Origin: an uncultured Gammaproteobacteria bacterium
Lineage (GTDB): Bacteria > Patescibacteriota > Microgenomatia > Levybacterales > GWA1-39-11
Reading direction: 5' to 3'
Length of the DNA: 64,000 nt
Assembly (NCBI GenBank): GCA_964425075.1
Contig: CAYRKM010000001.1
Coordinates: 18,756 to 82,755, forward strand
This document shows, piece after piece, positions 1 through 64,000 of the stretch. Numbering within the stretch: the stretch's first letter is position 1; each line of letters opens with the position of its first letter. The translations under genes were made by a program, and so were the position numbers. Under the pieces are notes generated by a model. That model was not told where the DNA came from. It ran no database searches and was given only the letters and a program-made list of their open reading frames with translations.

Positions 1-1
1 A

Positions 2-487
2 GAGCAAATTGCCTGCACTATGGAAGCAAAAGCTTGTCCTGATGGATCAAGCGTTGGAAGAACTGGCCCAAACTGTGAATTTGCACCCTGCCCAAAAATA
101 ACACCTACCCCAACAGATATTGGAGAGAAATTAGGAAAGTTTTACTGGAATATTAAAAATAGCAAATTAAGTAATGTATCTGAAAATGAAATAAAAAACG
201 TTTTACGTAATTATTCACCTGAAAATATTTATAGTGGAAGTTCTGCGCAGCTCACATTGATACAAATATCTACTCTGTCAGCGAATTTCGTTATATTAAC
301 AGGTGTAGGTTTAGATAAAAATTTACAGACAATACCAAGCGAACCTTTTGAATACATACTAGAAAAAAGTAACACATGGAAAATTGTAAATGCTTCAGAT
401 AAAGAATTCTGTTCTATTCTTAAAAAACTTCCAGATGATCTATTGGGAAGTAGACGTGAATATTATTTTAACTGTTTCTCAAATTAA
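2..487 (+). CDS. hypothetical protein, probably 5'-truncated by window edge (reading frame open from position 2)
   Basis: ORF 20..487 with no in-frame stop upstream to window start; Cys/Pro-rich N-terminal segment; no recognisable domain. Confidence 0.35.
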   Translation, partial: EQIACTMEAKACPDGSSVGRTGPNCEFAPCPKITPTPTDIGEKLGKFYWNIKNSKLSNVSENEIKNVLRNYSPENIYSGSSAQLTLIQISTLSANFVILTGVGLDKNLQTIPSEPFEYILEKSNTWKIVNASDKEFCSILKKLPDDLLGSRREYYFNCFSN

Positions 488-557
488 TTCTTCCTCTCAA
501 AATATTTTGTCAGAATTTCTTTTGCAATAGAGGTACTTACCTCAATATAGTGGATTA

Positions 558-2015
558 TTAAGGACTCAACTCATCTCTGTCCAACTCAGGATCTACGGTG
601 TCTATATCACCTACTCTTACAAATTCCTCGGCAAGACTTCTTGCTCTTCTAAGAACTCTTCTTGCTTTTCTACTCTCTGCAGGTGTTAATTGATCCCTCA
701 TATAGGGTATTCCTTCTTCCAAAATTCCAATTAAATTTCTTATTCTTGTTCCTGCTCCTGCAAAAGATACGGCATCCTCATCAGTCGGAAAACCCTCCTT
801 CTTTGCGCGAAAAACTCTTGCGAAATAACTCGCTGCAGCATCGGCTGGAGAAGCAAATCTTCCTGCCGCTTCCCTAATTCTATTAAATTCAGCAAGCTTT
901 TCAAAATTCGTCTCGAATAAATCTCTCATTCCAACTTGTCCTTGTCGAAACGCATTCAAATATGTATTTACCCGTATTCTAGCTGCTTTTTCGCTAACTA
1001 CATTGTCATCCCAAAATCTTCTAGCAAGAAAAAGAATATCATGCTCTGCTGCACCAGCCTCCACCAATCTACCCAACTGGCACGCGACCCTAAAAGCCAT
1101 AAGTGGCTGGTCTGGAACTTTTGTATTTCCCTTACCAGTATCTTGTTGGTTCCTGGGAACGACATAATTTTTTATAGAATCAGGAAGACCATAATAGAGA
1201 AGATCTCTTCTTACAACCTCAGGTTTGTGCCCAACACTCTTTGCAAACTCTTCAATTGTCAAATTTGGATTCATAGCTTTTTCTACCATCCATAAATCAC
1301 CATTTTGTTCTGCCCTTTCAAAATCTTTAGGTAGCCTTGAAGTGTTTTCAGAAACCTGAACCTTAAGTGCTTTTAGAGGGTGCATATTGTCAATTACCTG
1401 AACAACAGAATCCTCCTCTCCTAACATTTCAAGTGCTCTCAATCTTCGATGTCCCGCTATAACAATAAGCCAGGCAGGCTGATCATTATGTGTAGTTTGA
1501 ACTAAATCTATCAGGCGTTTTCTTTGCTCCTGTGGGATTTTTTTACCTACTGTAGAATAAGCCGCGATAAGATACATACGTGCAGCCTCAGGAGTTGTAT
1601 ATCTAGCAACCAATATCGGGTGAATAAGTAATCCTTCTGCCTGAATATTTCCTGCTAAAGTTTCTATGTCTTCATATATTTTTCTTTGCTGAACTACCGT
1701 GTTAAAACTTGCAATTGAATGTTTCTCAAATACTCCCTGTCTTATTTCACCACTGACTTCTTCCTCCTCCATAATTAAGTCAAGCTCTCCATTTACTGCT
1801 TCCGGTCTCCTATGAGAAAGGGGAAGAAATTCCTGCCCTAATAATCCCATTTGTTCCGCAGGTGGTACATAGGGTAATTCTTCTTGTTCTAGAAAAGGTT
1901 CATGTCCATTTACACCATCCGCCACTACCCATTCCTGATCTCCAAATCCAGCGAATCCTCCCTGAACTAAGGAGGTGCCTTCCAAAACTTCATGCTCAAT
2001 TTCTGGTGAAACCAT
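558..2015 (-). CDS. ParB/Srx-domain (ParB-like nuclease domain) protein
   Basis: 485-aa ORF containing ParB N-terminal signature ...LIVIAGHRRLRALEMLG... (GxRRxRA arginine patch). Confidence 0.5.
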   Translation of the reverse strand: MVSPEIEHEVLEGTSLVQGGFAGFGDQEWVVADGVNGHEPFLEQEELPYVPPAEQMGLLGQEFLPLSHRRPEAVNGELDLIMEEEEVSGEIRQGVFEKHSIASFNTVVQQRKIYEDIETLAGNIQAEGLLIHPILVARYTTPEAARMYLIAAYSTVGKKIPQEQRKRLIDLVQTTHNDQPAWLIVIAGHRRLRALEMLGEEDSVVQVIDNMHPLKALKVQVSENTSRLPKDFERAEQNGDLWMVEKAMNPNLTIEEFAKSVGHKPEVVRRDLLYYGLPDSIKNYVVPRNQQDTGKGNTKVPDQPLMAFRVACQLGRLVEAGAAEHDILFLARRFWDDNVVSEKAARIRVNTYLNAFRQGQVGMRDLFETNFEKLAEFNRIREAAGRFASPADAAASYFARVFRAKKEGFPTDEDAVSFAGAGTRIRNLIGILEEGIPYMRDQLTPAESRKARRVLRRARSLAEEFVRVGDIDTVDPELDRDELSP

Positions 2016-2094
2016 GAATACGATAATACAACTGAAGCCTTAAATTATCAATAACTTAAGAGCAGAAAAAGATTGTGGTATAAGTAAGCTTAAT

Positions 2095-3867
2095 CTAATT
2101 TTTTTTCTCAAAATAATTTGTCAGAATTTCTTTTGCAATTGGTGCAGCAATTCTTGAACCTTCTCCTCCATTTTCTACCAAAACCGTCACGGCAATTTCA
2201 GGATTATAAAAAGGTGCAAAAACTGTAAAAGAAGCGTGCGGCTCTTGGTTGTAACCATGTGACTCGGCAGTTCCGGTTTTACAACCTACAATAACACGAG
2301 TCATTCTCGCACTTCCCGAAGCGTCTTCAATATAATCCAGTCCATCAATGGGAAGTTTGTCATTTTTGACCTTAAAATCAAAGAACGGATAAGCAGTCCC
2401 ACCGGTTTCACATGCCTGTCTCATACCCTCCCTAACAATTGCTAAGTCTTCCTTTGAAGCGATATCTTTTTTAACAAGCTTTCCACTTCCCTTTAAAATA
2501 TGTGGTCTATACATCTCTCCACCGTTTGCAACAATTTGAGTATACAAATTTACTTGAAGAGGCGTAGCCTCAAGATATCCCTGACCGATACTCATATTAT
2601 ATGTATCTCCCAAATACCAATTTTCATTTAAAACCTTTTTCTTCCAGGATATTCCAGGTACGGTACCATTCACTTCACCCGGAAGGTCAATACCTGTTAT
2701 CTTTCCTAATCCAAAATTGCCTGCCCATTTATCAAGTTCTTCCTCTCCAATTTTTTCTCCTACTTTATAAAAAAAGATGTCATTCGACCTTCGGATCGCG
2801 CCTCTTAAATCCAAAAAGCCCTCTTTTCTGCCATTCTGCAAATAATTCCATGTTCCAAAATTTATTCCTCCAATGCTTACAACTCCAGTATCTTCAATTT
2901 CTGTATCTTCTGAAATTGCATTTGTGCCAAGACCCGCAACGGACGTTATCAACTTAAAAGTCGATCCAGGCGGATATACTCCTGCAATCGCCCTATCAAC
3001 TAATGGAAAGTTTTTATCATCAAGCAATACATCTACCTTTTTTTTATAAATTCCTGTTGGAACATATGATTCTTCTCGAGTAAATAAATTGGGATCAAAA
3101 GTTGGCTTTGAGTAAAGTGCGAGAACCTCCCCGTTTCTAGGATCGGAAGCAACAACTGCACCTTTCTCAACATTTCTCATTGCTTCATGGACCGCAAGCT
3201 GCAGTTTACCATCAAGCGTTGTATTAATAATTCCTCCTTCTCGTGGCTCATCCTCACCAAGTAACCTTATTCTTTCTCCTTTTGCATTTACCTCATACAA
3301 TTGCCTTCCGTTTTGACCATGCAAAAGCTTTTCGTATTGCTCTTCAAGTCCCATTCTCCCCGTAAAATCAGCAATTCCATAATCCTTAAATTCCGGCAAT
3401 AATGCTTCATTCCCCGAAATTTGTCCAATATATCCCAATGCATGAGCAGCCGCATCCTTTAAGAGATATTCTCTTTTAACTGTTGAAATAACAGGCTCCT
3501 TATCGGCAATTCTTTTCAAGGCTTCATCTTTTGAAAGCCATATTAATTCCTTTCCTTGAAGAATAGTAAATGCTGGAGTATTCCTAACAAGTGCTTCGTT
3601 ATTTCTATCAAATATAATTCCTCTTGGTGCTGGTATTAATTCTGTACGAATTCTATTTTCATCAGAAAGTCTTGAATAATAAGAAGCCCTAACAATTTGC
3701 AAAGTAAAAAGTCGAGTGAGCAATATTCCAAAAATTACTACTAAAATAATAAGGGGTGCAACTCGCAAAACAGGTTTGGATGTGGAACCACCAAAACCCC
3801 TTCTTCTTTTAAAGTGTTCTTCAAATACATGATCTGAAAATGCATGCCCAACTGACTTTTTTATCAT
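2095..3867 (-). CDS. mrdA: penicillin-binding protein 2 (peptidoglycan D,D-transpeptidase)
   Basis: 590 aa; N-terminal TM; SxxK (GSTFKLITS), SxD/SND and KTG (CKTGTAE) transpeptidase motifs; follows mreC-mreD. Confidence 0.85.
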   Translation of the reverse strand: MIKKSVGHAFSDHVFEEHFKRRRGFGGSTSKPVLRVAPLIILVVIFGILLTRLFTLQIVRASYYSRLSDENRIRTELIPAPRGIIFDRNNEALVRNTPAFTILQGKELIWLSKDEALKRIADKEPVISTVKREYLLKDAAAHALGYIGQISGNEALLPEFKDYGIADFTGRMGLEEQYEKLLHGQNGRQLYEVNAKGERIRLLGEDEPREGGIINTTLDGKLQLAVHEAMRNVEKGAVVASDPRNGEVLALYSKPTFDPNLFTREESYVPTGIYKKKVDVLLDDKNFPLVDRAIAGVYPPGSTFKLITSVAGLGTNAISEDTEIEDTGVVSIGGINFGTWNYLQNGRKEGFLDLRGAIRRSNDIFFYKVGEKIGEEELDKWAGNFGLGKITGIDLPGEVNGTVPGISWKKKVLNENWYLGDTYNMSIGQGYLEATPLQVNLYTQIVANGGEMYRPHILKGSGKLVKKDIASKEDLAIVREGMRQACETGGTAYPFFDFKVKNDKLPIDGLDYIEDASGSARMTRVIVGCKTGTAESHGYNQEPHASFTVFAPFYNPEIAVTVLVENGGEGSRIAAPIAKEILTNYFEKKN

Positions 3868-4280
3868 AATATTCCTTTCTTAACTAAATATTGAAAGATA
3901 TAAAATAATGCCCCGGCAATAAGTAAAAGCAGAACAACACTAGAAAGCGAATAAGATAAAATGTATGAATAGACAAAAGTCGCAATGATAGTAATTAGAG
4001 TTATAACCATAACATCTGATGATCCAAAATATTTTTCGTATAAATAAATTATCAAGAAAGTTGCAAAAATAAAAAATGGTGTAATTCCAAAATTTTCAAT
4101 TCTTAATGAATCAACCATAAGCCCTGCCAAAAGTACAAAAAGAAAAGAAATTTCATTTCTATAAAAAGATAAAACTAGAATCGAAAAGATAAAAATAAAA
4201 GGTATTGAAAAAAAAGAAAACTCCAATAAAAGAAAAAGTATAAGGATTAAAAGAAAAAGTACCAAATAGGAATTCTTCAC
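3864..4280 (-). CDS. mreD: rod shape-determining protein MreD (probable)
   Basis: 138-aa polytopic membrane protein located between mreC and mrdA; overlaps both by 4 nt (operon coupling). Confidence 0.55.
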   Translation of the reverse strand: MKNSYLVLFLLILILFLLLEFSFFSIPFIFIFSILVLSFYRNEISFLFVLLAGLMVDSLRIENFGITPFFIFATFLIIYLYEKYFGSSDVMVITLITIIATFVYSYILSYSLSSVVLLLLIAGALFYIFQYLVKKGIL

Positions 4281-5077
4281 AGTGATTGAATTACAAAAAC
4301 ATTTGTCAATCTTGAAAAATCAAGAATTGGCATAATCTCAGCGCTTTGAAATGGCTGAGACTCATTTTTTGAAACTGATTTTATTTTTCCAATTATTATA
4401 TCGGGCAATATTCCTATCCCATTTTGGCCTACTTCTCCTTTTGTTACAACAATTCCGTCCTTTATTAAGGTATCTGTTATTACCACTCTGTCAAAAATCA
4501 TAAAATCTTGATGTCCTACGACAATTCCATTTGCATTTGTTTCGGGTAACTTTGCTAACGTCTGAAATTTATCATTTACAATCGTATACACTACTGAATA
4601 ATTTTTCGAAACTTCTTCAACTTTTCCAACAAGATACTTACTAGATATAACATTCATTCCTTTTTGAATATTCTGCGCCTCTCCCACATTTATTACAAAT
4701 GCTGTTGGCAAATTTCGCTGTCCTAAAAAACCAACAATCTTTGCATTCATAAGACTTTGAGAATAGTTTTGTGAGATTTGAAATTGACTCCGCAACGCTT
4801 CATTCTCGCGCTTTATTAATTCGTAATCAACCACTCTTGAAGAAAGTTCCTGATTTTTTTTCTGAAGTTCCAAGATTTCCTTTTGCCGCAAGTCACCTTT
4901 CAATGAATATAAAATTGCCCTTGGGGAAGAGAAAATATTTTGAATGCCTCCTTGAAACCATTTGGCAGCCGCTGAGTCTCTATACAAAAAAATTCCAATG
5001 GAGACTAGAAGAAAAATTATTGTAATAATAAGAAGCTTTTTATTCTTTGAAGTACCTGTAGTTTGTGCTCCTCTCAT
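4277..5077 (-). CDS. mreC: rod shape-determining protein MreC
   Basis: 266 aa; N-terminal TM, coiled-coil (LELQKKNQELS...), beta-domains with YLVGKV motif; gene order mreC-mreD-mrdA. Confidence 0.8.
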   Translation of the reverse strand: MRGAQTTGTSKNKKLLIITIIFLLVSIGIFLYRDSAAAKWFQGGIQNIFSSPRAILYSLKGDLRQKEILELQKKNQELSSRVVDYELIKRENEALRSQFQISQNYSQSLMNAKIVGFLGQRNLPTAFVINVGEAQNIQKGMNVISSKYLVGKVEEVSKNYSVVYTIVNDKFQTLAKLPETNANGIVVGHQDFMIFDRVVITDTLIKDGIVVTKGEVGQNGIGILPDIIIGKIKSVSKNESQPFQSAEIMPILDFSRLTNVFVIQSL

Positions 5078-5120
5078 AACCTCATATGTTAACAGAGATG
5101 AGGTCGTCTTGGCAAGAAAA

Positions 5121-5145
5121 GGTGTGCCCCCGATGGCTTCGGGGG
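5121..5145 (-). terminator. perfect 9-bp stem hairpin GTGCCCCCG-ATGGCTT-CGGGGGCAC downstream of island A gene
   Basis: inverted repeat read directly; lies 20 nt after stop of 5165..5566 on the minus strand, followed by CTTTTCTTG. Confidence 0.45.
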
Positions 5146-5164
5146 CACGGATGTGTTGACTGTG

Positions 5165-5566
5165 TCAAACCGAGATCGCGGGGAACTCCTCCTCAACGGG
5201 GTCGTTCACCTCCATCCAGTTGTGGACGCGGAACCCGCATCGCACACAGTACTGGTCTCGCTCCTTGTCGGGGAGCGTTTCCTCTCGAATTTGCCCTTCG
5301 CATCGGGGACATGGTGGACAGCTCTCGGCGAAGAACCTGAGAAATGCCCAGATAGTCGTACGACGCAGGCCGGAGTACGGACCGATGTTTTGGACCCTCT
5401 GGTGGTAGATGGTCCAGTTGACCCGAACTGGGAAGAGGCCATCTCCAACCCGCATGTACGTCCAGTACACGATTGTTGGATTAGCCTTGAACTCCCCGAT
5501 GCTGGGAAGAACATCCATGGGTACGGAATTCTCCTCCAACACTGAAGTTACGGAACTGCTTGTCAC
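5165..5566 (-). CDS. zinc-ribbon protein, hypothetical (GC-rich island A)
   Basis: 133 aa, GTG start 6 nt after AGGAGGAGATAG RBS; CPPCPRC...(18 aa)...CVRCG C4 motif; ~60% GC versus ~35% flanks. Confidence 0.5.
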   Translation of the reverse strand: MTSSSVTSVLEENSVPMDVLPSIGEFKANPTIVYWTYMRVGDGLFPVRVNWTIYHQRVQNIGPYSGLRRTTIWAFLRFFAESCPPCPRCEGQIREETLPDKERDQYCVRCGFRVHNWMEVNDPVEEEFPAISV

Positions 5567-5881
5567 CTATCTCCTCCTAACGAAGCGCTTGCCTATCGGC
5601 AGTCTATCTACACGTGTGTTATAACATCTTCCCCAAGCTAATGCTTGGGGTAAACCTCTAAAGGAAGATGCTTTCTTACTTCAATTCATCCCCTCACTTC
5701 GTATCGGGGTTTTCTTGAAGAGCGAATAAACAGGCTGCCGTAGGCAAAATTCTATAGTCAACTTTAAAAGAACTTTATTAGCTACTTGGAAAGCAATTAT
5801 CCAATTTGCAAACAAGGAGATATTTTACTACTGTTTTTTGTAAAATACTATAGGGATTTTCTATCTTAGACTAAAGACCTT

Positions 5882-6547
5882 TTAGGAGAGTTTGCGGTAA
5901 ACGTACGCTGTTGCAATCATTATAACTGGCCAAACAATAAATATCCCAATTCCAAAAGCGATAATCCCCAACAAACAAAGTCCTGCGAATATCAATCCCA
6001 AGAGGAAAAGATTCCATTTGTGACCCTGTGTTAGCTTGCCGCTTGCAGAAATTGCCTCAAGTGGGCCCATTTTTTTATCAACTACAAAATATGAATAAAA
6101 TTGGAATTTAACTGCCCAAATAATTCCAGGAACAACTAAAAGAAGGACCCCCGCAAAAACTATCAACCCATATAAAAGACTTGAAAGAAAATAATTCCAT
6201 GCAAGATTGTAATGTTTAAAAAGATCTTCAATTATAGGTTTTTTCCCATCTATAAATTTAAGAGATATAGCAATAAGCCCAATACTAACCACAATCTGCA
6301 AGATCTTAGCTGCAAGACCTAAAACAAAGCTGAAAGCTGGAAAATTATTTTTTAGCTGATTCTGGAAAATTGAAGGAATAAAATTAACAGCCGCAACAAC
6401 TATGATAACGACCAAAAGAAATTGCCAATTCTTTTTGAATGTCTCCCAAGCGTATACTAACGCCTCTTTTTTTGAAAATGAATTCTTTGCCATATTGATA
6501 AGTTCTAAATGTATTGTCCTCAAAGACAGTATAAATGTCAAGAGCAA
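5882..6547 (-). CDS. polytopic membrane protein, hypothetical
   Basis: 221 aa, about six hydrophobic helices, no catalytic motif recognised. Confidence 0.55.
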   Translation of the reverse strand: MLLTFILSLRTIHLELINMAKNSFSKKEALVYAWETFKKNWQFLLVVIIVVAAVNFIPSIFQNQLKNNFPAFSFVLGLAAKILQIVVSIGLIAISLKFIDGKKPIIEDLFKHYNLAWNYFLSSLLYGLIVFAGVLLLVVPGIIWAVKFQFYSYFVVDKKMGPLEAISASGKLTQGHKWNLFLLGLIFAGLCLLGIIAFGIGIFIVWPVIMIATAYVYRKLS

Positions 6548-7693
6548 TCAAGAACGCAGATCTTCGGTTGCTTCTAATACTTCTGGACTTACAAATGAAC
6601 CTATATATTGGACGCTACCATCAACCATCTTATCCAAACTCTCCAACGACTCATCGGGATCTCTTGCCACCAAAAGATCTCCTGTTGCAAGCATATCCAG
6701 CATAATTTTTTGAGTTCTTTCAAAAGAAAATTTGGGAAATCTATCAGACACGTCTCTTAGATATTCTGTCAATAAGTTAGCATAATCATGAATTGCTTTT
6801 TTTCTTTCTTTAGCGCTTTCCAAAAAATCCTGAGCTTTAAAACCATGGCTATTTCCCATCAAAACTGAAGCTTTTGCGTCAGGTGGTGTAAGCCCTTGCT
6901 CAATTGCAGCTCTACTTTTTGATATGAGAAGTGCTGTTCTTCCGTCTAACTGAGTTTCGTCCGAAAATCTATTTTTGGCTATATCCATTATTTGCTCAAG
7001 AAAATTTTCTGTTTTTGTGTTGGGTGCGTAAGCTGCAAGTTGGGGGGATAATTTAGCAAGCATTCCTCCAGCCAACAATGCTACACCCATTCCTTTTATA
7101 AATGAACGGCGCGAAATAAGAGGTGACTGCGAATTTGCTCTATTACCCTCATACCATAAAGCAATATTTGCCAAAGAAAGCAAAGCAGCTGTTGCAACAA
7201 CCTCCCTAGTTGCCTCGTTCTTCTCGAAAATTTGCCGCCTCTCACCCTCGTTTGAGGTAAATCTACTAATATCCAACCTCTCCTCTATAGACGCGCTGTC
7301 TTCTATTTCATACTTGATATTGGTGTAAGACACATCGCCCGCAACAACTATCAACTCGCCCTTATTATTAATTTCTGACGGTCTTGCTGGAAGTCCCATC
7401 CAAACCCAGCGTTTTGCTGAAATTGGATAATCCCCCAAAGAATCCAAATCTAAATGCAAAGAATTTGGGTAAGATCCATCAACAGCAACAATACTTGGCT
7501 GATATTCCGACATTCTTCTTGCAACCTCAGAATTCCAAGCAAATGTATCAATGTCTCCTACTCCTTTTGAGTAAAACTGTCTCAACTCAGTGCCATCAGA
7601 ATGAACTCCTGGTTCAAAAAATATCTGACCATCTAATTGTCTTTCTTTTGGAACTAAGGATTCTTGATGATGTGTTTGACTTTGTATTTCCAT
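6548..7693 (-). CDS. hypothetical protein with internal twin-arginine-like segment
   Basis: ORF directly after sortase stop; start placed at the MEIQSQ Met to avoid overlap; mid-protein SRRSFIKGMGVALLAGG...AAYA resembles a Tat signal/TM. Confidence 0.5.
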   Translation of the reverse strand: MEIQSQTHHQESLVPKERQLDGQIFFEPGVHSDGTELRQFYSKGVGDIDTFAWNSEVARRMSEYQPSIVAVDGSYPNSLHLDLDSLGDYPISAKRWVWMGLPARPSEINNKGELIVVAGDVSYTNIKYEIEDSASIEERLDISRFTSNEGERRQIFEKNEATREVVATAALLSLANIALWYEGNRANSQSPLISRRSFIKGMGVALLAGGMLAKLSPQLAAYAPNTKTENFLEQIMDIAKNRFSDETQLDGRTALLISKSRAAIEQGLTPPDAKASVLMGNSHGFKAQDFLESAKERKKAIHDYANLLTEYLRDVSDRFPKFSFERTQKIMLDMLATGDLLVARDPDESLESLDKMVDGSVQYIGSFVSPEVLEATEDLRS

Positions 7694-7695
7694 AA

Positions 7696-8463
7696 CTATT
7701 TCAACGGTTCTGCAAATATGAGAAGTCTTTTCCAAGCAGTTCCCGGCGGCCAACAGGTTTGAAGAATCAATTTCTCGCCCTGCCCTATGTTTGAGGCGAT
7801 ATAATGAGTATCATCAGCATTAACTATCTCAGAATTTGTCATTTTGTAGTTATACCTCTGACCATTATAAAAAATTACTATATTATCTCCTATCTCCAAT
7901 TTATTCAGCAAATAAAATACAGCGTTATATCGCCCTACATTCCAAAAACTATCCGCGCTATGTGCGAAAAGATATGTTGTGCCATTAAGACCTGGAAAGG
8001 CAGTTCCCTTTGCATGCGCCACACCTTTCATGAGAGCTCTTAGATATTCATCTTCATTATTTGGATCTACATTTGAAATTATATGCTCATTTGCACCAAT
8101 TTTGGGAATTGTGACAGAAAATTCTGCTGAATCTGGAATGAGAATTTTTTCTTTCTCTCCAGCAATAATTGAGCCAAAAACACTTCTTCCTGCATTCGGA
8201 TTTTCATTTTCTATTCGCTCTAGAACTCTTGCGAATTCCGATGTGGTTTGTCCTTCTTGTGGGTCTCCAGCAATTAAGTATCGAATTTGAAAAACCTTTG
8301 CCAATTGGTATTGTGCTTCAAAATACGCAGCTGGTCCAAATGTTGCAAACAAACCAAACACAGTTAAGAGAATCAAAAAATTACTAATCGTGCGGATTAT
8401 TAGAAATCTAATAATTTTTTTTCTTTGAGAGACCGTAATGTGTTTTTGGGGAGGAACAGCCAT
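7696..8463 (-). CDS. sortase-family transpeptidase
   Basis: 255 aa; N-terminal TM; conserved His (LFAHS), catalytic LxTC (LILQTCWPPG) and downstream Arg (WKRLLIF). Confidence 0.75.
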   Translation of the reverse strand: MAVPPQKHITVSQRKKIIRFLIIRTISNFLILLTVFGLFATFGPAAYFEAQYQLAKVFQIRYLIAGDPQEGQTTSEFARVLERIENENPNAGRSVFGSIIAGEKEKILIPDSAEFSVTIPKIGANEHIISNVDPNNEDEYLRALMKGVAHAKGTAFPGLNGTTYLFAHSADSFWNVGRYNAVFYLLNKLEIGDNIVIFYNGQRYNYKMTNSEIVNADDTHYIASNIGQGEKLILQTCWPPGTAWKRLLIFAEPLK

Positions 8464-8588
8464 ATGGTTAGTTGTTAGTTTGTCAGTGGTTAGTTAATAG
8501 TTAAATTTTAAGTTTTAATTTTTTAATTTTAAATTGATACTAAATTCAGTAATCAGAAATCCATATTCAAAATTCTATATTACAACTT

Positions 8589-9026
8589 CTATTCCCTATC
8601 TCTTCCTTCTTCGATGAAAAAAGGTTTTTTATCAGTTACCCATTTAATAACAGCATCTTGAAGAGCAGGTGGAACTATTTTTTGACTGATAAATTCCTCG
8701 TAACCAAACCAATAAAAAGACACATGTTCTTCTCGTGACTTTACTTCTTCAACATCAATATCTACATGAAACAAAAAACTTATCTCATGTTTTAGCGTTT
8801 CATCCTGAGTAAATAAATTCTCAATTCCTCCTATGAATTGTACCGCAGTTACTCTTGCCCCCATTTCCTCGCGAAGTTCGCGGGCTAGTGCTTCACGCAT
8901 ATTTTCTGAGAATTCAATATGCCCTCCAGGAAGAAAAAAATAATCCCTCCCTTTTGTTTGACACACCAAAATTTTTTTGTCTCTTATAACGAGCGCTCTA
9001 ACTATTAATTCAAAATTATTAGCCAT
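8589..9026 (-). CDS. NUDIX hydrolase
   Basis: 145 aa; canonical Nudix box GGHIEFSENMREALARELREEMGARV (GX5EX7REUXEEXGU). Confidence 0.8.
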   Translation of the reverse strand: MANNFELIVRALVIRDKKILVCQTKGRDYFFLPGGHIEFSENMREALARELREEMGARVTAVQFIGGIENLFTQDETLKHEISFLFHVDIDVEEVKSREEHVSFYWFGYEEFISQKIVPPALQDAVIKWVTDKKPFFIEEGRDRE

Positions 9027-9071
9027 AACTCAATTGTATGTGAGATTTACTTGGGGTTCAAGGCGAAAAAA

Positions 9072-9620
9072 TTAACTTTTTTTAGAGGTTATAATTGATG
9101 CCACATTAAATAAAATAATCATTAAGAAAGCAGTTGCTGCCATCAATGGAATTGTTATATATCCAAAGCTTGCAAATTGTATCGTGCTGCATTTTGCAGT
9201 TTCCTCAGAACATTCTAAAAGATTTGGGAAAAGCTGCATAAGATAATGATAGGTTGCAATTAAAAATCCAATTATAGAAAGCGGTAGAACATATTTCTCA
9301 ACCTTTTCATTGGTAAAAAGCCCTACCCCAGCAACAATTACAATAGGGTACATAAAAATCCTTTGATACCAACATAATTTACAAGGATTGAAATGCGCAA
9401 TTTCTGAGAGAAAAAGACTTCCCACCGTAGCAATGGACGCAACTATCAAAGAAAAAGACAATGAGTTTTGCCCAAAAAATTTGGTTATGGTATGAAAAAT
9501 GGTTTTTTTCTTGGGGGAAAAATAATAGACAAGCAAGCTAATTAATAATCCTACACTTAAAACTTGCCCAACAACTGTCAATGCTGCAAGGGAGAGAATA
9601 ATACTTTGTATAAATTCCAT
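9072..9620 (-). CDS. disulfide bond formation protein B-like (DsbB/BdbC family)
   Basis: 182 aa, 4-TM; paired cysteines including CKLCWYQRIFMYP motif typical of DsbB/BdbC. Confidence 0.7.
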   Translation of the reverse strand: MEFIQSIILSLAALTVVGQVLSVGLLISLLVYYFSPKKKTIFHTITKFFGQNSLSFSLIVASIATVGSLFLSEIAHFNPCKLCWYQRIFMYPIVIVAGVGLFTNEKVEKYVLPLSIIGFLIATYHYLMQLFPNLLECSEETAKCSTIQFASFGYITIPLMAATAFLMIILFNVASIITSKKS

Positions 9621-9623
9621 ATT

Positions 9624-10571
9624 TTATTCACTCAACGGAAGACTTGTGCTTTTCGTTGGCTGTGGAGCCTTTTCAGAAGAAACTCCTTTTTTTGCTTCAA
9701 GTTCTGCATCAATTATTTTCTGAAACCCAGCAATGTCTCCAGGATTTGCGATCTTCTTGCCCTCGATGAAGAAACTTGGTGTTGAATTTACACCATTCTT
9801 AATTCCTTCATTTTGCTGTGCTTCAATAGTCTGTGCAATTGCAGGATCCTTCATATCAGTCGTAAATTTATTTACGTCAAGTCCTAGCTCTTTTGCATAT
9901 TCCACAAATTTCTGAATTGGATCTGCAAGAGATGACCATTCTCCTTGTCTCTCATACATCAGATCAGCCATTTCAAAGAATTTATTCTGTCTTCCTGCTG
10001 CCTCAGCTGCTTTTGCAGCAGGGAGTGCGTTAGGATGAATTGAGGTAAGAGGAAAATGCTTAAAAATAAGCTTTAACTGTCCTGGATAAAGTTCCAAAAG
10101 ACTTTTTACAATTGGGTGATATTGCTTGCATGCAGGACACTGAAAATCGGCGTACTCAACCATTGTAACCATTTTTTCTGCTTGCTCGCCTCCTGCTGTT
10201 GCTTGTTTGTCGGTATTGTTAGCAACCATTCTTTCATGTCCAGGTTCTGCAAATGAAGCGGTTATTCCATTTGTTTGGGGGTTGTTACGATTCTTACCAA
10301 TTATTACAAGTCCAACAAACAAAACCAAAAAAAGTGCTGCTGCTAAAGAAAGCGCTACCCATTTGGTTGTGTTTTGTTTCTGAGAAAGAGTTTGCTGTTG
10401 AAGCTTTTCAAGTTTTCGAAGTTCTTTTAATTCTTTTTTTGACATCTGAGCCATGAGATATATGATAATTGAAGTAAAAGGCTTAGTCAACCCCGTTTGA
10501 ATTAGGGTCAATCCAGTCTTTCCCAGAAGCTCATTTGCCTTATGCGCCAGCGAGAGGAGTCGAACCTCCAA
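9624..10571 (-). CDS. DsbA-like thiol:disulfide oxidoreductase (thioredoxin fold), membrane anchored
   Basis: 315 aa; N-terminal TM; CPACKQYHP CxxC active site; adjacent to DsbB-like gene. Confidence 0.7.
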   Translation of the reverse strand: MEVRLLSLAHKANELLGKTGLTLIQTGLTKPFTSIIIYLMAQMSKKELKELRKLEKLQQQTLSQKQNTTKWVALSLAAALFLVLFVGLVIIGKNRNNPQTNGITASFAEPGHERMVANNTDKQATAGGEQAEKMVTMVEYADFQCPACKQYHPIVKSLLELYPGQLKLIFKHFPLTSIHPNALPAAKAAEAAGRQNKFFEMADLMYERQGEWSSLADPIQKFVEYAKELGLDVNKFTTDMKDPAIAQTIEAQQNEGIKNGVNSTPSFFIEGKKIANPGDIAGFQKIIDAELEAKKGVSSEKAPQPTKSTSLPLSE

Positions 10572-10617
10572 CCTTTCCCTTAGGACGGGACTGCTCTATC
10601 CATTGAGCTACGCCGGC
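10545..10617 (-). tRNA. tRNA-Arg (anticodon CCT)
   Basis: manual cloverleaf: acceptor GCCGGCG/CGCTGGC, D-arm GCTC..GAGC, anticodon loop GTCCTAA, T-arm GGAGG-TTCGACT-CCTCT; CCA not encoded. Confidence 0.8.
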
Positions 10618-10619
10618 AA

Positions 10620-10690
10620 ATGTAGGACGGGCCTGTTCTACCTTTGCGAAGCAAAGTCGACCTGCGTTGAGCTACAGGGGCATTAATGTA
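10620..10690 (-). other. tRNA-like fragment (5' half resembling tRNA-Arg with aberrant D-loop insertion), abutting tRNA-Arg
   Basis: GCCCCTG-TA-GCTC-...-GGCCCGTCCTACA parallels the GCCGGCG-TA-GCTC-...-GTCCCGTCCTAAG of the neighbouring tRNA but cannot be folded into a full cloverleaf; contains CTTTGC-GAA-GCAAAG hairpin. Confidence 0.25.
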
Positions 10691-10747
10691 TTTTACCATG
10701 GATATGTTAAGTTTGATTTTTTTCATTTCACCACTATAATTCTTTCC

Positions 10748-11302
10748 ATGACTGGCGAAAGAGATTCAAACCCTCAAATTGATGATCCTCAAGGATTCCT
10801 AGCAAGACCTTTTACTGAAATTGAAATTGGAACACTTTTGGAAAACCCAACTTTAGATTTTCTAAAGTGGCTTCCTACAATTCCTGAAGAAACAGGTCTT
10901 GTATATATTGCACCTAAATGGGCGGTTATTAAAGCAAGCAAAAGAGGTGTGCCCTCCTGGACAATGCCAAAATATTCAGATGTACTTATTCATTCACATC
11001 CTGGTGGAACAGAATTTTTTCTTCCGAGTCCCCAGGACATTATGAATTGCTCCCCAACTGCAAAGAATTTGATAATATCCTCAGGCGGAGTTACTCAATA
11101 TTGCGCTCAAGATAGTATGAGCCCTGAGGAATTACAATTACTGCAAAGGAGAATGGCAGAGGATAATCCCGACAAAGATGATGTTTATCTGGCTTATAAA
11201 TTTCTTGAGAGAGTTGGAATACAATACAGCTTTACATCTTGGGAAGAAATGGATCAGGAAACATTGGACGTATTATTGTATGAAAACCTTCATCAGTATT
11301 AA
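10748..11302 (+). CDS. hypothetical protein with JAB/MPN-like metal motif (tentative)
   Basis: ORF 10667..11302, start placed at Met28; HSHPGGTEFFLPSPQD resembles the JAMM HxHx(7-9)SxxD signature. Confidence 0.4.
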   Translation: MTGERDSNPQIDDPQGFLARPFTEIEIGTLLENPTLDFLKWLPTIPEETGLVYIAPKWAVIKASKRGVPSWTMPKYSDVLIHSHPGGTEFFLPSPQDIMNCSPTAKNLIISSGGVTQYCAQDSMSPEELQLLQRRMAEDNPDKDDVYLAYKFLERVGIQYSFTSWEEMDQETLDVLLYENLHQY

Positions 11303-11320
11303 ATTTTATCCTTTGACGAA

Positions 11321-12472
11321 GTGCTGAGCTTTGCCTATAATACGCCCATGACGCAAGAAGCAAACAGTGGTGACCAATTCCATTATGATGGATTACCGTT
11401 ACCAATATTTCGTCCTGCAAATGAAATTCTCCGCCCGGATTATTCGGACCCTCAAAAACCAGTTTTTCCCTCAATTAGCGAACTTGTAGCAAATCTCACG
11501 CCAGAGGATGTACAAGAGCTCATTGCCCTGTATGATATTTCGAATGCTCTACAAACCTACTTCCAAGTGGAAACCTCCTCAGAAGGTGTTAGTTATTTTG
11601 TTTTAGCAAGAGATAGAATTCAGCAAGATGGAGATCTGGGGGGAGGTGTTTTTGCTTCAGATTTTGGCATATATTCTGATATGTATCCAAGAGAAATTAA
11701 AACAGGAACAGTTACAGAACTGCGAGTACTACTAAGTGATAATTCTATTTCAGTTGGGGAATTTGTAAGGACTCTACCTGTTGAAACAATTTTTAAAGAA
11801 GATACCCCAAATGGATCGTCCCCTGAGGCAGAAAGAGATCTCAGAGAGCACATCCAAAAAGCAATGTCTGACACGATAACCGAAGAAGATATCGACGCAA
11901 TAGGATATGAGATACTAAAAGACTACAAAAATGCTGCGTTTAATTTAGTAGATATGCTAGCATTTTCAAAAAATAGTCGCATTGCCTTTGAGATGTTAAG
12001 AAAAGCTGAGGCTTTGGCAAAGGCTGGCGGGTTTGAGTTGAATTACGCTACGGTAGCAAAATCTTTTGCCGATTTTCATGAATTGTCGTACGGAAAAAAT
12101 TTGGCCGCATTAGATGAATATTTTGAGTCTCGCCGACCCTTTGATTTTCCAACCTTTAGACAAGATGGTACTACTTTAATGCTTGCTTATCTAACTGATG
12201 CTCTTGAATCAGCAGAATTGCTAGGAAAGGATACAAGCTTTGTGGGTAAATATTTTGATGCGCTTTTCCCACAAATACTTGAGATTCTCAAACAAGACTT
12301 TAAGGAATTAAGACTACAAGAAGCATCCGGAAAAGATATATTACAAAGTGCTGGAAGATATACTCACAATAGATTGCAACTGATAAAATTGGCAAAAGCG
12401 GCTGGGAAACATGAAGAGGTAAATAGATTTTTAGACAAAATGGAAACAACTGTTCCCCTTTCTTTTAACTAA
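11321..12472 (+). CDS. hypothetical protein
   Basis: 383-aa ORF immediately downstream of the JAB-like gene, same strand; no motif recognised. Confidence 0.5.
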   Translation: MLSFAYNTPMTQEANSGDQFHYDGLPLPIFRPANEILRPDYSDPQKPVFPSISELVANLTPEDVQELIALYDISNALQTYFQVETSSEGVSYFVLARDRIQQDGDLGGGVFASDFGIYSDMYPREIKTGTVTELRVLLSDNSISVGEFVRTLPVETIFKEDTPNGSSPEAERDLREHIQKAMSDTITEEDIDAIGYEILKDYKNAAFNLVDMLAFSKNSRIAFEMLRKAEALAKAGGFELNYATVAKSFADFHELSYGKNLAALDEYFESRRPFDFPTFRQDGTTLMLAYLTDALESAELLGKDTSFVGKYFDALFPQILEILKQDFKELRLQEASGKDILQSAGRYTHNRLQLIKLAKAAGKHEEVNRFLDKMETTVPLSFN

Positions 12473-13068
12473 TTATCCTCTTCTATATCAACTACATGGC
12501 GCCTAAGCATCTTTTCTTCGACGTCGGCATTTGGCAAAAGTTCCTTTAGGATTTTGTAATATTTTAGCGGGTTATGAATAAGGTAAAGATATATATCTTG
12601 TTCATTTGCCCAGTCATACAACTTTAGGGTTCCATAATTAAATATTCTTCCAAATATTCCTTGCTCCATTTTTAGAGAACCTATATGCTCAAGAGTAAAT
12701 CGTTCTTCTCTTTTTATAATGAATCCTTTCCTATGATAGACTTCATTTGTTGTGATTTCATAATATTCCTCTAACCACAAGACAATTACATAAATCATCA
12801 CAATGCTTTTAATCAAAACTGCAAGAAGAAAAATTGGCAAATTAAAAACAGCAATTTCTGTAGGTATCCTTTGAATTAAACCTGAAGAGATTACAAAAAT
12901 ATAATAAGTAACAAGACATGCTGCTGCAAAAAATTCCAAAACAAAAAGCTTTAGAACAAGGAAAAAAATACTTTGGCGAATTGTAATGTGGGTTACAACA
13001 ATTTTTCTACCTTTTTCCTTTTTCTCTGTTTTTTCCCCAAATTCAATAACTTTTTCTGTAAGATTCAT
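12469..13068 (-). CDS. bacterial PH-domain (YdbS/YdbT-like) membrane protein
   Basis: 199 aa; two N-terminal TM helices followed by YHRKGFIIKREERFTLEHIGSLKMEQGIFGRIFNYGTLKL, typical of the bPH_2 family. Confidence 0.55.
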   Translation of the reverse strand: MNLTEKVIEFGEKTEKKEKGRKIVVTHITIRQSIFFLVLKLFVLEFFAAACLVTYYIFVISSGLIQRIPTEIAVFNLPIFLLAVLIKSIVMIYVIVLWLEEYYEITTNEVYHRKGFIIKREERFTLEHIGSLKMEQGIFGRIFNYGTLKLYDWANEQDIYLYLIHNPLKYYKILKELLPNADVEEKMLRRHVVDIEEDN

Positions 13069-13071
13069 AAT

Positions 13072-13878
13072 TTATGATAACAACACACCCCCATCCACAA
13101 CAATTTGAGTACCAGTTATATAACTGGCCATATCAGACGCAAGGAAGAGAACAACTTTTCCTATGTCATCTGGCTCACCCATCCTTCCCATCGGAATTTT
13201 CTGTAGAAATTTTTTCATGATTTCCTCCTGATTGGTGTTTGTTGTTGCTGGATGATCTGATTGCAATTTCTTTACACCCTCTGTCAAAATTCCACCAGGA
13301 GCTACCGCATTTACCCAAATTTTATGTGGTGCCAACTCTAATGCTACATTTTTTGTAAATCCCCAAACCCCATGCTTTGAAGCATCATAATGCGCAAGAC
13401 CTACTGAAGAAGGATGAAGAGCATCAATTGAAGTTATGTTAATAATTCTTCCACCTCTCCCTTGCTCTTTCATTTTTTCAGAAACATATTTGGTACATAG
13501 AAAAACACCCTTTAAATTAACCGACAAAACGTTTTCAAAATCCGAAAGAGTCATTTGACTAACTGGAATTGAAGGGTAAATGCCTGCGTTATTTATCAAA
13601 ATATCTACGCCTCCAAATAAAGATATGGTTTTCTCTACCATTTCCCTAACGCTTTCCTCTTTTGAAACATCGGTCAAGAAACCTGTTGCCTTATACCCCA
13701 ACGCCTCAATTTTCTCGACTGAATCTGTTACCTCCTCTTCGTCTCTACTTGCAATTACAACCTTAGCACCTGCTTCTGCGAGTCTATAAGCTATTCCATA
13801 ACCAATTCCAACTGCACCGGTAACAATTGCTACTTTTCCTGTAAGATCAAGTAATTTTTCTTTTGGAGTTATATTCAC
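13072..13878 (-). CDS. short-chain dehydrogenase/reductase (SDR) family oxidoreductase
   Basis: 268 aa; TGAxxGIG cofactor motif (IVTGAVGIGYGIA); catalytic YxxxK (YDASKHG). Confidence 0.8.
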   Translation of the reverse strand: MNITPKEKLLDLTGKVAIVTGAVGIGYGIAYRLAEAGAKVVIASRDEEEVTDSVEKIEALGYKATGFLTDVSKEESVREMVEKTISLFGGVDILINNAGIYPSIPVSQMTLSDFENVLSVNLKGVFLCTKYVSEKMKEQGRGGRIINITSIDALHPSSVGLAHYDASKHGVWGFTKNVALELAPHKIWVNAVAPGGILTEGVKKLQSDHPATTNTNQEEIMKKFLQKIPMGRMGEPDDIGKVVLFLASDMASYITGTQIVVDGGVLLS

Positions 13879-13908
13879 TACAATTTCATTCTTGCAGATA
13901 ACTTTGCC

Positions 13909-14781
13909 TCATGCAATACCGGCAAATTTTTTAAGACTGCTAGAAACTTCTTTTGGCTTTTCCAATGACACAACATGCCCTGCATCCTCTACCCACATAA
14001 GACGAATGTTTTCCTTTTCAGTTTTTATTCTGACAGCCTCAGAAAGGTCAATTAACTTATCAAATCTGCCCAAAATAATAAGCGTTCGCACTGTTAATTT
14101 TCGCATCTCGCGCTCCATATGAAAGTTATACATAGCCTTTCCCATTTCAAAAAGCGCATTTTTTTTGATTTTCTGCCTTCCACGAAGGCCATACTTGTTT
14201 ATTAGGTCCTTATTATATCTATACATATTCATATATTTTGCAGTTAAATGCCCATACCAATAATTACTCATCATTTTTTTCCCAATGCTTTTATTAATTC
14301 CATTTGAATTGAAAAAGAGGATCATATTCCTATACATTTTTGAAGGCAGCCAGTCGTATTTGATAATAGGAGGCCCAATTAAAACTAGTTTTTTAAGTAA
14401 TTCGGGATATTTATTTGCAAAACTTACACCAATTACTGTTCCCATCGAAAGACAACAAACAATATCTGCCTTTCTATCCAATTTCTTAAGCAATAAAGCC
14501 ACTGCATCAGCAACTCTTTCAACCGAATACTCCCCCTTTAGCTCTTCAGAGTCTCCATATCCTGGAAGATCAAGGGCTAATATATGAAATCCCGAAAGCT
14601 CCTTCATGAAAGGGACAAAACCTGACCAATCATTATTCCAACCATGAATTAATACAAGAAGAGGTCCACTACCATACTCTATATAATGCAGTTCTCTTTC
14701 ATCAATATCGACCTTATGATGAATAACTTCTTTTTCTAATTCGTCAATATAATAATTTCTTTTCTTACTAAAACCAAACAT
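13909..14781 (-). CDS. alpha/beta-fold hydrolase
   Basis: 290 aa; HGW oxyanion region (VLIHGWNND); nucleophile elbow GxSxG (CLSMGTVIG). Confidence 0.75.
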   Translation of the reverse strand: MFGFSKKRNYYIDELEKEVIHHKVDIDERELHYIEYGSGPLLVLIHGWNNDWSGFVPFMKELSGFHILALDLPGYGDSEELKGEYSVERVADAVALLLKKLDRKADIVCCLSMGTVIGVSFANKYPELLKKLVLIGPPIIKYDWLPSKMYRNMILFFNSNGINKSIGKKMMSNYWYGHLTAKYMNMYRYNKDLINKYGLRGRQKIKKNALFEMGKAMYNFHMEREMRKLTVRTLIILGRFDKLIDLSEAVRIKTEKENIRLMWVEDAGHVVSLEKPKEVSSSLKKFAGIA

Positions 14782-15068
14782 ACAATTAGTATTGAGTATT
14801 TAGAATTAAGTATCAAGAGCTTATGATTTTTATATTTAAAACAAGGAGGATCTTCCCATTCCTCATTTTGGAAATCAAGTATGTATTATCTTTTGCAACT
14901 GAAACAAAGAGCGTAAAGATTTTCCGACTGCAGCAAAGGCGGGGGATTCCTCACAAACTTGTTGAGGAGGGGGTGAAATCACACCCTTTGCAAAGGAGGA
15001 AAATTAGCTCGACTTTCATTGCAAAGAACTTTTGCTTCTTTTGTCGGCACAAAAGAAGAAGAGAATAA

Positions 15069-15830
15069 TCATATCTCCAATTCCGCAACTAGTGGCATGT
15101 GATCACTTACATCAACCTGTGGCTGATTTTTTCCTATAACCTTTATATTGGGCGTTACAAAAATCATATCAACTACTGCCGTTGCAAAACCAGGGTCTTC
15201 TTTGTACTTCATATTAAAAGTTGATGTAAGGGTAGTACCAAAAATATTTTTTACATTTAACTGCTCTTCTAAATTTTCTACAAATTCAGTATCAGGATTT
15301 AGATTGGTATCCCCTGCCAAAATTATTCTTTCTTTCCCTTTTGCAGCTTTTACAATAACATCAAGCATTCTAAAACGCTCAGGAGTATCTCTTCCAAGCT
15401 CTGCCCAGATCCCGTGCCAATTGTATAACCAAACTTTTTTACCCTCAATTTCGACATATGACTCAAGCATTCCTTCGGGAATTTCCTTTGCATATGGATC
15501 TTGAATCATCAAGTTGTGCTCCTTTAGTTGACTGTCAAAAAAATAAACTTTCTCACCAATCAGCGGAAATTTTGAAAAAATAGCATCCCCTTGAGGTGAT
15601 TTTGTTGTGGTATCGATTACCTTGGGACCAAATGTGTGATAGGCAAGATTGGGAAATTCTTTTGCAAAAAGGCTTACGGTTCTATATCTTTTTTCAAGAT
15701 TCTGATCAGGACTGTTATAAATTTCCTGAAAAAAAGCAATGTCAGGGTTTTCTTTGTGGATGAACTCAACGAGGTTGTCCCAAACAAGACCTCCATGCCA
15801 AACATTAAGAGTTAGAAATTTTATTTGCAT
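15069..15830 (-). CDS. endonuclease/exonuclease/phosphatase (EEP) family protein
   Basis: 253 aa; N-terminal LTLNVWHGG and C-terminal SDHMPLVAELEI are EEP hallmarks. Confidence 0.75.
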   Translation of the reverse strand: MQIKFLTLNVWHGGLVWDNLVEFIHKENPDIAFFQEIYNSPDQNLEKRYRTVSLFAKEFPNLAYHTFGPKVIDTTTKSPQGDAIFSKFPLIGEKVYFFDSQLKEHNLMIQDPYAKEIPEGMLESYVEIEGKKVWLYNWHGIWAELGRDTPERFRMLDVIVKAAKGKERIILAGDTNLNPDTEFVENLEEQLNVKNIFGTTLTSTFNMKYKEDPGFATAVVDMIFVTPNIKVIGKNQPQVDVSDHMPLVAELEI

Positions 15831-15855
15831 GAATTCATTATATAATACAGGTCAC

Positions 15856-16539
15856 ATGGAAGGAATATTTGGAGTTTACAAGACCCGCGGCATGACGTCA
15901 CACGATGTTGTTGCAATCATAAGACGCAAAACTAATGTTAAGCGTGTCGGTCATGGCGGTACTTTGGACCCCTTAGCAGAAGGTGTTCTTGTAATTGCAG
16001 TTGGACGCGAGAACACAAAACTACTCGATACATACGTTAAAGGAGAAAAGGAATATATTGCAGAAATCTTTCTTGGAGCCAATTCCACCACAGATGACGC
16101 GGAAGGAGAGATAAAAAAGGTAAACTCTAAAGTCATGCCTAAAATGGACAAAGTTAAAGAAGTGAGTAAATTATTTACTGGAGAGGTGATGCAAACCCCT
16201 CCCATCTACTCATCCGTGAAAATAGCGGGAAAACCTGCGCACCGTCGCGTAAGACGTGGAGAAAAAGTAAAACTCGAACCACGAAAAGTCAAAATTCACT
16301 CAATTGAAATTCTTGACTATCAATTTCCTGTTTTAAAACTGAAAGTTACAACAGGACCAGGAGTTTATATCCGCTCCCTTGCACGAGACATCGGAGAGCA
16401 GCTTGGAACGGGCGGTTATCTAACGAGCTTAATTAGAACAAGGGTTAATAATTTCACAATTGATGAGGCTATAAAACTTAATAATTCCGACTTTAGGCAA
16501 GAAAAAAAGCCCTCAGGCCAAGACACAAAAAGCGCGTGA
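15856..16539 (+). CDS. truB: tRNA pseudouridine(55) synthase TruB
   Basis: start at MEGIFGVYK Met; GMTSHDVV...GHGGTLDPLAEGVLVIAVG catalytic Asp motif. Confidence 0.85.
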   Translation: MEGIFGVYKTRGMTSHDVVAIIRRKTNVKRVGHGGTLDPLAEGVLVIAVGRENTKLLDTYVKGEKEYIAEIFLGANSTTDDAEGEIKKVNSKVMPKMDKVKEVSKLFTGEVMQTPPIYSSVKIAGKPAHRRVRRGEKVKLEPRKVKIHSIEILDYQFPVLKLKVTTGPGVYIRSLARDIGEQLGTGGYLTSLIRTRVNNFTIDEAIKLNNSDFRQEKKPSGQDTKSA

Positions 16540-16679
16540 TGCAATGCATATCTGCATCAGTACTGGTTGGTCCAACGACCCTCGGGCTTTGCCCGTTGAA
16601 TTCTTGTTTGTATCTTGCAAGAGGTAGACGCACTCAGCGTCGTTCGGGCTCCGCGCCCGCTTGCCACCACTAAGTCGCT

Positions 16680-17006
16680 TCAAACCGAGTGACTCTCGAT
16701 GTACGTAATCACGACCTCAGATGGGTCGTCTAGAACTGTCGCAAACATCCCATAGATCTCCTTCTTCAGACCAAGAAGTGCCTCTCTGTCACCCATGTAT
16801 TCCGCGGAAACATAGATCCTTAAGGGCACTCTGGCAAGGTCATCTTGTCCTGTTGGCCAGAACAAGATTTCCACCATCCTTGGTGACACGAAGAAAGCCC
16901 TGCGTGCACCGAGCTGAGTTGCCACCGTATGCGTCAACCACTCCCGCACCTGAACTCTGTCCAGGTTGATGCGGTCTGGGTTGTATCTAACCACTACTGT
17001 TATCAT
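16680..17006 (-). CDS. small hypothetical protein, paralog A (GC-rich island B)
   Basis: 108 aa (MITVVVRYNPD...); AAAGGAGTG RBS; preceded and followed by ~90-bp repeat; ~60% GC. Confidence 0.5.
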   Translation of the reverse strand: MITVVVRYNPDRINLDRVQVREWLTHTVATQLGARRAFFVSPRMVEILFWPTGQDDLARVPLRIYVSAEYMGDREALLGLKKEIYGMFATVLDDPSEVVITYIESHSV

Positions 17007-17009
17007 CAC

Positions 17010-17105
17010 GCACTCCTTTCAGGGCTTTACGAACACATGTTGCAAGTGGTAGGGTTTTTGACCCACTCAGGCCTTAACGGCCCGCTTGCCACCACTAGAT
17101 CCCAC
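17010..17105. repeat. ~90-bp intergenic repeat, copy 1 (second copy at 17439..17540; truncated third copy at 16648..16679)
   Basis: near-identical strings GCAAGTGGTAGGGTTTTTGACCCACTCAGGCCTTAACGGC(CC/TG)GCTTGCCACCACTAGA at both sites; each carries the RBS of the downstream small gene. Confidence 0.65.
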
Positions 17106-17438
17106 TTAGAACATCTCCGACTTGATCAGCACAATCCTGACGTGTTGTTCGGAGAAGCCCGGAAGGACTGCAACCACATCCTCCTTGAGTCGCCTCGCCA
17201 GATCCTCAGAACGACGGACGCCGTGGTCAACCAGAAGGCTGACGACGAAATGGATGTTTGGGTGTAACCTGTCGGATTCCCAATCGATCCTGCTGAAGAA
17301 AACTGCCACGTCCTCCGGACGAACCGGTTTTCCTCCTGCGAAAAAGTGGCCTGCCACGACGCGGCGAATTGCCTCAGCCCTCTCGCCGAAAGGAGCAAAC
17401 GACTGTGGCTTGTAATGAACCTCTACCTGAATTTTCAT
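17106..17438 (-). CDS. small hypothetical protein, paralog B (GC-rich island B)
   Basis: 110 aa from MKIQVEVHYKPQSF (internal Met of ORF 17106..17573) with GAAGGGAGTAAG RBS; same size and beta-alpha pattern as paralog A. Confidence 0.5.
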   Translation of the reverse strand: MKIQVEVHYKPQSFAPFGERAEAIRRVVAGHFFAGGKPVRPEDVAVFFSRIDWESDRLHPNIHFVVSLLVDHGVRRSEDLARRLKEDVVAVLPGFSEQHVRIVLIKSEMF

Positions 17439-17540
17439 GGATCTTACTCCCTTCAGAGTTTCACGGACACGTGTTTTGCAAGTGGTAGGGTTTTTGACCC
17501 ACTCAGGCCTTAACGGCTGGCTTGCCACCACTAGACCTGG
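17439..17540. repeat. ~90-bp intergenic repeat, copy 2
   Basis: see copy 1. Confidence 0.65.
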
Positions 17541-17706
17541 GTTTACCTTTTGCGATATCGGCAGATGTCGCAAAAGATCTTGTGGTCAAAGATGGGATGA
17601 GGAGCAGTGCCCTCACCTCCACAATTTCCACATCCAGGATCTGGTTTTGAGGTCGGGGCTCCGCGCCCCGCCTCAAGCAGTTTCACTTCGTCATCCATAA
17701 CTTCTC

Positions 17707-17964
17707 CTATTCTCTTGTGGTTAGCTCTGACCATTTCATGACCAGAACAGTCCAACCGACCATTAAGGCCAGTAAGACCCTCTCCATCATTGGATCCGTG
17801 TAGTTGATTATCGTAGCCCAGGGAAGGACTAAGAGAATCAACATGTAGAAGGCGTAGGCCATCCAGCCCCGCCAACCATACTTCCACTCTGAGGCAAGTA
17901 TGATCGTTGAAACCAGAAGGTATGCTGCCACACCTCCGGACCAATACCAGAAGGACTCCGGCAT
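17707..17964 (-). CDS. small two/three-TM membrane protein (island B)
   Basis: 85 aa from MPESFWYWSGG... with AAAGGTGA RBS; followed by GGGGCGCGGAGCCCC hairpin. Confidence 0.45.
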   Translation of the reverse strand: MPESFWYWSGGVAAYLLVSTIILASEWKYGWRGWMAYAFYMLILLVLPWATIINYTDPMMERVLLALMVGWTVLVMKWSELTTRE

Positions 17965-18170
17965 GGTTATCACCTTTCTAGAGTAAACGCGTGTGGTTTT
18001 GATCCGGCCGCAGCCGAACCTTATAGCACTTTGTAGGCGCCTTTCTGACCACACAAAAGATGATCACAAAAGCGCCCACAAAAATACACAAACAAGAATT
18101 TTCAATGAACGGGTGAAATTATACCAAAAAAAGAGTGGAATTAATGATTTGGAGTCAAACTTTCAAATAT

Positions 18171-18632
18171 TTAACGCTCATCATCAGCGTAAACATAAAA
18201 TAGATCTTTTTTCTCCCAATTATAAATTTCTTCTTTTCCAAACAATAATCCTAATTCCTTATCTGCGGCTTCTTTATGCTCTGAAGCATGAATAAGATTG
18301 AGTTGTTGACTCATAGCGAAGTCGCCTCGAATTGTACCCACTTCAGCCTCTCGAGCTTTTGTAATACCTATCATTTTTCTTACGGTTGAAATTGCATCAG
18401 TTCCCTGCCAAACCATCGCAACAACTGGATAACTTTGCATATAGTTTTTAAGTCCTGGAAAAAAGGGTTTGTCTTTGTGATGTGCATACCATTCATCAAG
18501 CAATTCATCTGAAAGGTTAACCATCTTTAACCCTACCAAATGAAGACCTTTTCGCTCAAATCGGTGAATAATCTCACCAATAAGCCCTCTTTGTACGCCA
18601 TCGGGTTTTACAAGTACAATAGTCCTTTCCAT
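18171..18632 (-). CDS. ndk: nucleoside diphosphate kinase
   Basis: 153 aa; MERTIVLVKPDGVQRGLIGEII... and NLIHASE (active-site His) signature. Confidence 0.9.
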   Translation of the reverse strand: MERTIVLVKPDGVQRGLIGEIIHRFERKGLHLVGLKMVNLSDELLDEWYAHHKDKPFFPGLKNYMQSYPVVAMVWQGTDAISTVRKMIGITKAREAEVGTIRGDFAMSQQLNLIHASEHKEAADKELGLLFGKEEIYNWEKKDLFYVYADDER

Positions 18633-18794
18633 AAATTAAATATAAACTTGCAATTTGTACTTGCAAGCTTTGCTTACTAATACTACTGTTCTTTCCATAT
18701 GTGTATCATACAAACCTTCAAGTCAAAAATCAATCAATAAATTCTATCAAGACTTTTTGGTTTGAGTGAGTATAAATATCACCGTAAGAAGTCT

Positions 18795-19469
18795 TTAGTT
18801 CTTAGCAAATTCAGCAATTTTCCTGTAAGTTGCCCGAATTCGAAGGTGAAGGTTGTTGTGTCCCAGTGTTAGCAACGTTACCGAATGTGTTTTTGGTAGA
18901 ACTGACCCACCTGGCACCATTTCATCATATTTTGCTTGAATGCAAAAAATTCTTTCAGGGTGAAGAATATTCATATTTTTTATTTTTTGAATAAGCTTGC
19001 TGTTTGGGAATAATTCCCGCCCAGAATGAGTAAACGAAACAAAAAATGAGGCCCATGTACCCTGAAAAGGCGCACCAATTGCGATAAATTTGTCCACTCG
19101 CCTCCATCCCTCATGTTCCTGAAGGTACAAAAGCGAAGTAAGAGCACCACCACTAATTCCTACAAGCACTATATCCTTACAGCTATGCTTCTCCAAATAT
19201 TCTTTTAATTGTGCTGCACTTTTCTCAAAATTGCCGTTTTGTAAGGGGAAATTTTTTATAAGAACCCGAAAACCTTTTCTTTCTAGATAATATTTCCAAT
19301 ACAAATGCTTTATGTTAAATGTCAGCCAACGCTCGACGATAACAATGGTTTTTCCTTCTTTCTTTCCTTCAAACCGGCTTTTCGGGATGAAATTTACCAA
19401 AATTCCAGAAATGGGATAAATACAAATAAGAAAAACTTCACTTACAAGGTCTGACAATAACTTCAGCAT
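18795..19469 (-). CDS. alpha/beta hydrolase (esterase/lipase-like)
   Basis: 224 aa; GxSxG nucleophile elbow (VLVGISGGALTS). Confidence 0.6.
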   Translation of the reverse strand: MLKLLSDLVSEVFLICIYPISGILVNFIPKSRFEGKKEGKTIVIVERWLTFNIKHLYWKYYLERKGFRVLIKNFPLQNGNFEKSAAQLKEYLEKHSCKDIVLVGISGGALTSLLYLQEHEGWRRVDKFIAIGAPFQGTWASFFVSFTHSGRELFPNSKLIQKIKNMNILHPERIFCIQAKYDEMVPGGSVLPKTHSVTLLTLGHNNLHLRIRATYRKIAEFAKN

Positions 19470-19516
19470 TAATTCATTGTATCAGAGCGTCCTTCTTTTT
19501 TTGGTATACTCTAAAC

Positions 19517-20596
19517 ATGCCTGAAGGTGAAATAATTCCTCGAGTAACAACATTTGAGCCAACCGGAACTCCGCACGAACTTGCAAATCCAAAATTTTTG
19601 GAGGGTTTATCAATGAAGATAGAACCCAGGCGTAAATTGGTTCCACTTTTTGAATATCTTAAAGGAGCACAAAACAAACCAAGAGGACAAGAGGGAGGCC
19701 AAACAGACCTTAATTCTCATTTTGAACAATTTATAGTACGGGAAGGTGGAGAAATTAAGCTAAAAGACCTAAGTGAATTTTCAGAAATGTTACGCCTAGC
19801 AGGATTTAATGCTGACCTTTTGGGTGTTCAGTCCGTTGGTAACAAAAACCAACAAGTAACAGCTGTTGTTCAGGATGTAGATCCTAATAATCCGCAGTCT
19901 GGATACGAACGACCGGTCACTGCTGAAGGACCACACATGATAATTGCTCCCTACGCAACTGACGAAAACGGACAACTCCACGTATTCCGCACAGTTCAAT
20001 TCAGAACAGGAAGTGCGGGCATTGACACCGCAAGGGGTTTTTTGGATGCTCAAACACTTTCCTCAGGACAACATATCTATAAGGTTGAAGGGTCTGAGGG
20101 AAAAGTTCAAGAAAATCTGCGTCGAATAATCAAAGAAGAAGGCGGAGAAAAATTACTTAACATTAAAAAAGTTCAATTTTTAGGCGCACATACTGTTAAT
20201 AAGAGCTTTGTCACTTCCCCTTCTGCACTTTTCGCGGTTGAAGTTGATTATGAAACTTTTACACAATTGAAAAATGTAGTTTCTGCTGAGGAAGCTGCAC
20301 GTCGTAAATTTGAGTTCGAGCAACAAGGCCTAACAGATATGATTCTTGATATGACTCCGGAACAATATGTACACTACAAAACCAATCCCTCTCTTGCCAA
20401 GGACATGGCATCAGACAGTGCGACAGATATTGTGATGATGGATTTCCTCATGCGCGAACTTCAAAAAACTAAAATGAAAGAAAGAACAGCTGAGATAAAA
20501 CAAGAAGCCAAACCAGAATCAGATAGTAGTGGTGCCCATCTTCTTACTAAGGCTAGAAAACTATTGCACACTCTTCGTCACAAAAAATCTGCCTGA
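19517..20596 (+). CDS. hypothetical protein
   Basis: 359-aa ORF; no motif recognised. Confidence 0.5.
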   Translation: MPEGEIIPRVTTFEPTGTPHELANPKFLEGLSMKIEPRRKLVPLFEYLKGAQNKPRGQEGGQTDLNSHFEQFIVREGGEIKLKDLSEFSEMLRLAGFNADLLGVQSVGNKNQQVTAVVQDVDPNNPQSGYERPVTAEGPHMIIAPYATDENGQLHVFRTVQFRTGSAGIDTARGFLDAQTLSSGQHIYKVEGSEGKVQENLRRIIKEEGGEKLLNIKKVQFLGAHTVNKSFVTSPSALFAVEVDYETFTQLKNVVSAEEAARRKFEFEQQGLTDMILDMTPEQYVHYKTNPSLAKDMASDSATDIVMMDFLMRELQKTKMKERTAEIKQEAKPESDSSGAHLLTKARKLLHTLRHKKSA

Positions 20597-20656
20597 TTTG
20601 ATGTGTGAAGGGGCGCCCCGCGGTTAGACCGCGGGAGCACCCCATGAACCAAGGAC

Positions 20657-21376
20657 CTAGGCCAACATTGCCTCCGGATGTCTGGCAAGCCAGACCATGA
20701 GGGTGTCGTTGGCTGTGGCCGAACGGTAGTTGATGCCGTTCAGCTCACCCGCGGCGATGCGTGAAAGAATCTCCCTCACGGGCAACCATGCAGTTCCTGT
20801 GATCCGCTCCTCCGTGTCGGTAGGAAGTCTGACTTGCGTCAGGTCCACTTCAACTTCAAAGAGCGAACTCCATGAGGCACAGAAGGTGGGATTGGGGTTG
20901 TGATGCCCCATCTCGACTATCTCGCCGATGAGTGCCTCAGGTGGAACTCCACCCTCTTCAAGCAGCTCACGAAGAGCAGCTGCGATCACGGTCTCCGCAC
21001 CGCTCTCGTTGAATGCCATAACCGCGGGCTGCCCGAATACGATCGGCGGGTCAGCAGGCTCTCCGGAAGGAAGGTCTGAAAATGGCCTCTCCTGGAAAAC
21101 CACTAACACTCGCCAGCCATCGGCAGCTTTGCCGGCGGCAACACCATTGATGTTTGCCGCCTCTCTGTACGCTCCCCGCTCGAAAGCGGGGGAACCGTCC
21201 GGGTTGGTCTGGACGCGAACGCGCATGGAACCAAACCGGGGGGATGTAATTCCCCAACCATCTGGATCTGGAACCCAAGCATTCTCACCACGAGTGGCAA
21301 GAAAGTCTGGGCAATCCACTGGGTCAATCCAACCGCGCATCGATGATCTATCCTCTCCTTGCGGCCTTACGGCCAC
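20657..21376 (-). CDS. Nudix-like hydrolase (GC-rich island C)
   Basis: 239 aa (GTG start, or internal MRGWIDP Met with GGAGAGG RBS); degenerate Nudix box ETVIAAALRELLEEGGV (Ex7REUxEExGU). Confidence 0.5.
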   Translation of the reverse strand: MAVRPQGEDRSSMRGWIDPVDCPDFLATRGENAWVPDPDGWGITSPRFGSMRVRVQTNPDGSPAFERGAYREAANINGVAAGKAADGWRVLVVFQERPFSDLPSGEPADPPIVFGQPAVMAFNESGAETVIAAALRELLEEGGVPPEALIGEIVEMGHHNPNPTFCASWSSLFEVEVDLTQVRLPTDTEERITGTAWLPVREILSRIAAGELNGINYRSATANDTLMVWLARHPEAMLA

Positions 21377-21530
21377 GCTATGTCCTTGGTTGTAAACGAA
21401 CTATCCAGTTGGTCGAGCTTATTTGTGTGTTTTTAAACACACAAAGGCCTCTCCAAAAAGACAGTAAATTTTATCACTTTTGAACTTAAATGTCAAATGC
21501 TATGGGATATAATATGGGGTTACTTTGATG

Positions 21531-22316
21531 CTATTCTATAATCTTTAGCAAATCTTCAAATTTTTCAATAGTTGCATCGGGTTTATCCGGATGATTTGTA
21601 TAATCTCTCCAACTTTTTGAAGTTCTATATCTTTCTGGAGGAATATATAAAACAGCTTGAGCGCCTGCTTGATGAGAGCATTGCACATCCCTAATAGGAT
21701 CATCACCGACATAAATTATGTCTCCGACTGGTCTGCCAAACCTTTGAGCCGCAACATCAAAAACCCGAGGATCTGGTTTTTCAATCCCAATTTCTTCCGA
21801 TGTCAAAAAATGATCAAAAAGATCAGCCACTCCAAGCCAGGTAAGAGTTGATCTCGGGGTAAAACTTCTGTCGTTTGATATTACAGCCAAATGCTTTCCT
21901 CTCGACTTTAGTTCTTCAAGTGTTTTTCTTAACTCCTCTTTGCGTGGACTGCTCTCCAGGAGCTTCTTAAACTCAGCTCTATATGCTGCAAGGACTTGAG
22001 GTCCGAGCAACGGCCTAATATGGTCAGGCACCCCAGCTCCTTTCAATCCATCTTGAATCCATGGTTCTTCTTGAGAAAAATGCGATGCAAACTGAAAATT
22101 CTTTTCAGCATTTGATCTACTCCATTCCTCAATGAATTGATTCACATCAAACGTAAAACCAAAATTTTGCTCTGAAAAATTTGCTCCATATTCACCAACG
22201 CTTCCCTTTATATCATCAAAGGGATCAAAAACTAAGGTGTTTCCCCAATCAAAAACAATGCTTGAACCAGATAGTTGGCCCTCACGTCTTTCGGAATCTC
22301 TTTCGACTACTACCAT
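21531..22316 (-). CDS. HAD-superfamily hydrolase
   Basis: 261 aa; motif I IVFDWGNTLV and motif IV YVGDDPIRDV. Confidence 0.75.
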   Translation of the reverse strand: MVVVERDSERREGQLSGSSIVFDWGNTLVFDPFDDIKGSVGEYGANFSEQNFGFTFDVNQFIEEWSRSNAEKNFQFASHFSQEEPWIQDGLKGAGVPDHIRPLLGPQVLAAYRAEFKKLLESSPRKEELRKTLEELKSRGKHLAVISNDRSFTPRSTLTWLGVADLFDHFLTSEEIGIEKPDPRVFDVAAQRFGRPVGDIIYVGDDPIRDVQCSHQAGAQAVLYIPPERYRTSKSWRDYTNHPDKPDATIEKFEDLLKIIE

Positions 22317-22391
22317 AAATTAATGTAAAAAAATTTATTCTTTTTCCTCTATTTTAATAGCTTTTCGAAGTGCCTGCACTGAGAAAAAATG

Positions 22392-23663
22392 CTATTTTAG
22401 TAATTTTTCGAAGTGTTTTGGGTCCTCAAAATTGCCAATCACTGCAAGACTTAATAATTTAGTATCAACGTATTCTTTAGCAACTCTTAATACGTCATTT
22501 AAGGTTACTTTTTCAATTTTCTCAATTATTTCGTGAGGGTTATGGAGCTCTCCCTGCAATATTTCTTGTGAGGCATACAAAATCGCGGCGCTCCTAGTAT
22601 CTTCCAAATCCAATACAAAATGCCCCTTTGTATATTCCTTCGCCTTTTCAAGTTCTTCCTCTGTTATTTCATCTTTTTCACTTACTTTTAAGTATTCGTC
22701 CACAACAACTTTTATTGCCTCATCCAATCTTTTGGGATCTGCTCCAACCCACGTAGCTAAATATCCAGCATCCAAATAGTGCTCAGATGTAGTCCTGACA
22801 TAATAAGAAATTCCCCGCCTTTCCCTCACCTCGTAAAAAAGTCTAGACGACATACCACCACCCAAGATTGAGGCCAAAATTGAGAGTGGGTATCTATCTT
22901 TTTTGTCTTTAAGCCCTACTGTTCTTACTCCAAGTGCAAAATGCGCCTGTTCTGTTTTTTTGTGTTTTACCTTAACTTCATATTTGTGCTGTTTTTCGTG
23001 TATTGGTAAATACTTGATGGTGTCAAACCTTGCAACATCTCCAAAATATTTAGCAATCCTTTTGTGCATATCCTCCACATGCACATTTCCAGCTACAACT
23101 ACAGTCATGTTGTGCGCACTATAAAGACTTCCCATATATTCAACAAAGTTATCACGGGTTATACTTCTTATAATATCCGGGGTTCCTGCTGTATCCCATC
23201 CAAGAGGTGTGTCTCCATACAAAAGCCCTTCGTAAATATCTCCAATATTTCTCATTGGAGTATCTTCATACATGTTAATTTCCTCAATTATTACTCCTTT
23301 TTCCCTATCAATTTCTGCAGGATCTAGTAAAAGATTCTTTAACATGTCAGACAGCACATCAAGACAAAGATCTATGTGGTTCGTGGCGGATTTTATGTAA
23401 TATCCTGTGTATTCTTTACCTGTAAAAGCATTAAACTCTGCTCCAATACCATCAATCAATGCTGAAATTTCACGTGCTGAAGGTCTATTGGTAGTGCCTT
23501 TAAAGGCCATGTGTTCTAAAAAGTGGGAAATTCCATTGAGTCTTTTCTCTTCATATCTACTTCCAGCCCCATACATAACAAGGGTGGTCGCCGACTCTAC
23601 TCCCAAAACGGGAACAACAATGACACGCACTCCATTATCGAGCACTGTTCTGTGATAACGCAT
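22392..23663 (-). CDS. M16-family zinc peptidase (insulinase-like)
   Basis: 423 aa; inverted zincin motif HFLEHMAFKGT (HxxEH). Confidence 0.8.
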   Translation of the reverse strand: MRYHRTVLDNGVRVIVVPVLGVESATTLVMYGAGSRYEEKRLNGISHFLEHMAFKGTTNRPSAREISALIDGIGAEFNAFTGKEYTGYYIKSATNHIDLCLDVLSDMLKNLLLDPAEIDREKGVIIEEINMYEDTPMRNIGDIYEGLLYGDTPLGWDTAGTPDIIRSITRDNFVEYMGSLYSAHNMTVVVAGNVHVEDMHKRIAKYFGDVARFDTIKYLPIHEKQHKYEVKVKHKKTEQAHFALGVRTVGLKDKKDRYPLSILASILGGGMSSRLFYEVRERRGISYYVRTTSEHYLDAGYLATWVGADPKRLDEAIKVVVDEYLKVSEKDEITEEELEKAKEYTKGHFVLDLEDTRSAAILYASQEILQGELHNPHEIIEKIEKVTLNDVLRVAKEYVDTKLLSLAVIGNFEDPKHFEKLLK

Positions 23664-23768
23664 AAGAACAATTTAAACATAGAGGTATTAATATTGCAAT
23701 CAAAATCACACTTGAGTTTTATGGTTATTCTTGAAAAAATAATTTCAAAATTGTAGAATTCTCGGATT

Positions 23769-24197
23769 ATGAAAGGCTGTGAATATTTTCTTCCTTTTGA
23801 ACCACCGCCGCAAGAAGGCTCGCAACAGCACGATAGAATTGGCCTAATTGTTGGGGAGGTAGTAACCAATTATCCATCAACAGCAGGGTGGAATCTTGAA
23901 GCACAACAGGTCTTAACAGAATCAACTGCTGATTATCTTAGATTTATTGATCTTGCAACAGGTGGAAGATTCAAAGACATAAGGGTTGTAAGCGATAGGG
24001 GTTTATTGGTAAGAAATAGAGAAGGTGTAATTTGTAAAGTTACGCCCCCTGATGGTCTTGTTGAGCTTTCAGGAGTTCAAAAAACAAATATCGGCAGGGT
24101 TACATCAGCAGTATTTGGACATTCGCTTGGAATGCTTCAAGTAGGAATTACAAGCTTTCATGATTATCAAAAAGCACAAAGGCAAAGAAGAAGATAA
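23769..24197 (+). CDS. hypothetical protein
   Basis: 142-aa ORF. Confidence 0.4.
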   Translation: MKGCEYFLPFEPPPQEGSQQHDRIGLIVGEVVTNYPSTAGWNLEAQQVLTESTADYLRFIDLATGGRFKDIRVVSDRGLLVRNREGVICKVTPPDGLVELSGVQKTNIGRVTSAVFGHSLGMLQVGITSFHDYQKAQRQRRR

Positions 24198-24201
24198 ACT
24201 G

Positions 24202-25926
24202 CTACATTTTTTCCACTGTCTCTATTCCGAGGATATGAAGGCCATTTTCAAGAACTTGACCCACAGCTTTTGTTAATTGCAGACGAAATGCTTCGTTCTC
24301 ACTACCTATAATTTTGTGCTTTTGATAGAAATTATTGAACTTTTGAGATAATTCAAACAAATAATTACAAAGTAAATTCGGTGCAAATTCATTAGCCGCT
24401 TGCTCTAAAATATATGGAAATTGCGTCAAGAACCGCAAAAGCACCTCCTCTTCTTTTTCCGTTTTTGAATTATCTAAATTGAAATTTGTTTCGGATTTAG
24501 AATTTAGTGCTTCGAATTTACGAAGTACGCTCTGCGTACGAGTGTATGTATATTGCAAATATGGCCCAGAATTTCCCTCAAGATTTATCGAGTCCTCAAA
24601 TGAAAATTGGATATCAGATGTTCTTCCAAATTTAAGCATCGAATATTTAACAGCGCCAATAGCAACAGTCTCGGCTGTTGAGTCATCTAATTCAGGAAAG
24701 CTCTTTGAAATGCGTTTTTTTGCCTCATCCAAAAGCCACTCACCACGGACAATATTGCCCATTCGGGATGACATTTTTCCATCTTTTAATTGCACAAAAC
24801 CATATACCAAATGCTTTTCGCGACCCTTTAAGTTTGGGTCTATTTGTTCTAAGGCTTTAAAAACTACTTCAAAATACCCGGCCTGCTCGGGACCGACCAC
24901 GTGAATAGCATTATCAAATTTAAATTCTTTATATTCAAGGGGGGCTAAGCCCATTTCCTTTGCTTCATAGGTTGGGTTGCCTTCAGATGTTACAAAAACC
25001 CTGTTGTGAAGCCCAAATTTCTCGCCTGGAAAAATAACTGCACCCGCATCTTTTACAAAGATGCCGTCCGCAACATGAGACAATACAATATCACGCCCGC
25101 TTTCATAAACTTCACTTTCAAAAAACAAGCGCTTAAAGGCAGTACCCATTTTTTTATAAATACTGTCAAAATATTCAAGACTCCAGCGCCTTGTGGTTTC
25201 CCAAATTGGCATAATTTCTGGATCGCGAGCATAAATTTGTTTGTTAATATTTGTAATTTCTTTTTTTGCCTCTTCGTCTTCTTCGTAAGATTTAGAACCC
25301 GTTGAATAAGCTAATCCCAAAAACAAAGCTTTTGCGGAAGGGGGTTTTACATCCTCAGCCTTTAAATCTTCATGTTTTTCTGCAAGAAGTTTCCTAACAC
25401 CATGCAAAGCTTTTGCAACATGCATTCCAACATCTCCTTGATAATTAACACGAGAAACATCCATTCCCTGCGACTCTAATAACCTACTAATTGATTCTCC
25501 TAAAGTTATGTTTCTTAAATGACCAATGTGAAATTCTTTGTGGGTATTCGGGTGGGCAAATTCAACAATTATTTTCTGGGGGTTTTTGGAGTTCTTGCCA
25601 AATGCTTCTTTCTTGTTATTTATTTTCTGAATTTGATGTTTGAGATACTCCTCGCTTAAGTAAAAATTGATAAATCCAGGTCCGGCAACTTCAATTTTTT
25701 CAAAGGTTTCTTTAATATCAACACTTTCTGAGATAAACTTTATGATCTCTTCTGCAATTTCTCGAGGTGATTTTCCAACTTGTTTTGAAACAACAAGAGC
25801 TATATTGGTTGCAAAATCTCCATGATCTGAATTTGTAACTAAAGAAACTTCAAAAGTAGCGTCAATATTTTTTCTCTCAAGAAAATTTTTCAGATTATCA
25901 AAAATTAATTGTTTTGGATTTGTCAT
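24202..25926 (-). CDS. argS: arginine--tRNA ligase
   Basis: 574 aa; HIGH motif (FHIGHLRN); KMSKS-like GKMSSRMGN; class I aaRS architecture. Confidence 0.9.
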   Translation of the reverse strand: MTNPKQLIFDNLKNFLERKNIDATFEVSLVTNSDHGDFATNIALVVSKQVGKSPREIAEEIIKFISESVDIKETFEKIEVAGPGFINFYLSEEYLKHQIQKINNKKEAFGKNSKNPQKIIVEFAHPNTHKEFHIGHLRNITLGESISRLLESQGMDVSRVNYQGDVGMHVAKALHGVRKLLAEKHEDLKAEDVKPPSAKALFLGLAYSTGSKSYEEDEEAKKEITNINKQIYARDPEIMPIWETTRRWSLEYFDSIYKKMGTAFKRLFFESEVYESGRDIVLSHVADGIFVKDAGAVIFPGEKFGLHNRVFVTSEGNPTYEAKEMGLAPLEYKEFKFDNAIHVVGPEQAGYFEVVFKALEQIDPNLKGREKHLVYGFVQLKDGKMSSRMGNIVRGEWLLDEAKKRISKSFPELDDSTAETVAIGAVKYSMLKFGRTSDIQFSFEDSINLEGNSGPYLQYTYTRTQSVLRKFEALNSKSETNFNLDNSKTEKEEEVLLRFLTQFPYILEQAANEFAPNLLCNYLFELSQKFNNFYQKHKIIGSENEAFRLQLTKAVGQVLENGLHILGIETVEKM

Positions 25927-25969
25927 ACTGTAAGTTTAAACGAATGAGGTATTGAACTCAAGAAGGGGA

Positions 25970-26854
25970 TTATTCGCTTAAATCGAGTTCTCGAAGAAAT
26001 TTCTTGAATTCGCCATTAATTCCAGGGTGATGAAGCGCAAATTCTACAACTGTTTTCATGTATTCTATTTTTGAACCAGTGTCATAATATTTTCCATTTT
26101 GAATTTCTACTCCATATATCGGAATACCTTGATCCCGCAGTGCATTTATACCGTCAATTAAATAAATCTCTCCACCTCGTCCAGGCTTAACATTTTTTAA
26201 AGCACCAAAAATTTCGGGAGGTAAAATATATGCTCCATGAGTCGCCATATTTGAAGGCGCTTGATCTGGTTCTGGCTTTTCTACAATATTATTTATCTTA
26301 AAAACATTTCCTTCAACGGGTTCAATGTCTGCAATTCCGTAACGTTTCAGATCTTCTTTTTTCTCGATCTTTACTCCAGAAATCACAACTCCACCATATT
26401 TCTCGTGCACATCAATCATTTGCTTAAGTCTGGGTGGATCTGAATAAATAAACTCATCTCCCCAAATCACGGCAAATGGCTCATCTTCAATAATTGGTTC
26501 AGCAGCCAAAACCGGTGTTCCATTTCCATATTGGCCTTTTTGTCTTACGTAAATAAAGTTAGCCATCTCTGAGATCTTTTGCACCTCAGCAAGCATCTCA
26601 TCTTTTCCGCCTTCTTTAAGGTTTTTTACCAAATCTTGGTTGAGAACATCAAAATGATCCTCAATCGCACGCTTCAAGGCTCCCGTTACAATAACAACGT
26701 CTTCAATACCTGAGGCCACAACTTCCTCTACCACATACTGAATAACCGGTTTGTCTACCACAGGAAGCATTTCCTTGGGCATTGCTTTTGTTTGAGGGAG
26801 GAACCGGGTTCCGAAACCGGCGGCTGGAATCACTGCTTTTCGAATTCTTGTCAT
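25970..26854 (-). CDS. galU: UTP--glucose-1-phosphate uridylyltransferase
   Basis: start at MTRIRKAVIPAAGFGTRFLP; AAGxGTRxLPxTK and VDKP motifs. Confidence 0.85.
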   Translation of the reverse strand: MTRIRKAVIPAAGFGTRFLPQTKAMPKEMLPVVDKPVIQYVVEEVVASGIEDVVIVTGALKRAIEDHFDVLNQDLVKNLKEGGKDEMLAEVQKISEMANFIYVRQKGQYGNGTPVLAAEPIIEDEPFAVIWGDEFIYSDPPRLKQMIDVHEKYGGVVISGVKIEKKEDLKRYGIADIEPVEGNVFKINNIVEKPEPDQAPSNMATHGAYILPPEIFGALKNVKPGRGGEIYLIDGINALRDQGIPIYGVEIQNGKYYDTGSKIEYMKTVVEFALHHPGINGEFKKFLRELDLSE

Positions 26855-26984
26855 AAATATGTAGTATGTAGAATGTAGCAAGTAGTAAGGCAAAAATGCA
26901 AGGGGAAAGTTGAACCTACTACCGTTTACTAACTACTGTTTGATTTTAAATCGAAATGAATAAATAATCAACTTTTTTATTCTT

Positions 26985-27013
26985 TACAAATACCCGAGAC
27001 TCTAGTATAATTT
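26985..27013 (+). promoter_or_regulatory. sigma70-like promoter for secE-nusG (TTTACA-17 bp-TATAAT)
   Basis: consensus -35 and -10 hexamers with 17-bp spacer read 9 nt upstream of the secE ATG. Confidence 0.45.
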
Positions 27014-27019
27014 GAAGTC

Positions 27020-27193
27020 ATGTTCACCTTCGTTAAAGAAGTTAGGTCCGAATTGGCAAAAGTGACTTGGCCTGAAAGGTCTGACACTATACGACTTACG
27101 GCAATTGTAATTGCCATAAGCATCATAGTTGGACTTTATCTCGGTGGATTGGATTTGATTTTTACAGAAATGCTCAAGTTCTTAGTATCTTAA
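27020..27193 (+). CDS. secE: preprotein translocase subunit SecE
   Basis: 57 aa (below the ORF track's length cutoff): MFTFVKEVRSELAKVTWPERSDTIRLTAIVIAISIIVGLYLGG...; single TM; immediately upstream of nusG. Confidence 0.7.
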   Translation: MFTFVKEVRSELAKVTWPERSDTIRLTAIVIAISIIVGLYLGGLDLIFTEMLKFLVS

Positions 27194-27197
27194 AAAT

Positions 27198-28052
27198 ATG
27201 GCAGACGATAATAAAAATATAACAACTGAAGAAAACGTTACTCTTGATGATATGCTTGCAGAAGCTGTGAGCGAAACTCAACCAGAGACAGCTGACAAAA
27301 CTAATGAGACTGAAACGTCAACTGATGATGTGCAATCTGAGGAAACTGTTGAAACTCCAAAGGAAATAACAGAAGAAACCACTGAATCAGTTGAAGCTCC
27401 TGAGGAAGAAGCAGCAATAGATGATGTAGTTGAGGAACCCCAAGAAAAACCAAAAGAATCTACTGAAGACAAAGAGGAAGAAGCAAAAACTCCAGTGAAT
27501 GAAGCCCCAGCAAGAAGTGCTGCAACCGCAAAAGGTCGTTGGTATATTGTTCACACCTACTCTGGACACGAAAATAAAGTGGCCAAAACTTTAATGCAAA
27601 GAGTGCAAAGTATGGGATTTGAAGAACAAATCTTTGATGCACTTGTTCCAACTCGAGAAACAATTAGAGTAAGAGGAGGAAAAAAAGAAACTGTACAGGA
27701 GAAAATTTTCCCAGGATACATTTTGGTAAATATGGAATTATCTGATGAAGCATGGGTTTTGGTAAGAACTACTCCCGGTGTTACATCATTTGTAGGTGCT
27801 CAAAACAAACCAACCCCTATAAGAGACGATGAGGTTAATGCAATTGTTGCTTTCGTTGGACAAAAAGAACCAACTTACAAAGCTCAATTCTCAACCAATG
27901 AAGCTGTAAAGATTACTGATGGACCATTCTCTGATTTCTTAGGTACTGTTGAGTCAATTGATGAAGCAAAAGGTAAAGTTAAGGTATTAGTCTCAATTTT
28001 TGGACGGGAAACACCCGTTGAGCTTGACTTCCTTCAGGTATCAAAGATATAA
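27198..28052 (+). CDS. nusG: transcription termination/antitermination factor NusG with ~115-aa acidic N-terminal extension
   Basis: NGN domain starts at WYIVHTYSGHENKV; C-terminal KOW (ITDGPFSDFLGTVESIDEAKGKVKVLVSIFGRETPVEL). Confidence 0.85.
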   Translation: MADDNKNITTEENVTLDDMLAEAVSETQPETADKTNETETSTDDVQSEETVETPKEITEETTESVEAPEEEAAIDDVVEEPQEKPKESTEDKEEEAKTPVNEAPARSAATAKGRWYIVHTYSGHENKVAKTLMQRVQSMGFEEQIFDALVPTRETIRVRGGKKETVQEKIFPGYILVNMELSDEAWVLVRTTPGVTSFVGAQNKPTPIRDDEVNAIVAFVGQKEPTYKAQFSTNEAVKITDGPFSDFLGTVESIDEAKGKVKVLVSIFGRETPVELDFLQVSKI

Positions 28053-28196
28053 TCGCTGAACTTGAAAGGAAATCATCATACCGACAACTCTTGTTCAAAT
28101 GTCCAACTGGCCATTTGAACTGAGACTCTCGGTATATTTCTCGCAAAAAGACTTTTATCGATATGCAAGCGAACACTTGCGACAGGAGCTCGAAAT

Positions 28197-28622
28197 ATGG
28201 CAAAAAAGATAAAAACATATATTAAAATCGCTATTAAAGGTGGCGAGGCCAATCCTGCACCACCAGTGGGAACAGCACTTGGACCCCACGGACTTCCTAT
28301 CATGGAATTCGTGAAGGCATTTAATGAAAAAACAGCAGAACAAAAAGGAATTCTTCTCCCAGTTGTTATCTCAGTATACGAGGACAGAACATTCTCTTTC
28401 ATCGTTAAAAAACCACCAGTTTCAGAACTTATCAAAATGGCACTAAAAATCGAAAAGGGCTCACAAAAACCAGGACGAGAAACTGCAGCAACTCTTACCA
28501 AGTCCCAAGCCGTAGAAATCGGAAAAACAAAAATGGACGACCTTAACACCAAAGACGAAGAAATGGCATCCCGAGTTGTGATGGGCACTGCCCGTTCAAT
28601 GGGAATTAAAGTGACTGACTAA
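28197..28622 (+). CDS. rplK: 50S ribosomal protein L11
   Basis: MAKKIKTYIKIAIKGGEANPAPPVGTALGPHG... near-consensus L11. Confidence 0.9.
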   Translation: MAKKIKTYIKIAIKGGEANPAPPVGTALGPHGLPIMEFVKAFNEKTAEQKGILLPVVISVYEDRTFSFIVKKPPVSELIKMALKIEKGSQKPGRETAATLTKSQAVEIGKTKMDDLNTKDEEMASRVVMGTARSMGIKVTD

Positions 28623-28768
28623 AAGGAAGTCATCCCGAACTTAATTCGGGATCTTGAAAATACGAAGCACTAAGCTCGAAGCACGAAACAAATTAAAAAT
28701 TACAAATTTCAAACTGTTTCGAATTTCGGATTTAGAATTTCGGATTTCTTTTTCAGAGAAAAAGTATT

Positions 28769-29701
28769 ATGGGAAAAATAAGAATCAAATCATTCGACGA
28801 AGCAACTCCAGAAGAGTTGGCAAAACAAAAAGCTAAAAGAGAAGCAAAAAAGGCGGAAAAAATTGCTGCCAAAAATGAGCAAAAGGCTTCAGCTGGAAAG
28901 AAAACCAATCCCCAAACAGATGGGACAATAACAACTGTTGAAGAACCAATTGCAAAAGACGCTATTGAGGCACAACTTGAGGCAAGCGAAGATCTTTCAA
29001 CTGTTGAAACACAAACCGAAACCCCTACTCCTGCAGTTGAAGTAAAAACTGCTAGCGAAACTGTAGAGACTCCAAAAAAAGAGAGAAAACAAAAGAAAGA
29101 AAAATTTGTACAAGTTAAAACCGACTCGAAAAGACACACTGAAAACAAAACATACGTTTCAAAAACCCAACCTTACAAACTTGATCAAGCTCTAGAGGCC
29201 CTCAGAAAGTTTAAAAAAGCAAAGTTTGATGAAACCGTTGAACTTCACGTAAATGTGAAAGAGAAAGCGACTTCTGGTCAGGTAACACTTCCTCACGGAA
29301 CTGGAAAAACTTTAAATATAAAAGTTGCAGATGAAGCAATAATCGCTGAGGTTAAAAAAGGAAAAATTAATTTTGATATTTTAGTTGCAACACCTTCAAT
29401 GATGCCTCAATTGGCTCAAGTTGCTAAGGTTCTAGGACCACGCGGCCTTATGCCAAATCCAAAGAACGGAACTATCGCAGAGAACACCGCTGAGGCAGTA
29501 AAAAAACTATCTGCAGGCCAAATTAGCTACAAAACAGAACCGGTTAGCCCTATTATTCACATAGCAGTTGGGAAAGTTAGCTTTGATGACAAACAATTAA
29601 AGGATAACATCTCAACTCTTCTAACAAGTGTTGGAAGTGCAAATATCAAGTCAGTGGTCCTCAAATCCACCATGAGCCCTGGTATAAAACTCCAGGTCTA
29701 G
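28769..29701 (+). CDS. rplA: 50S ribosomal protein L1 with ~110-aa K/E/A-rich N-terminal extension
   Basis: L1 core from KLDQALEALRKF...KFDETVELHVNV...LPHGTGK; synteny secE-nusG-rplK-rplA. Confidence 0.85.
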   Translation: MGKIRIKSFDEATPEELAKQKAKREAKKAEKIAAKNEQKASAGKKTNPQTDGTITTVEEPIAKDAIEAQLEASEDLSTVETQTETPTPAVEVKTASETVETPKKERKQKKEKFVQVKTDSKRHTENKTYVSKTQPYKLDQALEALRKFKKAKFDETVELHVNVKEKATSGQVTLPHGTGKTLNIKVADEAIIAEVKKGKINFDILVATPSMMPQLAQVAKVLGPRGLMPNPKNGTIAENTAEAVKKLSAGQISYKTEPVSPIIHIAVGKVSFDDKQLKDNISTLLTSVGSANIKSVVLKSTMSPGIKLQV

Positions 29702-29754
29702 AACTTCCTCAACTTGACTACAAACATTTCTCCAAGTAAGATACTCTCAACTGC

Positions 29755-30420
29755 TTGCTTCGTATGAAAAAAACAGTTCTTGCCATTTTTGCCCACCCCG
29801 ATGATGAAGCCTTCGGCCCAGGAGGAACACTCGCGAAATTTTCACAAACCCATGATGTTTATTTAATTTGCGCAACTCAAGGCGAAAAAGGTAAAAACAG
29901 CTTAAAAACTTCAAAGAAACTTCATGAAATTAGAAAGCTAGAACTTGAAAATTCTGCAAAAATTTTAGGAATTAAAAAAGTTTTTTGTCTTGGTTTTGTA
30001 GATGGGACTTTATCTAACAATTTATATCATAAATTAGCCTCAAAAATTGAGGAAAAAATAAAAAAAATAAATCCTGAAATAATTATTACTTTCGAACCAC
30101 GGGGAGTTTCAGGACATATCGATCACATTACCATAAGTCTGGCTACTACTTATGTGGTTTGCAAACATAAAAATATTCAACTTTTTTATTACTGCATGCC
30201 AGAAAAAGAACGAGCAAAAGCGCGGGATGATTATTTCATTTATTTCCCAAAGGGTTATAAAGAAAAAGAGGTTGACTGGGTAAATGACATAAAAGACACA
30301 TGGGATACAAAAGTAAAAGCAATGAAAGCGCACAAATCGCAAAAACATGATGCTGATGTAATAATAGAATTAGCCTCAAAACTACCCAAAAGGGAACTTT
30401 TTTTGAAATTTAAAAGATAA
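29755..30420 (+). CDS. PIG-L/LmbE-family N-acetylglucosaminyl deacetylase
   Basis: 221 aa; AIFAHPDDEAFGPGG metal-binding motif. Confidence 0.75.
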   Translation: MLRMKKTVLAIFAHPDDEAFGPGGTLAKFSQTHDVYLICATQGEKGKNSLKTSKKLHEIRKLELENSAKILGIKKVFCLGFVDGTLSNNLYHKLASKIEEKIKKINPEIIITFEPRGVSGHIDHITISLATTYVVCKHKNIQLFYYCMPEKERAKARDDYFIYFPKGYKEKEVDWVNDIKDTWDTKVKAMKAHKSQKHDADVIIELASKLPKRELFLKFKR

Positions 30421-30421
30421 A

Positions 30422-31609
30422 TTATTTCTTTAGAGCCTCAATACCGGGGAGTGTTCCATTTTCAATAAATTCAAGCATTGCACCTCCACCTGTTGAAATG
30501 TGGGTAATTTTCTCCAAATGGGACTTATGAGAAATTGCTGCCAATGTATCTCCCCCACCAACAATTGAAAAAACGTCAGAATTATGAGTTAGAGTATAGA
30601 ACAAAAAATCAGTACCACGAGCGTATTGAGGATTTTCTATGTACCCGACTGGCCCATTCCACACTAAAGTTTTGGCTTTCAAAATAACTCGAGCATAATC
30701 AGCTTGTGCCTCAGGTCCAATATCCAAAATCACATCATCTCTATCCACCTCAGAAATTTTCTTAACAATTCCACCCTCATCTATATCATTTTTACTTCCC
30801 ACTACTACATCTTGAGGTAAGATTATTTTTGTTTTATTTTTTTTAGCGTGCCGGACTATTTTTTTAACCTCATCCAATACCCCTTCTTCAGCCAAACTTT
30901 TTCCAATTGGATAACCCAACGCCTCAAGCATAGTATTTGCCAAGGCCCCACCAAGCACTAAAAAGTCCGCGATTTCTGTCAACTTATAAAGCAAATTAAG
31001 TTTTGTAGAAATTTTTGCTCCACCAACTATTGCCACAAATGGTTTTTTGGGGTGGTTGGTAACGTGACTTATCATCGCAATCTCGCGCTCCAATAAAAGC
31101 CCTCCGAAATGCGGCAAAAACTTGGGTAATTCTGTAATCGTCACACACTCCCTATGGCTTACTCCAAAAGCATCATTTACATAAACATCAGCCAAAACCG
31201 CAAGTTTTTCAGCCAATTCTTGCCCTGAAGCACTCTTTGGCTCATCTTCTCCTTTAAAAAAGCGGATATTTTCAAGAAATAAAATTTCTCCATTTTTTTG
31301 GTTTTCAAAATAATGCTTTGATGTATCCTGGGTAAAATTATCAACAAAACTTATTTTTACATTCGGAAGTAATTTCTGTAGTCTTTCAAAAATCGGGCGA
31401 AGAGATAATTCATTGTCATGCCCTTTTGGCCGACCGAGATGGGAAATTATAATAACTTTATTTTCTTTATAAAGTTTTTTTATGGTCGGAAGAGTCTGAC
31501 GAATTCGTTTGTCATCCGTAATTTTGTGCTTAGTTAAGGGCACATTAAAATCTACTCTAAGCAAAATTTTCTTATTTTGAATATGGGCTTTATCAATGAA
31601 AACTAACAT
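30422..31609 (-). CDS. pgk: phosphoglycerate kinase
   Basis: 395 aa; RVDFNVP N-terminal signature; GGGAMLEF C-terminal motif. Confidence 0.9.
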   Translation of the reverse strand: MLVFIDKAHIQNKKILLRVDFNVPLTKHKITDDKRIRQTLPTIKKLYKENKVIIISHLGRPKGHDNELSLRPIFERLQKLLPNVKISFVDNFTQDTSKHYFENQKNGEILFLENIRFFKGEDEPKSASGQELAEKLAVLADVYVNDAFGVSHRECVTITELPKFLPHFGGLLLEREIAMISHVTNHPKKPFVAIVGGAKISTKLNLLYKLTEIADFLVLGGALANTMLEALGYPIGKSLAEEGVLDEVKKIVRHAKKNKTKIILPQDVVVGSKNDIDEGGIVKKISEVDRDDVILDIGPEAQADYARVILKAKTLVWNGPVGYIENPQYARGTDFLFYTLTHNSDVFSIVGGGDTLAAISHKSHLEKITHISTGGGAMLEFIENGTLPGIEALKK

Positions 31610-31688
31610 ATATAAAAATTTCTAATTGACCTAAAAAAATACAAATCTGAAACTTTAATTTATTTAGAAATTAGAGCAAATAGAATAA

Positions 31689-33044
31689 TTAGGTCAATTT
31701 ATTTTCGCCTATATATTTCCGAATAGTGTGTGCTGTTCCTAAAAGATTTAAACTTATAAATAGCATTTCCAACTCTTCTGCTAGTTTTGCGCGAATTGGC
31801 TCTTTTTCACTTTCAGACAAAAGCCACATTTCTTTCTTGTGAGGGCCAATTGATTTTTTTCTAAGTTTGTAGACAAACTGCTCATCATTCCATCCTTCTT
31901 TTCTTTCATTTTGAAAATTTTGTTTTGTGTATTCATGAAGTTTTTCTCGCATTGCGTCAGGTATTGTGTCAAAAACAATATTTTGAAATCCTGTTGCCAA
32001 ATGGATTTCACAGGTATTATTTTGAGGAAAATCATCAAATTTATTGTCGGGTAAAGTGGAGGCGCCATGCTGAACTGCACCTGCAAGTCCATACTTTTCC
32101 CGAGCAAGTGAACCAATGTCTCTTAAAACATTAAAATCTACATTCATTTCTTGAAGCGAACCATCGGGATTTACTACTCCACCATGGGAAGTTCCTGTCT
32201 GGACACTCACTTTACTAATTCCAAGAAGGGCTTGGGGTTCAATTTTTGCCAAATATCCATCCATAAATACGGTAAAGTCCTCAACAGTTGAATTTACACC
32301 ACCAACATGTCCTATTTCTCCACCAATTGTTACCGTAATACCTCCCGGTTGCATACGGCGAATAAACTGAGTCATGAGTGCAGTCATTTCAATATTTTCT
32401 TTTTGCTGCTCCTCAACAGTTGGCTTATTAAGATCAACTAATGTCGACGCATCTATGTCAATATTATAAAAGCCTGCAGCAAGAGCATTTTTTATCTCCA
32501 ACTGTATTTCATCAATTTGTCCTTGAGGATATTCCTGATATTTTTTTACATCAAATTGGTAATGATCACCCTGGAGAAAAACAGGTCCTACAAATCCCGT
32601 TTTTATAGCTGCAGCAAGCACAACAACGGCAATCTCATCTTGAGTTTCTTTATCATATATCATCTCTGTTCTTGAAACCTCAAAAATAAAAGCACCTGCC
32701 TCCTTCTCAATCGCCTTTTTAAAAATCTCACAACAAACATCATAAGTAATTGCGCGCAAGTTAATTGCAGGAACTGTAAAACCGGACACCTCGCCTTTTC
32801 CAAAAGCCTCATAAAGCGAATAAATTGAGGCTGGTTCTATCCCAAATTCTTTAGCTAATTTGCGGATAAAAACCCTGGCTAAATGACGAGTAGTAGCGTC
32901 TTCAGAAAGTACGGCAGTATAAACAAGATGGTCAATTCCTTCATTCCGAAGTTTTGCCTCATCCTTTAACTGAATTTCTTTATCGTGAAGTATTGCGATA
33001 TCATGCAAATTATTCTCGAGTTCTTGAGTTGAGTTAAAAATCAT
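31689..33044 (-). CDS. class II (metal-dependent) fructose/tagatose-bisphosphate aldolase family, long form
   Basis: 451 aa; LQGDH, GGEIGHVGG, TGTSHGG and VQHGAS segments align to class II Fba catalytic elements. Confidence 0.7.
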   Translation of the reverse strand: MIFNSTQELENNLHDIAILHDKEIQLKDEAKLRNEGIDHLVYTAVLSEDATTRHLARVFIRKLAKEFGIEPASIYSLYEAFGKGEVSGFTVPAINLRAITYDVCCEIFKKAIEKEAGAFIFEVSRTEMIYDKETQDEIAVVVLAAAIKTGFVGPVFLQGDHYQFDVKKYQEYPQGQIDEIQLEIKNALAAGFYNIDIDASTLVDLNKPTVEEQQKENIEMTALMTQFIRRMQPGGITVTIGGEIGHVGGVNSTVEDFTVFMDGYLAKIEPQALLGISKVSVQTGTSHGGVVNPDGSLQEMNVDFNVLRDIGSLAREKYGLAGAVQHGASTLPDNKFDDFPQNNTCEIHLATGFQNIVFDTIPDAMREKLHEYTKQNFQNERKEGWNDEQFVYKLRKKSIGPHKKEMWLLSESEKEPIRAKLAEELEMLFISLNLLGTAHTIRKYIGENKLT

Positions 33045-33271
33045 AAGTTGATGATAAATGCTTGATGGTAGATGGAAAATGAAATTGAAGTAAAACTCAT
33101 ATTAACCATTTATCATTTGCCATTCATCATTATATTTAGTGTACGGGAGATAAGAAATCTCAGTCAAGTAGAACAAACGGTATCTGTGCATTGCGAAGAA
33201 TTTAATGGTTGGTGGGAGACGAGCGCGCGTGCGCATCGCCCCCCACCGGTAGTCGCAGAGTTGATAGGTGC

Positions 33272-33436
33272 TCACCTCGGATGACCCCTCCAGTGGTCGG
33301 GAGGCCTCGGCCGTCCAGCTTGCTCTTGTGCCCATTGCTCGTCGGCAATCCGTCGGTCTCGCCGCCAGGCAAAACCTAGCACGACATACACAATCAGACC
33401 GCCAAGGACGAATCCGAGAACAAACGCTCCAAGCAT
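33272..33436 (-). CDS. small single-TM peptide (54 aa), island D
   Basis: MLGAFVLGFVLGGLIVYVVLGFAWRRDRR...; preceded by CCGGCGCAAGCCGG palindrome plus AGGAAGGGAG RBS; not in ORF track (<60 aa). Confidence 0.4.
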   Translation of the reverse strand: MLGAFVLGFVLGGLIVYVVLGFAWRRDRRIADEQWAQEQAGRPRPPDHWRGHPR

Positions 33437-33469
33437 GTCTGTCTCCCTTCCTCCGGCTTGCGCCGGAAG

Positions 33470-33613
33470 CTAGTCTCTTCGATTGTTGGGTGGACGGCCG
33501 TAACCGTGCGTTGGTTGTTCTCCGGCAAGGATGATCCTGCCGAGTTTGGCCGTCAGCAGGAGACCTCCTGCCAAAACGACCACGATAACCACAACCCACA
33601 CGGGTAGCGACAC
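33470..33613 (-). CDS. small single-TM peptide (47 aa, GTG start), island D
   Basis: VSLPVWVVVIVVVLAGGLLLTAKLGRIILAGEQPTHGYGRPPNNRRD; preceded by CCGGCGCGAGCCGG palindrome plus GGAAGGAGG RBS. Confidence 0.4.
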   Translation of the reverse strand: MSLPVWVVVIVVVLAGGLLLTAKLGRIILAGEQPTHGYGRPPNNRRD

Positions 33614-33647
33614 AATCTGCCTCCTTCCACCGGCTCGCGCCGGGGCG

Positions 33648-33959
33648 CTAACGATGGCCTAGATTGTAGACCACCTCCCTATGGAAATTCCTGAACTCCC
33701 ACGACCTTGCTGATGCATTGTGGACGTCCTCATCTTGACTTGGAATCGTCGATAAGATCGTCCTCAGTTGACTAGCATACTCACGGATTTCACCGATTTG
33801 TGCGGGTTTTACCCCACGAAAACCATGCCGCAGCATGATTTCATAGCTCACGATTCTGGTGATTTTTCCCCTGAGTACTCCCATCAGGACAAGCCTCTCG
33901 TCAAGGCTCATTCTCTGAACCCGTTGTCTGAAGTTCGAGTTACCTCGTCGAGTAGTCAT
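33648..33959 (-). CDS. hypothetical small protein, possible DNA-binding (island D)
   Basis: 103 aa from MTTRRGNSNFRQRV (internal Met where GC-rich sequence begins); GGAAGGGG RBS; upstream perfect palindrome GTGCC-GCGAG-GGCAC. Confidence 0.4.
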   Translation of the reverse strand: MTTRRGNSNFRQRVQRMSLDERLVLMGVLRGKITRIVSYEIMLRHGFRGVKPAQIGEIREYASQLRTILSTIPSQDEDVHNASARSWEFRNFHREVVYNLGHR

Positions 33960-34357
33960 GACTGCCCCTTCCGTTAGATGCTTGAGTTTCACTCTGCGTT
34001 GTAAATGTGCAATGTGCCCTCGCGGCACAAGCAAATTACACCGCAGAACACAATTGGGGAAATTATATACTTTTGAAGTCATATTTACCACAAAGTGATA
34101 ATTATCAATTAAGAATGAAGAATTAATTTTTTTTGCATTTGAAACGAAGAGTGTGTTATGTATTTTCGTCATTTTGTACCGAACATATGAACCGGTAAAC
34201 GAATATGAGTGGTCCGAAGGAAAAAGCTGTAAAGGCTGAGCTTGCGAACTGCCGGAGCTTTTAATGAATGAGTGAAACCGGCGAATACGTGAGGGGCAAT
34301 TGACGAGAGGCTTTGCTACTTTCGCCGGAGCGAAAGTAGAAGAAAGAGGGAATAACT

Positions 34358-35032
34358 TTAGTAACTAACGTAGTGTAAAATTTTTGCGTTTTTCTTAAGG
34401 GTTGCTACCCACTCTTGATATTTTTGTTTTAATTTTTCTTGCTCAAGATACTGTCGGTACTGCATCTTTGCATCATCAGGGTTTTTTTCGTTTGCTAACA
34501 AATCTTTATTCTGTTCTAGGAATTTATTAAATTCGTCCTCGCCTACTTTTGCCTGTTCTCCAAGAATTTTATCTACAATCAATTGAATTTTTATTTGTTC
34601 ATTAAACAGTTCTTTTGAAATACTTCTTGACTCAAGTATTTGATTCAAATCTTGACCTTGGCCATCAAGTTGCTTTTTGATCTTTGCAATTTCCTTATCT
34701 ATATCTGCCTGACTTATATTTATTTTTCGTTTAGCAGCTTCTTGCAAAACAAGTCTTTCCTCAATTATTTCTTCAAGCGCTGTCTTTCCACTTTGCAATT
34801 CCAATTTATTAATTAATGAAAGTCTAGAAATTGGTTCTCCATTAACAGTTGCTGCAACGAAAAGAGAACGGCCGATATAAAGAAGAGCAGCAAGAACAAT
34901 AACTCCAAGGATAATTAGTGTAGCTTTTCTATTTTTTGGGGCCCAAACTTTATTTTTAAGATCTGCAAGGGTCGTTTTCTTTTTTGGTGATGAACTTTTT
35001 GTTGCCTTTTTTGCTGTTTTTGCTGTTGCCAT
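34358..35032 (-). CDS. membrane-anchored SurA-N-like / PpiC-type chaperone-like protein (tentative)
   Basis: 224 aa; K-rich N-terminus, one TM, then a helical domain resembling the SurA N-terminal region; no PPIase motif seen. Confidence 0.4.
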   Translation of the reverse strand: MATAKTAKKATKSSSPKKKTTLADLKNKVWAPKNRKATLIILGVIVLAALLYIGRSLFVAATVNGEPISRLSLINKLELQSGKTALEEIIEERLVLQEAAKRKINISQADIDKEIAKIKKQLDGQGQDLNQILESRSISKELFNEQIKIQLIVDKILGEQAKVGEDEFNKFLEQNKDLLANEKNPDDAKMQYRQYLEQEKLKQKYQEWVATLKKNAKILHYVSY

Positions 35033-35144
35033 GGGACAAGTATAGCATATATTTTAAAAAGTCAATACCGTTGCTCTTTATACCCAAAAGTACTACACTT
35101 ATATAGTAATCGGATCAATTTTCATAGGAAGGAGGTGTAACGAT

Positions 35145-35297
35145 ATGGGTATACTTGAGCTAATAATTGGGATACTGGTTTTTCTCTTCTTGGTAAATCT
35201 TTTTATGGCATTTATTCCTGTGCCACGAACTCTGGGCGGTGCTATTGTTTTGATCTTAGTAATATTTCTAGTATTACGTTTGCTGGGAATGGTCTAG
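35145..35297 (+). CDS. small membrane protein (50 aa)
   Basis: GGAAGGAGGTG RBS 7 nt before ATG; MGILELIIGILVFLFLVNLFMAFIPVPRTLGGAIVLILVIFLVLRLLGMV. Confidence 0.4.
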   Translation: MGILELIIGILVFLFLVNLFMAFIPVPRTLGGAIVLILVIFLVLRLLGMV

Positions 35298-35377
35298 AAA
35301 GATACGGCCACTTTTTATCGAAAGAGATTACATTTATAACAACTTAGTTGGTGGCTTTTTGCTTTGTGCAGCAAAAA

Positions 35378-36235
35378 TTAATCGCTCTCAACTTTAAGCT
35401 CTAAATATATTTTTCTATTCGTAGCAAGTTCTAATTCTCGACGAGCCATACTTCCAATTTCTTTTATTTTTGCCCCCCCAGCCCCAATTATCATTTTTTT
35501 ATATTTTTCAGGGGCAATAATTCTTGCTTTTATAACTGTCATGTCTTTTTTCTTTCGTTCTATAATTTCATCGACTTTTATATCAATCACATATGGCAGC
35601 TCGCGTCTAAGTCTTAAAAAGGCTTTCTCTCGAATTAGTTCTTGAAGATATAATTTTGAATCCAAATTTAGAGCAGGTGTTGCCATGTCCCTTGTTTCAA
35701 CGAGCTTTTCACCAACGGGTAAAAATTCAAAAATATTATCAATTATTCTATTCAAATTTTCCCCAGTTCTTGCGCTAACTTCCAAAACAACCTCAAATTC
35801 GTCCTCAAGGAAAATATATTGCTCCATAAAATTCGGCTCTCTTTTGTCAATTTTATTAATTACTAATATCTTAGGAACTTTTGATTTTCTGATGATTCCA
35901 AGCACCCTATTTTCCTCAATTCCACGCTCACGGCTTCTATCAACTACATATACAACTACATCAATGCCATCTTTTAAGGATTGCTCTGCAGTAAAATTGA
36001 TTCCAGAAGCCTTCGCATTATCAGCTTTTGCAAAAATTCCTGGGGTATCAACAAATAATATCTGGCCACGCTCATCCTCATATACTGCCTGAATTGAGAA
36101 CTGTGTAGTCTGTGGTTTTGGAGAAGTAATTGATACTTTCTGCTTCAAAAGAGCATTTAAAAGTGTAGATTTACCAGCATTGGGCCGTCCCAAAAGGGCA
36201 ACAGTACCTACTTTTAATTTTGGTTCATTAACCAT
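35378..36235 (-). CDS. era: GTPase Era
   Basis: 285 aa; G1 GRPNAGKST; G3 DTPG; C-terminal KH domain. Confidence 0.9.
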   Translation of the reverse strand: MVNEPKLKVGTVALLGRPNAGKSTLLNALLKQKVSITSPKPQTTQFSIQAVYEDERGQILFVDTPGIFAKADNAKASGINFTAEQSLKDGIDVVVYVVDRSRERGIEENRVLGIIRKSKVPKILVINKIDKREPNFMEQYIFLEDEFEVVLEVSARTGENLNRIIDNIFEFLPVGEKLVETRDMATPALNLDSKLYLQELIREKAFLRLRRELPYVIDIKVDEIIERKKKDMTVIKARIIAPEKYKKMIIGAGGAKIKEIGSMARRELELATNRKIYLELKVESD

Positions 36236-36364
36236 ATGGGTATTATATCAGAATTAGCCTCAAATTAGTTGGTAGTATGTAGAAAGTGGTAAGTAGCATG
36301 GTAGAGGAAGGATTAAGATATTTTTTTTGCTTACTACATTCTCCCCGCTACGTGCTACCGGCGG

Positions 36365-37141
36365 CTACTTCGCCACCGCAGGCCTTCCACCAAAACGTCT
36401 TTCGCGCTTGGCATAGTCAACAAGTGCTTTAATAATATCTTTTGAACCGGTATTTGGAAGTAATTTTTCTATGAAATAAAGCTCTGAGTTGGTTGAAAGC
36501 CATCCCAAATCAGAAGTTCTTTTCTCGCCCGACGTACGAATTATAAGATCTGCAGGGGGGACAAATCCGCCTCCATCTCTATATGAAGCAACAATTTCAT
36601 GTGTGATTTCTTTTAAATTATCCTTTACCATTTTTTTATACATCCTTAACTCCTGATCTTGTCCTGCATAGTCTACGGCAAGACACAAAACGCTTCCGGT
36701 GTTGTTTTTTGTCGCCTCCTCAGCCTCTTCGAAAGTTTTTCTAACATACTCTGGAATTCTATCTTTTCGCCCAAGATGAACAATTCTGGAGTTTTTTTCC
36801 ATGGCCTCAGGTAGCATTACTCTTAAAGTTTCGTCAATCACGTGCATAATTCCATCAGCTTCCTCGCGTGTTCTTGACCAATTGTCTGCAGAAAAACCCC
36901 AAATTGTAATAAATTTTATAGGTAATTGCCAAAGATCATAATAAATTTGCTTCACTACCTCTGCCCCTGCCTTATGCCCTTGAGTAATATTTTTTCCATA
37001 AAGCTTTGCCCACCTACCATTTCCGTCAGGAATTAAAAGCACATGCCGTGGAAATTTTTCTGTTGGAATATCTTTAAGCTCGGGGAATTTTTCCCAAACA
37101 GTTTTTGCGGTTTTTGATTTGTTGAACATACAAAAAAGCAA
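36365..37141 (-). CDS. uppS: undecaprenyl diphosphate synthase
   Basis: 258 aa; HVLLIPDGNGRWA and C-terminal RFGG motifs of cis-prenyltransferases. Confidence 0.85.
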   Translation of the reverse strand: MLFCMFNKSKTAKTVWEKFPELKDIPTEKFPRHVLLIPDGNGRWAKLYGKNITQGHKAGAEVVKQIYYDLWQLPIKFITIWGFSADNWSRTREEADGIMHVIDETLRVMLPEAMEKNSRIVHLGRKDRIPEYVRKTFEEAEEATKNNTGSVLCLAVDYAGQDQELRMYKKMVKDNLKEITHEIVASYRDGGGFVPPADLIIRTSGEKRTSDLGWLSTNSELYFIEKLLPNTGSKDIIKALVDYAKRERRFGGRPAVAK

Positions 37142-37169
37142 CTAATAGCGCTGCTTGGTGTATATTTTA

Positions 37170-37832
37170 CTAAAACGGGTTTGAAACTACAAATGTTGTA
37201 TTTTTGCAAAATTCCACCCTATGATGTTGACTTAAACCATGCATTGAAAGCGCCTCCCGATGAAATTTAGTTCCATACCCCTTATGTTTTTCAAATCCAT
37301 AAATTGGAAATTGTTTGGCAAGTTCTAACATATATCTATCTCTTACAACTTTTGCCAAAATTGATGAAGCCGCAATTGAAATACTAAGCCTATCTCCATG
37401 GATAATACCGGTTTGTGGACTGTTTAAGTCCGGAATTGTAAATCCATCCACCAAAATATGCAACTGTTCAAGACTTTGAATTTTTAACTTTAAATTCTGA
37501 ACTAGATTTCTCATTCCCAAAAAAGTTGATTTTCCAATTCCTATTTTATTAATAATTGAAACCGGTACAAATTCTACGTGCCAGGCTAGAGATCTTTTTA
37601 TAATTTCTTCAAATAATATTTCTCTTTTTTTCGGACTTAAAAGCTTTGAGTCATTTATCCCAAGTCCTCCTAATTCAGTTTCTAACTTGGGATTTAAAAC
37701 CACACCACCAACTGACAATGGTCCAGCAAAAGCACCTCGTCCAGCCTCATCAATTCCAACTACGGTAAAACCATTTTCCCAAACATCTTTCTCATACGAA
37801 AAATCAGGAAATGTCATAAAAATAGTATACAT
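37170..37832 (-). CDS. rnhB: ribonuclease HII
   Basis: 220 aa; GIDEAGRGAFAGPLSVGGVVL catalytic DEAGRG motif. Confidence 0.85.
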   Translation of the reverse strand: MYTIFMTFPDFSYEKDVWENGFTVVGIDEAGRGAFAGPLSVGGVVLNPKLETELGGLGINDSKLLSPKKREILFEEIIKRSLAWHVEFVPVSIINKIGIGKSTFLGMRNLVQNLKLKIQSLEQLHILVDGFTIPDLNSPQTGIIHGDRLSISIAASSILAKVVRDRYMLELAKQFPIYGFEKHKGYGTKFHREALSMHGLSQHHRVEFCKNTTFVVSNPF

Positions 37833-37870
37833 GATGCAAAAAAGGCAACTTTGATATATAATTTCCCGTT

Positions 37871-38437
37871 ATGACTATAGAAAATCAAAAATATAGGCTG
37901 CAAGCGGAAGACTTTGTCACTAGGGTTGCTGAGGCAAACAAAGGCCCGCATGGCATGGCCGTTGCTTTTTCAAGAGCGCTAATTGCGTATGGACGAGAAC
38001 ATATTATTGAAGCTTTAAAACAAAAGGACCCGTCAATTACCATTCTTATTACTCCTGAAGACTTAGATAGAATTTTTGAACAAACGCCGAATGAGCTTGG
38101 ACTTATGATCGTGGGAGCAGCAAACCTAGTAATTCATCATGCTCTTGCAGACGGCCAATATCAAACAACAGATTTTGCAGAAGAAATGAATAGGGGCCTT
38201 GTTGGAACACCGATAAGGTGGGATGCAGCAAGAAAACCTGGCTTGGAAAACATTCCACAATCAGATTTGGTCGATATGTATCCATTTGCAAGCAAGGAGC
38301 CGATTTTTACAGCATTCTATGGAGAAGAAGGAATGCGTCATATTCCTCCAGCTCTTCGCGAGGAGTTAATCCCATACGTATCTTTAATACGTCCTGTTTT
38401 GCCAACTATTGCTGAGGCATGGAATTTAATTCAATAA
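37871..38437 (+). CDS. hypothetical protein
   Basis: 188-aa ORF. Confidence 0.45.
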   Translation: MTIENQKYRLQAEDFVTRVAEANKGPHGMAVAFSRALIAYGREHIIEALKQKDPSITILITPEDLDRIFEQTPNELGLMIVGAANLVIHHALADGQYQTTDFAEEMNRGLVGTPIRWDAARKPGLENIPQSDLVDMYPFASKEPIFTAFYGEEGMRHIPPALREELIPYVSLIRPVLPTIAEAWNLIQ

Positions 38438-38438
38438 A

Positions 38439-39710
38439 CTAAAGGCGAATTATTTCCTCTCGTGAAGGACCAGTGGAAACTGAAGAAACTTTGCATCCGA
38501 TTTGCTTTTCTAATTCTTCAATGTAAGCTTTTGCATTTTTTGGCAGCTTTTCAAATTTCTTTATTCCCTTGGTTGAAGTTTTCCATCCAGGCATTGTTTT
38601 ATAAATGGGGGTAATTTTTGACAAAAATAAGTCATCTCCATCATAATAACTAACTTTTTTCCCGTTTAATTTGTATCCTACGCAAAGCTTAATTTCGGAA
38701 AAATCATCCAAAATATCCAATTTCGTAAGTGCAATGCTTGTTACCCCATTTAGTTTTACCGCAAAACGTACAAGTTCTGCATCAAACCAACCACATCTTC
38801 GGGCTCTTCCCGTTGTGGCGCCATACTCGGCCCCAATTTTTCGAATATTCTCCCCCACCTTACCTGTTAACTCTGTAGGAAATGGTCCTGAACCAACGCG
38901 AGTGATATAAGCTTTTGCAACTCCTATGACCTCGGTTAATTTTTGAGGCGGAATACCTGCGTATGCTGTAACACCGCCAGAAACTATAGTTGATGCAGTG
39001 ACAAATGGGTAGGTTCCCCAATCATTGTCCAAAAGCACAGCCTGTGCTCCTTCAAGAAGAATATTTTTCTTCTTTTCAATTGCGTCAGACAGTATCGGAT
39101 ACGGTTCCTTTATGAAAGGTGCAATTTTCTTTTTAAAACCCTCAAATTCTTTTACTATTGTGTCGGTATCCAATGCTTTTTCCCCCAATGCTTTAAGAAT
39201 TTTATTTTTGACTGTCAGCTGGATAGAAAGTTTGCGCCTAAACTCAGAGGAATTAAGCAAATCGGAAAGACGAATACCATTATAACTAACCTTATCAGCA
39301 TGCACGGGCCCAATTCCTCTACCGGTAGTACCGGTTTTGCCTTTGCCTTTTGCTTCCTCCAAAAGTCTATCAAGAAGCTTGTGATAAGGCATAATTAAGT
39401 GACATCGAGGAGAGATAAAAAATCTATTTTTAAGTGAAATACCTGACTTTTCAAGCATTTCAATTTCTTCTATTAAAGTAGGAAGGTCCAAAACTACACC
39501 ATTGGTTATAAAAGCTGTAACACGTGGCGCGAATATTCCTGAAGGAAGAAGATGCATCTTGAAAGTTCCGAATTCGTTGATAACTGTGTGCCCAGCGTTA
39601 TTTCCTCCTTGAAAACGGACAACAAAATCCGAGGTGGTAGATAGTGTGTCAATAATTTTGCCTTTTCCCTCGTCTCCCCATTGGGTTCCAAGGATGAGTG
39701 TAACTGGCAT
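38439..39710 (-). CDS. purA: adenylosuccinate synthetase
   Basis: 423 aa; GTQWGDEGKGKIID P-loop; GNNAGHTV motif. Confidence 0.9.
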   Translation of the reverse strand: MPVTLILGTQWGDEGKGKIIDTLSTTSDFVVRFQGGNNAGHTVINEFGTFKMHLLPSGIFAPRVTAFITNGVVLDLPTLIEEIEMLEKSGISLKNRFFISPRCHLIMPYHKLLDRLLEEAKGKGKTGTTGRGIGPVHADKVSYNGIRLSDLLNSSEFRRKLSIQLTVKNKILKALGEKALDTDTIVKEFEGFKKKIAPFIKEPYPILSDAIEKKKNILLEGAQAVLLDNDWGTYPFVTASTIVSGGVTAYAGIPPQKLTEVIGVAKAYITRVGSGPFPTELTGKVGENIRKIGAEYGATTGRARRCGWFDAELVRFAVKLNGVTSIALTKLDILDDFSEIKLCVGYKLNGKKVSYYDGDDLFLSKITPIYKTMPGWKTSTKGIKKFEKLPKNAKAYIEELEKQIGCKVSSVSTGPSREEIIRL

Positions 39711-39781
39711 ATTTGAATTTAAATGAAGCCTCAGTGATTGTATAAAGCAAGTTTTAAAAAAACAAGTGGAAAAAGCATTAT

Positions 39782-39817
39782 GCGCCGGGAATCCGCCAAA
39801 TGGCGGAAACCCGGCGC
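39782..39817 (-). terminator. compound hairpin GCGCCGGG-AATCCGCCAAATGGCGGAAA-CCCGGCGC followed (minus strand) by T-rich tract
   Basis: nested perfect inverted repeats 30 nt after stop of island E operon. Confidence 0.5.
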
Positions 39818-39846
39818 TATCGCACCTCCTCGTCGGAAAGGACCAC

Positions 39847-40215
39847 TTACAGGCTTCGCCGTGTGCTCAGCACCCGACCACCAGCAACTACGCCAACGGC
39901 GAGCACAACTAGCACCGCGGCAACCGCCAGGCTGCCAGACTGGTCGATGAGACCAGACGAGCCACCATTGGCTGGTGTCTGAGGCGTCGCGGCTGAAACC
40001 ATCTCCCGACTGCCTTTCAGCAGCCCGGCATTACCCACTTTGGGTGGAGTAATCTTTACCGTCTCTTGCGGTCGTCTCTCGAAAGAGATACTAACCGCCT
40101 GGGGCAACTTATCAGCCTGCTCCTGTTCGTTTTGGGCTCGGACGAAAACACCGAGAACCAACACGAGGGACACCACCATTACAGCGGCTACCATTTCCTT
40201 CTTTCTTGAACGCAT
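39847..40215 (-). CDS. secreted protein with N-terminal signal/TM and C-terminal hydrophobic anchor plus basic tail (island E)
   Basis: 122 aa; GAGGAG RBS; ...SGSLAVAAVLVVLAVGVVAGGRVLSTRRSL C-terminus. Confidence 0.5.
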   Translation of the reverse strand: MRSRKKEMVAAVMVVSLVLVLGVFVRAQNEQEQADKLPQAVSISFERRPQETVKITPPKVGNAGLLKGSREMVSAATPQTPANGGSSGLIDQSGSLAVAAVLVVLAVGVVAGGRVLSTRRSL

Positions 40216-40227
40216 CCCAGACTCCTC

Positions 40228-40401
40228 TCAGAAAATCTTCCTGATGGCAAGACTTATGCTTACCAAAAGGAAGATGGCAAACCCGAGCGGCGGGATAGCC
40301 GGGGAGATAGCGCTCTCGCCAATCCCACTAGAACTGTTTGATAGTGACCACACAAGAGTGGCCACCATGGCCGTCACCGAGACGGCCAACAGTCGAGCCA
40401 T
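40228..40401 (-). CDS. small two-TM membrane protein (57 aa), island E
   Basis: AAAGGAGGTGAA RBS then ATG; MARLLAVSVTAMVATLVWSL...FAIFLLVSISLAIRKIF. Confidence 0.4.
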   Translation of the reverse strand: MARLLAVSVTAMVATLVWSLSNSSSGIGESAISPAIPPLGFAIFLLVSISLAIRKIF

Positions 40402-40457
40402 TTCACCTCCTTTCGGAAAGTAGTGTTACGGCAAGACCGATCGAGCATCCAGTTCTG

Positions 40458-40838
40458 TCACAGCAGTGGTGGTGGTTTCCGTCGAGACTTTCGTCTCGAA
40501 AGAAATGTGGCTACCAGAGCAACCACAACGCCCACTTCGAACAGTATCAGGATGAGCAAAGCCGATACTGGTGGATCTGGTGCATATGTTGAGGCGCGAT
40601 CGTTGAACCACTCGAAGATGAGGATGGCTCCTAACACAAGTAGCACTATCATGGGGGTGGTATAGCGCCCACGATGTGATGCATCTTGTTTCTTGGCTTG
40701 CTGGACATCGTCTGGTTTCCTGACTTGCTGGTAATCCCACCAACTTCTCAGTCCTTCGTCGGGATTGCTCCCGTATCCAGACGTGTGAGCGGCCTCCAGA
40801 ACCTCTGGTGGCCACGTTTCCTTTTCTACGCGAGACAC
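40458..40838 (-). CDS. membrane protein (126 aa, GTG start), island E
   Basis: AGGAGGAAAA-GTG start (VSRVEKETWPP...); two C-terminal TM helices and RRKSRRK tail; longer ORF-track call 40458..40937 lacks an RBS. Confidence 0.45.
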   Translation of the reverse strand: MSRVEKETWPPEVLEAAHTSGYGSNPDEGLRSWWDYQQVRKPDDVQQAKKQDASHRGRYTTPMIVLLVLGAILIFEWFNDRASTYAPDPPVSALLILILFEVGVVVALVATFLSRRKSRRKPPPLL

Positions 40839-40863
40839 TTTTCCTCCTAGGAATTTCGTCCGT

Positions 40864-41079
40864 TTAGTGCGGCCAGCCTGGCCTTGATCCTCTCTGCTCT
40901 CGCAGGAAGGCTTCCACTTCATCCCCCAACCCAACATCGAAGTCGGGCGGAAGGGGCTCGAGCGGTGGGAGTTTTGGCTGAAACAAGATCCGGTGAACCA
41001 TCACCGGACCTATCAACATTACTCCCACAACGATTGCATCGAACACAGTTTGCCGAATCCTTCGTACTAGTCGAGACAC
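40864..41079 (-). CDS. small membrane protein (71 aa, GTG start), island E
   Basis: AGGAGGAACGACA-GTG (VSRLVRRIRQTVFDAIVVGVMLIGPVMV...); upstream perfect palindrome CTGCGGAC-AA-GTCCGCAG. Confidence 0.4.
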   Translation of the reverse strand: MSRLVRRIRQTVFDAIVVGVMLIGPVMVHRILFQPKLPPLEPLPPDFDVGLGDEVEAFLREQRGSRPGWPH

Positions 41080-41297
41080 TGTCGTTCCTCCTGTCCTTTC
41101 CTTCAATTGTTCGTGTGCGATAACTGCGGACAAGTCCGCAGAGAATTTTCAGATCCCCCAACAAGGCAGCTTTTGCCAAGTTCGGTTATCCAATGATGGA
41201 ATAATACCAAAAAATAGCAACAGAAACAAACTATGGGTTAAAAATTTGTGCTTTTTTACTCTTTGTTTTTTTTATTTGAAACAATATGGTATAGTAG

Positions 41298-41729
41298 TTG
41301 GGTATGAAAATGGCAGTATTTCTACTCTTGTCATCACCTCTTCTTATTCCTTTATCCGCTTACGCAACGTCTAACACTAATGTAGAAGTCTCAAATAATG
41401 GTGGTACTTCGTATACAAATGTAGAAATTGAAAATAACACAAGCTCAACAAATGTTGTAACCAATGACTCCAAAACTAAAGTCAGAATTGAGTCAAATGG
41501 GAAAGTCACAGAATATGAATCAGAAAAACCAGAAAATATAGAACTTAAATCAGAAGATGGAAAAACAAGTGTAAAAATAAATAATGAGTCGAAAGTAACC
41601 ACTACACCTTCAAGTACAACATCCGCAAAGGATAACGAAAATGATAAAAAATCAGAAGAAGCAAATAAAGAGGGAAAAAATATTTTAGAAATTATAAAAG
41701 ACTTCCTTGAAAACCTTTTTAATTTCTAA
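41298..41729 (+). CDS. secreted low-complexity repeat protein
   Basis: 143 aa; signal peptide MGMKMAVFLLLSSPLLIPLSAYA; reiterated T/N/S/K/E-rich segments. Confidence 0.5.
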   Translation: MGMKMAVFLLLSSPLLIPLSAYATSNTNVEVSNNGGTSYTNVEIENNTSSTNVVTNDSKTKVRIESNGKVTEYESEKPENIELKSEDGKTSVKINNESKVTTTPSSTTSAKDNENDKKSEEANKEGKNILEIIKDFLENLFNF

Positions 41730-42712
41730 ACTTCCTTTTTTAGTAATTCGGAAAGTCGCGTCATACTTACATCATCATAAATTGAAACCGGCAATATTTC
41801 CTTTTTAGTCTTTGAAAGAGTTTTTATTTGTTTTTTTAGTTCTTCATCAGTCAGTAAATCACACTTTGTAAGCAGAATTATTTCTTTTTTTAAAAGCAAA
41901 CTTTTATCATAGCCTTCGAATTCTTCGCGCACAGTTTTATATGCCTCATATACGTCAGGGGTTGTTGCGTCAATACAATGCAAAAGCATTTTGGTTTTTT
42001 GTATGTGTTTTAGAAATTGAATTCCAAGCCCTTTACCAACTGACGCGCCCTCAACAAGGCCTGGAATATCAGCTAGAACTATTTTATTTTTGCCATTTTT
42101 TGTCTTTGTAGATATTGTGCCCAAATTGGGTTCTAAAGTAGTGAAGGGGTAATTTCCAATTTTTGGGACGGCATTAGTAAGGGTTTTTAGCAAAGAACTT
42201 TTCCCTGCATTTGGAAATCCGATAAGACCAATATCTGCAATAAGACTTAACACAAGATGCAATTCTTTTTCTTCACCTTTTTGGTGAAATAAATTATATT
42301 TTCGCATTGCAAATGTCTCTTCGCTTCTATCGTGATTACCGATCTGTCCCTTTCCACCTCTCGCAATTCTAACTGGTACTTTTTCTTCAAGTAACTCAAC
42401 TGCTTTCTCGTTTGCCGTATCTATAATAGTAGTCCCCAAGGGTACGAGAACAGTTATATCCTCGCCACCTCGCCCATCTAAATTTTTATTCATACCGCGC
42501 TCACCATCTGGCGCTTTTATTAGTTTTTTGAATCTAAATTCATTTAAATCATGGACGTTTGCCGAACCTTCAAAATAAATATCTCCCCCACGGCCACCAT
42601 TTCCACCATCTGTATGTGGATTTTTACTACCGTAATTTGTATGAAATGATTTTCCGCCATCTCCACCGTTTCCGGCTTTTACTTTTATTGTTACATCATC
42701 AACTAAAGACAT
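41726..42712 (-). CDS. obg: GTPase Obg/CgtA
   Basis: 328 aa; glycine-rich Obg fold (AGNGGDGGKSFH...GGNGGRGGDIYF); G domain GFPNAGKSS. Confidence 0.9.
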   Translation of the reverse strand: MSLVDDVTIKVKAGNGGDGGKSFHTNYGSKNPHTDGGNGGRGGDIYFEGSANVHDLNEFRFKKLIKAPDGERGMNKNLDGRGGEDITVLVPLGTTIIDTANEKAVELLEEKVPVRIARGGKGQIGNHDRSEETFAMRKYNLFHQKGEEKELHLVLSLIADIGLIGFPNAGKSSLLKTLTNAVPKIGNYPFTTLEPNLGTISTKTKNGKNKIVLADIPGLVEGASVGKGLGIQFLKHIQKTKMLLHCIDATTPDVYEAYKTVREEFEGYDKSLLLKKEIILLTKCDLLTDEELKKQIKTLSKTKKEILPVSIYDDVSMTRLSELLKKEV

Positions 42713-42742
42713 ATCCTATATTATACCAGAGCCCAATGGGTT

Positions 42743-43387
42743 GTGGTGTTTTTGAGTAAAAATATCTCAAATCAAAATCTTGAATACTTAATTTGGTGTG
42801 GTATATTCATACTTATGAGTGGGCTTAGTAAAGAAACCCTAGACTTTCTAACAAGTGTTGCAAGTCGCCTTGATGAAGGTAGAGAAATATTGCAAGAAGA
42901 ACAATTATCACAAAGGTCTTACGAATTATTAATGCTTTTTTACAAATCCATTAGAACCAGTGAGGCAGTTAGAAACGCTTTTTTTGATGCATTTTTTGTA
43001 AATGCAGATATGTATTTACCATTATCTTTTTCTGTTGATATATCGGGTAATAGATATAATATTTCCTACCAAACACAGTCATCTAATGGTAGCGGACGAC
43101 TTTTCGATACCGCATTGGGGCAACATGGAGCCTCATCTGACAATATATTGGGAAGCGTTACTGCGAGTGTCACAAGAACTAACTTAGTAAATTCTGCTGA
43201 TATCGAAACTGGAGAAATAAGATTTAATGACGGATATATGGGAATAGTGAAAGATCCAACTCCAGTAATTCAGTACACAAAGGGTTATGAACACCCAGAG
43301 ATAAATACCTTAACAGCTGCAAACAATGTCCAAAGACTTTTTGGTGAATTGGGTGCCCCCCCACCCAAATTGCTTGGAATGGGATAG
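42743..43387 (+). CDS. hypothetical protein
   Basis: 214-aa ORF. Confidence 0.45.
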   Translation: MVFLSKNISNQNLEYLIWCGIFILMSGLSKETLDFLTSVASRLDEGREILQEEQLSQRSYELLMLFYKSIRTSEAVRNAFFDAFFVNADMYLPLSFSVDISGNRYNISYQTQSSNGSGRLFDTALGQHGASSDNILGSVTASVTRTNLVNSADIETGEIRFNDGYMGIVKDPTPVIQYTKGYEHPEINTLTAANNVQRLFGELGAPPPKLLGMG

Positions 43388-43447
43388 AGAAATGAGTCCT
43401 GTTGTCAACTATGGAATATAAATAGGGTCAAAAAGTTAAATAATTTT

Positions 43448-44263
43448 CTATGACTTGGGAGATCTCAAATATTTACTATATGCTGCTAACCATTCCTCTT
43501 CAGTTGGTTCCATGTCAGACAATATAATTCTTCCAACAATATTCTCCTCATCATTATCACCAAGTTTATTTGCAATATCGGAGAAAGCAAAAATAATACT
43601 CGATCTATATTCCTCAGGAATAAATTCTAACATTCTGCCATGAAGCGTACCCCTCGGTATAAAAATATTCACAGGCGTATTAACTGGGTCCTCAATTAAT
43701 CTAACAATTTGCTCTATTAATTTCTTGTCACGCAAATCACATAACTCTTGATATTCAAGGTGTTTTCTTTTATATTCAGGCAAACTCATGCGTAGCCTTC
43801 TACCCAGAAACTCTTTAAATTCCCTATCTACTTCAATACCTTCCTCATATATGAGACCAATATTATAACCCTCCGAATTTAACTCATCTATCGCCTGAAA
43901 CTGAGAAACCCTGTATAAGCGTTGGAATCCTTGCCCTTTTTCTACTTTTGTCCGCAAAACTTGCTCCCATTTTTCGACCGAATCTACACCACCATTCACT
44001 CCATACAAACCAACCCAATAATCATGTGTTTGTTGGGCTTCGCTGTAAAAATAATAATCAACAGCGTTTGCAGGATAAAAAGGCTCTTTTGCTTTCGTAG
44101 GTGATGCTTCCGGATCCTCTACTACAACAATATTGGTTTGCCCAGGGACAAAAACGTCTCGCATTAAATCCTTTGTTTCCTGAGTCAATGAAGACGCATT
44201 CTGTAGTTCAATTCCATGCTTTTCAAAGGCAAATGAAAGCCTCGCGTTTTGTTCTAAACTCAT
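43448..44263 (-). CDS. hypothetical protein
   Basis: 271-aa ORF. Confidence 0.5.
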   Translation of the reverse strand: MSLEQNARLSFAFEKHGIELQNASSLTQETKDLMRDVFVPGQTNIVVVEDPEASPTKAKEPFYPANAVDYYFYSEAQQTHDYWVGLYGVNGGVDSVEKWEQVLRTKVEKGQGFQRLYRVSQFQAIDELNSEGYNIGLIYEEGIEVDREFKEFLGRRLRMSLPEYKRKHLEYQELCDLRDKKLIEQIVRLIEDPVNTPVNIFIPRGTLHGRMLEFIPEEYRSSIIFAFSDIANKLGDNDEENIVGRIILSDMEPTEEEWLAAYSKYLRSPKS

Positions 44264-44397
44264 TCCGAAATTATACTAAAAATGAGTTTTTTTATCAACT
44301 ATGGGATGATTGTAGCGTTTATTAAATAAAAAAGAAGCGCAAAACTTCTGGTTCCTTGCTACCTACTACTTTCTACAATCCACCAATTTATTTGAGG

Positions 44398-44751
44398 CTA
44401 ATTTTGAGGCAAACCAAGGTGTTTTTCTACTTTCTTAAGTCTTCTGTGCAATACTGCATCCCCTTCGTCATAATTCTTGGCAATTATGCTCGTCGTTTTC
44501 TCAATTTTATTTACTTTATTTCTAACATCTTTAACGTCCTTACCTGTTTTTTTTACATTTTCTACAACATTATCCATCCGAATCTCAACATTTTTCATTC
44601 TATCGTCAAGCTCGCTTAAATCATTGCTTAATGAGATTTTTGTAAGGCGGATTTGGTCCTCTAAATTTCTAGCAGAATCTCTTACTTCTACTTTAACTTC
44701 TTCCTGAACCACCTTTCTTATCGCTTTTAAATCATCTAATGTAAGTGCCAT
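44398..44751 (-). CDS. coiled-coil hypothetical protein
   Basis: 117 aa from MALTLDDLKAIRK (internal Met of ORF 44398..44925); heptad-like charged repeats. Confidence 0.4.
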   Translation of the reverse strand: MALTLDDLKAIRKVVQEEVKVEVRDSARNLEDQIRLTKISLSNDLSELDDRMKNVEIRMDNVVENVKKTGKDVKDVRNKVNKIEKTTSIIAKNYDEGDAVLHRRLKKVEKHLGLPQN

Positions 44752-44866
44752 AGGATTTATTATTATTGAAAACTTCAGGGGAAATTTCAAGAGAGCAAAC
44801 AATATCAGCGAAGCATGGTATCGAATGGTACCTGACAGGCACTGAGCAACTATGTTTTGGGACTCA

Positions 44867-45472
44867 CTATTTCGGTAATTTGTCCCAAGGGCCAGGATAG
44901 TCTGGAGGATAAGTTCCCATAACAATATCTGTTGGTATGTCCTCTTTATTTATTAATATTTTATTAAAATCATATATCTTAAAATCCCTTTTGCTATCAA
45001 ATATTGCAATCGCAAACCTACTAGGACGTACAAAAAATGTATAATTTTTTGTTTTTGTATCAAATATGTAATTTACTTTTGCGTACTGAGTCATCTCTCT
45101 ATAGTTGGCAGGATCCATTTCTTCTAAGTCTTTGAGTTGTTGTGGGATATTCTTGTTTTCTTTTATCCTTTGTTTAATTTGTGCATGAATAGCGTGAGCA
45201 GGAATGATACCTCGATAAAAAGTACTCATGCTGCAACTAGTTGTTCCAACGATAAAGAAAAAGATTATATAAAAAAGATAGATTACTGCAAATACGGCAG
45301 GTGAGGCAATAAGCATAGTTATAAGCAGGCGCTTCTCTTTTATTCTCTTAATTTGAAAAATGATTATGAGAATAAAGATTAGTATCGGGAAGAATATAAA
45401 TACTCCCAAAACATTTAAATCATTAAGGCAAATATCTAGCACCGACTGTCTTGAAAATGGCATATCATACAT
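44867..45472 (-). CDS. membrane protein, hypothetical
   Basis: 201 aa, two N-terminal TM helices. Confidence 0.45.
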   Translation of the reverse strand: MYDMPFSRQSVLDICLNDLNVLGVFIFFPILIFILIIIFQIKRIKEKRLLITMLIASPAVFAVIYLFYIIFFFIVGTTSCSMSTFYRGIIPAHAIHAQIKQRIKENKNIPQQLKDLEEMDPANYREMTQYAKVNYIFDTKTKNYTFFVRPSRFAIAIFDSKRDFKIYDFNKILINKEDIPTDIVMGTYPPDYPGPWDKLPK

Positions 45473-45563
45473 AGCGAATTATTATAACAAATGATTTAAT
45501 TTCATTTGGGGTGGCTTAGTAAGCTTTGTTTTGGCCTAAATTTACTAAAGGATTAAGATTTTT

Positions 45564-46187
45564 CTATTTTAATATTTCTAGCGTTGAAAGAGTTTTATCT
45601 ACTTCTGTTTGAAACCCAACATTCTGAGGATCATTAACTGATGTCGCGATAACAATCGCATAATTTGATTTCATATCTTTTTGAAGCACATAATAGGTAG
45701 ATTGACCCAAACTACGAATCTTGTAAGTAACACCCGAATAATTATTGAGCATAATATTTTTTGGGGGGGCAATGATTTCTGAAGTTCCATCTGCGGTCAT
45801 CTGCTTAAGATACTCGTCCAACCATTTCTGAAATGTCTTTCCGTTTAAGGAAATTGTTTCAAAAACCATAATTACACCGTCATATATTTCGGTTTGTCCT
45901 TTTTGGGTTGCACCTGTTTTATAAATACGAATATGTTGTTTGTCTTTTGTGTCTAATTTATAATCTGCAGGATAAAGGAAAACATACACTCCTTGAGGAT
46001 CACTATAGCTACTTCCTCCGGCTCTTAAATCACTATTATCAATAGTCGGTTGTGGAGTATTCTCGGCTACCGAGGGAGAAGGAGTATTGTTGGGGTCTAT
46101 AAAGGAATTTTTTATTTTAGGAAAGAAATAAAAAATTCCCAACATAATTATTGCTATCACAATAAACCCTAATTTTGTTATTTTCAT
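45564..46187 (-). CDS. secreted/anchored hypothetical protein
   Basis: 207 aa, N-terminal TM/signal. Confidence 0.5.
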   Translation of the reverse strand: MKITKLGFIVIAIIMLGIFYFFPKIKNSFIDPNNTPSPSVAENTPQPTIDNSDLRAGGSSYSDPQGVYVFLYPADYKLDTKDKQHIRIYKTGATQKGQTEIYDGVIMVFETISLNGKTFQKWLDEYLKQMTADGTSEIIAPPKNIMLNNYSGVTYKIRSLGQSTYYVLQKDMKSNYAIVIATSVNDPQNVGFQTEVDKTLSTLEILK

Positions 46188-46245
46188 AAAGAAAGGATTG
46201 GTATTACCTATAAGTATAAAGGTTTTGTTTTGATGCTGAAAGTTT

Positions 46246-46286
46246 TGGCAGGGCCGGATGGAATCGAACCATCTTCAAAGGTTTTG
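46246..46286 (-). tRNA. 3' exon (positions 35-76, CCA encoded) of a split tRNA-Trp(CCA) gene
   Basis: CAAA-ACCTT-TGAA-GATGG-TTCGATT-CCATC-CGGCCCT-G-CCA; acceptor strand complementary to AGGGCCG in the 5' exon 166 nt upstream. Confidence 0.45.
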
Positions 46287-46302
46287 TCCCAGAAGTATCT
46301 TG

Positions 46303-46373
46303 CAGGGGTATCAGGGCTCGAACCTGAAATGGAGGTTTTGGAGACCTCTGTGATACCATTTCACCATACCCCT
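46303..46373 (-). tRNA. tRNA-Trp (anticodon CCA), intact copy embedded between the two exons of the split copy
   Basis: AGGGGTA-TG-GTGA-AATGGTA-TCAC-A-GAGGT-CTCCAAA-ACCTC-CATT-TCAGG-TTCGAGC-CCTGA-TACCCCT-G. Confidence 0.8.
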
Positions 46374-46452
46374 AAAAATAATGCCTGCTTAGAACTTCGG
46401 GATCCCGTACATCTAAGCAAAACCCTTCAGGTTTTGCAAGATGGTACTGGGA

Positions 46453-46485
46453 GAGACCTCTATTCTACCGGTAAACTACGGCCCT
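46453..46485 (-). tRNA. 5' exon (positions 1-34) of split tRNA-Trp(CCA)
   Basis: AGGGCCG-TA-GTTT-ACCGGTA-GAAT-A-GAGGT-CTC; joined to the 3' exon it reconstitutes anticodon loop CUCCAAA identical to the intact copy. Confidence 0.45.
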
Positions 46486-46546
46486 TTGTGTTATTATCAA
46501 GCTCAATTATATTTCAAAGGGGGATTTAATTCAATTTAAAGGCAAT

Positions 46547-47227
46547 CTAAGTACCCGATGCCGTCATTCTCACATTCATTTCCTTTAATGTATTATCAAA
46601 TGTATCTTTTACTATTTCTTCTGGCAGGTTGGAATTATTGATATTAATCTGTGCGAAAAAATCGTACACTGCCTGAAAATTAAAAGGCCCCATTAATTTT
46701 CTATGTGGAATTACAAGGTCAACCGAAACATACCCGTTTGATTGTGGAGATAAATTAACATAAATACCTTTTCTTGATTGCCTCAATGAAATAGCGCTGG
46801 AGCCAATTTTTTCGATGCTAATTGGCTTTTTCGCCCATTCTTCTTCTGAAAAGAATTCTTTAACCCCAACAATTAATCCATCTACATTTTGATCTGTAAT
46901 AATTTTGGCTGTTATATCTCCATCATTATCGCTGGTCACCCTAAAAACCTCACCACCATTTCTATCCACTACAAAAGTCGTAAAAGTATCACTATCATCA
47001 AAAATTTCCTGTATTTTCAAATCAGAAATTGTCGAACCATCAGGCACAATTCGCTGATCAACACCATTATTTACCAAACTTTCAGAGATTGGAGTTATAT
47101 TATTAGGAGAATTGTTTGGGTCAAAATCGGTATTGATACCTGATATTTTTCTACCTGAATCTGGAAATCTAATAATATTATCTGGTTGAGCTTCATCAGT
47201 CATTTCAAAATCAGTATACCATAGCAT
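46547..47227 (-). CDS. hypothetical protein
   Basis: 226-aa ORF. Confidence 0.5.
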   Translation of the reverse strand: MLWYTDFEMTDEAQPDNIIRFPDSGRKISGINTDFDPNNSPNNITPISESLVNNGVDQRIVPDGSTISDLKIQEIFDDSDTFTTFVVDRNGGEVFRVTSDNDGDITAKIITDQNVDGLIVGVKEFFSEEEWAKKPISIEKIGSSAISLRQSRKGIYVNLSPQSNGYVSVDLVIPHRKLMGPFNFQAVYDFFAQININNSNLPEEIVKDTFDNTLKEMNVRMTASGT

Positions 47228-47254
47228 AAAATTAAGGACATGATATATGAAATC

Positions 47255-47899
47255 CTAATCCTTAATTTCAAACTCTTCGATGATATTTGAGATTGTTCCA
47301 TGCTCACCTAAGTTGGCGACTATAAGTTTGGTAACCTGAAAATCTATAGTTTCAGTTTCGCCTAATGTTTTCATCGCCCCATTCCTATCTTTCTCGTTTT
47401 TAAGCCTTGTTAGAGTAACATGCGGAACGTAAAGCTCACCATGATAAATTGCTCCCGTCTTCAATACGTTTCGTCGTTCTTTTTCACCTAATTCTTCAAG
47501 TTGTTCTAATGCGGGGGGTGCGATAAGTCCTTCGCGAAGTGGATTTGCCAGTTTTAGAATTTGTCGGTGAAACTCCATAATTTCCTTTGATTTTTTTGCG
47601 TTCCACCAAACAAATCTTCCGGGGCTTATCCAAAAATCTGACATAAAAACGGAAAATTTTTTGCTTTCTTTGGAAAATTTTAGAAGAGTCTTTTTTAAAG
47701 AATCAAGATTTTTATATGGAAAATATCCTTGATAAATAGTTATGTGCGGTCTGAAATTTTTAGTATTAAGCGTAAATTCTGATGCAAATTTCTTAGTCAG
47801 ATTTTCACTTTGCTTAATCGCCTCTTTCTTTACATCGACTGAGGGCAAAATCACAATATTTAAAGCAATTGCTCTATTCTTGTCATTACTTGAAATCAT
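47255..47899 (-). CDS. 2H phosphoesterase superfamily protein (LigT-like 2'-5' RNA ligase/cyclic phosphodiesterase)
   Basis: 214 aa; two HxT/Sx motifs (HITIYQG and HVTLTRL). Confidence 0.65.
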   Translation of the reverse strand: MISSNDKNRAIALNIVILPSVDVKKEAIKQSENLTKKFASEFTLNTKNFRPHITIYQGYFPYKNLDSLKKTLLKFSKESKKFSVFMSDFWISPGRFVWWNAKKSKEIMEFHRQILKLANPLREGLIAPPALEQLEELGEKERRNVLKTGAIYHGELYVPHVTLTRLKNEKDRNGAMKTLGETETIDFQVTKLIVANLGEHGTISNIIEEFEIKD

Positions 47900-47946
47900 A
47901 AATACATTTTACCAAACTTACAAATATTGCTCATTGGGCTCTTTTT

Positions 47947-48648
47947 TTGCTAACATGGTATTTCATGATACAAAAAGCAACAGAGCATTTGAAAAGAAAT
48001 GTCACACCAACTTTCTCAAAAAATTTTAGAATTTCATTCCTGCTTCTTTCAATTCTTTTTTTATTTCTTTTTCTTTTATTTACTTTTATAGTAAGAAGTG
48101 ACGCTTTGCGTGTTTTTGATTTTGATACAACAGTAAGACTTCAGGCTCGAATTCCAATAAGAATTGACCCATTTTTCTCCTGGCTTTCGGTTTTTGGGCG
48201 CTTTGAAACGACCTTCGTAATTCTTCTTATTATTTTATTTATCAAAAGAAAGCTTTTGGGAATTGTTGCTTTCTCTTTGTTTGGTTTTGCACACATCATT
48301 GAAATAATTGGCAAGACAATTCTTTCCCAACCCGGACCTCCGCATATGTTTTTAAGAACCCATGAATTGGCTCAAGAATTCCCAGGGCTTTATATTCACA
48401 CAAATGCTTCATATCCATCGGGACACGCCATGCGAACAATTTTTCTATTCATTATTATTGGTTTACTCATATTTAGAAGTAAAAAGATATCCACAGTAAT
48501 AAAACTTTTTGCGTATGGAATTCTTCTTTCTATAGTTCTTCTAATGCTAGTATCCCGTGTTAGTCTTGGCGAGCACTGGACGACTGATGTCATCGGTGGA
48601 GCTCTCCTTGGAGCCTCTTTTGCACTTCTATCCCTTTTGTTTTTGTGA
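47947..48648 (+). CDS. PAP2-family membrane phosphatase
   Basis: 233 aa; KxxxxxxRP-like, PSGH (YPSGHAMR) and SRxxxxxHxxxD (SRVSLGEHWTTDV) motifs. Confidence 0.75.
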   Translation: MLTWYFMIQKATEHLKRNVTPTFSKNFRISFLLLSILFLFLFLLFTFIVRSDALRVFDFDTTVRLQARIPIRIDPFFSWLSVFGRFETTFVILLIILFIKRKLLGIVAFSLFGFAHIIEIIGKTILSQPGPPHMFLRTHELAQEFPGLYIHTNASYPSGHAMRTIFLFIIIGLLIFRSKKISTVIKLFAYGILLSIVLLMLVSRVSLGEHWTTDVIGGALLGASFALLSLLFL

Positions 48649-48684
48649 GCTTGAAAATTACAAAGGGCCCACTATAATTGAACA

Positions 48685-49449
48685 ATGTCAAAAGAAGAGC
48701 TCCCTACAGAACCGGGCATTCACTCAAATCCAATAGATATAGACGGGAATATCGCTCTAAGTGTTTGTCGGACTATGATTGTTGGTGCAAAACCTGCATC
48801 TCAGGAATATGTAGAAGCTGGTTGTTATTTCATGAAAGAAATCCAACCCAATCTCTACGAATTTGCAAAGGAGATGTTTGCCTTAAGAAGCACTATTGGA
48901 AGCGGTTCTGAGCCACAGGAAGATAACCGCTTTGGCTCCACTACAAAACCGCTTGACTCACATGAGGCAAGCTTTATGGATTCATATATGATAGGTGCAC
49001 TTTTGATGTTTCTTATTCTCCAAGATCAATATGAACTTGGAGGAAATCTTTTCCCTAAAATTTCAAAGAATAACACTGCTAATTATTTTGATAACCTTAT
49101 AGATGTTGAGTTAAACCATAGCGAGATTGCAGAAATAAAAGGCTTGAGAATCCCGGAAGACAAAAGCCTTTCGCCCGGAAGGCTTAATTATGCAATAAGG
49201 AATGACACAGTAACTTCAAGCACTCTTCAAAGAGTTACAAAAACATTTGTAGATAATTCGGATTCTACAGTCAGTGAATTTTGGGATACTCAATCATCCT
49301 TTCAGGAGGCCTTAAGACAAAGTGGGTTTTTCAGAAATTTCGGAAGTATTAAGGGAATTGTGTACGGTGCCTGTGATGTATTTAGATGTTTTGAATTAGT
49401 TGAAGAAAACGAAGCTCTTGATAGATGGTATGGGATTGAAACTAAATAG
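48685..49449 (+). CDS. hypothetical protein
   Basis: 254-aa ORF. Confidence 0.5.
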   Translation: MSKEELPTEPGIHSNPIDIDGNIALSVCRTMIVGAKPASQEYVEAGCYFMKEIQPNLYEFAKEMFALRSTIGSGSEPQEDNRFGSTTKPLDSHEASFMDSYMIGALLMFLILQDQYELGGNLFPKISKNNTANYFDNLIDVELNHSEIAEIKGLRIPEDKSLSPGRLNYAIRNDTVTSSTLQRVTKTFVDNSDSTVSEFWDTQSSFQEALRQSGFFRNFGSIKGIVYGACDVFRCFELVEENEALDRWYGIETK

Positions 49450-49450
49450 C

Positions 49451-49485
49451 TTTACTTTAATTTTTCTCGTTCTTTGTGAGGTTGA
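49451..49485. repeat. 35-bp direct repeat copy 1 (duplicate of rpmG 3' end), left boundary of island F segment
   Basis: TTTACTTTAATTTTTCTCGTTCTTTGTGAGGTTGA identical to 51210..51244; both followed by T8-9. Confidence 0.7.
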
Positions 49486-49756
49486 TTTTTTTACACTTCT
49501 ATTACTTCTTTTCCTCTAAGATTCAGCTTCTCTTGCTTTAATTTAACCTAAATTTATAACTTCGTCAGAAATTTGTCATGAAAAATTGACTGTAAGTGGT
49601 AAAATTGTTGAATTGAAAATCCAATTTGGGTTATATCAATAAGCTCTTTAATAATTGGGTGGATTTTTAGTGCTTGAAAGGGTTCTCCCGATCTTAAGAT
49701 ATATTGTCTTCGGATCGGGGGAACTCCCCAAGGGATCACAGAAAGGATCAACAACC

Positions 49757-50896
49757 ATGCCGAGTTTGCGCGGCCAAGAGGTTACCATTTCCGTCATTAA
49801 GGCGGATGTTGGCAGCATCGGAGGCCACACGCGCCCAAGCCCAACCATGATCAGACACGCGGAAAGAGCCATCGAAGGCGCAATCCGCGAAGGACTCATC
49901 GTGGACGGCTTCGCCACCTTCATCGGTGACGACACTGCCCTGAACATGCTTCACACTCGTGGAGAAAACTCGCAGGACGTACATCTCTTCGCATCAACGA
50001 CGTTCTTCGAGATGACCGGGATCGCGGAGAGAGAAGGTCTCTATGGCGCAGGCCAAGACCTCCTTGAGAGTGCTCCCAGCGGCAACGTCCGCGGAGCGGG
50101 ACCTGGTGCTGCCGAGATCGAATTCGTTCTCTTGCCTGACCGACGTTCGGCGGAGAGCATGATGATCTTCTCTGCAGACAAGTGCGGACCGGGAATGTTC
50201 AATCCCTACATCCGCGACGTCCTCACCAGCCCTGACGTCAACGGAGGGCTTCTTATTGCCTCTCCGCAGCGAGCAGGCTTCACGGTGAAGATCATCGACA
50301 TGAGTCCAGGGGCAAAGCAGGCCATCACGCTCACTCTGCCTGAAGACCGAGATGCGATGGCTGCTCTTCTGAGGACGCCAGACGTCTTCGCTGTCAAAAG
50401 CGTCTATTCGGGTCAGCATCCCGAAGAAAAGCTGATGGACTGCACGACCGACAGGCTTCACAGCTTCGGACCGACCGTGTACAAGGGCAAAGATGACCCT
50501 GTGCTCATTGTCCGAAATCAGGGGCTGTCCCTGGCACCGGAGGAGATCCTTCGACCGTGGACAAATCCGCGCAGAACCACAGGCGGCGCCCGTGGGAGCT
50601 CGGTGCAATACCCCTTCCCGAGCGCCATCAACACCCCGGTGACAGGAGCTTACTGCCAGACGCTAGTCGCCTGCATCGGCTTCTCGGTCAGCGAGGAGGG
50701 CAAGTTCTCGGAACGGGTCGACTTCTTTGCTTGGCCCGTCTGGGACTGGACACGTCAGCAGGTCTCCAAGCTTGCTAACCAGCTCTACCGCGAGGGGTTC
50801 AACGAAATGGCAATCGCCTCGAGTGGCGAACTCGCCTACACAGGCCTTCGTGACCTGGACGAGGCACTTTTGGCCCGTTTCGAGCCCATCGACTAG
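49757..50896 (+). CDS. fbp: bifunctional fructose-1,6-bisphosphate aldolase/phosphatase (class V FBPase, archaeal type), island F
   Basis: 380 aa from MPSLRGQEVTISVIKADVGSIGGHTRPS; ISVIKADxGS, GDDTALNMLHTRGE and GLYGAGQDLLESAPSGNVRGAGPGAAEIEF blocks match the FBP aldolase/phosphatase family; ~60% GC. Confidence 0.8.
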   Translation: MPSLRGQEVTISVIKADVGSIGGHTRPSPTMIRHAERAIEGAIREGLIVDGFATFIGDDTALNMLHTRGENSQDVHLFASTTFFEMTGIAEREGLYGAGQDLLESAPSGNVRGAGPGAAEIEFVLLPDRRSAESMMIFSADKCGPGMFNPYIRDVLTSPDVNGGLLIASPQRAGFTVKIIDMSPGAKQAITLTLPEDRDAMAALLRTPDVFAVKSVYSGQHPEEKLMDCTTDRLHSFGPTVYKGKDDPVLIVRNQGLSLAPEEILRPWTNPRRTTGGARGSSVQYPFPSAINTPVTGAYCQTLVACIGFSVSEEGKFSERVDFFAWPVWDWTRQQVSKLANQLYREGFNEMAIASSGELAYTGLRDLDEALLARFEPID

Positions 50897-51209
50897 TCCG
50901 GGGTAACCGGAGATCCACCCATCCCGAGAGAAGAGTCCCTGCCAGTACTACATAGACTGCAGACTGACCTCAGGAGAATGCATTCCTGAACGTCTTTTTG
51001 CAGCAAAATGTAATGCTTACTCTTCTCTCTCACCCTTTGCAAATGAAGCTCCACGAGTTAACACTCATGGTATCTTCTTTTCCTCGCTTGCGCCTTAGAG
51101 GGTATTAAGCTCGGAAAATAAAAAGGTTTGTTTTCAAAGGATGAGAATAATATGAATTTTTTGACGGAATTATCTAAAAAAATGGGGATTGAAGGAGGAT
51201 TAAAGTTAA

Positions 51210-51244
51210 TTTACTTTAATTTTTCTCGTTCTTTGTGAGGTTGA
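51210..51244. repeat. 35-bp direct repeat copy 2 = last 34 nt plus stop of rpmG
   Basis: see copy 1. Confidence 0.7.
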
Positions 51245-51390
51245 ATTTTTTTGCAATTCTTGCAGTACTTTTTAAGATTGAGTTTTTCAGGCGTGTTTAG
51301 CTTGTTGCGCTCACTAATATAGTTAACGCTTTTACAAACGGTGCATTGTAGCCCCAAAATAAATCGTACGTCTCCTTTTTTCTTTGCCAT
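51211..51390 (-). CDS. rpmG: 50S ribosomal protein L33
   Basis: 59 aa (below ORF-track cutoff): MAKKKGDVRFILGLQCTVCKSVNYISERNKLNTPEKLNLKKYCKNCKKIQPHKEREKLK; CxxC...CxxC zinc-ribbon L33. Confidence 0.85.
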   Translation of the reverse strand: MAKKKGDVRFILGLQCTVCKSVNYISERNKLNTPEKLNLKKYCKNCKKIQPHKEREKLK

Positions 51391-51637
51391 ATTTAAAAAA
51401 GTAAATATAAATAAAAGTCCTTGTTTTTTAAATATACCGAGAGTCTCGGTTCAAATGGTCAGTTGAGCATTTGAACAAGAGTTGTCGGTATATGGGTTTA
51501 AATAATCGAATTCAAACCCGTAAGTTCAAATTATACAAGATAGCCTGAAATTAATCAAGGATACTTTTTGAAGACAAAAGCCTTACTACCTCTTTCAATT
51601 GAGTTCATTTATTGATAAAATTTCAGAACTAAATTTT

Positions 51638-51709
51638 GCCTCGGTGGCTCAGTGGCAGAGCACGTTCTTGGTAAGAACGGGGTCGTGGGTTCGATTCCCA
51701 CTCGAGGCT
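51638..51709 (+). tRNA. tRNA-Thr (anticodon GGT)
   Basis: GCCTCGG-TG-GCTC-AGTGGCA-GAGC-A-CGTTC-TTGGTAA-GAACG-GGGTC-GTGGG-TTCGATT-CCCAC-TCGAGGC-T. Confidence 0.85.
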
Positions 51710-51882
51710 CAAGGCAAATTTGCCTCACTGCTTTTCATTTCAGCCTATTTTTTGTACAATATCAGGACGTATTTTGCCGAGATGGAGACATGACTATGCA
51801 GACCGAAGGTCACAGCGGTCATCGAAGCGAAGCTTAAATACGAACAACAAAAAATTGAGGTTAAACTTGAAGTGATATTAAT

Positions 51883-51967
51883 GCCGAGATGGCGGAGCGG
51901 TCAATCGCAACAGACTGTAAATCTGTCGCCCGTACGGGCTACATAGGTTCAAATCCTATTCTCGGCA
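51883..51967 (+). tRNA. tRNA-Tyr (anticodon GTA) with long variable arm
   Basis: acceptor GCCGAGA/TCTCGGC, anticodon arm ACAGA-CTGTAAA-TCTGT, variable stem GCCCG-TA-CGGGC, T-arm ATAGG-TTCAAAT-CCTAT. Confidence 0.85.
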
Positions 51968-51997
51968 CAAAAATTGCGTAGAAATTTTTGTGAAGAG

Positions 51998-52214
51998 AAC
52001 AAGGTTTTCTTATTCTCGGCACAAAATTGTAGATTTTGGGTTGAGAACAAGGTTTTCTTATTCTTGGCACAAACGAAGCGTAGTGTCCGAGAGCAAGGTT
52101 TTCTTATTCTCGGCACAAAATTGTAGATTTTGGGTTGAGAACAAGGTTTTCTTATTCTTGGCACAAACGAAGCGTAGTGTCCGAGAGCAAGGTTTTCTTA
52201 TTCTCGGCACAAAT
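51998..52214 (+). repeat. tandem array (5 copies) of a 28-nt unit AACAAGGTTTTCTTATTCT(C/T)GGCACAAA derived from the tRNA-Tyr 3' end, with alternating 20-nt spacers
   Basis: copies at 51998, 52046, 52094, 52140, 52188; spacers alternate ATTGTAGATTTTGGGTTGAG and CGAAGCGTAGTGTCCGAGAG (a 96-bp unit repeated ~2.3 times); the unit's last ~17 nt equal the tRNA-Tyr 3' end. Confidence 0.7.
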
Positions 52215-52413
52215 CTTTTCTGTGTTAAACCACAAATACTTTTACTTTCAGACATAAATTTCCCCTATTTGCATCCCATAACACATTTTTTACCTCAAAA
52301 CTGAGTTTTACTCCAGGACTGTGGATGGAGTGTGGACAAGATTTACTATATGACTTCTGTTTTTCTTATGAGATATGCTCTACTTTCTGAAGTCAAAATT
52401 TAGAAAAAGTTAT

Positions 52414-52866
52414 CTATTTTTTGGTGGGACTAGGACTTAATGAAGGTGAAGGTAAGGCGCTTGGTGCATCTCCTTTCACAACTGGACCGATATCTACAAC
52501 CTTCTTTATCGAAGGCCTATAAAGGATAGCTTTCTTGCTTTCGGGGTAAATAAGTACCTTGTCCCCATTTTCAGCGTTTTTGAAAAGCGGTTGGCCCTCA
52601 AGTTGTTTTTTGTCAACTACAGTTGCAATTGTTACCGGTCCACCAGGCAAAATTACACTTTTTGCAACCTCATTTACCAAAGAATCCACCTCATTTGCCC
52701 CGAGCACTTTTTCTGAAGAATAATAATCTTTAAAAATAAAATAACCCACCCCAAGACCCAGCATTATTAATAGGAAGAAAACAACAAGAATAATAGGAAC
52801 AGCTTTTGAACGAGGTTCTCTTTTCGTATCGGACATATCGTTATGTATTGTGCCAAATTCTCGCAT
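52414..52866 (-). CDS. membrane-anchored protein, paralog of the N-terminal domain of 55694..56584
   Basis: 150 aa; TM then ...ATVVDKKQLEGQPLFKNAENGDKVLIYPESKKAILYRPSIKKVVDIG, closely matching ...ATISDIAKLENQPFFREAKNGDKLIIYAGIRKAILYRPEIKKIIEIS; P/S-rich tail. Confidence 0.5.
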   Translation of the reverse strand: MREFGTIHNDMSDTKREPRSKAVPIILVVFFLLIMLGLGVGYFIFKDYYSSEKVLGANEVDSLVNEVAKSVILPGGPVTIATVVDKKQLEGQPLFKNAENGDKVLIYPESKKAILYRPSIKKVVDIGPVVKGDAPSALPSPSLSPSPTKK

Positions 52867-52918
52867 TATTTGTCAAACCATATTGTGCATGAGGCTTATT
52901 CTAGGGTAATATGAATAT

Positions 52919-55669
52919 ATGAAGGTATTTAAACGCCTAATAGCTTGTCTTGTGCTTATCCTGCTCCTTTTCGGACTATTTCCGCCTCCGCCAATCTATT
53001 CTGGTGATCTTTCAAATACGACATTAAGACTAACTAGGCAAAAAATTTCCACCTCATCAGGTGGAATGGTTTGTGCGCAAACTCCCTCATCTGACAATGG
53101 AACTGAAGCAAGTGTGCAGGTTATCTTTCCTACAGGATTTACAGTTAATTCTACAGCCTCAAATTGGACAGTTACAACTTCAAATCTTGCAAATGGGGCA
53201 ACAGCCTGGCCGGGAATTGATACGGCTACGGCTGTTTCTGGTCAAATTGTTACATTTCCAAGTACAAATTTATCGGCAAATACACTATATTGTTTTAATT
53301 TTTCTTCCTCAAGCACTCTTACCAACCCATCTTCAGCCGGAAATTATAGTGGAACCATCCGCACTCGTACTTCAGGTGCTGCAACTATAGACAGTAGGGA
53401 TTATGGAGTGGCAATTGTAAGTAACGAGCAAATTACTGTAACAGCAACAGTTGCAGCCTCACCAACTGACTATCAGGTTTCACTTGCCAAAACTTCACCC
53501 GCTAGTAGCACCTTTGCACAAGACACAACTATAGCCTATCAATTAACCTACGGCACAACACTTAATTATGCCACATCAATTACTGTTGAAGCACAGTGGA
53601 GTCTTGGTACAATTGAGGGATCAGGTGCGCCGACAGTTTCGGCTTTGAATTATGTAGTAGGAAGTGCATCCAATGGATATAATAGCACTGCTCCCGTCAT
53701 TGACACAACAAACAGAAAAATTACCTGGACAATTTCTTCATTCCCAGGCAATACATCTAACCAAACTGTAACTTTCAGTCTTAAAACCACTGATAATTAT
53801 ACAGGCTCTCTTGACGTTGACTTCACTACAAGTGGAAGGGTGCTTGGACCTGGAACTCAAACATCAGACTCAGATGTAAATGGCACCTATATATATAACT
53901 ACGGTATTACTCCAACTCCACAATCTGCTGCAGCTCCGGGGGGCGATGGGAGGTCTGATGGAAGGTCTGACGGCAGAGGAGGTTCCACCACCACAAATTC
54001 GCCACTTGCAATTGGTGATGTTGGGGTAAGAACTATTTCTGCAACTAATGCAACAATATTTGTAGAAACAAACAAAGCTTCATCCGTTACACTTTCGTAT
54101 GGAACTTCCCGAAATTCACTTATTAACACCGTAACTTCAGGAAACACACTACAACACCTGCTAAAACTCCAAAATCTTACTCCAAATACCCAATATTATT
54201 TTAGAATAACTGCACGTAGCGAATCAGAAACAGCCACCTCAGACCTCTTTACTTTCACAACTGCACTCGATATTCCCCCGCCGGAAATTGATAATAATTC
54301 ATTGAATATAACAGTTGGGGATGTCATACTCTCAGATCCATCTAAGGCATTGAATAACATCGCTAGAATAGTCTTACCTACAAATACGGCTTATTCCTTT
54401 AAGTTTATGATTTCTAATTTTAAAAACATAAAAGATGTAAGGGTTATAGCTAGAAATAAAAACGTACTCGGTGCAAACACACTAGGCAATAGAGGACTAA
54501 GCACAAATGAAGTTAGCCTTTCCGAAGTAAATCCAGGCCAATATATTGGAAGGCTTCAAAGTGACCAAAACCCCGAAACCTACCAAATATTTGTTAGTGT
54601 CTCAGACTTTAACGGAAATATCGCAGAACAACTCCTTGCAGAACTTCATGTAAAGCGTCCTTTCACGATTGTGTCAGCGAGAGATAATTCGCCTGTTGAA
54701 AATGCCAGGGTTACTATTTACTATCTCCACCCCAGATTCAAAACCTATGAACTCATTTCCAAGAATCTGCTAGAAATCCAGAATCCTGAATATAGCAACA
54801 TTGAAGGAATAGTAGATATTGCATTGCCTCAAGCGAAATATCGAGCTGAAATTGAAGCTTTAGGCTTTGCTACCAAAACCGTGGATTTTGAAATAGGAAT
54901 TGGGCCGGGTCAAGGTTACCCTCAAGTAAAATTGGAACCTACAGGGTTTGGTTTTATTGAAACAATAACATTTATTGTAGTAGTAGCTGGTGATGTTTTC
55001 TCTACATTTAATTCACTTATACAAGAACTAGGTTTCTCAAATAGAATGTTTGGATTTTTAGCTCTTATTACAGCAATTGAATTTACAATACTCCTCTTTT
55101 TTAGTTTTGCTGTTTATTTTGCCGTTACCCCCTGGAGACTTCCTTTTTATATTTTTTACCACCTCACAGCTTTTCTTAGAAAGGACAAGAACGGACAGAT
55201 TATAAAGGGGACTGTTATCAACCGCGAGGATGGATACGGAGTTAAGGGAATTTTGGTTTATATTCACAAGGGTTTAGGTAAGGTAATTGGCCATACTATA
55301 ACCAACTCGTTTGGTGAGTTTTATATACGGGTACCATCCTCAGGGTCTTACAGTATAACTACAATGCATAAATCATTTAAATCCACTCCTTCTTTCCGAG
55401 TCGAAAATGCATCAGGAGTTCAGAAGATTTACATTGAGGAGAAACGATTAAATAAACTCTCACTATTCCTGCACAAAACAGGATGGTATGGGGGGTATTT
55501 ATTATGCGACTTTATAGAGCTTTCTTTATTAATAACTCTTGTAATTGAAATACTTTTTGTTGTAAACCTCGGGTTTCTAAAAACCTTACCATTTCTTATC
55601 CTCGCAATTTCAAACTTTATACTTCTTCTTTACTTTAGAAAACACAAAGACGAGGCTAAAATTAGATAA
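52919..55669 (+). CDS. large S/T-rich surface protein with carboxypeptidase-regulatory-like domains and C-terminal multi-TM region
   Basis: 916 aa; signal peptide; GRSDGRSDGRGG tandem repeat; two CarboxypepD_reg-like segments (ARVTIYY...AEIEALGFATKTVDFEI; KGTVINREDGYGVKGILVYIHK...); four or more C-terminal TM helices. Confidence 0.6.
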   Translation: MKVFKRLIACLVLILLLFGLFPPPPIYSGDLSNTTLRLTRQKISTSSGGMVCAQTPSSDNGTEASVQVIFPTGFTVNSTASNWTVTTSNLANGATAWPGIDTATAVSGQIVTFPSTNLSANTLYCFNFSSSSTLTNPSSAGNYSGTIRTRTSGAATIDSRDYGVAIVSNEQITVTATVAASPTDYQVSLAKTSPASSTFAQDTTIAYQLTYGTTLNYATSITVEAQWSLGTIEGSGAPTVSALNYVVGSASNGYNSTAPVIDTTNRKITWTISSFPGNTSNQTVTFSLKTTDNYTGSLDVDFTTSGRVLGPGTQTSDSDVNGTYIYNYGITPTPQSAAAPGGDGRSDGRSDGRGGSTTTNSPLAIGDVGVRTISATNATIFVETNKASSVTLSYGTSRNSLINTVTSGNTLQHLLKLQNLTPNTQYYFRITARSESETATSDLFTFTTALDIPPPEIDNNSLNITVGDVILSDPSKALNNIARIVLPTNTAYSFKFMISNFKNIKDVRVIARNKNVLGANTLGNRGLSTNEVSLSEVNPGQYIGRLQSDQNPETYQIFVSVSDFNGNIAEQLLAELHVKRPFTIVSARDNSPVENARVTIYYLHPRFKTYELISKNLLEIQNPEYSNIEGIVDIALPQAKYRAEIEALGFATKTVDFEIGIGPGQGYPQVKLEPTGFGFIETITFIVVVAGDVFSTFNSLIQELGFSNRMFGFLALITAIEFTILLFFSFAVYFAVTPWRLPFYIFYHLTAFLRKDKNGQIIKGTVINREDGYGVKGILVYIHKGLGKVIGHTITNSFGEFYIRVPSSGSYSITTMHKSFKSTPSFRVENASGVQKIYIEEKRLNKLSLFLHKTGWYGGYLLCDFIELSLLITLVIEILFVVNLGFLKTLPFLILAISNFILLLYFRKHKDEAKIR

Positions 55670-55693
55670 GTGTTTGCCCATCTACCATCTATT

Positions 55694-56584
55694 CTAATAT
55701 TGTTCTGCAAAATCATCCCCCAAAATAAGGACAGCATCAGCGTTTGATGGTTTTGTTTCTCCTTCAGGAAGGCTTACAACATCAGGAGTTACTTTCGTAA
55801 TGCCTTTTATGGCCTCTTTCAACTTACTTTCAGAGATGGGGTTTGATGTGTCTACAGATGAGATTGATGTAGTTTGATAGTCCTCTTTTGCATTCCCCGT
55901 TGATACAATTTCTATGCTGTCCCCCTCTAAAATATCAGAGGCCTTTTTTGCAAGACCACCCTCTTTTGTACCATTAAGAATTACAATTTTTATAACTTTT
56001 TCTTCTGCTTCTACTATCGGCGTTGGAGTTAGAGTGGGCTCAGAAAGATTTGGGGCGTTATTTGTTTGATCAGATTCTCCTTCACCAATTGTCGAAATTT
56101 CAATGATCTTCTTTATCTCTGGCCTATAAAGTATTGCTTTTCTTATACCTGCATAAATTATCAACTTATCTCCATTCTTTGCTTCTCTAAAAAAAGGCTG
56201 ATTTTCAAGTTTTGCTATATCGGATATTGTTGCAACCGTTGGCTTCTCATCACTCGAAAGCAATACTTTCTCACCAACTTCTTGCAGTAAAGCATCAATT
56301 TCCGCTAGATTTCCCTCTTTTTCACCTGAAAATATATTTAAAAATTTACCGCGGATAGGAGAAGCTAAAATACCCAACAAGATTGTTACAATAAGCACAA
56401 ATCCAAAAAGGAACTTTCTATCTGATAGCACTTTTTTTGGAATAATTCTTAAGAAATTGAGATTAAGTCTTAGTTTTGGTTTTGTAACAGAATCCCCCTT
56501 GGTCTGCTCAAAAAATGATTTTTTACTATCTTGGGCCACTTTCTTCACACTATTTATGATAGGGTAATCAAAAGGCAACGTCAA
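55694..56584 (-). CDS. membrane-anchored protein with C-terminal LytR_C-type domain
   Basis: 296 aa; N-terminal TM; C-terminal IVILNGTKEGGLAKKASDILEG...VSTGNAKEDYQTTSI...DAVLILGDDF matches the LytR C-terminal domain pattern. Confidence 0.55.
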   Translation of the reverse strand: MTLPFDYPIINSVKKVAQDSKKSFFEQTKGDSVTKPKLRLNLNFLRIIPKKVLSDRKFLFGFVLIVTILLGILASPIRGKFLNIFSGEKEGNLAEIDALLQEVGEKVLLSSDEKPTVATISDIAKLENQPFFREAKNGDKLIIYAGIRKAILYRPEIKKIIEISTIGEGESDQTNNAPNLSEPTLTPTPIVEAEEKVIKIVILNGTKEGGLAKKASDILEGDSIEIVSTGNAKEDYQTTSISSVDTSNPISESKLKEAIKGITKVTPDVVSLPEGETKPSNADAVLILGDDFAEQY

Positions 56585-56632
56585 GAATTCTATCTAAATT
56601 CCTCAAAAGAAAATCAAGACTGGTAATTCTAC

Positions 56633-57634
56633 TTAGTTTAACTGCTTTGATGACTTATTCTCCAATGCGTCATAAATCCTTGAGGATATTTGAGCAATTA
56701 CTCTCTCGAGGCTTACAAAACTATTTCCCCTCGTCATGATACATACCAGATATGGGTTTCCCTTCCTATAGACAATCCCACAATCATGCAATTGCTTTAC
56801 GCCATTCTGAAGTTCTCTCTCTCCAAATTTATGACTTACAACAATTGAGTGAGGAATGCCAGCAACAATTCCATTTTTAAATTCAGTTTTTGATAGAATT
56901 TCCAGAGCTTTTTCTGAAAGATCTTTCTTTAGATATGAAGCGTTATAAAGAATTCTAAAGAGGCCGGAATAACCCTTGACGCTCATAAAATCCTCAGGGG
57001 TATTAGCTGTAGCCGTTTCTACTCCCAAATCAAGAGTAATCCTATCAATTAAGGCAGGTTCTATATTTTCCTCCAGCAAAGACAATGCAGCATTATCAGA
57101 ATAAACCATCATGCTCTCAATCAACTCATCTATCGTATACTCTTTTCCTATCTTAATTGATTGAGTGGGCTTTACTGCCTGTTCAAGAAGTATTTCTTTA
57201 GAATCATATTTGACTTTTTTACTTAAAAGATCAGGCGCTGACTCCGATTTTTTATAATAGGCCATCATAACCGGAAGTTTTAAAAGACTTGCTGGGGAAA
57301 AAGGCGCATGTTCATTTACTCCTATCCAGGGACCATTATTTAAATCTCTGAAATAGACAGAAGCATCATTTATATTTCCTGCTTTTTTCTGACTCTCAAC
57401 ATAATCAGCAATGTCTTTTTGCAAAGAGTTAAGACCCGTTAGTCGGATTGAATCCATTGAAGGTTCGCATTCAAGCAATGGACTTATAAATTTGTATCCT
57501 GATTCCCTTACCTCGGAGAATTTATCCTCATCGGAAGAATTCTCTGAAGTATTTTTTGAAGACAGGACGAAACTACCAAAAAATAATCCCAAAGCAAAGG
57601 CAATAAAAACAAAAACTATCGCTTTCCTACTCAT
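56633..57634 (-). CDS. serine hydrolase of the class A beta-lactamase / penicillin-binding fold (tentative)
   Basis: 333 aa; signal/TM; SxxK (SPASLLKLP), SDN (YSDNAA) and KxG-like (HKFGE) motifs in canonical order. Confidence 0.5.
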   Translation of the reverse strand: MSRKAIVFVFIAFALGLFFGSFVLSSKNTSENSSDEDKFSEVRESGYKFISPLLECEPSMDSIRLTGLNSLQKDIADYVESQKKAGNINDASVYFRDLNNGPWIGVNEHAPFSPASLLKLPVMMAYYKKSESAPDLLSKKVKYDSKEILLEQAVKPTQSIKIGKEYTIDELIESMMVYSDNAALSLLEENIEPALIDRITLDLGVETATANTPEDFMSVKGYSGLFRILYNASYLKKDLSEKALEILSKTEFKNGIVAGIPHSIVVSHKFGERELQNGVKQLHDCGIVYRKGNPYLVCIMTRGNSFVSLERVIAQISSRIYDALENKSSKQLN

Positions 57635-58196
57635 CTGATTTAAGTTTAATATAGTTAACTAAAAATAATTTGTCAATATAAATCAGATCAAAACAAAAAT
57701 ATAAGGAGCTCTATTCAACTCCACTCTCTTATATTAATTTTAACATCAAGAAATCGGCAAGCTTCTAAATGAACGAAAAATTTAGTTAAGAAGCTCTGAA
57801 GAACTTACTCCCTTTTTATGAAAAACATAAAAAGTAGTAATGCTCTCGTCTATTCCGATTTTTTCTTGCTTATGGTAGTCAATTATGTCATACCCGACAT
57901 TTACTGCTACCATTTTTGCTAGGTCATTTTCTGGGCAGTCTTTCATAAACCAGTTGTTAGTTATTAGTTACTAGGTATTAGTTGCAAGCATTAAGAAATT
58001 TGTAGATATTTGAGGATTAAGAAGATGTAGATGTAAATTAGCGATTCCTTTATCTTCCTAATTGCTTGCTACTTGCTACTAGCTACTTAATATTAACTAA
58101 TTGGCGTATGATGCTGACAGAAAATACACAAACAGCTTTAACTGTTTTCTCATTTTTTTAAAAGTTTTTTGCGCCATACAAATTCACCTCCTTCCT

Positions 58197-61100
58197 TTAA
58201 TTAACTATCAAATAATTAAATTCAACGTTTTTCTCAGCATTAACCTCAATACCAACAGTGAATGATCCATCAATTTCTTTTTCAGGATCCTCCTGTTTTT
58301 GCTCCAGTAAATATAATTGATGAGAGGATTGAGTTTTGGGGGTTATAAAAATAAGAGATGTATCTTTAACTAGCTTATTTAGAACTTTTATATGATCTGT
58401 ATTCTTCTTAAGAGTTATAAGTCCTGCAGCAGCTGTTGACTCAACTTCGGTATCACTAAGTACTTTTACTTTACCTTGCGCAAGTAGTAATTGACTACTT
58501 TGCACTGATTGGGCGCTAAATATACCTTTGACCGCAACGTTCTTCTCAAAACTTACATTCTCCCTAAAAACTGCCTCACCGTTGGCCATGAAGGTTATTG
58601 CATTACCCAAAAATGAAATATTCCCTTGTTTCAATGGTTGGATTTCCAAGTCTTGAAGCGCGTTAATTGCACCATTTCCAATTGTCAAATTGTTACCAAC
58701 AGTAATGCTATCCATCACTGAAACTTCACTTATAGTGGTCGTTCCGAATACAACTAAATTGTCGGCAATAGAGACAGCCCCTGAACCACTTGCGAACTGA
58801 CTCATTGATAAGAGGTTAAGAGCCTCCATTTTCTCAAGACGTGTAGAAAGAGCCTTCATGCTACTTGTTAGCTCCTCTAAATTGGCTGCTGCTTTACTCA
58901 TCTGCGATGAGAATTGACTTACTGCAGAACCTGAAGCTGATTGTGTCAAAAGGTCAATTTTGTTGGTTAATATTTCAAGCCCTTCAATTGACTCCGCCTT
59001 TATCTTTTTCGCAACTAATAGATCCGTTATTATCTTTGGACTGATTACCTCCTGGGTAGCAGCTATGCTATCAGTAAAAATACCCTGATTATTATTTTTC
59101 TGGGTTTTAAGGAATGCAAGTATTTCCTGCTGACGCCTATCATCTGATCCTAATTCAAAATTAAGCCCTGCAATATTTGGAAGAGAAGCTTCATCAATAG
59201 CAAATCCCTGCTCTGCCATGGCAATATCTACTGACTGGCCGTTGTAATCTACAAGATTTGCAAAAAGCATAACCTCTCCACACTTTGTATCAGGAAGTGA
59301 ACCAAGATTTATTTTTGGACATTCTGTTGCATACTCTTCATTGAAATCCTCCAAAGCCTTACCCAGAACTCTTCCACCAACTGTAGCCTTCATTGCATAC
59401 CCTGGGATGGAAGACGAGGTTAGATAGTCCCCTGCATGAACAGGTCCATTTTCATTGGTTACCTTAACTGGTACACGTCCCACCAATGCAATTGGATGAG
59501 AATCCTCAGTATATGCACCCGCTACAAAACCTGGCTTTGTTGATACAACTCCTAAAGCATCCTTTTGATATTGACCAGTTGTCTTCTTTACATTATGGTC
59601 ACCTTGTGAAGAATCTATCTGAACAACTTCACCTGGAAGCAACGTCTCAACTGAGGAATAATTTTCAGCCAAGTCAGCTCCACTTGTAAAGAATCCACCT
59701 TGCTGACCTGCGTATATATTTCCTGACTCATTAACTCTAAAAACTGTTTGGCCACCGCTTTGAAGCTTTAAAAGATCGGCATCATTGGTAATTTTATATT
59801 CAAATAACGTTGGCTGAGCTATAGTTCTCCAAGCAAGAGCACCATTCGAGCGCCAGACATCCTGATTAACATCACTGTACGTAGGAAAGTCCCTTGAGAA
59901 ATTTATTTGAACCTGGAGCCACTTATCAGTTGCAGCTGCCCCTAAATTCCCATCTGAAGGATAAACAGATTTATAGTCTGCTGTAAGAAGTGAGTCCTTA
60001 TCTGCAGCAGTCCTGACCTCAATATTAAGATGCTTATCAGCATTTTGTTTCCACGTCATAACAGAGCTTGTGCTTAACTGTGGAACATACATTTGACCTG
60101 AAAGATATTGCCCATCTGCAAAATAACCTGTATCAATAAGACTTACGTTATTGTTACCAGCCATTCCTCCATTTATCATTACCCACTTACCGTCTGGTCG
60201 CTGGAAAGCTACTGCTCCCGCTCCCTGAGGACTTACAAGCTGGGGTCCTGCACCAACTGCCAAGCCTCCTGAATATCCCAAAACCTGTGATCCTCCATAA
60301 GGAGACCAGATGCTTGAGGCATTAGCTGTATTTGCAGCCATATCAATAGTCTGGGTTTGACCACGTGTTATTAACCAAGTTCCGTCTGCTCTTGGTATTG
60401 CAACGCTTCCTCTACCGGCAGCATTTGTCATTGCGGTACCCGCTGCGAATGAATTGGTATATGGATTATAAACAGTCAGCGTAGCTGCTGGAGCTCCATT
60501 TGTACCAGCTGCACCTGCTACCACCATCCAAGCACCATCTTGACGTTGAAATACGTAAGAACCACATCCAAAGGCAACACCTGTGTTTGCAGCTGCCTGG
60601 AATAATTTTTTATTAGCATCATAAACCATCGATGTCTGAACACCTGTTGTAAACTGTCCGACTCCAATAAATACCCTATAAAGACCCTGATTTCCCCCAG
60701 CCATAGGTACAGCCCAAGCACCACAAGTAATATTACTTGAAGATGTTGGTCCTGCTGCAAGCGCAGTTGTGCCTTGCTGTAAATCTTTATACGGGTTAAA
60801 GAGTGTCGTAGTGGCAGCAGCCCCACCATGAACCAATGTGTATGTGCCATCCGTATTTTTGATAGGAAATCCTCCACGTCCTGAATTTGCTGAAAGCGCC
60901 GGTCCTGCTGCAAACCTAGAACCTGAAGCTGCTCTTGGATCATAAATATTTGTAGTTGTCCTTCCTGTTCCTCCTGCATCCTCACCAAATACTATTAAAA
61001 ATCTCCCATCAGGCAATTTAAGCGCATATGACCCCCACCCAGGGTATGTTGTAGGTACATCTCCTCCACCTGACTGAAGACTAAAGGTTGAAGACGCAGG

Positions 61101-63947
61101 ATCATAAATTGAAAAATTAACTGAAGCCGAAGCTGTTGCTATAACTCCAACTTGCCCATCAGGAAGCTGCATTACAACTGTTCCTTCCCCAGTATTTACA
61201 AGGGTTGTTGGATGTGGACCAATAAGTCCCTGATAAAATCCAGTTGTACTTACCATTGCATCTCCAGGCACCTGACCTACTGGTAAAGTAAGCCTATCGG
61301 GTAAATTCTGAACTCTAGTCAAAGCTGAGGCAGATGCCTCATAAGGTGCTCCGCTAAGTGCAGAATTTGCAAAATTATCAGCATTTCTCGTAAGGACACT
61401 AGAATTATCCAAAGTGTAATCGAACAATGTTGGGCTTGCAAAATCTTTAATCAGTAAAGGCCCATTTGCAAAATAGGTAAACCTTTCATCAATTGGATTT
61501 TGAGGGATAGGCCGCCTGAATCTTACTGTAACTCGTGCCCATGTATCAGAACTTGAGGCATTTACAAGATCTCCACTCCTTTGAATTGGCTTATCAATTG
61601 CACTTGAAAGACCACCCTGTGAGGTAGCAGTTTTAACAAAAAACTCAACATTTGACTGAGGTGTATCGGTAGTGGCACTAGAACTTCCCACAAATATATT
61701 TTCTGCTCCAATCGTCCACAATAGACTTGATGAAGGATTAAGTGAGGCTGTGTTAAAGTCTTCAGAAACATAAGACCCGCTCATGTTAAGGCCTGCGTCT
61801 ATCTTATTGGTAGTTGTTGCATTTCCTACGAAAACTTGAAAAGTACCATCATAATTCATTACTGTATGTGCGCCAATTCCAATAGCGGTAAGGTTTGTCC
61901 CATGCGTAGTATATGTATTGAGAGTTGGATTATATATATATGAAGCAGTCGAATTTCCTCCTACCATAATGAGTATCTTTCTATCCTGATATCTTATTGC
62001 ATGTGCTCCCTGACCCAATGCTGTTCCGGGACCAACCGCCTGACAAGGACCCATTGTATTGGCTGCAGCATCATAGATAACAGAAACATTAGCTTTTGAA
62101 AGGATCACGTACCTCCAGTTAGGAAGCTGTATCGCAACAGAACCTGCTCCATTTATTTCACAGTTAGTAGGAAGGGCCGGACCCGATGACACCGAACCTA
62201 TTGGAGCACCATTTGTAATGGTCCCATTATTAGGGTTATATAGCTGGGTCGTTGCAGTCGATCCTCCATTTATAATAAGTGCACTTCCATCAGGGCGTGG
62301 CAAAATTTGAGCACCAAGTCCGGTGGTTGTAAGAGTTGGTCCTGCTGAAAAAGTCTCAGTAGTGGGTGAAGGATTATATACAGATGAAGCTGTAGTACCA
62401 CCAATTGCTATAAAATATCTCCCGTTTTGTCTTCTGTATGCAACTGTTGAGTCCACAGTTGGTGCAGTACCTATGGCAACTGATGCTCCTACTGCAACCA
62501 CACCATTCGGATCTACTAATGATGTTGTAGTTACTGCATTTCCGTGGACCACTCTATATCTCCCATCGCTTCTCGGTAGTGCAATCGCACCCTCTTCAGC
62601 TGCTGCATTAAGTACTTGAGGAGATGCATAAATTTGCCCCGACTTTGAATCATAGATATACATGGTAGTAGTATTTCCACCACGAATCAAAAGATATGTT
62701 CCGTTTTGCCTTAAAATTGACATTGCGCCCTGACCAAGAGCAAGCGGAACTGCAGGCTGAGAGCCTGTTGTTATTGTCCCCGTTCCTGAATTTGGAACAG
62801 TCCCAACTGATAATTCAAGCGCATTCTTTGTATTATTAAGATTTGTTAGGGTAGCATTCGTGCTATTTGCGGTCCTTTGAAAATCTGTTGAAGTTAAATT
62901 GTTACCGGAAGTTGACTTATGGATATCAATTGATCCCTGTGTATCTACTGTTATTCCAGCCGAAGCATTTATTCCACCTGCTTTTGTAACTGTAAATTTA
63001 GTAAGTCCGCTTGCTGAAGCAGTAAGAAAGTCCCCTGTTCCATTTTGATCAATCAATAGGCCTGCAAATGTGGAATTTGCAGATATTGATGCAACTGCCG
63101 TAGTTCCTGCAGAAGTTATACCAGCCAACTTAAATACTGCAGAACTACTACTTGTGCTTCCCCACAAAAAGTCAACAGTGTTATTAATTGGAGAAAGTGT
63201 CTTATTGGATGTTGAAAGAACCCAATTAGAAGAACCGCCCGGCCCACCACTATTTGCATCATCACTACATGTAAGCACCCCACCTGAAGTTGTTGTAAGC
63301 TTTCCTCCATTTCCATTTCCCGAACAGTCAAATCCAGGTAAAGTAATCCCATTTGAAGCTCTTCCAAGGGTTAGTGTGGTAGCTGTGGTCGTGCCAATCC
63401 CTAACGTACCATTCGTTAATGTATCAATTGTCTGGCTTGCTGCAAGCTTTACGGAACCATTCAAATCAAGAGTGAATTTAGTGATACCTGCAGAGGAAGC
63501 CGTAAAGATGTCTTGGTTCTCTATTTGGTCAAATATTGCCACTGCTTTTCCCGTTGCTCCAAGGGAGAGTGCCCTTGTTACATGCAATTGAGAGATAGGA
63601 GTCGTAGTACCAATACCGAATTCTCCACTTGCAAGTATCGTTGCTCTTGCTGCATTACTCGTTCTTAGATTTAGTGGACTGCTACTATTTGCTCCAATAT
63701 TTACTGTGTTGTCACCGTCATATGAGAATAGATACCCTTGAGTAGTGGCCGAATCAAATCGTAATGTTGTATAGTTACCGGTTGTTTTATACAAATGAAG
63801 AATCTCTGTGGGAGTAGCTGTTCCCATACCAATATTGCCACTTGTTCCAACATAGAGTGCCGGAGTTGAAATATTTCCGGGCTTGAATTGTATGTCTCCG
63901 GTCGTATTCCCTCCAAGGGTTAATGTGTTATTCCTGACAGACTGCAA
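58197..63947 (-). CDS. giant surface protein (over 1916 aa; N-terminus lies beyond window end), G/T/S/N/A-rich beta-repeat fibre with tail-fibre-like C-terminal module
   Basis: frame stays open from 63947 to position 64000 (listed start is a TTG); hundreds of short G/T/S/A-rich beta-strand repeats; C-terminal ...GADLAENYSSVETLLPGEVVQID...ALGVVSTKPGFVAGA resembles the intramolecular-chaperone domain of phage tail spikes/fibres. Confidence 0.7.
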   Translation of the reverse strand: MQSVRNNTLTLGGNTTGDIQFKPGNISTPALYVGTSGNIGMGTATPTEILHLYKTTGNYTTLRFDSATTQGYLFSYDGDNTVNIGANSSSPLNLRTSNAARATILASGEFGIGTTTPISQLHVTRALSLGATGKAVAIFDQIENQDIFTASSAGITKFTLDLNGSVKLAASQTIDTLTNGTLGIGTTTATTLTLGRASNGITLPGFDCSGNGNGGKLTTTSGGVLTCSDDANSGGPGGSSNWVLSTSNKTLSPINNTVDFLWGSTSSSSAVFKLAGITSAGTTAVASISANSTFAGLLIDQNGTGDFLTASASGLTKFTVTKAGGINASAGITVDTQGSIDIHKSTSGNNLTSTDFQRTANSTNATLTNLNNTKNALELSVGTVPNSGTGTITTGSQPAVPLALGQGAMSILRQNGTYLLIRGGNTTTMYIYDSKSGQIYASPQVLNAAAEEGAIALPRSDGRYRVVHGNAVTTTSLVDPNGVVAVGASVAIGTAPTVDSTVAYRRQNGRYFIAIGGTTASSVYNPSPTTETFSAGPTLTTTGLGAQILPRPDGSALIINGGSTATTQLYNPNNGTITNGAPIGSVSSGPALPTNCEINGAGSVAIQLPNWRYVILSKANVSVIYDAAANTMGPCQAVGPGTALGQGAHAIRYQDRKILIMVGGNSTASYIYNPTLNTYTTHGTNLTAIGIGAHTVMNYDGTFQVFVGNATTTNKIDAGLNMSGSYVSEDFNTASLNPSSSLLWTIGAENIFVGSSSATTDTPQSNVEFFVKTATSQGGLSSAIDKPIQRSGDLVNASSSDTWARVTVRFRRPIPQNPIDERFTYFANGPLLIKDFASPTLFDYTLDNSSVLTRNADNFANSALSGAPYEASASALTRVQNLPDRLTLPVGQVPGDAMVSTTGFYQGLIGPHPTTLVNTGEGTVVMQLPDGQVGVIATASASVNFSIYDPASSTFSLQSGGGDVPTTYPGWGSYALKLPDGRFLIVFGEDAGGTGRTTTNIYDPRAASGSRFAAGPALSANSGRGGFPIKNTDGTYTLVHGGAAATTTLFNPYKDLQQGTTALAAGPTSSSNITCGAWAVPMAGGNQGLYRVFIGVGQFTTGVQTSMVYDANKKLFQAAANTGVAFGCGSYVFQRQDGAWMVVAGAAGTNGAPAATLTVYNPYTNSFAAGTAMTNAAGRGSVAIPRADGTWLITRGQTQTIDMAANTANASSIWSPYGGSQVLGYSGGLAVGAGPQLVSPQGAGAVAFQRPDGKWVMINGGMAGNNNVSLIDTGYFADGQYLSGQMYVPQLSTSSVMTWKQNADKHLNIEVRTAADKDSLLTADYKSVYPSDGNLGAAATDKWLQVQINFSRDFPTYSDVNQDVWRSNGALAWRTIAQPTLFEYKITNDADLLKLQSGGQTVFRVNESGNIYAGQQGGFFTSGADLAENYSSVETLLPGEVVQIDSSQGDHNVKKTTGQYQKDALGVVSTKPGFVAGAYTEDSHPIALVGRVPVKVTNENGPVHAGDYLTSSSIPGYAMKATVGGRVLGKALEDFNEEYATECPKINLGSLPDTKCGEVMLFANLVDYNGQSVDIAMAEQGFAIDEASLPNIAGLNFELGSDDRRQQEILAFLKTQKNNNQGIFTDSIAATQEVISPKIITDLLVAKKIKAESIEGLEILTNKIDLLTQSASGSAVSQFSSQMSKAAANLEELTSSMKALSTRLEKMEALNLLSMSQFASGSGAVSIADNLVVFGTTTISEVSVMDSITVGNNLTIGNGAINALQDLEIQPLKQGNISFLGNAITFMANGEAVFRENVSFEKNVAVKGIFSAQSVQSSQLLLAQGKVKVLSDTEVESTAAAGLITLKKNTDHIKVLNKLVKDTSLIFITPKTQSSHQLYLLEQKQEDPEKEIDGSFTVGIEVNAEKNVEFNYLIVN

Positions 63948-64000
63948 ACTTCCATCCCCTGAAAGATATATTCCTTTAGTTGCATTTCCTCCTTGTTGTG

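Follow-up and report, generated by a model that had tools for sequence, protein, structure and literature searches.

The window, i.e. the whole 64-kb stretch of DNA that was analysed, carries on its forward strand a tRNA-Thr and a tRNA-Tyr gene, the latter followed by a short tandem array. The tRNA-Thr(GGT) gene lies at 51638–51710 (ARAGORN, Rfam) and is inverted relative to rpmG when compared by blastn with the related loci L004 (JGI Ga0130016_10052026) and L020 (NCBI GCA_964504535.1). Directly behind it, at 51712–51725 of the same strand, a consensus scan located a terminator-like hairpin, AGGCAAATTTGCCT, with a T-rich tail. The scan of the plus strand from 51000 to 53000 yielded no other terminator-like site, and none between tRNA-Tyr and the array. 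The next element on the plus strand is the conserved tRNA-Tyr promoter block (51731–51775), a promoter-like match of the form TTTTCA-17-TACAAT, which is 100% identical in L005 and 93% identical in L004. In both relatives this block directly abuts tRNA-Tyr. In the window, the position of the tRNA start in the relatives is occupied by an orphan 10-nt fragment of the tRNA-Tyr 5′ end, GCCGAGATGG (51776–51785, plus strand; 11/12 match to the tRNA 5′ end). Promoter and 5′ fragment are separated from the intact gene by a 97-nt insert (51786–51882, plus strand) that is absent from L004, L005 and L006. We considered whether this insert is a degenerate module of the array and rejected the idea, as its similarity to the array linkers lacks significance (p values of 0.15–0.3).

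The intact tRNA-Tyr(GTA) gene occupies positions 51883–51967/8 of the plus strand and has no encoded CCA (ARAGORN; Rfam, 62.5 bits). Its 3′ end reads TCTCGGC-A and is followed by CAAA. An inverted repeat, CACAAAAATT-GCGTAGA-AATTTTTGTG (51966–51992, plus strand), begins in the last two bases of the tRNA and is predicted to form a trailer hairpin of 10 bp (fold −8.8 kcal/mol, z = −3.6). Beyond the array, a conserved non-coding block at 52283–52353, identified by blastn in L004 and L006 and by direct reading in L005, leads to a convergent gene on the minus strand (52414–52866) that encodes a 150-aa membrane protein. Homologues of this protein and of a 916-aa surface protein are found in Patescibacteria/CPR (e.g. 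Berkelbacteria, Gottesmanbacteria, Levybacteria); the next relatives of the 916-aa protein are at most 45% identical.

Downstream of tRNA-Tyr, a repeat search of the sequence as assembled revealed five 31-nt copies of GAGARCAAGGTTTTCTTATTCTYGGCACAAA, which are 97–100% identical and start at 51995, 52043, 52089, 52137 and 52183, i.e. at a spacing of 48/46/48/46 nt. Tandem Repeats Finder describes 51957–52213 as 5.3 copies of a 48-nt period, and 51995–52213 as 2.3 copies of a 94-nt period at 99%; the 94-bp double unit has one mismatch in 125 nt. A 26-nt core pattern matches five times in the window, with 0.00 matches expected from shuffles. There is no further core match elsewhere in the 64 kb, so that within the window the unit is confined to 51995–52213. 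The linkers between the units are 15–17 nt long and, after linker 1, alternate between two sequences, A and B. Linker A resembles linker 1 (p = 0.0004), and the likeness between A and B is weak (p about 0.1). The preceding sequence-only reading had proposed a module of about 48 nt, which is borne out by the Tandem Repeats Finder period. It had divided this module into a 28-nt unit and 20-nt spacers; the repeats are there, yet the lengths have to be revised to the values given above. Likewise, the large duplication it had taken for a perfect 96-bp one exists, with a period of 94 and the single mismatch. Its description of alternating spacers holds, while the view that they are diverged versions of one another receives little backing from the A/B comparison.

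The same reading regarded the repeats as copies of the tRNA-Tyr 3′ end. This is correct, although exact identity is limited to the 15 nt of TATTCTCGGCACAAA (tRNA end plus trailer), which are identical in three of the five copies and carry one C-to-T mismatch in the two type-A copies. When a 3-nt gap and two mismatches in the T-arm are allowed, about 27 nt of tRNA-Tyr and unit can be aligned. Among the four tRNAs in the window, tRNA-Tyr is the only one with partial copies. Since the copies end in the genomic trailer CAAA, not in CCA, they are DNA-level copies and not retro-copies of a mature tRNA. Each module starts with the base that follows a GGCA and runs through the next GGCA, and its elements follow in the order CAAA, a short linker, G-N-N-GAGA(A/G), C, AAG, the 5-nt loop GTTTT, CTT, A, TTCTYGGC and A. 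A coding repeat was also considered and dismissed. Mechanical open reading frames do cross the array, but periods of 94 and 46 are not multiples of 3 and break the frame, so that the array is non-coding.

Predicted fold of the modules

In each unit GAGA(A) pairs with the tRNA-derived TTCTC, and G-N-N-GAGA pairs with TCTYGGC; every module is thus predicted to fold as a hairpin. The predicted folds of the modules have z values between −2.1 and −3.2. Module 1 (51992–52021, plus strand) would form the hairpin GAAGAGA-A-C-AAG GUUUU CUU-A-U-UCUCGGC-A with two mismatches in the 5′ strand (−6.9 kcal/mol, z = −2.2). Module 2 (type A; 52022–52069, plus strand) combines a linker that contains a small hairpin with the hairpin GUUGAGA...UCUUGGC-A (−8.0 kcal/mol), in which 8/8 outer pairs form, three of them G-U. 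In module 3 (type B; 52070–52115, plus strand) a linker precedes the hairpin UCCGAGA...UCUCGGC-A (−10.6 kcal/mol, z = −3.1), the 5′ strand of which, UCCGAGA, matches the 5′ acceptor strand of the tRNA, GCCGAGA, at six of seven positions. Module 4 (52116–52163, plus strand) is an exact copy of module 2, and module 5 (52164–52213, plus strand) repeats module 3 exactly and adds the trailer CAAA, with which the array ends.

As modelled, the module hairpin resembles a 7-bp acceptor stem stacked on a shortened T-arm and followed by a discriminator A. Acceptor-like pairs number 7/7 in type A (including the three G-U pairs), 6/7 in type B and in the L020 unit and 5/7 in module 1, and the outer three "acceptor" pairs are complete in type A alone. 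A73 is present in every unit, and G1-C72 in three of the four distinct units. The T-stem-like part consists of four pairs and a conserved C-A mismatch, and its loop has 5 nt, either GTTTT or, in L020, CTTGC; measured against a T-arm with a 5-bp T stem and the 7-nt T-loop TTCRANY, the modules lack both elements. The predicted likeness to tRNA is partial, because invariance is limited to GAGA/TCTC and the three inner pairs, and the loop has no T-loop consensus. An Rfam scan at E up to 10 gave no meaningful match on the modules, RtT included, and the tRNA model had no match there; a weak match to the mascRNA family falls on tRNA-Thr and not on the modules. ARAGORN, run around the locus at default thresholds with and without introns, called tRNA-Thr and tRNA-Tyr only and none of the modules.

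Across the four distinct units, 90.9% of the cells of the hairpin are paired, in comparison with 45–70% when the 3′ partners are slid. Covariation amounts to one compensatory pair among the four distinct sequences, a count equalled by 102 of 500 shuffles and hence not significant. The wobble-preserving differences between types A and B comprise three same-strand C/T changes and one A/G change. We examined them as evidence for selection and found them not decisive, since it is the same-strand C/T changes that make the three G-U pairs. A C-to-T mutation bias alone could yield these three differences.

Related loci and the origin of the array

The closer relative, L004, has an rpmG with 86% nucleotide identity and a tRNA-Tyr that is 98.9% identical over 87 nt. 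Here, a small gene, the promoter block, tRNA-Tyr, 32 nt, tRNA-Thr and rpmG follow one another on one strand, and neither array nor unit nor trailer hairpin is found behind tRNA-Tyr. L005 and L006 show the same promoter–tRNA-Tyr orientation as L004, their contigs stopping inside the tRNA. The flanks of the window are collinear with L004 whereas the tRNA pieces are inverted and have the order Thr, promoter, Tyr, an arrangement that two adjacent in-situ inversions would fit. The neighbourhood, in which the sequence-only reading saw an integration hotspot, has been rearranged, as is evident from the inverted tRNA genes and from an FBPase cassette with repeats of the rpmG 3′ end. This cassette is 1.7 kb long and flanked by 43-nt repeats; a scan of genome contigs with the FBPase protein returned no relatives.

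L020 is more distant (rpmG 79% nucleotide identity, tRNA-Tyr 80/85 identical, a neighbouring protein 42% identical in amino acids) and has kept the ancestral orientation. Directly after its tRNA-Tyr lie an orthologous trailer hairpin and GTGAAGAGA, a stretch that as a whole aligns to linker 1 of the window with p<0.0002. Next comes a decayed full-length copy of tRNA-Tyr with a 23-nt insertion in the anticodon loop, the last 52 nt of which are 100% identical to the gene. It is followed by a linker and the unit GAGAACAAACTTGCTTTATTCTCGGCACAAA, which is identical to the window unit at 25 of 31 positions. Its stem retains the C-A mismatch of the window units and shows one double change (G-C to A-T), and the bases common to L020 and window units include the non-tRNA part GAGAACAA. 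L020 further contains 3′ fragments of tRNA-Thr that stem from a different allele. Apart from the pieces just named, the tRNAs and the coding regions, the two loci showed no similarity by blastn. As unit and trailer hairpin are orthologous in L020 while the remaining intergenic sequence is unmatched, both appear to be old. The five-fold array, by comparison of the loci, appears recent and specific to the lineage of the window. The conservation of unit and trailer hairpin in L020 is about equal to that of rpmG, and this near-coding level hints at constraint on the trailer pieces. For the 3′ half of the unit, gene conversion from the tRNA, rather than selection, could account for the preserved identity; it cannot account for GAGAACAA or the trailer hairpin. 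On the other hand, the absence of the unit in the closer relative L004 indicates that it is dispensable.

From these comparisons we consider it reasonably probable that the array is a lineage-specific tandem amplification of an older, tRNA-Tyr-derived mini-pseudogene in the tRNA-Tyr 3′ trailer. The scheme draws on three genomes, with the unit shared with one relative, L020. It would have begun with a tandem duplication of tRNA-Tyr, as in E. coli tyrT-tyrV, and the distal copy would then have decayed, a stage that L020 may preserve; it is the decayed tRNA-Tyr of L020 with its exact 3′ match of 52 nt that argues for a duplicated and then decayed gene as the source. Loss of the D, anticodon and variable arms through an internal deletion could have reduced such a copy to a hairpin of about 30 nt, in which the 5′ acceptor-like strand G-N-N-GAGA, a short T-arm and the 3′ acceptor strand would have survived together with the discriminator A and CAAA. 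In the lineage of the window, unit and linkers would subsequently have grown to five copies as the 31-nt repeats recombined by unequal crossing-over or underwent replication slippage, with duplication of the 94-bp double unit as the presumed final step, whereas the whole trailer would have been lost in L004. The apparent derivation of linker A from linker 1 likewise indicates duplication. Slippage had already been offered as an option by the sequence-only reading, and rightly so, as the recent rounds are tandem duplications that fit either slippage or unequal crossing-over. An ancient integration event might conceivably have provided the first seed of the unit.

Because no terminator-like site separates tRNA and array, the array is likely transcribed as the trailer of pre-tRNA-Tyr. 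Each unit would present anew the acceptor/discriminator setting in which pre-tRNAs without CCA are cleaved. Since the units repeat this cleavage context, the trailer is probably cut up and turned over by tRNA-processing nucleases. Any modulatory effect would at most concern 3′ maturation or transcription that reads through toward the convergent gene downstream. The 5-nt loop without T-loop consensus makes recognition by tRNA enzymes uncertain.

Weighing of rival explanations

A different history had been proposed in the sequence-only reading, namely stacked att scars from serial integration and excision. Spelled out, elements carried by an integrase would have inserted repeatedly at the tRNA-Tyr 3′ end, each displacing a partial 3′ copy, and the interiors of the elements would later have been deleted. 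Under this proposal the attP of an integrase-bearing element would carry the sequence GAGAACAAGGTTTTCTTATTCTCGGCA. The identity of the modules to the tRNA begins in or near the T-loop, which Williams (in 2002) reportedly described as a crossover sublocation. With TATTCTCGGCACAAA there is a direct repeat that exactly matches the 3′ portion of the tRNA, and further 3′-end duplications occur at the FBPase cassette (rpmG) and in L020 (the 52-nt stretch of tRNA-Tyr and the tRNA-Thr fragments). Moreover, prokaryotic partial tRNA genes usually arise by integrative elements, stacked att scars being their usual source (PMC9897764). Against this, Pfam and PHROG scans of 60 open reading frames over the 64-kb window returned housekeeping genes alone and no integrase, transposase, phage or cas gene. 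The copies are separated by 15–17 nt and not by kilobases, with nothing element-sized between them. Tandem duplication is indicated by their regular period of 48/46 nt together with the 99% identity of the double unit. The linkers are mutually related, and the trailer 3′ of tRNA-Tyr is orthologous in L020, so that the tRNA-proximal part is not the arm of an element. In addition, the modules bear a 5′ acceptor-like strand, which a 3′-end scar would lack. Scans of viral contigs with the unit and with the attP-like tRNA 3′ end gave 0 matches each, and a scan of genome contigs with the unit likewise gave 0; the single match in metagenome contigs lies inside a coding region and was discarded as chance. 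Stacked att scars are therefore an unlikely explanation. The regularity of the 31-nt direct repeats with short intervening sequences, together with a repeat size within the range of CRISPR repeats (about 23–47 nt), could also suggest a degenerate or orphan CRISPR array. However, the repeat is a tRNA 3′ end, its units overlap the tRNA gene, the spacing alternates irregularly between 46 and 48, and the spacers fall short of the about 26–72 nt of unique sequence usual in CRISPR, being two alternating sequences of 15–17 nt. As the spacers are short and redundant and no cas genes were found in the 64 kb, a CRISPR origin is excluded for practical purposes, in agreement with the sequence-only reading.

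The two remaining alternatives concern the copy number and the function of the modules. If a repeat loop in the assembly had been traversed too often, or strain variants merged, the true locus might hold one to three modules. The 99% identity of the 94-bp double unit would be in accord with such an artefact, and independent Logan contigs from two samples stop 13–45 nt from the right edge of the array, as repeat-induced breaks do. Yet an A/G variant at unit position 5 needs reads in which a G-type unit and an A-type linker are joined, and this junction requires more than three modules unless strains are mixed; besides, the source contig of 835 kb represents a highly contiguous assembly, and at least the distinct module 1, A and B modules must be real. 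Look-ups with exact proteins (rpmG; FBPase with two starts; the 916-aa protein) retrieved no independent contig spanning the array, and the homologues of the small protein (P0006, P0007, P0010) turned out to be only paralogues in unrelated contexts. We regard an inflated copy number as very unlikely. As to function, the modules might be genes for minihelix RNAs that RNase P and RNase Z cut out and that then receive a CCA tail, giving tRNA-like small RNAs with a role as toxin or enzyme decoy, as regulator of the CCA-adding enzyme or TyrRS, or as rtT-like modulator. An acceptor stem stacked on a T-stem and followed by a discriminator is in principle the substrate shape of RNase P, RNase Z and the CCA-adding enzyme. 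The acceptor-plus-T-stem geometry with discriminator A73 and, in three of the four distinct units, G1-C72 speaks for such genes, as do the one compensatory stem change, the retention of unit and trailer hairpin in the more distant relative L020, where they are about as conserved as coding DNA, and the scarcity of non-coding DNA in the 835-kb genome. The 5-nt loop lacks a T-loop consensus, though, pairs 1–3 are mismatched in several units, the unit is absent from the closer relative L004, the covariation is not significant and no Rfam family matches. Overall, functional minihelix RNAs appear quite unlikely. Even less likely is the narrower proposal that the modules are genes for tRNA-Tyr minihelices of about 30 nt, possibly recognised by TyrRS via G1-C72/A73, which act as decoys or regulators of acceptor-end enzymes or toxins. 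If it were true, the five-fold amplification would reflect selection for dosage, and the locus would be a natural bacterial "minihelix operon".

Comparison with known systems

The array is real and is a case of repeats in the trailer of a tRNA operon that are made from remnants of tRNA genes. It is of modest interest for the conservation of its core unit in a distant CPR relative and for its minihelix-like shape. The unit may serve as a compact 30-nt substrate for probing whether tRNA-processing enzymes act on such trailers. The locus also warns against taking every regular array beside a tRNA for CRISPR or att scars, and it is a reminder that debris of tRNA fragments can mark a local rearrangement.

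Several types of repeats and tRNA-like RNAs invite comparison with a tandemly amplified, tRNA-Tyr-derived mini-pseudogene, the reading that we favour. The attR copies left by integrative elements are similar in that a direct repeat of the 3′ portion of a tRNA lies downstream of the intact gene. In documented cases, however, repeats of ~44 bp flank elements of 9–23 kb or larger (PMC9897764), whereas the window has five periodic copies, 15–17 nt apart, with a 5′ acceptor-like strand, and no element was found. REP/BIME or MITE repeats are, like the present ones, short intergenic repeats that form hairpins, and the linkers of the array share a GTAG core. In contrast to REP and MITE repeats, the unit is present at one locus within the 64 kb, exclusively in direct orientation, and derives from the adjacent tRNA. 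We discarded the GTAG core as a REP/RAYT signal, since the linkers of L020 have not conserved it and no transposase came to light. As a separate observation, a dispersed 62-nt palindromic element is present in the genome. tRNA minihelices, the t-elements of plant mitochondria and mascRNA share with the modules an acceptor-like stem on a T-stem-like helix, followed by a discriminator. Unlike tRNA minihelices, the modules have a loop of 5 nt (GUUUU; CUUGC in L020), and pairs 1–3 are imperfect in most copies.

By analogy of structure, the closest known counterpart of the array is the set of 178-bp trailer repeats (rtT RNA/rttR, tpr) in the tyrT-tyrV operon of E. coli. Described as early as the late 1970s, the tyrT trailer repeats (rtT RNA) still lack a clear function. 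Transcription and processing of the E. coli repeats were reportedly shown by Bosl and Kersten in 1991, whereas for the present array we infer both. When checked in MG1655, the tyrT locus displays a spacing of 178 bp, the tRNA-Tyr 3′ end recurs there in six exact copies of 19 nt, and rttR and tpr are annotated on its repeats. With reference to Bosl and Kersten, PMC3318445 assigns rttR to a single repeat unit of the tyrT operon as its coding sequence. In both systems tandem direct repeats start immediately 3′ of a tRNA-Tyr gene and the units end in an exact copy of the tRNA 3′ end, with a length of 19 nt in the E. coli operon and of 15 nt in the present array. A segment complementary to this copy lies upstream of it in every unit, GGGGAAGGAT/ATCCTTCCCC in E. 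coli and GAGAA/TTCTC in the window. Both sets of repeats are located in the trailer, and both plausibly originated from tandem tRNA-Tyr duplication and unequal recombination. The two systems also differ. The unit has 46–48 bp as opposed to 178 bp in E. coli, which makes it four times shorter, and the array has no protamine-like open reading frame. The host is a Patescibacteria/CPR bacterium with tRNA genes that are without encoded CCA, and the copies accordingly end in CAAA and not in CCA. Since there is neither sequence nor Rfam similarity, the array is an analogue of the tyrT repeats and not a homologue or a member of their family. The comparison suggests that tRNA-operon trailers recurrently evolve hairpin repeats that bear tRNA ends, and such trailer repeats may be kept for a reason. 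The window would thus add to tyrT a structurally parallel yet unrelated case, in an 835-kb CPR genome with little room for junk.

Sequence to the right of the array

Immediately right of the array, a run of five tandem tRNA-Tyr-derived hairpin modules that ends at 52213, the window is 100% identical to independent short-read contigs from two samples, L001 and L002 (Logan SRR14271365 and SRR14271370). The ends of these contigs correspond to window positions 52259 and 52227, just before the repeats are reached. Further along, downstream of the convergent gene for a 150-aa membrane protein (52414-52866, minus strand), lies a non-coding block (52283-52353; TTACTCCAGGACTGTGGATGGAGTGTGGACAAGATTTACTATATGA), which is kept in the closer relative L004, which lacks the array, as well as in L005 and L006, two relatives whose contigs end inside tRNA-Tyr. 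No Rfam match was found for this block.

Rearranged and decayed tRNA genes

When window positions 51559-52282 are compared with L004 and the distant relative L020 (GCA_964504535.1), taking rpmG and the 150-aa gene as flanking references, tRNA-Thr (51638-51710, plus strand) is inverted in situ, and so, on its own, is the block of promoter and tRNA-Tyr. The relatives have the order Tyr-Thr-rpmG, all on the same strand, whereas in the window tRNA-Thr precedes the promoter and tRNA-Tyr. Two adjacent inversions would explain this arrangement.

Directly behind the conserved tRNA-Tyr promoter (51731-51775), the stretch 51776-51882 carries an orphan 10-nt 5' fragment of tRNA-Tyr, GCCGAGATGG, followed by a 97-nt insert and then the intact tRNA-Tyr (51883-51967), whose first 10-11 nt are the same as the orphan fragment. 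With fragment, insert and intact start in this order, the layout is reminiscent of a small insertion bounded by a target-site duplication.

In L020, the minus strand of 2240-2900 holds a decayed tRNA-Tyr copy, in which the 3' 52 nt match exactly and a 23-nt insertion occupies anticodon-loop position 37/38. The same region contains two tRNA-Thr-like fragments with a common palindromic D-loop insertion, and copies of the tRNA-Thr 3' end, the acceptor sequence of which (CCGAGGCTC) is closer to the window tRNA-Thr allele than to that of L020 itself.

The rpmG surroundings and a dispersed palindrome

The usual neighbourhood of rpmG, tRNA-Trp, secE, nusG, rplK and rplA is broken up in the window, with nusG and rplA at 27-30 kb (27198-29701, plus strand), tRNA-Trp at 46302-46373 (minus strand) and rpmG at 51211-51390 (minus strand). 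A class V fructose-1,6-bisphosphatase gene (49655-50896), the GC content of which is ~48% versus ~37% for the genome, lies in a 1.7-kb segment that is flanked by directly repeated copies of the rpmG 3' end (~43 nt; 49453-49495 and 51212-51252). No integrase for this segment was found among the scanned window ORFs. The segment has the appearance of a cassette that went in where a gene end, that of rpmG, is duplicated. In L020, PAP2 directly adjoins rpmG, and the rpmG 3' end is present as a diverged tandem copy (1596-1637).

Between the rpmG start codon and the conserved rpmG promoter there is a 126-nt insertion, which holds one copy of a 62-nt palindromic element (51430-51491) containing ACCGAGAgTCTCGGTTCAAAT. 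The second copy in the window (28078-28139), 93.5% identical and in inverted orientation relative to the first, is located between nusG and rplK. The element looks like a dispersed REP/MITE-like hairpin.

Follow-up and report, generated by a model that had tools for sequence, protein, structure and literature searches.

The giant gene and its neighbours

By the window we mean the whole stretch of 64,000 nucleotides analysed here. One end of it is occupied by a single giant open reading frame (ORF), and two genes for membrane-anchored proteins lie downstream of it:

58197-64000, minus strand: giant fibre, partial ORF of 1,933 codons plus a stop codon at 58197-58199; N-terminus beyond the window
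56633-57634, minus strand: membrane-anchored beta-lactamase-family serine hydrolase, conserved downstream neighbour (PF13354, E=3.7e-38; SLLK, SDN and KFG motifs)
55694-56584, minus strand: membrane-anchored LytR_C-domain protein, conserved downstream neighbour (PF13399, E=2e-8)

The minus-strand frame is open from 63998 to its stop at 58197-58199 and has no in-frame stop upstream; the ORF therefore extends past the window edge, as a preliminary description of this DNA had it. That description's size of over 1916 aa is also correct, 1,916 being the count from the first TTG and 1,933 the number of codons in the whole open frame, and residue counts (G 11.1, T 10.7, A 10.2, S 9.4 and N 6.9 %) agree with the G/T/S/N/A-rich composition it gave. 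The gene is real, since relatives match it down to E=3e-111. Residues 54-1933 are colinear with residues 797-2645 of the 2,645-aa ORF of relative L002, and by analogy with this closest colinear relative the full-length protein would be about 2,600-2,700 aa long, with its C-terminal 1,933 residues in the window. The missing N-terminus would be expected to add about 750 residues, as in L002, and to hold a Sec signal peptide and an 'INFQGK' domain, as in the closest relatives. A 49-mer taken from the end of the window had no exact match in genome contigs or metagenome contigs, and neither exact-protein look-up of two neighbour genes nor a search for relatives in genome contigs recovered the upstream continuation.

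The loci of relatives were found by searching metagenome contigs with alignment A5, a closer set than the family alignment A1. Named relatives belong to Levyibacteriota, Moraniibacteriota, Daviesbacteria, Roizmanbacteria, Pacebacteria and Microgenomates, which confirms the proposed CPR membership. Full-length relatives are 1,750-3,900 aa long and have Sec signal peptides or membrane anchors: 19 of the 24 extracted relative ORFs start with a hydrophobic leader followed by 'A.A|..K.INFQGK', and others have an N-terminal transmembrane anchor. The full-length relatives L002, L009 and L003 contain no named N-terminal Pfam domain. Collagen triple-helix repeats in L015 and L052 hint at trimers, and L015 and P0053 each carry, on the far side of a membrane helix from the fibre, two MerR-type DNA-binding domains in the cytoplasm.

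The genomic setting of the family is conserved. In 22 of 51 close loci the giant gene is directly followed by a homologue of the beta-lactamase-family gene, and in 34 of 51 a LytR_C homologue lies downstream; one or both are found within 2.5 kb downstream in 44 of the 51 close loci versus none of 21 distant loci. In the window the beta-lactamase-family gene is 560 bp from the giant gene and has its own promoter-like site, which counts against the explanation preferred below.

We asked whether the giant gene might be the tail-fibre or tailspike gene of a phage or prophage rather than a cellular gene. The chaperone domain described below and its fold matches are overwhelmingly of phage origin, and a search of the PHROGs, which gave weak matches only (E about 0.02), included one to a tail fibre. 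Against this, the other genes of the window are housekeeping throughout (TruB, ribosomal L1, Obg and PurA, with four tRNAs), no phage genes lie near the giant ORF within the window, and relatives occur, with the same envelope genes next to them, on contigs as long as 845 kb. To our knowledge, virion proteins do not have Sec signal peptides or membrane anchors, as the full-length relatives do. A prophage origin was rejected on the housekeeping surroundings and the exported relatives, and we consider a phage gene of any kind very improbable here. The protein belongs instead to an uncharacterised yet common family of cellular fibres.

Domain organization of the fibre

The predicted order of parts is N-terminus, stalk, two modules of Kelch propeller and beta-sandwich, neck, G2-like intramolecular-chaperone (IMC) domain, helices, beta repeats and a lectin-like end:

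62739-63998, minus strand: stalk region, aa 1-420; T/G/S-rich beta segments, from sequence
61386-62735, minus strand: module 1, aa 422-871; predicted 7-bladed Kelch-type beta-propeller plus beta-sandwich, from homology to module 2
59766-61187, minus strand: module 2, aa 938-1411; predicted 7-bladed Kelch-type beta-propeller plus beta-sandwich, from AF2 and Foldseek
59676-59765, minus strand: neck, aa 1412-1441 (...FRVNESGNIYAGQQGGFFTSGA), from alignment with relatives
59199-59675, minus strand: G2-like IMC domain (GADLAENY domain), aa 1442-1600, from profile A1 against the PDB, Pfam in relatives and Foldseek
59664-59675, minus strand: D1442-L-A-E1445, predicted catalytic Asp/Glu pair, from conservation and alignment with 3gqh
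58800-59147, minus strand: helical, probably coiled-coil, segment, aa 1618-1733, from AF2 helices
58566-58775, minus strand: short beta-strand repeats, aa 1742-1811, from AF2 strands at model positions 343-412 of moderate confidence
58200-58475, minus strand: terminal beta-sandwich, aa 1842-1933, K1-lyase_C / H-type-lectin-like (pLDDT about 80-89)

Tandem Repeats Finder detected no DNA-level tandem array in the giant gene, and the repetition that had been described as hundreds of short repeats proved to be module duplication; two sets of seven Kelch blades (each blade about 45-55 aa), a beta-sandwich after each set and the duplication of the whole module (aa 422-871 vs 987-1411, E=1e-25) rule out the earlier picture. 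Blade starts are visible in the sequence, seven in each module; those of module 1 are at aa 430, 476, 523, 568, 625, about 670 and 715. The AF2 model of module 2 (pLDDT 76.8, pTM 0.70) agrees with the four-stranded blades of a Kelch fold, and Foldseek matches it to galactose-oxidase-like propeller-plus-sandwich and Kelch domains at E about 1e-11 to 1e-9; over 500 PDB entries match at E<=1e-3, with Kelch and galactose-oxidase propellers at the top. Galactose-oxidase-like proteins (5c92, 9g43) have the same two-domain arrangement and 7-bladed Kelch fold, but identity to them is only 11-15%, and the module is duplicated within a fibre here. At the sequence level a Pfam Kelch match (Kelch_1/Kelch_2) was found only in relative P0135 and not in the query.

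In the stalk region, which has no Pfam match and few relatives (two of them with S74 or G2 domains), a 39-aa motif occurs twice (155-193 vs 315-353); the region also contains the motifs IGTTTP...LHV and GKA.AIFDQ...DIFTASS.G.TKFT and a Cys225/Cys244 loop. The neck forms short strands in the AF2 model and terminates at A1441, the predicted new C-terminus. Helices of the segment behind the IMC domain span model positions 219-235, 275-290 and 298-334, and relative P0052 gives weak coiled-coil family matches there. The terminal domain has weak Foldseek matches to K1 lyase and H-type lectins. Three relatives whose alignment with the query reaches its very end match PF24146, namely P0071 (3.8e-8), P0052 (4.5e-5) and P0045 (4.4e-4), of which only P0071 exceeds the cut-off, and other relatives have H_lectin at this position; in the query end domain the Pfam scan gave no direct match to PF09458 or PF24146, and a profile of six end-domain sequences against the PDB found spurious HisF matches only. 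Neither the whole protein nor any of three pieces of it gave a useful match to Pfam. A Glyco_hydro_30C fragment match in the query was discarded as chance, as was MyD88, the sole phmmer result for the C-terminal 534 aa against the PDB.

An internal domain related to the phi29 gp12 autochaperone

The strings GADLAENYSSVETLLPGEVVQID and GVVSTKPGFVAGA, with which the preliminary description had the protein end, both occur in the translation, but the G of GADLAENY is residue 1440 (window position 59681), 494 aa before the stop, so the motif is internal. The proposal that they mark an IMC autoprocessing module of phage tail-fibre type, and with it a phage-fibre-like architecture, held up. Profile A1 searched against the PDB matched 3gqh (E=7.3e-5), 6qz9 (2e-4), 3suc (4.9e-3) and Dpo31 D4 (0.013), and this profile-level similarity to D4 of the phi29 gp12 pre-neck appendage (PF11962; PDB 3gqh, 3suc) and to Dpo31 D4 (PDB 28nb) covers the first 80 or so residues. 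D4 of phi29 gp12 and Dpo31 forms a trimer, serves as an autochaperone and is removed by cleavage (PMC13317679, PMC4690869). Like the domain here, phi29 D4 has a D-x-x-E pair exactly at its start and a beta-rich fold directly after the fibre or spike body; it differs in that Ser rather than Ala precedes the Asp and that only 163 residues separate the Asp from the chain end.

PF11962 (Peptidase_G2) is matched by 12 of 47 relatives, and P0085, P0088, P0129 and P0079 reach the cut-off; these matches are marginal, at 25-29 bits where the cut-off is 25, and span model positions about 31-101 of 228 only, and the query itself matches neither PF11962 nor, chance apart, any Pfam model at all. The combination of this silence in the query, the marginal matches in relatives and the profile match at 7.3e-5 suggests that the GADLAENY domain is a distant member of Peptidase_G2 or else a sister family.

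The second half of the domain resembles phage cement proteins more than it does phi29 D4. Several relatives match cement families (PF09956, PF22758, PF23982), up to 7 of 47 (PF23982) on the half that reads GRVPVKV...GD.LT...G.A.KA, and the closest folds in the PDB (E about 2e-4 to 1e-3) are those of cement or decoration proteins (Pam3 gp6, 8hdt; Borrelia phage BB1, 8pkh). Cement proteins are small, stand-alone and without a D-x-x-E start, whereas here the fold lies within a fibre. In the AF2 monomer model the domain core is beta-rich with pLDDT >90; Foldseek matches it to 3suc with probability 0.99 but a weak E of 0.057, and in BFVD to phage proteins over about 150 residues at rmsd 2-3.7 A, some of them named 'Preneck appendage protein'. 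Cys1560 and Cys1573 are conserved, the pair (Cys141/Cys154 in A5) being invariant in that alignment, which fits a secreted protein.

A phage protein with the same domain is PA5oct gp359 of a Pseudomonas jumbo phage (YP_010678855.1), a fibre-associated virion protein whose gene adjoins the long-tail-fibre genes, which is about 40% identical over the domain (including ADLAERY, GVISTS.G and ALAGRVPVKV) and has a repetitive fibre before it, as here. This 478-aa protein stops where the domain does (...SSKYADLAERY...) and, unlike the query family, lacks a signal peptide, Kelch modules and any C-terminal extension.

The domain family comprises about 32,000 cluster representatives, and many members have two to four copies per chain; we found no second copy elsewhere in the window. 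The distance from the Asp to the chain end is 404-713 aa in close relatives and 126-139 aa in distant relatives and phage proteins. G2 domains stand at the very C-terminus of the fibre or spike protein; here the stretch from D1442 onward is 492 residues long. The internal position of the IMC domain, with a conserved 330-aa extension behind it and unlike the C-terminal phage versions, counts against the explanation that we prefer below.

The Asp/Glu pair and the predicted cut

The key residues of G2-type domains are an Asp and a Glu three positions later, and S74 cleavage requires a Ser at the site and a Lys five residues later. In the GADLAENY domain D1442 stands at the cleavage site with E1445 three residues on, and these are kept in 117 of 118 and 116 of 118 relatives, respectively (about 99%; relatives set of 124). 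When A1 is aligned with 3gqh, the profile Asp coincides with the first residue that the cleaved chain has, the post-cleavage Asp; the first residues are DFAEYFES in 3gqh and DFAQYFES in 3suc, and D1442-L-A-E1445 of the query aligns there. A G2-type module whose catalytic residues are intact and conserved leads us to expect cleavage at A1441-D1442 rather than its loss. The upstream side of this predicted scissile bond reads ...FFTSGA and the downstream side begins DLAENYSSVETLLPGEVVQIDSSQGDHNVK.

The preliminary description had likened the domain to a C-terminal Peptidase_S74 (endosialidase-type) module in which the Ser and Lys are replaced by A and E, suggesting a non-cleaving or diverged version. 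S74 does occur in some proteins that share parts with this one: P0110 has S74 and a GADLAENY-type domain in one chain, P0128, with an N-terminal stalk region in common with the query, has S74 too, and an Asp after the cleavage position is common to both motifs. S74 IMC domains (K1F endosialidase, T5 pb1, GA-1 gp12 and eukaryotic MyRF) also follow the same logic of a trimer-folding module and then a self-cut (PMC4690869), and MyRF illustrates that a cellular protein may carry an IMC module within its chain (PMC8326128). They have another fold and Ser/Lys catalysis, however, and no sequence similarity to the query domain was detected: in the HMM search that had been suggested, PF13884 was without a match in the query even at E<=10, and no S74 chaperone structure was among the PDB matches of the family profile at E<=1. 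The query reads A-D-L-A-E-N-Y, with no Ser or Lys, and the S74 mapping fails, since the Glu is 4 residues after the Ala and the S74 Lys is 5 after the Ser. Because D1442 and E1445 match the G2 type and are conserved, A and E are not a dead Ser/Lys dyad, and with the G2-type pair intact a non-cleaving version is not indicated. Profile, spacing and position (the domain is not C-terminal) already contradict the S74 identity, which we reject and to which we give almost no credence.

Proposed processing and possible function

We think it reasonably probable that the giant protein is a secreted fibre of a CPR bacterium whose internal phi29-gp12-type IMC domain directs trimerisation and then cleavage at A1441-D1442, the fibre acting at the envelope or surface. 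After export of the chains, the IMC domain and the coiled coil would bring three C-terminal regions together, an association that would template trimerisation of the upstream fibre, and the Asp1442/Glu1445 pair would then cut between A1441 and D1442. The products would be a mature fibre with the second Kelch/sandwich module at its distal end and a separate 492-aa piece made up of the IMC knob, coiled coil and lectin-like domain. We infer that the fibre might act at the cell envelope or surface in concert with the beta-lactamase-family and LytR_C proteins of the conserved genes downstream; its most plausible role would be attachment, either to a partner cell or to a glycan. ATP is absent outside the cell. 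According to PMC13317679, which cites Xiang 2009 on the point, release of phi29 D4 is reportedly ATP-dependent, which speaks against the preferred explanation. The protein here is a cellular one that is secreted, so the ATP-dependent release of phi29 cannot simply carry over to it.

A less likely alternative is that the G2-like domain is retained as a trimerisation knot inside the protein, whether uncleaved or cut and still attached, so that the distal tip would be the coiled coil and lectin-like domain, whose glycan target would lie on a host cell or on the wall of the bacterium itself. To discard a 492-aa lectin-tipped piece would seem uneconomical, which speaks for keeping it or for a role of its own. 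The internal position of the domain, the conservation of the extension after the Asp across CPR relatives and the presence of two to four copies per chain in many family members fit retention as well; the extension varies as a receptor-binding tip might (H_lectin, K1-lyase_C-like or, in P0048, an added SH3_3), the N-terminal membrane anchors of relatives put the C-terminus distal, and the P22 tailspike is a precedent for an uncleaved autochaperone (PMC4690869). On the other hand, conservation of the Asp and Glu at about 99% would be needless if cleavage were irrelevant, short relatives and phage proteins stop right behind the domain, and in every characterised case (phi29 gp12, Dpo31) the domain is cut off (PMC13317679). 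The trimerisation-and-cleavage explanation makes a concrete, testable prediction in its single scissile bond.

In this very large and unnamed family a phage fibre-folding and self-cleavage module has become part of giant exported cellular proteins, the giant gene belongs to a conserved cassette with envelope enzymes, and the branch of G2 chaperones that it represents escapes the present Pfam models. For CPR bacteria, whose life on other cells depends on a poorly understood attachment, the GADLAENY domain offers a handle by which surface fibres of uncultured episymbionts may be found.

Finally, the observations might be joined in a more speculative reading, which we regard as a long shot, of a self-processing system that makes two fibres from one chain. 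Extracellular IMC cleavage would turn each trimer into two fibres, one anchored and Kelch-tipped, the other a lectin-tipped mini-fibre that is free or only loosely bound; MerR-bearing members could relay contact to transcription, and the window protein, with its beta-lactamase-family and LytR_C neighbours, would be a secreted, non-signalling form. If so, contact with a partner cell could pass directly to transcription in members of the L015/P0053 type, a bacterial counterpart of the MyRF principle with the topology reversed.

A giant cellular fibre gene and its relatives

The minus-strand frame of the giant fibre gene is open from 63998 to a stop codon at 58197-58199; since these 1,933 codons include no upstream stop, the protein extends past the window, as the preliminary description held (its 1916 aa is the length counted from the first TTG). 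The G/T/S/A-rich composition it reported is also confirmed (G 11.1, T 10.7, A 10.2, S 9.4%); Tandem Repeats Finder detected no DNA-level array in the ORF, and the claim of hundreds of short repeats is not upheld. The gene is genuine: a search with the C-terminal 534 residues found 189 relatives (best E=3e-111). The window is ordinary chromosome, with TruB, ribosomal protein L1, Obg, PurA, FBP aldolase/phosphatase and four tRNAs, and the named relatives belong to CPR lineages; a prophage origin of the gene is contradicted, and we regard it as very improbable.

The exact sequence of the region is absent from searchable collections. A pattern search gave 80 related loci in metagenomes, where complete ORFs are 1,750-3,900 aa long. 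In 19 of 24 extracted ORFs a hydrophobic leader comes first, and an Ala-x-Ala site and the conserved 'INFQGK(V/L)VN..DGTN' domain come after it. The closest colinear ORF, that of locus L002 (2,645 aa), aligns at residues 797-2645 with residues 54-1933 of our protein, a colinearity implying that about 750 N-terminal residues are probably missing from the latter. A membrane helix lies at the N-terminus of the ORFs of loci L052 and L059, and in the ORF of locus L015 (3,423 aa) and the related protein P0053 (888 aa) two MerR-type HTH domains are followed by a membrane helix and then the fibre:

L015:1097-11368, + strand, ORF with MerR-type HTH domains joined to a fibre

This architecture resembles a regulator tethered to the membrane, with its DNA-binding domains in the cytoplasm and a phage-like fibre outside. 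Beyond the membrane helix come, in L015, collagen repeats and a giant fibre colinear with ours; the order closes with the DLAE domain and then the extension at the C-terminus. The collagen triple-helix repeats of L015 and L052 (E=7e-14 and 2e-19) lend independent support to a trimeric fibre, and the giant fibre is probably trimeric.

Anatomy of the fibre

Residues 422-871 are homologous to 987-1411 (E=1e-25), and each copy of this duplicated module has seven blade starts of the pattern '..RPDG....V.GG....T..YNP'. In an AlphaFold model (pLDDT 76.8, pTM 0.70), aa 921-1440 match Kelch propellers and, along their full length, 'propeller plus beta-sandwich' proteins of the galactose-oxidase-like kind (E about 1e-11). 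Among relatives of this Kelch/sandwich module, P0135 has Pfam Kelch domains and P0136 has a prepilin-type leader (KGFSLTELLV...) at its start, so the module can also be presented on an N-terminus like that of type IV pilins. The stalk has no Pfam match, and a model of aa 1400-1933 divides the C-terminal region into four parts:

aa 1-420, T/G/S-rich stalk, few relatives
aa 1440-1600, beta-rich domain, very confident (pLDDT above 90)
about aa 1618-1733, helices
aa 1742-1811, short beta repeats
aa 1842-1932, terminal beta-sandwich (pLDDT 80-89)

The motif GADLAENY, said to end the protein, begins at residue 1440 (window 59681) and is followed by 494 residues.

A G2-like motif domain

Pfam searches with the whole protein and with its pieces matched no family, Peptidase_S74 included. 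Conservation among relatives spans aa about 1436-1560. When 47 diverse relatives are aligned, three residues of D-L-A-E (Asp, Ala and Glu) hardly vary, and in a survey of 124 relatives 117/118 retain D1442 and 116/118 retain E1445. Searched against all PDB sequences, the alignment profile found the phi29 pre-neck appendage protein gp12 (3gqh, E=7.3e-5; 6qz9, 2e-4; 3suc, 4.9e-3) and the 'chaperone domain D4' of tailspike Dpo31 (0.013). The 3gqh chain is the cleaved-off domain and starts DFAEYFES, its residue 1 aligning with D1442; 3suc, titled 'pre-mature' gp12, has DFAQYFES at the equivalent position. PF11962 (Peptidase_G2, intramolecular chaperone autoproteolytic cleavage domain) is matched by 12 of the 47, and its cut-off is reached by four relatives, over only model positions about 31-101 of 228; in others of the 47 the second half of the domain matches phage cement families. 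Fold searches agree with a phi29-type assignment: PDB matches were phage cement proteins, 3suc (probability 0.99) and pyocin and tailspike tips, and BFVD gave dozens of phage proteins (about 150 residues, 2-3.7 A, 25-34% identity), of which two bear the name 'Preneck appendage protein'. The D4 domains of gp12 and Dpo31 are trimeric autochaperones that are cut off, with a beta-stranded body unlike that of S74 chaperones (PMC13317679, PMC4690869).

The profile, Pfam and fold evidence therefore makes the domain G2-like, with the predicted catalytic pair expected of that type. The preliminary description was right to see a phage-type self-processing chaperone, and phi29 gp12 matches by both profile and fold; the S74 assignment of that description is contradicted and retains almost no credence, and the residues it took for catalytic substitutions are the expected pair of the G2 type.

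A C-terminal extension and possible processing

Annotated phages offer a further pointer to the phi29 type: Pseudomonas phage PA5oct gp359, a virion protein confirmed by mass spectrometry and encoded beside long-tail-fibre genes, has the same domain at about 40% identity (...SSKYADLAERY...), but at its very C-terminus, whereas ours is internal. From the Asp to the protein end there are 492 residues in our protein and 404-713 in some 50 of the close relatives, compared with 126-139 in distant relatives and phage proteins. In CPR relatives the extension is conserved as a Cys pair (invariant in the closer alignment used for the locus search), helices and an end domain. The latter is H-type-lectin-like in most relatives and K1-lyase_C-like in P0052, P0071 (3.8e-8, above cut-off), P0045, P0053 and P0055, a subgroup aligning to the last residue of our protein, whose end domain is thus only indirectly, by way of these relatives, a putative K1-lyase_C-like one.

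The reading that we favour as a whole, with some confidence, is that after export the C-terminal region would nucleate a trimer and the G2-like domain would cleave between A1441 and D1442, the 492-aa piece being freed or left loosely bound. The second Kelch/sandwich module would then end the mature fibre, much as in phage fibres the receptor-binding domain just before the chaperone does, and the fibre would act at the cell surface, probably in attachment. The extension, by its size, its conservation and its variability, speaks for a G2-like domain retained as an internal knot, with the lectin-like end as the working tip; the near-absolute conservation of Asp and Glu argues against a non-catalytic role, and we think this main alternative rather unlikely.

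A conserved cassette downstream

Two same-strand genes follow the giant gene:

56633-57634, - strand, membrane-anchored beta-lactamase-family gene (PF13354, E=4e-38; SLLK, SDN and KFG motifs)
55694-56584, - strand, membrane-anchored LytR_C gene, the second of the two

Of 51 close loci where 1.1 kb or more of sequence is available downstream of the giant gene, 22 have a beta-lactamase-family gene there, 34 a LytR_C gene and 44 one or both, and the neighbour usually starts 0-170 bp from the giant-gene stop; neither gene lies by any of 21 distant loci. These genes form a conserved cassette. Co-transcription in the window is uncertain, because the 560 bp between the giant and beta-lactamase-family genes hold a terminator-like hairpin and a promoter-like site. 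Homologues of a 916-aa surface protein (52919-55669, CarboxypepD_reg) occur near the giant gene in 8 loci, and the 150-aa ORF at 52414-52866 is paralogous to the LytR_C protein in its N-terminal part.

Extent of the domain family

The domain family comprises 32,385 cluster representatives at E<=1e-3 (25,791 at E<=1e-10), and despite this very large size is essentially invisible to Pfam; its top matches are giant proteins, the largest reaching 5,766 aa, and these often contain two to four copies. Full-text literature searches turned up no account of the family in CPR bacteria. What is new here is the transfer of a G2-type intramolecular chaperone to giant secreted cellular fibres, together with the conserved extension and the conserved envelope-gene cassette.

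Among individual relatives, P0110 combines a Peptidase_S74 domain (aa 240-301) with a G2-like domain (aa 474-640) in a single chain, P0079 has an intein splicing domain and two G2-like copies, and many giant relatives have 2-4 copies (P0045, P0047 and P0049 belong to the same set of proteins). Such sequences suggest chains designed for cutting at several places.

Other observations in the window

Two GC-rich islands (16400-17900 and 20600-21300; GC about 0.52 and 0.60, genome about 0.37) have no Rfam match at E<=0.1, and their ORFs no Pfam match except a weak NUDIX (20657-21376). The 310-aa ribosomal protein L1 ORF (28769-29701, + strand) has a Pfam match split in two, with the best stretch confined to aa 192-304, and the 2 kb around it show a strong AT skew (+0.26); its N-terminal part may contain an A-rich extension or insertion. 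An archaeal-type fructose-1,6-bisphosphate aldolase/phosphatase gene (FBPase_3, E=2e-97; 49655-50896, + strand) occupies a locally GC-rich stretch (0.48) adjoining tRNA-Thr and tRNA-Tyr.
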